From a virus (Duplodnaviria; Caudoviricetes), in IMG/VR virus record IMGVR_UViG_3300044724_003024, positions 1 through 24,705 of that record: a stretch of DNA of 24,705 bases; one strand, 5' to 3'. Within the stretch, counting starts at the first letter, position 1; the number at the start of each line of letters is the position of its first letter. This document shows, piece by piece, positions 1 through 24,705 of the stretch. The translations under genes and the position numbers were made by a program. The notes under the pieces are model-generated. The model saw only the letters and a program-made list of their open reading frames with translations, was not told the DNA's origin and did no database searches.

Positions 1-105
1 AAGGCGGTGCGTGTTGCATCTGATGCTATTGAAACCGAAATTGCCACGCTCACCGACGAACAGGCAGGGCAGTATGACGTGGCGGCAAGTCCCTTATGGC
101 CCTAA
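1..105 (+). CDS. 3' end of an upstream gene, possibly a tail-fibre assembly/chaperone-like protein (partial)
   Basis: Frame 1 is open from base 1 to TAA at 103-105 (KAVRVASDAIETEIATLTDEQAGQYDVAASPLWP). A terminal WP is common in phage tail-fibre assembly proteins. Confidence 0.5.
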   Translation, partial: KAVRVASDAIETEIATLTDEQAGQYDVAASPLWP

Positions 106-120
106 TAATCAGGCGACACT

Positions 121-975
121 ATGTGGAACGTTTCCCGGCTTGGACCTGATGCACACCAGATAGAGTTCGATGATGAGTTCCAAAACAACGATTGGGAGCA
201 GTGGGTACTCCTGACGGGAGACCGCCATTGGGACAACCAACACTCCGACTGGTCGCTACAAAAGAAGCACCTCGAATTGGCAAAGGAGCGCAACGCTCCG
301 GTCATCGACGTTGGGGACTTCTTCTGTTTGATGCAGGGCAAGTACGACAGGCGCAAGTCCTCGGATGCTCTGCGACCCATCCACCGGGGCGAGGAATACT
401 TTGATGACATTCCGAACACGGCGGTTGATTTTTTCAAACCGTACGCCCACCAGTTCGCTGTCATCGGACATGGCAACCATGAAACCGCGATTATAAAGCA
501 TCACCAAACGGACGTACTCGCTCGCTTTGCCTATCGGCTAAACAAGGAGACAGGGTCTAACGTTCAGGTTGGCGGTTATGGTGGCTATGTCAAACTCCGC
601 TTTGCCACACCGAACAAGCGTCGTAGTGTTTGGCTGCGATATTTTCATGGGAGTGGGGGCGGAGGACCTGTTTCCAAGGGGGTCATAGGCACGAATCGCC
701 GCCAGTACTACGATGCCGACATTGTGGTAACCGGACACATCCACGAGCGGTGGCGCGTCGAGTTGGTCAAAGAATCCATTTCCGACTACGGGAAATTGTC
801 GCTCAAGCCACAGGTCCATCTGTGCGTGTCTACCTACAAGCAGGAGTACAACACGCAGGGCGGCTGGCACGTGGAGCGCGGCGCACCCCCAAAACCGCTC
901 GGCGGGTGGTGGCTTCGGTTCAGTTTTGACATGAAGGCAGACCGAGTTGTCTTTCAGACGATGGAGACGCTCTGA
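121..975 (+). CDS. Calcineurin-like metallophosphoesterase
   Basis: Metal-binding motifs appear in the canonical order: GDRH, VGD, GNHE, FHG, GHIH. Confidence 0.85.
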   Translation: MWNVSRLGPDAHQIEFDDEFQNNDWEQWVLLTGDRHWDNQHSDWSLQKKHLELAKERNAPVIDVGDFFCLMQGKYDRRKSSDALRPIHRGEEYFDDIPNTAVDFFKPYAHQFAVIGHGNHETAIIKHHQTDVLARFAYRLNKETGSNVQVGGYGGYVKLRFATPNKRRSVWLRYFHGSGGGGPVSKGVIGTNRRQYYDADIVVTGHIHERWRVELVKESISDYGKLSLKPQVHLCVSTYKQEYNTQGGWHVERGAPPKPLGGWWLRFSFDMKADRVVFQTMETL

Positions 976-1006
976 GGCTTCGCAGAATCGCCTGTAACGA
1001 ACGACC

Positions 1007-1387
1007 TCATTCTTTTGGTATACTGACAAGGGCAGAACCGATGTGGTCTGTGATCGCCTTGTACGCATCCGTCCACGAGTAGCAGACCATACAATCGTAG
1101 CCTACCTGCTCGAGCCTTTCAAGCCATGCCTTCTGGTGCTTGCTCGGTCTGTTGGGCTTCACCTTCATCTCAATGAACAGCCCCGCCGAGTACGAGTTGG
1201 GGACCGCTACGAAGATGTCGGGGATGCCTGCCTTCACGCCTTCGGCTTTCAGTTTGGCTGCCACCTTGATATGGCGATGACCGCCGTTTGGTATGGCGAA
1301 GATGTTGGCAAATAGCGGGTTGGTCCGCTCTTGTAATTTTAGCGCTTTGAACAGCGCCACCTGCTCCCGGTGTTCTTGGTCTTTCAT
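1007..1387 (-). CDS. VRR-NUC domain (PD-(D/E)XK) nuclease
   Basis: Contains FAIPNGG, LKAEGVKAGIPDIFV, LFIEMK, and Q..WLERL...GY, typical of phage VRR-NUC proteins. Confidence 0.85.
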   Translation of the reverse strand: MKDQEHREQVALFKALKLQERTNPLFANIFAIPNGGHRHIKVAAKLKAEGVKAGIPDIFVAVPNSYSAGLFIEMKVKPNRPSKHQKAWLERLEQVGYDCMVCYSWTDAYKAITDHIGSALVSIPKE

Positions 1388-1929
1388 TATCGAAGCACCA
1401 CGTATTCCTTGCCTTCGCCCAGCGCCGCAAAGTCACATTCCAGACCCGCAGCGAGCGCCTTGCCGATGGCGGTCTTGTCTGGGCGGCGCGTGATCTTGGT
1501 AAACTCATCCGGCACGAGCGACTCGTCCTCGACAATGACAGGGGCCTTCGCCTTGCGCACCGATACACTGACATGGTTGGGTGTCTCTGCCTTCTGTATT
1601 CCGAGCATTCTCATCGACAGCATGATCCGATTTTTCAGACCATCGACCACCCGGCGCTTGCTGTTGGCGCGAGCCTTCATGGTATCCATGCGCTCTTTTA
1701 GGTATGCCGCTTTCGCTTCGTAGGCTTCGGTATCCAATTCCATCTGTGCGATGACCACGGCGTAGCGGTCCATCTTGACAAGGATGTCATCCTCGCCTTG
1801 TGCAAGCTGGTCGAGCAGCACCTCGGCATCCTCTGTTATCTCGCCGCCCGTTGCTTCGAGCAGTTCCTCCAAGTTGACAAGGTCTGCCAGTTGGTTGTGT
1901 GTCAGGTCAAATAGGTTCTGGTTGTCCAT
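1387..1929 (-). CDS. Siphovirus Gp157 family (Mu Gam-like) coiled-coil protein
   Basis: Acidic N-terminus, a central coiled coil, and C-terminal VIVEDESLVPDEF...PDKTAIGKALAAG. Confidence 0.8.
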   Translation of the reverse strand: MDNQNLFDLTHNQLADLVNLEELLEATGGEITEDAEVLLDQLAQGEDDILVKMDRYAVVIAQMELDTEAYEAKAAYLKERMDTMKARANSKRRVVDGLKNRIMLSMRMLGIQKAETPNHVSVSVRKAKAPVIVEDESLVPDEFTKITRRPDKTAIGKALAAGLECDFAALGEGKEYVVLR

Positions 1930-1947
1930 TGTCTCTCTCTGTTTGTG

Positions 1948-2187
1948 TTATCGTTTCGGGTATCCGTCATTGCCGTATCTGGCGAGCCGACCGCGAGCCT
2001 GTGTTAATATATCGCCACAATGCCGGGTCACTACGTCAAGATATGAATCGGCAGCGGTCATACCTTCTTGTGGCTGTTGAAGGCAGGACAGCACGATCCA
2101 AGTGGCAACGTTCAGTTTTTCTTTCTGCGTACAGTTTTCCAATGCCTTCCCAACATCGGCAAAGACCTGTTGTTCTAAGAGTGTCAT
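1948..2187 (-). CDS. Hypothetical phage protein
   Basis: Start moved to the ATG at 2187 (MTLLEQQ), which overlaps the upstream stop as ATGA. Confidence 0.6.
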   Translation of the reverse strand: MTLLEQQVFADVGKALENCTQKEKLNVATWIVLSCLQQPQEGMTAADSYLDVVTRHCGDILTQARGRLARYGNDGYPKR

Positions 2188-2297
2188 CGCTTTAGCCACC
2201 TTTTAATGGTTAGTATTGCCCACGCCTTAACACGCCACACGAGCGCATCTTGTTCAGGCGTTGATTGTGGTTCCTCAGTCCAGTCCAGTTCAATCAT
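2184..2297 (-). CDS. Small hypothetical protein (37 aa, not in ORF track)
   Basis: MIELDWTEEPQSTPEQDALVWRVKAWAILTIKRWLKR; ATGA overlaps at both ends suggest translational coupling. Confidence 0.6.
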   Translation of the reverse strand: MIELDWTEEPQSTPEQDALVWRVKAWAILTIKRWLKR

Positions 2298-2599
2298 TGT
2301 TTAGCCTCTTTGATCATTTGGTCATATAACGCTTGGGCCTTTTCGTGTACCTCTGGCGAGAACCTGTTGTATTGTTTGCCGCCCTCCCTTATAGACTCGC
2401 CAGTGTACTTTAATTGACTACCAATCCAACCTCTGCCCATAAACCCAAGGTTCTGGATGTATAAATCGACAGCGAGGCGGCGAGCCATGTCCTGTTCCTG
2501 CTTCCTATTGCCATTTAAGAAGTCTAAAATATCAACACCCGTTGCGATTGCCACGGCTTCCTTTAGTATCTGCGAGCGTTCGCCTATGCTCTCAATCAT
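2294..2599 (-). CDS. Protein with a divergent DnaA domain IV-like (Bac_DnaA_C) helical domain
   Basis: ILKEAVAIATGVDILDFLNGNRKQEQDMARRLAVDLY...IG follows the DnaA C-terminal pattern (I..VA..fgv...l....R......AR..A......IG). Confidence 0.5.
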   Translation of the reverse strand: MIESIGERSQILKEAVAIATGVDILDFLNGNRKQEQDMARRLAVDLYIQNLGFMGRGWIGSQLKYTGESIREGGKQYNRFSPEVHEKAQALYDQMIKEAKQ

Positions 2600-2850
2600 T
2601 GTTGCACTTCAAGTATAGGTTCTATCAACTCGCCATCGACAAACGCTTGCATAGCATCCTCAATGTGTAGTTTCGCAGCGTTCAGCCCGTCCCCAAATCC
2701 CTCGAAATACCCTTCGTCTTTCCCGTCCCAAAACGCTTCGGCTTCTTGCATACCGAGCGCTGACTCCTTGATCCTCTTGTGTATCATCACCACGGCTTGC
2801 CGAATCTGTACGTTTATTGCTTCCCGGTGCGTTCCGTTGTTTGTGCTCAT
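2596..2850 (-). CDS. Hypothetical phage protein
   Basis: 84 aa ORF with 4-nt overlaps to both neighbours. Confidence 0.65.
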   Translation of the reverse strand: MSTNNGTHREAINVQIRQAVVMIHKRIKESALGMQEAEAFWDGKDEGYFEGFGDGLNAAKLHIEDAMQAFVDGELIEPILEVQQ

Positions 2851-3347
2851 TTCAATTCCTCGATCAGTTTAGATAGGGCGGTTGCGTCTGCCGACTTTGC
2901 CCGTTCGATGTATGCTGCCTGCTTATCCTCTGGAAGCTTCTTGATAAGCGACCATGCGAAGTTCTTCTGCTTCTGCGTTGCCTCGCGTGGACCCTGCTTC
3001 GCCTGCTTACTGACCGCCTGCGCTACTTCGTCGGCGCTCGCGTACTCGGTCCCAGCGTAGCCTGCGGCTGCCAGAGCGCGTCCGATGGCGCTCGTCTCCG
3101 AGTTTTCAAGGGCTGATGTGCTATTGATTCCACGCTGCGAGCGTTCTTCTTCGGCGTAGCCAGTAGCCACCACGCGACCCTGCGGGTCTGTAATAATGGC
3201 TCGCATGATGACCGTCTGTGCGTCAACGGCGTAGCACTGGGTTTCAATGCCCCAGCCATCGTCGATTGGATAGCCTTCTCTAAACTCGCTCACGCGGAGC
3301 GCCACGGTCTTGTACTGCTTGCCGTGGATATTAACGATTCCGCTCAT
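2847..3347 (-). CDS. Rad52/Sak-like single-strand annealing protein
   Basis: GKQYKTVALRV...VVATGYAEE...INSTSALENSETSAIGRAL is typical of phage Rad52-like recombinases; it lies in the same operon as the Gp157-like and VRR-NUC genes. Confidence 0.7.
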   Translation of the reverse strand: MSGIVNIHGKQYKTVALRVSEFREGYPIDDGWGIETQCYAVDAQTVIMRAIITDPQGRVVATGYAEEERSQRGINSTSALENSETSAIGRALAAAGYAGTEYASADEVAQAVSKQAKQGPREATQKQKNFAWSLIKKLPEDKQAAYIERAKSADATALSKLIEELK

Positions 3348-3477
3348 TGGTTTCTCTCTCCTTCTTGTTTTCTGTTTGCTCGGTTGTTCGCCCTTCTGGG
3401 TTGTTCTGCATTATCTCCAAGATTCGCTCACGCTCGCGCCTGCGAATATCTTGATACCAATCATCATGCGTTTCCAT
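3331..3477 (-). CDS. Small hypothetical protein (48 aa, not in ORF track)
   Basis: METHDDWYQDIRRRERERILEIMQNNPEGRTT...; preceded by GAGGTAGACA-ATG and fills the gap in the operon. Confidence 0.5.
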   Translation of the reverse strand: METHDDWYQDIRRRERERILEIMQNNPEGRTTEQTENKKERETNERNR

Positions 3478-3655
3478 TGTCTACCTCGTCCATCTCTTTA
3501 ATGATTGCCGCCATGCGGTCAAGGCTGCGCTGAAGCGATGTGGTATCGATCGTCCGCAGTTGCGGTATTTCTTTCTGCTCCTTCGACATCTCGTACTGCT
3601 CGTCGGCAATCTCGTCGTAGTAGGTATCGAAGTTGTCTGTCTCTCTCTGTGTCAT
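3464..3655 (-). CDS. Hypothetical acidic protein
   Basis: Start moved to the ATG at 3655 (MTQRETDNFDTYYDE), preceded by CAGGACGAGACA. Confidence 0.6.
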   Translation of the reverse strand: MTQRETDNFDTYYDEIADEQYEMSKEQKEIPQLRTIDTTSLQRSLDRMAAIIKEMDEVDNGNA

Positions 3656-3673
3656 TGTCTCGTCCTGTTGTTT

Positions 3674-3730
3674 GTTTGACTTGATACAAAGGTCGAGGTT
3701 TTTTTTGACATAACCAATTCCTTCACAAAC
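3674..3730 (-). promoter_or_regulatory. Early promoter/operator-like element, copy 2
   Basis: Intergenic; ungapped 41/57 identity with 5592-5648; lies just upstream of a minus-strand gene start. Confidence 0.6.
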
Positions 3731-3739
3731 CTTTAACAA

Positions 3740-4021
3740 TCAGTCCCGAAGATATCGGTACGTGTACGTCTTGCGGCGGTACGGTCCTGCGTATACCGAA
3801 TCATCGCGCTCTATCTGTCCTGCATCATGCAGGTTCGTGATCGCTCGCCTAACGCTCGTGATCGGCACATCGCCACGCAGGAAGGTCTTGATGGTCCACG
3901 CATGAATCGACGTGTTGGGCATTGACCTGAACAGGTCGAGGATGCGCTTCGTCTGTGATGCGGCTGACTGGGTTGCGGTTGCCAGTTGCTCGCCCGTCTC
4001 TCTCGTTGTGTTGTAGTACAT
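3740..4021 (-). CDS. Winged-helix DNA-binding protein
   Basis: RILDLF...PITSVRRAITNLHDAGQIER...YTY has a recognition helix plus wing pattern. Confidence 0.65.
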   Translation of the reverse strand: MYYNTTRETGEQLATATQSAASQTKRILDLFRSMPNTSIHAWTIKTFLRGDVPITSVRRAITNLHDAGQIERDDSVYAGPYRRKTYTYRYLRD

Positions 4022-4209
4022 CAGTCTTTCTTGGTTAGTTGTACATCGTTATCGTCAAGCAACTTGTTCAGCATAGCGACCTGATCGCCTGTGAACCTCG
4101 TGCTGCCTTCCGGCTTTTCTATGTTTGACATCAGGATTGCAATAATCCAAGTCAAGACCGAGGCGCAAAGAGCGCCCGTCAGGAATATCGCAGCTTCTTC
4201 GTAGCTCAT
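4021..4209 (-). CDS. Small membrane protein
   Basis: N-terminal hydrophobic helix AAIFLTGALCASVLTWIIAILM; coupled to its neighbours. Confidence 0.6.
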   Translation of the reverse strand: MSYEEAAIFLTGALCASVLTWIIAILMSNIEKPEGSTRFTGDQVAMLNKLLDDNDVQLTKKD

Positions 4210-4388
4210 TTTTTCTTTCGCTTGTTTTTGTTGGCTCCGTTTGATTGCCTTCGTTTTTCAAGTCTGCGGTCCCAAAAGGTGACGGGATCTTCGTCCTTGC
4301 ACCAGTCAAACCACCATCCGAGGTCGTTGTGTTTCTCGCTGACGTAGTGGCAAATGTCGAGCAGGTCGTTGTCTATCTTGAGTGCCAT
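4206..4388 (-). CDS. Hypothetical protein with basic C-terminus
   Basis: Start moved to the ATG at 4388 (MALKIDNDLLDIC), with a TAATG overlap to the upstream stop. Confidence 0.55.
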   Translation of the reverse strand: MALKIDNDLLDICHYVSEKHNDLGWWFDWCKDEDPVTFWDRRLEKRRQSNGANKNKRKKK

Positions 4389-4507
4389 TATCCAACGATG
4401 GTTCTGATGATGAAGTAAGAAGCGCCAAGCAGGATGCCCCAATAGAACACCTTGTCTGGGATGTCGAACAGGCGCTCGACCTTGCGGAGTAGTTGTGTCT
4501 TTGTCAT
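4388..4507 (-). CDS. Small membrane protein (39 aa, not in ORF track)
   Basis: MTKTQLLRKVERLFDIPDKVFYWGILLGASYFIIRTIVG; C-terminal TM helix; TAATG coupling. Confidence 0.55.
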   Translation of the reverse strand: MTKTQLLRKVERLFDIPDKVFYWGILLGASYFIIRTIVG

Positions 4508-4519
4508 GGTCTTGAAAAG

Positions 4520-4543
4520 TTGTGCTGCCTTACGGGGCGGCGG
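4520..4543 (-). repeat. Hairpin direct repeat, copy 2
   Basis: Minus strand CC-GCCGCC-CCGTAA-GGCAGC-ACAA; 21/24 identical to 5271-5294. Confidence 0.7.
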
Positions 4544-4551
4544 GTGATGGT

Positions 4552-5256
4552 TTAGGCGAAGCGCAGATTTACTTTGTCACTTGTATAGTGATTGTAGATC
4601 TTTTCGATCAAATCCCTGTACTGGTCAACCGAAGTGCAGTCGTACATCTTGGCACGTTGCCGCTCAAGTTTCGAACGGAATCTGTCGTAATCGAATTGAG
4701 GAAGATCCAGTAATGATAACATCGCGAAAACGAATGTGCGGCGGCGAATGCCGGGATATAGATCCTCAAGCGCCAATATCTTCTCGGCGCGATCGATTGC
4801 CTTTTTGCGGTCCTTTACTACAAACTGACCGTTCTTGAAATCCTCAAAGGAGGCTCCGTTATAACTGCCGTTTAAAAGACGCAAGCACTCTTGATGACCA
4901 AAACCGTACTTCTTCTTGAAAGCGCGATAAAACTCATAATGCAAGTTGCCCATCTCGCAGTAACCGTCCAGATAATCGTTCGTAGTCCATCGCTTCAGGT
5001 TTGCATTTAGTTGATGAACATCGGTCAAACCGTAGTTCTCGCATATAACGTAGTGTACCGGAAGTCCCAACTCCTTTGCACATTCTAAGCGGTGCTGACC
5101 ATCGATGACTTCAAGATTTTCGTTTACGGTAATGACCGTGAATCGATAATTCTCGCGCATTGACTCCATCAGCCTTGCCTTGTGCGACTGACTGATAGAT
5201 CGGTTGCCAGTAAGTTGCTTGAATTGTGCGTAGTTTTTTGTCGTGCGAATCTTCAT
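4552..5256 (-). CDS. ParB/Srx-like N-terminal domain protein
   Basis: GNR.I...H...L.ESM...ITVNENLEVIDGQHRLEC...LGLPV.Y matches the ParB/Srx core. Confidence 0.75.
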   Translation of the reverse strand: MKIRTTKNYAQFKQLTGNRSISQSHKARLMESMRENYRFTVITVNENLEVIDGQHRLECAKELGLPVHYVICENYGLTDVHQLNANLKRWTTNDYLDGYCEMGNLHYEFYRAFKKKYGFGHQECLRLLNGSYNGASFEDFKNGQFVVKDRKKAIDRAEKILALEDLYPGIRRRTFVFAMLSLLDLPQFDYDRFRSKLERQRAKMYDCTSVDQYRDLIEKIYNHYTSDKVNLRFA

Positions 5257-5270
5257 TTTCTCTCTCTTGA

Positions 5271-5294
5271 TTGTGCCGCGTTACGGCGCGGCGG
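5271..5294 (-). repeat. Hairpin direct repeat, copy 1
   Basis: Minus strand CC-GCCGCG-CCGTAA-CGCGGC-ACAA, a perfect 6-bp stem. Confidence 0.7.
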
Positions 5295-5300
5295 CTTGAG

Positions 5301-5361
5301 GTGTCTGCCTCATCAGCACCGGGAGACAATCCCCGGTGGACGCCCCGAAGGGCGTTTCGGC
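5301..5361 (-). ncRNA. Type II hammerhead ribozyme with loop I/3'-tail pseudoknot
   Basis: Minus strand GCC-GAAA-CGCCC-UUCG-GGGCG-UC^-CACCGGG-GAUUGUCU-CCCGGUG-CUGAUGA-GGC-AGACAC. It has the intact core (CUGAUGA, GAAA, GUC), three perfect stems and a UGUCU/AGACA pseudoknot. Confidence 0.92.
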
Positions 5362-5559
5362 TTATTTGCGCTTTTTCTCTACTTTGATCCACCACTCGTT
5401 CCCGTCCTTGTCGGTGATTACACATGGGACATCTGAGAAGTACTCAATCTTTTCCATGTTGTCGCACAGTACCTCTGTTTCATCGTACCTACTCATGTCA
5501 TCGAAGAGATTGAGGAAGGCTGTCTGAATCGATTGGGTGATTGCTTTGCGAAGGGTCAT
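5362..5559 (-). CDS. Small hypothetical protein, first gene of the early operon
   Basis: 65 aa ORF preceded by CCGAGAGAGACA-ATG; its stop codon directly abuts the ribozyme. Confidence 0.65.
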   Translation of the reverse strand: MTLRKAITQSIQTAFLNLFDDMSRYDETEVLCDNMEKIEYFSDVPCVITDKDGNEWWIKVEKKRK

Positions 5560-5591
5560 TGTCTCTCTCGGTTGGTTGTGGGCTGCTGCCC

Positions 5592-5648
5592 GTTTGACTT
5601 GTGACCAATATCGAAATCCTTTTTTACTTATCCTATCACTTCACAGAC
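5592..5648 (-). promoter_or_regulatory. Early promoter/operator-like element, copy 1
   Basis: Sits at the head of the leftward operon; 41/57 identical to 3674-3730. Confidence 0.6.
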
Positions 5649-5695
5649 AGTTCACACAAACCGCTCACCATTGTACAATTGCACCGTTTCAGGGC

Positions 5696-5725
5696 TTGAA
5701 CCGATCTGCTGCATACGATTATTAT
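5696..5725 (+). promoter_or_regulatory. Possible rightward sigma70-like promoter
   Basis: TTGAAC-N18-TATTAT in the divergent intergenic region. Confidence 0.3.
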
Positions 5726-5737
5726 GGTGGTGGCTGA

Positions 5738-5879
5738 TGCAACAGGTGTCCGTGGTTATGGAAGCGGAGCCGTTCGAGGTGCAGGAGGTCAACCGGAACA
5801 CGTTGGGGATGCAGGCAACGAATCCCGAACAGCACACAGGGGCAGCGTTCTTCCGGCTCTATATATAACCCCTGTTGTA
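5738..5879 (+). ncRNA. Candidate structured RNA or leader
   Basis: Nested complementary segments: 5738-46/5871-79, 5754-59/5865-70, 5766-72/5854-60, 5802-10/5822-30. Confidence 0.35.
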
Positions 5880-6011
5880 CCCTTTTGACATTTAGGGTTG
5901 GCACACCGTATCCTAAGAGACAGAACAAAACAAATCAAAAAAGAAGCCCCACATGGCACGAGGCGAAGGATTCACCGTACTGCTGACAATGGCTACTTTC
6001 TGAAAAAGGAT

Positions 6012-6326
6012 ATGAAGGCACTTGTCCCCAACAGCATCGACGCAAAAGCCATCGGATACATCCAGAGGCGATTAAAGCGGAGCCTGACGTACAACGAGAA
6101 GGAGGCTCTGGTCGGCAACATCGAGCCGGGATCTGGGCAGGAGTTCAAGGATGCCGTCGACTTCTGGTTTGACCACGGTCTGTCCTTTGAGGGACGCGAG
6201 AACATGGAGGACTTCCGAACGAACTACCTGACCCGCTGCGCTGACCGCAGAGAACGCGAGTGGGCAAAGGAAAAGGCGCAACTACACAACACCAAGATCA
6301 TTGACCTTTTCGACGTTAGCATATGA
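6012..6326 (+). CDS. Hypothetical protein, first rightward gene
   Basis: ATG at 6012 preceded by AAAGGAT; protein-like 104 aa (MKALVPNSIDAK...). Confidence 0.6.
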   Translation: MKALVPNSIDAKAIGYIQRRLKRSLTYNEKEALVGNIEPGSGQEFKDAVDFWFDHGLSFEGRENMEDFRTNYLTRCADRREREWAKEKAQLHNTKIIDLFDVSI

Positions 6327-6333
6327 GGCAGAG

Positions 6334-6738
6334 ATGCTCTGCCACAAGATCACCGGGATGTCCATCGCCCAATGGGAGCAGTCCATAAAAGCCCGTAGGG
6401 AACGCGATCTGCGCTGCGGAAAACTGCATGGGCTTCCTATCAGCCAACATCAACGCGACGAGTGGATAGCCTTCTACGACCTCGCTCCCGAGGATTTTGA
6501 ACTTATATGCATCAACCGCGAAGGCGGCTACGAGCAGAACGCCGTTGTGCGCTCCGAGAACAAGGCTCGCTCCGAACTCGGAGATGCCGCAAGACCCGGC
6601 GAGGCGCTGCCAGTACCGAACGTCGAGGACGTGTCCGATCATTGGTGGTCCTACTACGACCGCAACCAGAAAGCCCAGACGCCGCGATGCACGAGCAGGC
6701 TCGGTTACAGGCTTCGCAACAGGCTCGAACATCGATAA
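6334..6738 (+). CDS. Hypothetical protein
   Basis: ATG at 6334 after GAGGCAGAG; a TTG start at 6301 is also possible. Confidence 0.55.
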   Translation: MLCHKITGMSIAQWEQSIKARRERDLRCGKLHGLPISQHQRDEWIAFYDLAPEDFELICINREGGYEQNAVVRSENKARSELGDAARPGEALPVPNVEDVSDHWWSYYDRNQKAQTPRCTSRLGYRLRNRLEHR

Positions 6739-6834
6739 CCGCTTCTGCGTTATATTGACATGGAAAAGATCAAGCCACACCCGCCAGAGCAGATACCCGT
6801 TCCGGCACTTGTACCACCAACTGTACTCCCTACG

Positions 6835-7023
6835 ATGATTAAGAAACTACTCGACCGCCTCAAAGAAGCATCTACATGGGCAGGTCTTGCCATTATCGCG
6901 CAGTTCTTGCCGATTGGCGTTGAGGACTTGCAGGTAATCTGGGAAGCAGTCACCGCACTCGCTGCCGTTGCTGCCATGCTGATCCCAGAGGGCAAGCCGG
7001 AAAAGGAAGCCGAGCAAGGATGA
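6835..7023 (+). CDS. Holin-like membrane protein
   Basis: MIKKLLDRLKEASTWAGLAIIA... with two hydrophobic segments and a charged C-terminus, directly upstream of the amidase. The frame is open back to the ATG at 6760. Confidence 0.7.
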   Translation: MIKKLLDRLKEASTWAGLAIIAQFLPIGVEDLQVIWEAVTALAAVAAMLIPEGKPEKEAEQG

Positions 7024-7442
7024 ACGTTCCCGAGTACATCATCCTGCATACGCTCGCCTTTGATGGTGAGGCAGGTATTGATCGGGTCCGGCGTTGGCAT
7101 CTCGACAAGGGATGGTCTGACGTTGGATATCACTACCTGATACGCAGGAGCGGTGCGCTCGAAACAGGAAGGGCAGAGGACGAGCAAGGCGCTCACGCTC
7201 TCGGATACAATAACCGTAGCATAGGCATAGCCTTTGAGGGTCACGGAGACCACGAGATGTGGACGCTGCCGCAGGTCTTGCGTGCTGTCAAACTGTGCGA
7301 CCGCCTGACGGAGGTGTACGGCATACCGCCACACAACATACTGGGACACCGGGAGACAGGAGCCAAGAAAACCTGCCCCGGCACCAAGATCGACATGGAC
7401 GCTTTCCGCGCCCTGTTCTTCATGCTATTACCAGAGGACTGA
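7020..7442 (+). CDS. Endolysin, N-acetylmuramoyl-L-alanine amidase (Amidase_2, T7 lysozyme-like)
   Basis: Zn-amidase motifs IILHT, GWSDVGYHYLI, GAHALGYN..SIGI, GHRE, KTCPG. Confidence 0.92.
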   Translation: MNVPEYIILHTLAFDGEAGIDRVRRWHLDKGWSDVGYHYLIRRSGALETGRAEDEQGAHALGYNNRSIGIAFEGHGDHEMWTLPQVLRAVKLCDRLTEVYGIPPHNILGHRETGAKKTCPGTKIDMDAFRALFFMLLPED

Positions 7443-7591
7443 TGCCAATAGTAAAGAAGCCTGACGGGTGGTACTGGGGAAGTCAGGGACCATTCGACAC
7501 ACGAGAAGAAGCCGAGCGGGTAGCACGAGCGGCATACGCCAACGGCTACGGTGCAGGCGAAGAACGAAAACCTATTACTCGCAAAGGATGA
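7442..7591 (+). CDS. Small phage protein (49 aa)
   Basis: MPIVKKPDGWYWGSQGPFDTREEAERVARAAYANGY...; coupled to neighbours by TGATG and ATGA overlaps. Confidence 0.65.
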   Translation: MPIVKKPDGWYWGSQGPFDTREEAERVARAAYANGYGAGEERKPITRKG

Positions 7592-8742
7592 GCAAGAGAG
7601 TAAAGATCGCTGACCTGAAGTTTGACCCTGAAAACGCTCGCGTAAGAACGGCGAAGGGCGAGGCGATGATACAGGAATCCCTACGGCAGGTCGGAGCGGC
7701 GCGATCCATCGTCATCGACGAGGACGGGATCATCCTTGCAGGGAATGGCACCGTTGAAGCAGCGGGTCAGATCGGCATCGACAACGTGGTCATCGTCGAA
7801 GCATCTGGTGATGAGATCATTGCGGTACGCCGCAAGGGACTGACCGAGGAGCAGAAGAAGAAACTGGCGTACTACGACAACCGAACAGGAGACGAAGCCG
7901 AATGGGACATGGAGCAGGTGGCTCATGACCTGTTGGGCGGGTATGACTTCCTTGACGAGTTGTTTGATGACATCCAAGTGCCAGAACCGGAGAAGGAAGG
8001 CACAGACGAATTGCCCGAAGATCCAGCCGAGGTGCTACGGGAGAAGTGGGGCGTGGAGTACGGAGACCTGTGGCAGATCGGAAACCACCGGATTATGTGC
8101 GGGGATTGCACCAGTAAAGAGGATGTCGAACTTTTGCTTAATGGATCAACGCCGGGAATGGTTTTTACGGACCCTCCATACGGTATCGATTATCAGGATG
8201 TGAAGGGGAGCCATAAGAAAATAGCAAACGACAACTCCTCTCCAGCCGCACTTATAGCAAAATCGCTTTCCATGTTTTATTCTATTCCGATATTTGCTTG
8301 CTGTAATTACAAGAGCGTCAGGGACGTAGAGGATGGACTTATATCTGCTGGCGCTCATCCGAAGTGCTGCATTGTGTGGGATAAGGGTAGCAGGACGCAA
8401 AACCTTGATCGATTTGCAAAAAGGCATGAGTTCATTCTCTACTCTGGACCCTACGGTGGACAGCGCACCGTCGATGACGATGTGTGGCAGATAAATAGGG
8501 AGGTAAGAAAAGACCACCCGACATCTAAGCCCGTCGATCTCTGCGCAAGGGCTATTGGACACATTTCATGTGATTCTGTGTACGAACCGTTTGCGGGAAG
8601 CGGTTCAACTATGGTCGCCGCCCACAACGAAGGACGTGCCTGCTACGCAATGGAGATCGACCCTGCATACGTGGCGGTATGTATTGAACGCATGGCTCAA
8701 CTCGGCTACGATCCGGACAGAATAGAAAATGACAATCAGTAA
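7588..8742 (+). CDS. ParB-like domain fused to an N6-A/N4-C DNA methyltransferase (beta class)
   Basis: N-terminal DPENAR...SIVIDEDG.ILAGNG; catalytic TDPPY precedes HPTSKP and the SAM-binding EPFAGSGST. Start set at the ATG at 7588. Confidence 0.88.
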   Translation: MSKRVKIADLKFDPENARVRTAKGEAMIQESLRQVGAARSIVIDEDGIILAGNGTVEAAGQIGIDNVVIVEASGDEIIAVRRKGLTEEQKKKLAYYDNRTGDEAEWDMEQVAHDLLGGYDFLDELFDDIQVPEPEKEGTDELPEDPAEVLREKWGVEYGDLWQIGNHRIMCGDCTSKEDVELLLNGSTPGMVFTDPPYGIDYQDVKGSHKKIANDNSSPAALIAKSLSMFYSIPIFACCNYKSVRDVEDGLISAGAHPKCCIVWDKGSRTQNLDRFAKRHEFILYSGPYGGQRTVDDDVWQINREVRKDHPTSKPVDLCARAIGHISCDSVYEPFAGSGSTMVAAHNEGRACYAMEIDPAYVAVCIERMAQLGYDPDRIENDNQ

Positions 8743-9151
8743 TAAAGGCGTAGAACTTGATTCTGGCTTTTACTCAGACCACGACCTTCTCAAATTGGTG
8801 GTCAAGATAAAAGAGAAGAAAAGCCCTGCCGTTGATTACCCGTGGCTCTTCAGCGAGTATGACAACATCCTGCAAATAGTATCAGAAACCTCTGGCGTTT
8901 CAGCCTTAACCATATTGGGCAAAAGCAGGTCCAGACCAGTTGTGATGGCTCGGTTTATCGCAACAATTCTGTGCTATGACCTCGAACACTCAAGTACTTG
9001 GACAACCGTTGCTGATTACTTTGGATCAGCGGCTAACGTTGCGCAAAAAAGGTACAAGCAGGGAATGGAGCAGATGAAACACGATGAGGGTTTCGAGACC
9101 CTGTTTAATAGATGCGCCCTTGCGTGGGTTAACAGCCCCGCCGTTGGGTAG
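8729..9151 (+). CDS. DnaA domain IV-like (Bac_DnaA_C) DNA-binding protein
   Basis: DNILQIVSETSGVSALTILGKSRSRPVVMARFIATIL...VADYFG closely follows the DnaA C-terminal consensus. Confidence 0.7.
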   Translation: MTISNKGVELDSGFYSDHDLLKLVVKIKEKKSPAVDYPWLFSEYDNILQIVSETSGVSALTILGKSRSRPVVMARFIATILCYDLEHSSTWTTVADYFGSAANVAQKRYKQGMEQMKHDEGFETLFNRCALAWVNSPAVG

Positions 9152-9178
9152 GAATCCGAAAAATCCGAACATTAAAAA

Positions 9179-9526
9179 ATGGCTTACGAAAAAGAACAGT
9201 TTATCAAGGCGATAGAGAACAGCGGAGGTTACGTCTCCCTGATCGCTGACCGCGTTGGCTGTCACATTTCGACGGTCTATGATTGGATCGAAAGAGACTC
9301 TGAAGTGGCTGCTGCTATCAAGCGCGAGAAGGTGAAGCAGGTGGACTTCGCCGAGGGGAAACTTCAGTCCTTGATAAAACAGGAAAACCCGACAGCCATC
9401 ATCTTCTACCTGAAAACGCAGGGCAAGGACCGTGGATACTACGAACACAGGACGCAGGACATCACGTCTGGCAATCAGCCCATCACAATCAACATGATTC
9501 CGGTAGATCCGCAGCATGACGATTGA
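9179..9526 (+). CDS. terS: Terminase small subunit (HTH)
   Basis: HTH IADRVGCHISTVYDWI and AIIFYLKTQGKDRGY; directly upstream of TerL. Confidence 0.75.
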   Translation: MAYEKEQFIKAIENSGGYVSLIADRVGCHISTVYDWIERDSEVAAAIKREKVKQVDFAEGKLQSLIKQENPTAIIFYLKTQGKDRGYYEHRTQDITSGNQPITINMIPVDPQHDD

Positions 9527-10670
9527 GGCGCAATATAACCGCGCCTATACGCCATTCCTCAACAGCCAAGAACGATACACCGTCTTGTTCGGCGGCGCGG
9601 GTTCTGGCAAGTCGTATTCCGTGGCTCAGAAACTTGTCCTGCGCTGCCTTGCTAATCCTAACGAGCGAATACTGGTAATTCGTAACGTATACCGAACGTG
9701 CCGGGAATCGACGTTCCGGCTCCTTGTAGAGGTCGCTGCCACATACGGCATAACGGCAGCGGCCAACCGCTCCGACCTGTCCATCACCTTCCCCAACGGA
9801 GCGCAGATCATACATGCCGGACTGGATGATCCAGAGAAACTGAAGTCTATTGCAGGCATCACCTCCGTATGGATCGAAGAAGCAAGCGAGGTCAAGGAGG
9901 ATGCCTTCCGGCAAGTGGACCTGCGACTGCGTGGCGATGTGCCAACGTACAAGCAGGTAACACTGACACTAAACCCAACCGACTCCCGCCTTTGGGTCCG
10001 GCGGTGGCTCGATGAGAACCCTGACCTGTTTGTCTTGCGCACTACGTGGCGCGACAACGCTTTTCTGGATAAACAGTACATCGACGTTTTAAAGTCGCTT
10101 CCCGAGGACCTGAGAGCCGTATACGAACGCGGAGAATGGGGCGAGGCGCTCAAGGGCGTTATTTACCCAGAGTGGAAAACACACAACGAGCAACGAGAAC
10201 CGGACTTCTACGGAATCGACTTTGGGTACAACAGCCCATCTGCCGTGGTAGCCGTGACCGTGACCGATCCCGACATCTACGTGCGGGAGGTTATTTATCA
10301 GAGCGGTCTGACAAACTCTGATCTAATTGCTGAGTTAAAGAAAGCGGTCAGCAATAAAAACCTGCCAATCTACTGCGATGCAGCCGAACCGGACCGGATC
10401 GAAGAATTGATCCGCGAAGGATTGCAGGCGTATAAAGCCGACAAGAGCGTAAAGGATGGGATCGACTTTGTTAAGCGTTACAACATCAACGTCCACGCAG
10501 GGTCGCAAAACTTACAAAACGAATTACGGGAATACCGATGGGACGAGGACCGCAAGTCTGGCGAACTGAAGGACGTTCCTCTAAAGCGGCACGACCACGC
10601 CGTTGATGCCATGCGATACGCCATCTTCACGCACCTGAAAGGCGCAACTAACACTTGGGGAGTCTGGTAA
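9516..10670 (+). CDS. terL: Terminase large subunit (PBSX/SPP1-like)
   Basis: Walker A GGAGSGKS, Walker B VWIEEA, coupling motif TLNP, nuclease motifs GIDFGY, DAAEP and DHAVDAMRY. Confidence 0.95.
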   Translation: MTIEAQYNRAYTPFLNSQERYTVLFGGAGSGKSYSVAQKLVLRCLANPNERILVIRNVYRTCRESTFRLLVEVAATYGITAAANRSDLSITFPNGAQIIHAGLDDPEKLKSIAGITSVWIEEASEVKEDAFRQVDLRLRGDVPTYKQVTLTLNPTDSRLWVRRWLDENPDLFVLRTTWRDNAFLDKQYIDVLKSLPEDLRAVYERGEWGEALKGVIYPEWKTHNEQREPDFYGIDFGYNSPSAVVAVTVTDPDIYVREVIYQSGLTNSDLIAELKKAVSNKNLPIYCDAAEPDRIEELIREGLQAYKADKSVKDGIDFVKRYNINVHAGSQNLQNELREYRWDEDRKSGELKDVPLKRHDHAVDAMRYAIFTHLKGATNTWGVW

Positions 10671-12073
10671 TGCCAAAGCCCGATTTTTATGTACTCGGAT
10701 CGTCAACGAAGGGCGTAAGCCTGAACGACCCCGAATGGCTCAATATCTTCAACCTGCATGGTCACGAACACGTAGCCAAGATGTCCCCGGCGGTAGCATG
10801 GACAGACGAGGGTTGGACGCGGCGGTGCGTAGACGTTAGGGCAAAGGCGATTGCAGCCTTGCCCTTTGTCGTTCACAAAGGAGACATGACCAACGTGGTA
10901 TGGTCCGCAGGCGAAGAAGCGCCCGAAGAACTGGCGTGGCTCGACCTGTTCGACTACCTGTACCGAGCGGAAGCATCGCTCGCTCTCGTTGGTGCTGCCT
11001 ACGCCATGAAGGAAGGCACGTTCAACAAGGACGGGATCATCACCAAAGCGGACGGGCTTTCTTGGATCAACCCCACAAGCATCTCGCCCAACTTCGAGGA
11101 TGGTAAGTACGGACCAGATGAGCAAGGCAACTTCCGTTATTACGAGCGCTCAGCCAACGAGCGCAAATTTCAGGTTCCACGCTCAAGAATCCTCGGCACT
11201 TTTCAGCCTTCGCCCTTCGTAGAGCAAGGACCGGGATCGGCAGACGCTCGCTCGGCGAATATGCACAGCCAGATCCTGCATGACCTCGCGGAATACACAA
11301 GCGGGCAGCTACGCTCGGGTCTGGTTAAAAAGACGGTCTGGGTTGCCGACAAGGACGCACGACAGCCGGACGAGTTGACGGTCAAGCGTTGGCAGCGGTG
11401 GGTACGCCGCAACATCCTCGGCACGAAGCCGACACCAGATGACCCAATGGTCATGCAAGGGCTGTCAGCGCAGGAGGTAGGCTCTGACCTGTCCGACCTG
11501 CACAGCGATGTCATCACCAGAGACGCACGAGAAGCCATCGCCTCGACGCTTGGCGTTCCGCACTCGCTCGTCATGTCTAACGCCGCCAACTACGCCACAG
11601 CGAAGAGCGATCAGTTGGCGTTTATGGCAAACACGGTTGTACCACAGGCGCGACTACTCGCTCATGCTATCAACCAACAACTGCTGATGCCGCTTGGCTA
11701 CCACCTGCAATTTGAGCCGCACAAGACGGAGGTCATGCAGCAGAGCGAGTTAGAGAAGGCGCAGGCAATCGCTCTTGCCGTAGGCGGTCCGGTGCTGTCC
11801 GTAAACGAGGGGCGCGAGTTGCTCGGGTACGAGCCGATTCAGGGACAGGACACGGTGGCAGAACAACCGCAGGAAGTCCGCTCGGCCGATACCGTATCTG
11901 ATACCAAGAACCTCGACATCCAGAGGTGGCGCACCAAGATCAGCCGCAAAGGACGGGACGTAAAGTTTACGCCGGACGCTCTGGCTGACTACGAGGCAGA
12001 TATTATCCGCGAGCGTCTGGCAACAGGCGCTGATCTGGACGAGGTGTTCAGACCGCCCTTCGTGGGTTTTTAG
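10670..12073 (+). CDS. Portal protein (HK97-like)
   Basis: Follows TerL (TAATG overlap); RCVDVRAKAIAALP, IASTLGVP, NYATA, LSVNEGRELLGYEP. Confidence 0.9.
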   Translation: MPKPDFYVLGSSTKGVSLNDPEWLNIFNLHGHEHVAKMSPAVAWTDEGWTRRCVDVRAKAIAALPFVVHKGDMTNVVWSAGEEAPEELAWLDLFDYLYRAEASLALVGAAYAMKEGTFNKDGIITKADGLSWINPTSISPNFEDGKYGPDEQGNFRYYERSANERKFQVPRSRILGTFQPSPFVEQGPGSADARSANMHSQILHDLAEYTSGQLRSGLVKKTVWVADKDARQPDELTVKRWQRWVRRNILGTKPTPDDPMVMQGLSAQEVGSDLSDLHSDVITRDAREAIASTLGVPHSLVMSNAANYATAKSDQLAFMANTVVPQARLLAHAINQQLLMPLGYHLQFEPHKTEVMQQSELEKAQAIALAVGGPVLSVNEGRELLGYEPIQGQDTVAEQPQEVRSADTVSDTKNLDIQRWRTKISRKGRDVKFTPDALADYEADIIRERLATGADLDEVFRPPFVGF

Positions 12074-12123
12074 AAGCCGACCGGAGCGAAGCCGAACCGG
12101 AAGGCACAAAGGCACTCAACCCG

Positions 12124-12897
12124 TTGGCTCGGTCACGGGCGGGATGGCGTGAACACGCAGAGGCGATGGAGCGCCTTATCGACAAGGAGGTTGATTCCTT
12201 TGTTGATGATATAGAGCGGGCTATCACAAAGCAGATCGACGCCGCCGCACGAGCGGTCCGTAACGACAGCAATATTGACGCCGCCATTGAATCGGAGCCG
12301 ATCACCGAAGTATATCAGGACGCTTGGAAGAGCGCCGCGTTGACGATCACAGGGAAGGTTTACAACGCTATCGACGCAAGCCGCAAGGAGTTTACCGACG
12401 AACAGTACACGTCATGGGAGGATAACGTTGATGAGTACCTTGCACGAAAGGGTGGCGAGCAGATTGTCCTGATCGACAACTACACAAAGGAATGGGTCCG
12501 GGCTACGGTCGCATCAGCAACGCAGCAGGCTGTCGAACTCGGTTTAGGCACAGACGATATTGCACTACTTATGAGGGATCGATGGGGCGAACTATCAAGA
12601 AACCGCGCCCTTCGGATTGCCCAAACGGAAATGAACGCCGCCGCCAACTACGGGGCGATGGAAGCCGCCACCGCCGCAGGCATGACTCGCAAGTTTTGGA
12701 TAACCGCAAGCGACCAAAGGGTACGACCAGACCCGAGGAAGAAGCCTCGTGCGGGCGATGCCAACCACCGGGTACTTGACGGTGAGGAAAGACCCATCGG
12801 GGAAGCGTTCAGCAACGGTCTCATGCAACCATCACAGGCGGGTGGTCCTGCGGGAGAGGTTATTAACTGCCGCTGTCAAATGGGCTTCTTGCCTTAA
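12124..12897 (+). CDS. Minor head/head morphogenesis protein (Mu gpF / SPP1 gp7 family)
   Basis: RALRIAQTE, KFWITASDQRVR, H..LDGE, EVINCRC. Start is uncertain (TTG 12124, ATG 12166, or frameshift from the portal). Confidence 0.88.
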   Translation: MARSRAGWREHAEAMERLIDKEVDSFVDDIERAITKQIDAAARAVRNDSNIDAAIESEPITEVYQDAWKSAALTITGKVYNAIDASRKEFTDEQYTSWEDNVDEYLARKGGEQIVLIDNYTKEWVRATVASATQQAVELGLGTDDIALLMRDRWGELSRNRALRIAQTEMNAAANYGAMEAATAAGMTRKFWITASDQRVRPDPRKKPRAGDANHRVLDGEERPIGEAFSNGLMQPSQAGGPAGEVINCRCQMGFLP

Positions 12898-12909
12898 TTA
12901 CTCAACCAC

Positions 12910-13203
12910 ATGGATCAGATAGAACAGACAGGAAAGGTGATCGAAGTCGGCAAACTGATTGCCGGAGTTATCGTCGTGTCGATGCTTGTCGGCGTAGCGA
13001 CCGCCGGGTATCGTGAAATTCCAGATCGAGTTGGTGCGGTTGAGATGGCACAGGGAAGCATCCTGACGCAAATAGGAACGATGGAGGACCGTATCGAAGC
13101 GGTAGAGCGCACCCAAGCCGAAATCAAGAAGGAATTACAACTTATCACGTGCCTGCAACTGGCAGAAGCCAGAAAATTATCTTATCAGGAGTGCATCCAA
13201 TGA
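12910..13203 (+). CDS. Membrane-anchored coiled-coil protein
   Basis: TM segment LIAGVIVVSMLVGVATA followed by a heptad-rich region. Confidence 0.65.
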   Translation: MDQIEQTGKVIEVGKLIAGVIVVSMLVGVATAGYREIPDRVGAVEMAQGSILTQIGTMEDRIEAVERTQAEIKKELQLITCLQLAEARKLSYQECIQ

Positions 13204-14060
13204 AACGAGCCGCCGCCATCATACTGCTTTGCCTTTTTGCAACTGCCGCACACGGGCAGGTGGGCATGGAGCGCGACCTATCGGGCAACCAGATCAACGC
13301 CGAGTTTTATCTGGAAGTGGCTAAAGGTGACGTTAAGAGTCACAGCGTAGTCAACAAGTTTGGCGAGGCTGACGCTATCGGTACAACGTGGACGGTCATT
13401 ACAGACAGCAAGACGTACCCAACGCCTACCGCTGCGGTGTCTCTTGAGATACTGTCCTCGTCCGATGTAGACAGCACAAGCAACGCAGGTGCGCAGCAGG
13501 TACTTATTCAGGGCATCGGTGCGGATTGGCGCGAGCAGACAGAAACGGTATCGATGCGTGGGACACAGGCGGTAGACCTTAGCAATACGTGGCTGCGCGT
13601 ATATCGTATGTACGTTGTCAGCACAAACACCTACGCCTCAACGTCAGCCAGTACCCACGCCGGGACCATAACGCTACGAGCAGACGGTGGCGGTGCTACA
13701 TGGGGCGTACTGACCAAAGACGGTGTGTTTGGCTATGGTCAGAGCCTGATCGGTGCGTATACTGTGCCGAAAGGAAAGACTGCTTTCTTGACCTCGTACT
13801 CGGCAGATGTTGAGCCAACCAAGAACGCCAACATCGCCTTCTACCAACGCTGTGGAGCGGACGATGTGGCCGAGCCATATGAACCAATGCGCTTGCAGTC
13901 GCTACACAAGGGCTTGCAGAATACGCTCGTCATAACTAACCACGTCTCACGCGGTCCCTTCGTCGGACCCTGCGACATCGGATTCTTTGCGAAGGTGTCA
14001 AACAGCACCGCCAACATCTCCCTTCAGTTTAACATTGTCCTGATAGACAATGGTGAGTGA
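13200..14060 (+). CDS. Beta-rich phage protein with an N-terminal signal peptide
   Basis: ATG at 13200 (ATGA overlap); MKRAAAIILLCLFATAAHG|Q looks like a Sec/SPI signal; the body is Ser/Thr/Gly-rich. Confidence 0.7.
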   Translation: MKRAAAIILLCLFATAAHGQVGMERDLSGNQINAEFYLEVAKGDVKSHSVVNKFGEADAIGTTWTVITDSKTYPTPTAAVSLEILSSSDVDSTSNAGAQQVLIQGIGADWREQTETVSMRGTQAVDLSNTWLRVYRMYVVSTNTYASTSASTHAGTITLRADGGGATWGVLTKDGVFGYGQSLIGAYTVPKGKTAFLTSYSADVEPTKNANIAFYQRCGADDVAEPYEPMRLQSLHKGLQNTLVITNHVSRGPFVGPCDIGFFAKVSNSTANISLQFNIVLIDNGE

Positions 14061-14208
14061 GCATGACAAAAATATCAAGAGCGTTGAGTACTTGGCTTTA
14101 ATTATAGCCGCTTACTACGCCGAACTGATACGCCTCGGCATACCGGAAGGAGAAGCCACGATCATCGCCGCAGCACTACAAGACATCATCTTTGAGGGAA
14201 TGGGATGA
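14050..14208 (+). CDS. Small hypothetical protein (52 aa, not in ORF track)
   Basis: MVSEHDKNIKSVEYLALIIAAYYAELIRLGIPEGEATIIAAALQDIIFEGMG; overlaps both neighbours. Confidence 0.6.
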   Translation: MVSEHDKNIKSVEYLALIIAAYYAELIRLGIPEGEATIIAAALQDIIFEGMG

Positions 14209-14381
14209 CCTACACCTATAAGCGAGAGGACGGTACTGTCTTTGAGCATTTCGCTTCCATCAAGAGCGCACCGCTCACCAAGTGTCCAACCACAGGGCAG
14301 AAGTGTTACATCGTCATCACAGGCGGCAGCACGACCGTATTTAAAGGCGGCGGTTGGGTAGATAAGAAAACGAACCGCTAA
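14205..14381 (+). CDS. FmdB-family zinc-ribbon-like small protein (58 aa, not in ORF track)
   Basis: MTYTYKREDGTVFEHFASIKSAPLTKCPTTGQKCYIVITGGSTTVFKGGGW follows the FmdB pattern (Y.Y...G..FE......PL..CP..G......FKG.G[FW]). Confidence 0.7.
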   Translation: MTYTYKREDGTVFEHFASIKSAPLTKCPTTGQKCYIVITGGSTTVFKGGGWVDKKTNR

Positions 14382-14404
14382 ACCATCTGATTGTATAACG
14401 GGAC

Positions 14405-16528
14405 ATGGAAGAGCTCGACGAGGTATATCGCAAGTGGAACAGGCTCGCCAATATGAGCGCGTCTGATCTTCGAGCGTGGTCCGAAACCGAGTGCAGCCGC
14501 TTGGCATCGGTAGACCCGGCGGCAGTCATCGCTCGCAATCTTGAACTGCTCGAAACCAAGAAAGACGATTGGACGGAGAAGCACATCAACAACGCCAACC
14601 GCGCCATCTCCTTCATTGAGCGTATGCGTAACGGCGAGCAGGGCGAACCCGCGAAGGAGGGCTGCCCGAGCAAACGAGATATATCATTAAAGAACTGGGC
14701 GCATGATCCGCGTAAGCCGCTCAACAAATCGACAGACACAATGAACGACAACGAAATGCTCATCGCCTACGGGGGCGAGGTTAAAGCTCTGGGTGACGGT
14801 CGAATCGGCGGCTATCTGGTGAGGTTTAGCGGACCGACTGACCCCGACCTATACGGTGATTTCTTTACCAAGTCCACCGACTTCGGCATCCAAGCAACCC
14901 TCCCCGTCTTTTACCAACACGGATACGACGATACCCTGAAGAACAGGCAGATCGGCGTGGGCGAAATCAGCAGCACCGATGCAGGTCTCTGGTTCGAGGC
15001 GCAGCTGGAGAAGCGCGACGAGTACGAGAAGATGGTTAACGAGCTGGTCGAGATGGGCAAACTCGGCTACTCGTCCGGCGCGGTCGGACACCTCGTCAGC
15101 CGCAAAGACTCGGACAACGGGTCAAAAGAAATTGAGACATGGATACTCGGCGAGGCATCGCTCGTGCTAAACCCTGCCGAGCCACGCAACCACGTAATGT
15201 CTATCAAGGAATTTGTCGAGGCATCAGCCCCGGCAGCACAGGAAATTGCATCTGATGTAGTGGAGCCAGAGGCAGACACGGCAGAGGCGGGGCATGATCA
15301 CCCTGCGCCAACTGCGGCAGAAGCCAAATCGGAAGCAATCGATGAAGCGCCCGACATGGGCGAAACTCCACACACAGAACAAGAGGACGATACAATGCCT
15401 GAACAGAACAATGACGTTCTGAAAAGCATCGAGTCAATGCTCGAAGCACAGAACGCTCGCCTTGACGCTATGGAAGAAGCCAAAGCCGCTCCTGCCATCG
15501 TCGAAGTACCTGCCGAAGCCAAGTCCGCTCCGGCTATTATCACAAGCACCGGAGACTCCGAAGCCAAAGCATACGCCGCATGGGTACGCGATGGTGATGC
15601 AGGCGCTCTCCGTGGCGCTAAAGGCTACGAAGTAGATGGTCGTGAAGTTGAGATCAAAGCATCCAACGACACGGACATGAACATCGGAAGCGTTGCTGAT
15701 GGTCAAGCGGTCGTACCAACGGGACACTTTGAAGGCATCTTCGCCAAGAAGTCCGAAGCCGACCTCACGGACCTGCTCGGTCTGACCCGCATCCCCGGTG
15801 TCGGAACGACTGTCAACGTACCCTTCGACAACGAAGCCGATGGTGAGTTCGTCAGCACAGCAGAAGCCAACGCCTACGACCGTGACGCTCCGGCTCTCGG
15901 ACAGCAGGCTTTCACGCTCGTCAAGTACACGAAGAAAGTACAGTTGAGCGAAGAACTTCTCGAAGACGAAACGAGCAACCTGCTCGCCTTCATTGAGAAC
16001 TTCGTTGCTCGCGGCATGGCGAAAACCAACAACAGCCTGATCGTTGCCGAGGCTGCTGCCTCTGGCACGGAAGCAATCGCATCGACCGCCGCAGGCATCG
16101 CCGCCGGTGAGATCGAGGACATCGCTTTCAACGATACGGTCCAGTTCTACCTCGACAGCCCGAACATCGCATGGCTGACTCGTGGCTCCACCTACGGCAA
16201 CATCGCTGCTCTGACGGGCAACGAGCGCCTGTATGCAGAGCAGGGCATCCGTTCGACCTTCGGTCAGTACGCCAACCGTCCGAGCCTGCTCGGATACCCC
16301 GTCATGTTCTCGGCTAAAGTCGACGCTGACGGTACGGGTGACAACAAGCCGATCTTCTTCGGTGACTGGTCGCAGATGGGCTACTACATGGCACCGACCA
16401 TGAAAGTCCTCCGTGATCCCTACGGAGACGCTGCAACCGGACAGGTCAACCTGTTCTACTCATACCGTGTAGACTACGAGATCCTTCAGCCGGAGGCTAT
16501 CGTATACGCTCGCGTATCTAACACCTAA
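14405..16528 (+). CDS. DUF3140-like domain + HK97 prohead protease + major capsid protein in one ORF
   Basis: aa 1-105 NMSASDLRAW...SLKNWAHDP; protease motifs YQHG, GYSSG, EASLVLNPA; capsid motifs VQLSEELLED, LLGYPV, IFFGDW, VLRDPY. Confidence 0.9.
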   Translation: MEELDEVYRKWNRLANMSASDLRAWSETECSRLASVDPAAVIARNLELLETKKDDWTEKHINNANRAISFIERMRNGEQGEPAKEGCPSKRDISLKNWAHDPRKPLNKSTDTMNDNEMLIAYGGEVKALGDGRIGGYLVRFSGPTDPDLYGDFFTKSTDFGIQATLPVFYQHGYDDTLKNRQIGVGEISSTDAGLWFEAQLEKRDEYEKMVNELVEMGKLGYSSGAVGHLVSRKDSDNGSKEIETWILGEASLVLNPAEPRNHVMSIKEFVEASAPAAQEIASDVVEPEADTAEAGHDHPAPTAAEAKSEAIDEAPDMGETPHTEQEDDTMPEQNNDVLKSIESMLEAQNARLDAMEEAKAAPAIVEVPAEAKSAPAIITSTGDSEAKAYAAWVRDGDAGALRGAKGYEVDGREVEIKASNDTDMNIGSVADGQAVVPTGHFEGIFAKKSEADLTDLLGLTRIPGVGTTVNVPFDNEADGEFVSTAEANAYDRDAPALGQQAFTLVKYTKKVQLSEELLEDETSNLLAFIENFVARGMAKTNNSLIVAEAAASGTEAIASTAAGIAAGEIEDIAFNDTVQFYLDSPNIAWLTRGSTYGNIAALTGNERLYAEQGIRSTFGQYANRPSLLGYPVMFSAKVDADGTGDNKPIFFGDWSQMGYYMAPTMKVLRDPYGDAATGQVNLFYSYRVDYEILQPEAIVYARVSNT

Positions 16529-16538
16529 TAGGTGGGTG

Positions 16539-16609
16539 AGCCGGGTGGTGTAAAGGCGCACACCTTTTCCTCTCTCGGGGTGGAGCGGGTTCGATTCCCG
16601 CCCCGGCTC
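16539..16609 (+). ncRNA. tRNA-like element (pseudo-tRNA) with a non-canonical anticodon arm
   Basis: Acceptor stem AGCCGGG/CCCGGCT, D arm GTGT-AAAGGC-GCAC and perfect T arm GCGGG-TTCGATT-CCCGC. The anticodon arm has a 10-nt pyrimidine loop, and no CCA is encoded. Confidence 0.7.
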
Positions 16610-16632
16610 CTACATTTCAACAAACATCTGCC

Positions 16633-17211
16633 ATGTCGCTTACCGTTACATCTGCACCCTCTGTTGAGCCAGTAAGCACAGCAGAAGCAAAGGAATGGTT
16701 GCGTATCGATTCGTCCGATACGAGCCAAGACGCGATCCTGACGATCCTTATCAAGGCGGCTCGAGTTCGCGTTGAGGAATACCTGCGGCGCTCCCTCATC
16801 ACCCGCACCTATTCGTGGGAGATGAACGGAGACGATATGCGGGACCGGATTGAGATACCCAGACCTCCGGTGCAGTCGGTAACATCGCTGACCATCTACG
16901 ATGAGAACAGCGCAGGCGTGGAGACATCCTACACCGAAGCCGCCGAGAACTGGCAACTGGTCGAGGAATCCTATCTAAAACACCGCAACGATGGTTGGGA
17001 AGTTAACCGCATGGACCGCGCAGGTACGTTGGTATACGTTGCCGGATATGGTGACACATCTACCGATCTTCCTGCTGACATCCTGATTGCTACGCTGAAA
17101 CTGCTCGCCCTTTGGTACGAGCGCAGAGGCGATGAGAACCGCGACAACGTAGAGGAGCGGGAGTTTAGGATTCTTGGCGAGATCGCCCACCACAGGACAA
17201 TCGGATTCTGA
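16633..17211 (+). CDS. Head-tail connector protein (gp6-like)
   Basis: EPVSTAEAKEWLRID, LIKAAR..VE.YL.R.LIT, YVAGYG, LLALWYERR. Confidence 0.88.
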   Translation: MSLTVTSAPSVEPVSTAEAKEWLRIDSSDTSQDAILTILIKAARVRVEEYLRRSLITRTYSWEMNGDDMRDRIEIPRPPVQSVTSLTIYDENSAGVETSYTEAAENWQLVEESYLKHRNDGWEVNRMDRAGTLVYVAGYGDTSTDLPADILIATLKLLALWYERRGDENRDNVEEREFRILGEIAHHRTIGF

Positions 17212-17543
17212 TGATAGGAGAAATGCGTCATAGGGTAGCGGTGCAGGCTGCCACGGCAACGAACAACCTCGGTGTCATTACGGAGACATGGGAAACCATA
17301 GAGACCGTGTACGCCTCTGTGCGGACGCTGACGGGACGCGAAGCCGAGGACGCGAGTAAACCCGAGGGCATCTATACACACGAGTTCACGATGCGATACA
17401 GGGACGATCTCGGCACAGCCGATACGCAGATGCTTAATAAGTATCGACTCGTTTTTCGCAGCGAGAACCATGATGTACGCGCGGTCGAAAATGTGGACTT
17501 CCGCGACAAGTTTATGATCGTCAAGACGGAGAGGCAGGGCTAA
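17211..17543 (+). CDS. Head closure/head-tail adaptor (SPP1 gp16-like)
   Basis: IGEMRHRV.VQ...W..VYASVR..GRE...THEFTMRYR; gene order. Confidence 0.85.
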   Translation: MIGEMRHRVAVQAATATNNLGVITETWETIETVYASVRTLTGREAEDASKPEGIYTHEFTMRYRDDLGTADTQMLNKYRLVFRSENHDVRAVENVDFRDKFMIVKTERQG

Positions 17544-18010
17544 TGGCAAAAGTGGATGTTCAGGTCGTAGGTCTTGAGAAGGCTATGCGCGACATCGCCA
17601 AATATAGCGAGCAAGCGCAGGATCGCATTGTGCAGGAGATAAACACTACGAAGCAGTTGGTCCGCAACGATGCCATTAAGAACGCCCCTGTCAACAAGCA
17701 AAGCGGCAGCGGCATGGGTGCGCGTGGCGGTTCGCTTCGCCGCATGATCGTTGCCGAGCCGACCCGTAACTACGAAGCCTATGTTGTGAGCAAGGCGCAC
17801 TACTCTGAGTTTGTCGAGTTCGGTACAGGTATCTACGGTGAGAACCCAAAAGGAGGACACCGAACAACGCCGTGGGTCTACTATAACGAGGCAACCGAAT
17901 CGTTCGTTATAACCCGAGGCAACAAGGCGCAGCCATTCATGAACCCGGCGGCAGAGGCTAATCGTGCAGACCATCGTCGCAGAATGATCGCAGCACTCAA
18001 ACTTAAATGA
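17543..18010 (+). CDS. HK97 gp10 family tail-completion/neck protein
   Basis: APV...G.LRR.I, YSEFVEFGTG, AQPFMNPA. Confidence 0.88.
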   Translation: MAKVDVQVVGLEKAMRDIAKYSEQAQDRIVQEINTTKQLVRNDAIKNAPVNKQSGSGMGARGGSLRRMIVAEPTRNYEAYVVSKAHYSEFVEFGTGIYGENPKGGHRTTPWVYYNEATESFVITRGNKAQPFMNPAAEANRADHRRRMIAALKLK

Positions 18011-18411
18011 ACGATCCACGCAAAGCAGTACAGGACGAGATCTGGACCCTGCTAAACGCAGCAGGTGTCACGGCATACGTCAACCCGCCCGAGGGTCTTA
18101 CACCGCCTTACACGGTCTTTGGTGACGCAACCTTTATACCGGGACCGCTCACGACCAAGACAACCGAAGGAGCAGAGGTCACGCACACCTGCATTTCGTG
18201 GGCAACAGACCCTAACACGGCGCAGGCTAACGCATCGACAGGACTCGCCGCTCTGACCGACCGGGACGTTGTGTATACGGTGACGGGCTACGAGGTATCA
18301 GATGTATACCCAGACTTCGGCGGTCCGATTCTGCGCGATGACATGAGAGCCAATGAGGTTTACTGGGGGGTGCCGTACCGAGTGCGCTTCATCCTCACAC
18401 AGACTGCATGA
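18007..18411 (+). CDS. Tail terminator-like protein (DUF3168/gp17-like)
   Basis: Position after gp10, about 134 aa, PPYTVFGD motif. Confidence 0.7.
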   Translation: MNDPRKAVQDEIWTLLNAAGVTAYVNPPEGLTPPYTVFGDATFIPGPLTTKTTEGAEVTHTCISWATDPNTAQANASTGLAALTDRDVVYTVTGYEVSDVYPDFGGPILRDDMRANEVYWGVPYRVRFILTQTA

Positions 18412-19121
18412 CCCTCGGTATACTGACAACGCTATGGAAACGCCACGCTATCGCTCGCATTGTTCTGGATCATTATGCCCACTTGGACCTATCGCCTGCC
18501 CATTGTGTCCGCTTGGCGGTCGGTAGCGAAGGCGAGGTTAGCAGGAGCCTTGCAGAAGATGCGGGATGGGAATACCTCGAACACGACAACCTGCCGCTGT
18601 CCGACAAGTGGAACGCGGGGATGGCGGCGCTTAAGGGTATGGTAGATGCAGTCTTGATTGTAGGCTCCGATGATATAATGACCGCAAACGCTATACGACT
18701 ATCCCTGTCCCACATTGATCTGGGCGCTGATGTGGTCGGACTTAAAGACCTCTACTATTACGACACCCGTAATAGGCAGGCGTACTACGGGGAGCGCCAC
18801 AATCCCGGCGCGGGAATGATCGCTACCTCTGATGTACTTGACCGGGTAAACTGGCAGCCGTGGGATTTAGGTCTGAACAGATACCTCGACAGATCGTTTA
18901 CCAACCGTATGCAAACAAAGGCATACCCTTGCAAGTTTAAGTACATACAAAACTGCCGCGAGCAAGCCGCCGACTTGGTGGACATAAAGACCGACACAAA
19001 TATGTGGAGCGTTGAGCAACTGGCAGAGGCAACGGGTCGGATTTATTCCGTAGACTCGTCTGTTTTCGAAAACACGTTTCCCGACCTACGGGATAAATTA
19101 AACCAACAGGACAATGGCTAA
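18408..19121 (+). CDS. Glycosyltransferase-like protein (GT-A fold)
   Basis: N-terminal beta strand LGILTTLWKR, NLPLSDKWNAG, and a DXD-equivalent VLIVGSDD. Confidence 0.65.
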   Translation: MTLGILTTLWKRHAIARIVLDHYAHLDLSPAHCVRLAVGSEGEVSRSLAEDAGWEYLEHDNLPLSDKWNAGMAALKGMVDAVLIVGSDDIMTANAIRLSLSHIDLGADVVGLKDLYYYDTRNRQAYYGERHNPGAGMIATSDVLDRVNWQPWDLGLNRYLDRSFTNRMQTKAYPCKFKYIQNCREQAADLVDIKTDTNMWSVEQLAEATGRIYSVDSSVFENTFPDLRDKLNQQDNG

Positions 19122-19569
19122 AAACAAATCCGCTCGGGATTACTGGCTGTACGTTGCGACCTCCGCACCAGCAGCAGCAGACGAAGCCAATGATGCCAAC
19201 TACTCTCTCGTAGGTCTGGCAACTGAGCATTCTCTGTCGCGCTCTCGTGGCGCTATCGACGTATCAACAAAGGACAACGGGGATGACTCGGCGTTCATCG
19301 CAGGACGGCGCAACCAAACGGTTTCTATGTCTGGTATCTTTGATCACACCGAAGATGCAGGATATACGAAACTTTCGGACGCTTACGAGGCTGCAAACGG
19401 TACGGTATACTTTCTGCTTACTTCTACCAACTCCGGTGATACGGAATGGTACGGTAGTGGCGTGATTACCGACCTGTCGCTTACATTTAGCGATGAATCG
19501 CCTTCCACGTTCTCGACTACCATTCAGGCATCTGGGACGGTTACGGAGGGCACAGGAACCACCAGCTAA
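19114..19569 (+). CDS. Major tail tube protein
   Basis: LSRSRGAIDVSTKD...FIAGRRNQTVSMSG...YGSGVITDLS...TFSTTIQASG, a TP901-1-like tube pattern. Confidence 0.85.
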   Translation: MAKNKSARDYWLYVATSAPAAADEANDANYSLVGLATEHSLSRSRGAIDVSTKDNGDDSAFIAGRRNQTVSMSGIFDHTEDAGYTKLSDAYEAANGTVYFLLTSTNSGDTEWYGSGVITDLSLTFSDESPSTFSTTIQASGTVTEGTGTTS

Positions 19570-19580
19570 TCTGAACAACG

Positions 19581-19910
19581 ATGAAAGACAACCATCCTGA
19601 AGCCGTAACGATAGAAGTCGGCGAGAAAGAGTACACGCTAAAACTCGGACCCGCCGCCTTTAGGATTGCAGAGATCAAGCACAATCTGACCTTTACGTTT
19701 GAGCAGATGGCAAGTCCAAGCCTTGCAGACCTTGCACGTATTGCATACGTAGGCTGCTTGGTAGACGCTCCAACTCTCAAGGAGGACAAGTTCATGATCG
19801 CGATGGCTAACTCCGACGAGGGCGCGGTACTCGCCGCCGTTGGCAAAGCCCTTCGCCGCATGACGGATGGTCTATCTTCTATCGGTGAAACTGATGAGGG
19901 AAAGGGGTAG
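19581..19910 (+). CDS. Tail assembly chaperone (lambda gpG-like)
   Basis: Between tube and tape measure genes; ends with the slippery heptamer G-GGA-AAG at 19898-19904. Confidence 0.8.
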   Translation: MKDNHPEAVTIEVGEKEYTLKLGPAAFRIAEIKHNLTFTFEQMASPSLADLARIAYVGCLVDAPTLKEDKFMIAMANSDEGAVLAAVGKALRRMTDGLSSIGETDEGKG

Positions 19911-20278
19911 CCGGGGGTAATAAGCCCTCGGCACCCTTTCCTGATTTAGTAGCCATTGACAAGATGTGCGCCGCCTATCTCGGCATGACACCATCACAGG
20001 TCGATGAGTGTTCACTAAGGGATATTAACGTCATGCTTGCAGGCGTTAGAGAGCGCATCGAACAGGATCAAGAATTGGAGTGGCAGCGCACCTTCGTCAT
20101 AGCGCAGCAACTCGAAAACCTGATGCTGTTTAGGGCGGGCAAACGGCAGAAGCCTCTTGATGCTATGTACCGCCAACTAAAGAAACAGGAAACGCCTGTC
20201 ATGAGGATGGCTGAATATCAGCAACTCCGACAACGGGCAAAAGCAATACTGGAAGATGGCTACGGTCGCACAACTTGA
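19898..20278 (+). CDS. -1 frameshift extension of the tail chaperone (gpT-like part of gpGT)
   Basis: The -1 frame is open from GGGAAAG through the 19964..20278 ORF. Confidence 0.8.
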   Translation, partial: GKGVAGGNKPSAPFPDLVAIDKMCAAYLGMTPSQVDECSLRDINVMLAGVRERIEQDQELEWQRTFVIAQQLENLMLFRAGKRQKPLDAMYRQLKKQETPVMRMAEYQQLRQRAKAILEDGYGRTT

Positions 20279-23078
20279 CGTTCGGATTGGGGCAGACATC
20301 AAGTCGTTCCAACAGGGCATGGCGAAGTTAGAAAACCAACTGAAACAGGTTGGGTCTAATCTTCGCAACACCGGGCGACAGTTAACTACCGCGATTACAC
20401 TTCCTCTTGTTGGCATTGGCGCGGCTGCCGTAAAAGCCGCCTCGGATGCCGAGGAAATGCAGTCAAAGTTTAACACCGTATTTAAGACGGTGGGCGGCGA
20501 TGTGACAAAGCAACTTGATGCTTTCGCTCGCGCATCTGGAAGGAGCCGCTACGAGTTGCAGGGAATGGCGGGGCAACTTGGTGATATATTTAAGCCGCTT
20601 GGATATACAGAACAGCAGGCGGGTAATTTATCGGTACAGGTTGCCAAACTCGCGGTTGATCTTGGCTCCTTCAACAATATGCCGATGGACGAGGCGCTCG
20701 CTCGTCTGCGTGGTACGCTCGTTGGTTCGCACGAGAACGCTCTTGCCTTTGGCGTTGTTATCAACGAGGCATCGCTCAAGCAGGAGTTGATGCGAATGGG
20801 CGCAGATAAACTGACGGGCGCACAACTCAACCAAGCAAAGGTACAAGCACGTCTTAACCTGCTCATGGCAGGGACAACTGATGCACAGGGCGATGCGATC
20901 CGCACATCGGATTCTTTCGCCAATCAGTTTCAAAGACTGAGAAATGCCACGTATGACCTCGGGGTAACCATTGGTGAACTCCTTCTGCCTTATGCAAGCG
21001 AACTGGTGAGTCGGCTTCAGGGAATGGTCGATTTTGTCCAGAACCTAAATCCAGAGACAAAGAAACTCGGTATCATCCTCGCAGGGGTAGCGGCGGCGGC
21101 GGGACCGTTGGTGTTCACGCTTGGGGGCATGGCTTCGGGATTCTCTGCTATCATGCGAGCCGTTACGCTGACGATGGGATTGTTTAACCCATACGTGGCG
21201 GGCTTGGCAGCAGTAGCGGCGATTTTTGTAGGCTTAACTCGTGGCTCCGACTCTGTGCAGGCAGCGTTCAAAACGTTTGGAGATCAGATAACCACTTCGT
21301 TTGCACCTGCGTGGGAAACGCTTAAGACAGCAGTATCTACTGCTTATGAGCAATTCATTGGTTGGTGGGACACTAATGGCGAAACCGTAAAGACAACTCT
21401 TGCAACAACATTTGCTGGCCTCATCACCGCTATTGGCGGTGCGCTTGGTTCAATAGCAGAATTGTTTACTACTGCATGGGATGCGGCTGAGGACGTGACA
21501 GAGGCGGCACTTGGCGAAAACGGAACGCTTGCAGGTCTTATATCCTCTGGCGTTGCAAATGGCATCAACCAGTTGGCGGCATCGCTTGCGCTTATTGCAT
21601 CAACGGTTGACACAACCCTTCAGCAAGCATCAGGCACAATTAAGACCGTAACCTTTGGCGCAAAAGGTAAATGGAGTGAAGCGTGGGAAGCGTTTCAGGG
21701 AATCCCCAAGTCAAACATCGACGCGGTGCTTGCCTTCTTCGACACGATTGATACGGATATTACATCCAATATCGACCCGAATACTGGTAAGGATGCGGCA
21801 GACGCAACCATGGGAGAGGGCGAGGGCAAGAAGTCATTCGGTGATCGCCTTAGAGAACTGCTTACCGAGGCGCTCGGTGGTTTTGATGCGTTTAAAACAG
21901 GTATTGCTGATCCGCTTGTAAATGATGCGGATTCGGTAAGTAACACGTTGGGCGATACAGAGGATGATGTAACAGACTTAAAAAATAGCGTCGATGGTCT
22001 TTTCAAGATCATGCCAGACAATACCACGATCATCGCTGCTGTACAGGGTGTCCAAACACCTACGGAAGAAGCCAAGCAAGCAGCAGAGGATTTCATTGAT
22101 GCTTTTCAGGCAACCCCCGAGGATCTAAAAGGCATTGAGGACACGGCAGACGCTATCAAGGAAATAATACCGGATGTCGACGAGGTCAGCAGGTTCTACC
22201 AATTGCAACACGCCTTTGGATTGCTTGAGGAGGACTTCAAGGATGCGGCGGATCAGAGCGCAAACCTTTCTCATCATTTTGGGAACGTCGAAGATACGCT
22301 GACGCTTCTGAAAGTTGACAAGGATTCCAAGTTCTTTAAGTTCGTCGAGGGATTGCGGTATGCAGCAGAGCAGACCACAATATTTCTTGATGGTATGCAG
22401 TCTCTGATGGTCCTTCTCAAAGCGGAAACGTGGATCACGTTCTTCAATACCATTGTTGGTATAGTACAAAAACTTGGTACGCTGCTTGGAATAACAAGTG
22501 GTGCAGCGGCAGCGGGAGCAGGTGCGGCGGGGGGAGGTATCACCATTGGCGGCGGCGTCACAGGCGTACCGCCCGTGACCGTACCGGGTATAGGAGCAGG
22601 CGCAGGCGCAGCAGGTGCAGGAGGCGGCGCGGGTATGTTGGCGGGTATACCTGTTGCAACCCAACTCGCTCTGGCTTACGTGTTAGGAAATAGCATTTAC
22701 AGGCTGGCAGGTTTTGGTGGTTCTGAGACTCCGTGGGTTAGCATGGGAATAACTCGCGACGAGTGGATACAGCAGCAAATCGCATCGGGCGGTTACGCTA
22801 CAATTGCAGGAAACCTGATGGGCGGTGTGGATCTATCTTGGCTATCCGGTACAGCCGGAGGTGGCAGCATGAATGGAGCGGGCACGCCAACATGGTTGTC
22901 TGGCTTGCAAGGATACATGGGTACAGGTGGATCGGCTAACACATCCGGCGTGATGGGCAGCATGGGTATGACCACAGGGGGTCAGACCATTAACGTCAAC
23001 CTTGACGGTCAGACCATCGCCACCGCAACGATGCCGTACTGGTCACAGGAACTGGAGATTTACGGAACCAACCGCTAA
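20256..23078 (+). CDS. Tape measure protein
   Basis: 940 aa, helical and Ala-rich, with TLPLVGIGAAAVKAASD, hydrophobic segments and C-terminal INVNLDGQTIA; gene order. Confidence 0.92.
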   Translation: MATVAQLDVRIGADIKSFQQGMAKLENQLKQVGSNLRNTGRQLTTAITLPLVGIGAAAVKAASDAEEMQSKFNTVFKTVGGDVTKQLDAFARASGRSRYELQGMAGQLGDIFKPLGYTEQQAGNLSVQVAKLAVDLGSFNNMPMDEALARLRGTLVGSHENALAFGVVINEASLKQELMRMGADKLTGAQLNQAKVQARLNLLMAGTTDAQGDAIRTSDSFANQFQRLRNATYDLGVTIGELLLPYASELVSRLQGMVDFVQNLNPETKKLGIILAGVAAAAGPLVFTLGGMASGFSAIMRAVTLTMGLFNPYVAGLAAVAAIFVGLTRGSDSVQAAFKTFGDQITTSFAPAWETLKTAVSTAYEQFIGWWDTNGETVKTTLATTFAGLITAIGGALGSIAELFTTAWDAAEDVTEAALGENGTLAGLISSGVANGINQLAASLALIASTVDTTLQQASGTIKTVTFGAKGKWSEAWEAFQGIPKSNIDAVLAFFDTIDTDITSNIDPNTGKDAADATMGEGEGKKSFGDRLRELLTEALGGFDAFKTGIADPLVNDADSVSNTLGDTEDDVTDLKNSVDGLFKIMPDNTTIIAAVQGVQTPTEEAKQAAEDFIDAFQATPEDLKGIEDTADAIKEIIPDVDEVSRFYQLQHAFGLLEEDFKDAADQSANLSHHFGNVEDTLTLLKVDKDSKFFKFVEGLRYAAEQTTIFLDGMQSLMVLLKAETWITFFNTIVGIVQKLGTLLGITSGAAAAGAGAAGGGITIGGGVTGVPPVTVPGIGAGAGAAGAGGGAGMLAGIPVATQLALAYVLGNSIYRLAGFGGSETPWVSMGITRDEWIQQQIASGGYATIAGNLMGGVDLSWLSGTAGGGSMNGAGTPTWLSGLQGYMGTGGSANTSGVMGSMGMTTGGQTINVNLDGQTIATATMPYWSQELEIYGTNR

Positions 23079-24586
23079 TGGCAATTGCAATCAAAAACCA
23101 AGCGGGTACGGATGTTGACTTTGTAAAGGAGTCTTTCCGGTATGAGGATGCCGTTACACAGCGCGGCACATTGTCCTTTCAGGAGATAGGCACAAGTCCG
23201 TCATGCACGTGGGGAGAGGATGTATTTGTTTACGATGATGGCGGCTTTCCTTTGCAGTTATCAGGCGGTGGAAATCTCGAACTGTCCGGCGGCGGGACGC
23301 TTGAACTATCACAGGAGACTCGCTACTGGGGCGGAACGGTAGAAAGCATTTCCGAAACAGACATCACAATAGGAGAACTAACGACGATCCGCTTTACCTA
23401 TCGTTGCATTGACTTCTCCGAAATTGCAGGAAGGCAAATTGTAGCAGATGCTACTGCCGCGCAAACTGCCGGAAGTTGGATCTCATCTTCAGTATCTTCG
23501 CCCGGTCTTTCTGGCTACGGTATAACCGCCGGGGATATAGATGATGGCGCATATATTGAGTATATGCCGTGGAACTACGTGTCCTATGAGTTGATCTTTG
23601 ACGAGTTGGCAGAGATCAGCGGCTTCTTCTGGAATATCGACAAGGACAAAAAACTAAACTTTCGATCCGTTGAAGCCGCTCCCGCACCTTTTGCAATCAC
23701 ATCTTCCAACAGACCTTATAAGTCGATAGAGTTCTCTACCGTTCGCGGCAGTTTCAGAAACGTTGTATATCTGAGGGCGGGTACAACGACTGACGAAGTT
23801 GATACCATTGAAGTGCAACGTGGCGATGGTGATAAAAGAACATTCGTGGTTGGCGCAGAAATAGGCGAAACACCAACAATAGAAGTTGATACAGGCAGCG
23901 GATATAGCGCCCAAACAGTTGGCGTTAATGGGATTGGGACTGTCAGCGATTGGTACTATAACAGCGGATCACCAGTAATTACACAGGATTCGGCAGGTAC
24001 TGTTCTGTCGTCTACGGACAAAATTAGGATTACATACAAGGCAAGATTCCCTATTATTGTGAATGCTATTTCCGACGAAAGCATCTCGCAACGCGAGGCA
24101 ATAGAATCCGGTCTTGGTCAATACGTATCTGTTGTCGATGCGACTGATGTGGACAATGCCGAATCCGCCGAACTAAAAGTGCAGTCCATTCTCAACCAGT
24201 ATTCACAGCCCCGCATTACTTGCCGCTATACAACAGATCAGGTCAATCTCGAAGCAGGGCAGACGCAAAACATTAACCTTCCCGAGCATGGCATTGATGC
24301 CAACTTTTTGATCGAAAGGATCGGAGCATCTTTACGACATGACGGGCAGCTATCTTTTGACGTAACTGCCGCCGCCACGCAGACCGTTGCCGGGTGGTCT
24401 TACTGGAAGCAAAAGACCCGACAGGACCGTAAATTCGTGGTCAGGGACAATGAGGTCCTTCGGTTGTTGAATAAAGAAGCTGATGCTGTCACAATCTCAG
24501 ATTCGGCAGCCGGGGCAACAACAACCGCAAGTGGATTCCTTGTCGGAGCCGCAACCGCAATAATCGGACTGGTCGATGTTGGATAA
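23078..24586 (+). CDS. Tail tip/baseplate hub-like protein
   Basis: Beta-rich 502 aa protein after the TMP, containing FDELAEISGFFWNIDKDKKLNF. Confidence 0.65.
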   Translation: MAIAIKNQAGTDVDFVKESFRYEDAVTQRGTLSFQEIGTSPSCTWGEDVFVYDDGGFPLQLSGGGNLELSGGGTLELSQETRYWGGTVESISETDITIGELTTIRFTYRCIDFSEIAGRQIVADATAAQTAGSWISSSVSSPGLSGYGITAGDIDDGAYIEYMPWNYVSYELIFDELAEISGFFWNIDKDKKLNFRSVEAAPAPFAITSSNRPYKSIEFSTVRGSFRNVVYLRAGTTTDEVDTIEVQRGDGDKRTFVVGAEIGETPTIEVDTGSGYSAQTVGVNGIGTVSDWYYNSGSPVITQDSAGTVLSSTDKIRITYKARFPIIVNAISDESISQREAIESGLGQYVSVVDATDVDNAESAELKVQSILNQYSQPRITCRYTTDQVNLEAGQTQNINLPEHGIDANFLIERIGASLRHDGQLSFDVTAAATQTVAGWSYWKQKTRQDRKFVVRDNEVLRLLNKEADAVTISDSAAGATTTASGFLVGAATAIIGLVDVG

Positions 24587-24587
24587 A

Positions 24588-24705
24588 ATGAAAATCAAAG
24601 GACACGTTAAAATCGAAGTCTCTGATGGGCGCGTCATTGAACAGGACAACGTGGTCGTGAACGGCGGGCGTGATCGGATCGCGGCGTTGATTGCACAGGA
24701 CAGTA
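24588..24705 (+). CDS. Tail/baseplate protein (5' partial)
   Basis: MKIKGHVKIEV...DNVVVNGGRDRIAALI; runs off the window end. Confidence 0.6.
   Translation, partial: MKIKGHVKIEVSDGRVIEQDNVVVNGGRDRIAALIAQDS

Follow-up and report, generated by a model that had tools for sequence, protein, structure and literature searches.

Pseudoknotted type II hammerhead ribozymes that flank non-constant genes in prophages were reported by Perreault et al. in 2011 (PMC3088659), who found that arrays of these hammerheads cut in vitro and in E. coli and proposed that they process transcripts into gene-length mRNAs. In Desulfovibrio RNA, three type II hammerheads located close to phage-like genes have been found cleaved (PMC8782182), and the purpose of phage hammerheads has been termed undefined (PMC6765202). 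Hammerhead_II arrays are also present in two cultured Streptomyces phages, Alvy (NC_054669.1; L455) with 6 in 4 kb and VieEnRose (ON526983.1; L456) with 10 in 9 kb, although 3 of these 16 matches are below the cut-off for the Rfam family RF02276.

Two other systems share features with the locus described here. RiboJ, an engineered element placed after a promoter, consists of an sTRSV-derived ribozyme and a 23-nt hairpin; its cleavage standardises the 5′ end, and it insulates and raises expression (PMC6206723). In T4-type phages, the PeSL cassettes (Arbiol et al. 2010, PMC2839356) are repeated stem-loops that hold a sigma-70 promoter and a terminator and lie between small non-essential early genes, and recombination at these repeats shuffles the modules.

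The window, namely the whole stretch of 24 705 nt that was analysed, contains one type II hammerhead. The ribozyme itself is no different from those in the arrays of Perreault et al., with the same core, open stem II and loop I-tail pseudoknot, and it has the same intergenic, co-oriented placement in a phage, with variable flanking genes (here 13 upstream and 11 downstream families). The ribozymes of Alvy and VieEnRose belong to the same Rfam family and are found between small genes at one genome end. However, these phages have many copies per genome and belong to a different host group. The order of ribozyme, hairpin and ribosome-binding region is that of RiboJ, which the linker in the window resembles through its trailing hairpin, but the window element is natural, is of type II, follows a stop codon and is only a putative insulator. 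As in the PeSL cassettes, repeated stem-loops are located between small early genes and modules are shuffled at the repeats (the L472 deletion and the G001/G002 indel described below). However, the linker contains a ribozyme, a hairpin with a CCGUAA loop, or both, and no promoter. The glmS ribozyme, in contrast, has a ligand-binding fold and a fixed metabolic gene, whereas the window has a plain hammerhead and the genes downstream vary.

Perreault et al. (PMC3088659) already present this architecture, its context and the hypothesis of processing. What is added to the main text of that paper here is the abutment of the stop codon, the mosaic ribozyme halves and the competing hairpin. Stop codons, the ribosome and recombination are not mentioned in the main text, and the supplements may bear on stop-codon spacing. 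Literature searches, with most subscription journals outside their reach, found no paper on hammerhead ribozymes and translation termination in phages, and only general reviews for hammerheads with a stop codon or Shine-Dalgarno sequence in prophages.

Identity and fold of the ribozyme

The original prediction described an intact, pseudoknotted type II hammerhead of the known bacterial and phage kind on the minus strand, and the ribozyme is real and ordinary for its type, matching the architecture in Perreault et al. 2011 (PMC3088659). The sequence at 5361-5302 (-) is as predicted, and the covariance model RF02276 (Hammerhead_II) finds it at 5362-5299 (-) with 61.7 bits (cut-off 37, E 9.1e-11), the match spanning positions 1-66 of the 66 in the model. 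This is the single RF02276 copy in the record, and none of the 14 control genomes contained a match.

When every pair was listed and checked, the canonical core, the perfectly paired stems, the UUCG loop and the abutting TAA all proved correct. Stem III (CGCCC-UUCG-GGGCG, 5354-5341) has 5 Watson-Crick pairs plus A15.1-U16.1, where U16.1 is 5340. In stem I, CACCGGG at 5338-5332 forms 7 Watson-Crick pairs with CCCGGUG at 5323-5317 and encloses an 8-nt loop. The cleavage triplet is GUC (5341-5339), which is of the NUH type, with C17 at 5339. Stems I and III each carry a closing loop and stem II is open, giving 7, 5(+1) and 3 pairs, respectively, with compensatory changes in relatives. The TAA at 5364-5362, which ends a 65-codon frame, directly precedes the ribozyme. 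Other features are listed in Table 1.

The predicted pairing of loop I with the tail held for four of its five pairs. The loop base of the fifth pair, U5328-A5302, is C in L140 and A in L430 while the tail is the same, and because this pair is lost in both we consider the conserved loop-tail helix to be 4 pairs long. On its sequence and fold, the ribozyme in the window is probably active, a prediction in which we have high confidence. In one family member, L150 (360-430, minus strand), the ribozyme contains one inserted base, differs at the base of stem I and is possibly weakened.

Table 1. Features of the ribozyme, the repeated linker and the adjacent genes in the window
Feature	Position	Strand	Evidence or remarks
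Promoter-like repeat before 65-aa gene (putative)	5592..5626	-	Conserved at same place in L139, L145, L150, L468, L474
65-aa orphan gene, TAA abuts ribozyme	5362..5559	-	3 other protein clusters, 59-80 % identity
Type II hammerhead ribozyme, long (pseudoknot) form	5302..5361	-	RF02276 and listed pairs; predicted cut 5339/5338
Stem II	GCC 5361-5359 with GGC 5309-5307	-	3 pairs, open stem
Stem III and UUCG loop	5340..5355	-	Sequence; pair probability 0.99-1.0
Stem-loop I	5317..5338	-	Sequence, pairs listed, compensatory changes in L430 and G002
Catalytic core CUGAUGA	5310..5316	-	Partner GAAA 5358-5355; invariant in family alignment except position 7
Pseudoknot tail AGACA	5302..5306	-	Pairs with loop I 5328-5324; 4 conserved pairs and 1 variable
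CCUCA tract, can pair with 5312-5308	5297..5301	-	Pair listing; inactive alternative fold, or product after refolding
CCGUAA-loop hairpin of 6 bp, a repeated part of the linker	5275..5292	-	Direct repeat D9
A/C-rich leader with GAGAGAG box before ParB-like start	5257..5274	-	Direct repeats D1, D12; also before other early genes
ParB-like gene, 234 aa, swappable cassette	4552..5256	-	phrog_12305, E 1.5e-27; replaced or absent in relatives
Second CCGUAA hairpin closing ParB cassette, without ribozyme	4524..4541	-	Direct repeat

Genome setting

The record, a whole virus record, is that of a tailed phage and is estimated to be 82 % complete. Lysis, packaging, head and tail genes are on the plus strand, and the minus strand carries small genes, the ParB-like gene, a Gp157/Gam-like gene and a VRR-NUC nuclease. 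From the gene content, the gene orientation and the promoter-like repeat, we take the minus-strand genes to be the early region and the 65-aa gene to be probably the first early gene. The 65-aa protein matched no Pfam or PHROG family and the searches yielded no function for it. No match to a sigma-70 consensus was found on the coding strand of the promoter-like repeat (approximately 5626-5592, with a second copy at approximately 3710-3674). In G001 and G002, a sigma-70-like sequence is found where the window has this repeat.

At least half of the region is present in seven sequencing runs, all of which carry the label estuary metagenome, and six of these may be its source. No prophage relative was found in the GTDB genomes, and the matches to the terminase and amidase gave no host signal. 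Part of the prohead protease matches only Salinibacter phages (36 % identity over 23 % of the query) and the best matches for the ParB-like protein are in Flavobacterium phages (35 %); these two matches point, weakly, to the Bacteroidota-Rhodothermota side for the host. A Clostridia MAG was rejected as a host lead, as it was a single match to the hairpin pattern and probably due to chance.

On the plus strand, a 707-aa head protein (14405-16528) combines a DUF3140-like N-terminus, a prohead protease and a capsid domain in one frame. Directly 3′ of the capsid gene, at 16538-16610 (+), there is a tRNA-like element that ARAGORN calls tRNA-Glu. Its acceptor and T arms are normal, the D arm is odd and the anticodon arm is weak, and it is 97-98 % conserved in G005 and G006. 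In the middle of this element, 9 bases are complementary to the GAGAGAG leader box of the early genes, an observation made post hoc that may be due to chance.

Predicted cleavage of the early transcript

The explanation that we favour, with modest confidence, is that the early polycistron would be cut constitutively into hairpin-capped pieces, insulating the shuffled genes. The putative minus-strand early transcript would cleave itself between 5339 and 5338. The upstream mRNA piece would acquire stem III as a new 3′-terminal hairpin, and the downstream piece would start with a 5′-hydroxyl and have stem-loop I as its 5′-terminal hairpin. Only the 3 pairs of stem II would hold the two cleavage products together, and each shuffled gene would likely be insulated from its neighbour by the cut. 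Judged from the sequence, the cut would most likely separate the upstream cistron from the RNA downstream of it. The early region of phage T7 offers a parallel, in that RNase III cuts between early genes to give hairpin-ended pieces of the polycistron. However, the RNase III sites of T7 need a host protein and leave a 5′-phosphate, whereas a hammerhead cuts itself and leaves a 5′-hydroxyl.

Cleavage could instead be a trigger for decay that lowers or times downstream expression, as for glmS, but we consider this unlikely. RNase J1 degrades the 5′-hydroxyl downstream product of glmS (PMC11780869), and the ribozymes of the family occupy the first few gene junctions that follow the promoter-like repeat, where a step-down in expression could help. 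However, the downstream product would begin with a 7-bp hairpin, here followed by a second hairpin, and the ribozyme has no ligand-binding extension. The arrays in Alvy and VieEnRose are also a better fit to punctuation than to silencing.

That the RNA would be cut in the cell, with an effect on stability or translation, is what we infer. Among the 24 public runs listed, 4 were of RNA, each with a small share (0.05-0.12) in the form of contigs. Three RNA-library runs, in which DNA is possibly present, provided 7 contig pieces from relatives on 5230-5420. Four of these 7 bridge the cut site by at least 31 letters per side and none stops there, though contigs cannot show ends, and RNA-library contigs also cover stretches that are likely silent.

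Unmasking of a ribosome-binding site by cleavage was rejected on the predicted folds, which show no gain in accessibility. The predicted accessibility of the start region in the window is 0.79 before and 0.81 after cleavage. Among the matches listed in the survey described below, it averages 0.573 before and 0.565 after (n=232, p=0.47), and in 22 cases bearing CCU it falls from 0.52 to 0.48.

The repeated linker

Read from the sequences, the linker is a repeated unit made up of a stop codon, the ribozyme, the CCGUAA hairpin and the leader, and it is here that the early genes appear to be shuffled. Neither a minus-strand promoter consensus nor a terminator consensus was found in it. The CCGUAA hairpin is located approximately 10 nt after stop codons and is present in 1-4 copies in relatives. 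In 10 distinct copies, both sides of all 6 pairs vary and pairing is retained in 96.7 % of cells, though these copies include one ribozyme stem III and one terminator, and related sequences inflate the pairing test. CCGTAA sites are flanked by stems in 41 of 88 cases in 12 family stretches, some of which overlap, compared with 3.2 % for all hexamers.

The hairpin matched nothing in Rfam. Some family ribozymes have the CCGUAA loop instead of UUCG in stem III, and in L140 and L142 this loop closes a terminator. It may therefore simply be a stable loop; it is possible that it is read by a protein. A terminator function for the two copies in the window was rejected, as there is no U-tract on either strand. 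In the family, a U-tract follows the hairpin only at the operon end of L140 and L142.

Flanking genes and relatives of the window

The family includes 26 ribozyme copies, with 14 distinct sequences, in 20 loci, some of which are redundant. The flanking genes form 22 pairings. According to the original prediction, the cut would split the first cistron from a ParB/recombination mRNA. This link is incidental. An identical block of ribozyme, hairpin and leader precedes an unrelated 82-aa gene in L142, L145, L147, L150 and L417, and though a ribozyme precedes the ParB-like gene in the window and in L419 and L439, there is none ahead of it in G001 and G002. A second promoter-like repeat, at approximately 3710-3674 (-), is located upstream of the recombination genes. 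The swapped downstream genes and the ribozyme-free ParB-like genes of G001 and G002 rule out a fixed ribozyme-ParB unit.

Two copies of the ribozyme are present in G002, G007, L417, L430 and L451, and those in G002 enclose a two-gene block of AAA ATPase and DUF7192 genes. Most relatives were first found via the ribozyme or the hairpin, and the search was therefore repeated by protein alone. Eight non-redundant close relatives that include the promoter-proximal region (the window type, L139, L140, L142, L147, L478, G001 and G002) have a ribozyme. L468, L472 and L474 are close relatives in which the early region is intact, and neither the descriptor nor Rfam found a ribozyme in these three. This count of 8 versus 3 leaves out L471, a truncated contig, and L475-L477, in which the ribozyme descriptor found no match. 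As L468, L472 and L474 manage without the ribozyme, it is dispensable and an essential role is ruled out. In L468 and L474, there is only the hairpin at the first junction.

The linker could be mainly repeated DNA for the recombination of cassettes, similar to PeSL, with the ribozyme riding along and its cleavage nearly neutral. L472 lacks the equivalent of window positions 5555-4510, is joined through the repeated leader and is 82-95 % identical elsewhere, and G002 contains a gene-plus-ribozyme unit between direct repeats that is missing in G001. In addition, each stem III type is found in the family with each stem I type, giving all four combinations, which suggests crossovers inside the ribozyme. 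Like the ribozyme-free relatives, these rearrangements are as expected for a recombination repeat, but the core is invariant and there are two tertiary-contact patterns with covariation, neither of which is needed for DNA homology alone. We regard this explanation as rather improbable. The linker DNA appears also to provide a point of crossover when genes are shuffled, perhaps as a by-product, and the ribozyme would be an optional device at junctions in a gene-shuffling early region.

The family amounts to a natural experiment, in which the same slot contains zero, one or two ribozymes in near-identical phages, and this slot also offers two interchangeable tertiary designs and a hairpin-only alternative. 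These results support an optional punctuation device in a region of gene shuffling and argue against gene-specific control of ParB.

G001, G002 and the window have early-region genes and the ribozyme linker in common and share almost no head or tail DNA, i.e. one early module is found on different virion modules. In L417, an 80-nt match to the tRNA-like ends of tmRNA (1375-1454, minus strand; 42.2 bits, below the cut-off of 47) is antisense to the early genes and has a sequence unlike the family. It is possibly a tRNA mimic, or the contig may be chimeric.

Survey of type II hammerheads in phages

Three pattern scans of viral contigs were examined, with 122 of approximately 130, 139 of approximately 500 and 126 of approximately 580 matches listed. 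These gave at least 344 distinct candidates that had both stems and enough flank, and dereplication by flanks reduced the number to 276. The scan patterns fixed the core and stem II, and the conservation of these parts can therefore not be assessed in this set.

Among the matches listed, 88 of 122 long forms have a loop I-tail pairing of at least 4, over 45 different tails, compared with a mean of 23.8 and a maximum of 39 of 500 in the shuffled control. For the short forms listed, such pairing is found in 16/154 (shuffled, 9.8). Instead, 148/154 of these listed short forms have a U at 1.7, which is seven bases past the cut; 148/154 have a fourth pair in stem II and 146/154 an A two bases upstream. 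A U-A trans-Hoogsteen contact is mentioned in PMC9217987, and the U1.7/A pattern of the short forms would fit this contact, if our mapping onto an open stem II is right. Long and short designs alternate in the same slot within the family of the window. As either a covarying pseudoknot or the U1.7/A pattern has been kept, fast cleavage looks to have been selected.

In 222 of the 276 (among the matches listed), a stop codon ending an open frame is no more than 5 nt from the ribozyme, compared with 322 of 3924 random positions. It is at 0 nt or overlaps the ribozyme in 105/276 of the matches listed and at 166/3924 random positions, and it abuts the ribozyme in 19 of the 26 family copies. The distance from the cut to the next start has a median of 55 nt among the matches listed (232 of the 276 had a recognised start) and is 82 nt in the window. 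The proteins encoded downstream are diverse, with 94 in 85 clusters among the matches listed in the first scan. In L441, there are five type II hammerheads in 1.8 kb, and the stop codon overlaps the ribozyme by one base in four of them; the stop position of the fifth was scored like that of the other four.

The competing hairpin and translation

The original prediction had the catalytic fold right but overlooked a competing hairpin, in which 5 pairs between 5312-5308 and 5297-5301 sequester G8, A9 and two bases of stem II. The predicted energies are -30.3 kcal/mol for the competing hairpin and -27.4 kcal/mol for the catalytic fold, a gap of 2.9 kcal/mol in favour of the hairpin when the pseudoknot and core contacts of the catalytic fold are not counted. 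The CCU tract is kept in 11 of 13 long-form family copies and is absent from L430 and L425. Among the matches listed, 17 of 101 long GCC-type forms can form the hairpin, an enrichment of approximately 2.5-fold (shuffled mean 6.6, maximum 14 of 200; other windows 3-7), though some of the 17 derive from one contig. Two GAC-type ribozymes, L221 and L273, have a compensatory change in it. The hairpin would form last in transcription and may serve the product, or, with the GCC strand hidden by a terminating ribosome, could act as a trap for the precursor.

The second possibility would make the ribozyme a translation-gated switch. A terminating ribosome would cover the GCC-GAAA strand, the CCUC tract would capture G8-A9-G10 and cleavage would be delayed, a scheme that we consider improbable. 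Equally improbable is its corollary, that rapid cutting would need poor translation of the upstream gene. The abutting stop codons, the hairpin predicted in the window and enriched in the survey, and the compensatory change in L221 and L273 are in its favour. However, the tract is absent in 84 of the 101 long GCC-type ribozymes among the matches listed, as it is in L430 and L425, and several of the positives come from one contig. Stop abutment can also be explained by compact genomes and the need of the ribozyme for an A, which is supplied by TAA, and the hairpin may just form after cleavage and block re-ligation. The more general proposal, that phage type II hammerheads are translation-coupled timers with the upstream stop codon built into the 5′ strand of the ribozyme, is likewise improbable. 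If it were true, cutting of the early message would depend on how heavily the upstream gene is translated, and hundreds of orphan phage ribozymes would have a general regulatory role.

Excision of gene-sized RNAs by pairs of ribozymes, followed by religation or circularisation, is very improbable. Single genes are flanked by two ribozymes in L139, L417 and L430, but the window has only one ribozyme, a 3-bp stem II should release the products fast, and spliced or circular products were sought and not found by Perreault et al. (PMC3088659).

The cultured Streptomyces phages with arrays make the role of phage hammerheads testable. In the stretches of Alvy and VieEnRose that were examined, the annotation does not include the ribozymes as RNA features. 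In Alvy, ribozyme matches overlap two annotated genes, namely the 24-codon gene 84 and, at its start, gene 89; these calls may be wrong.
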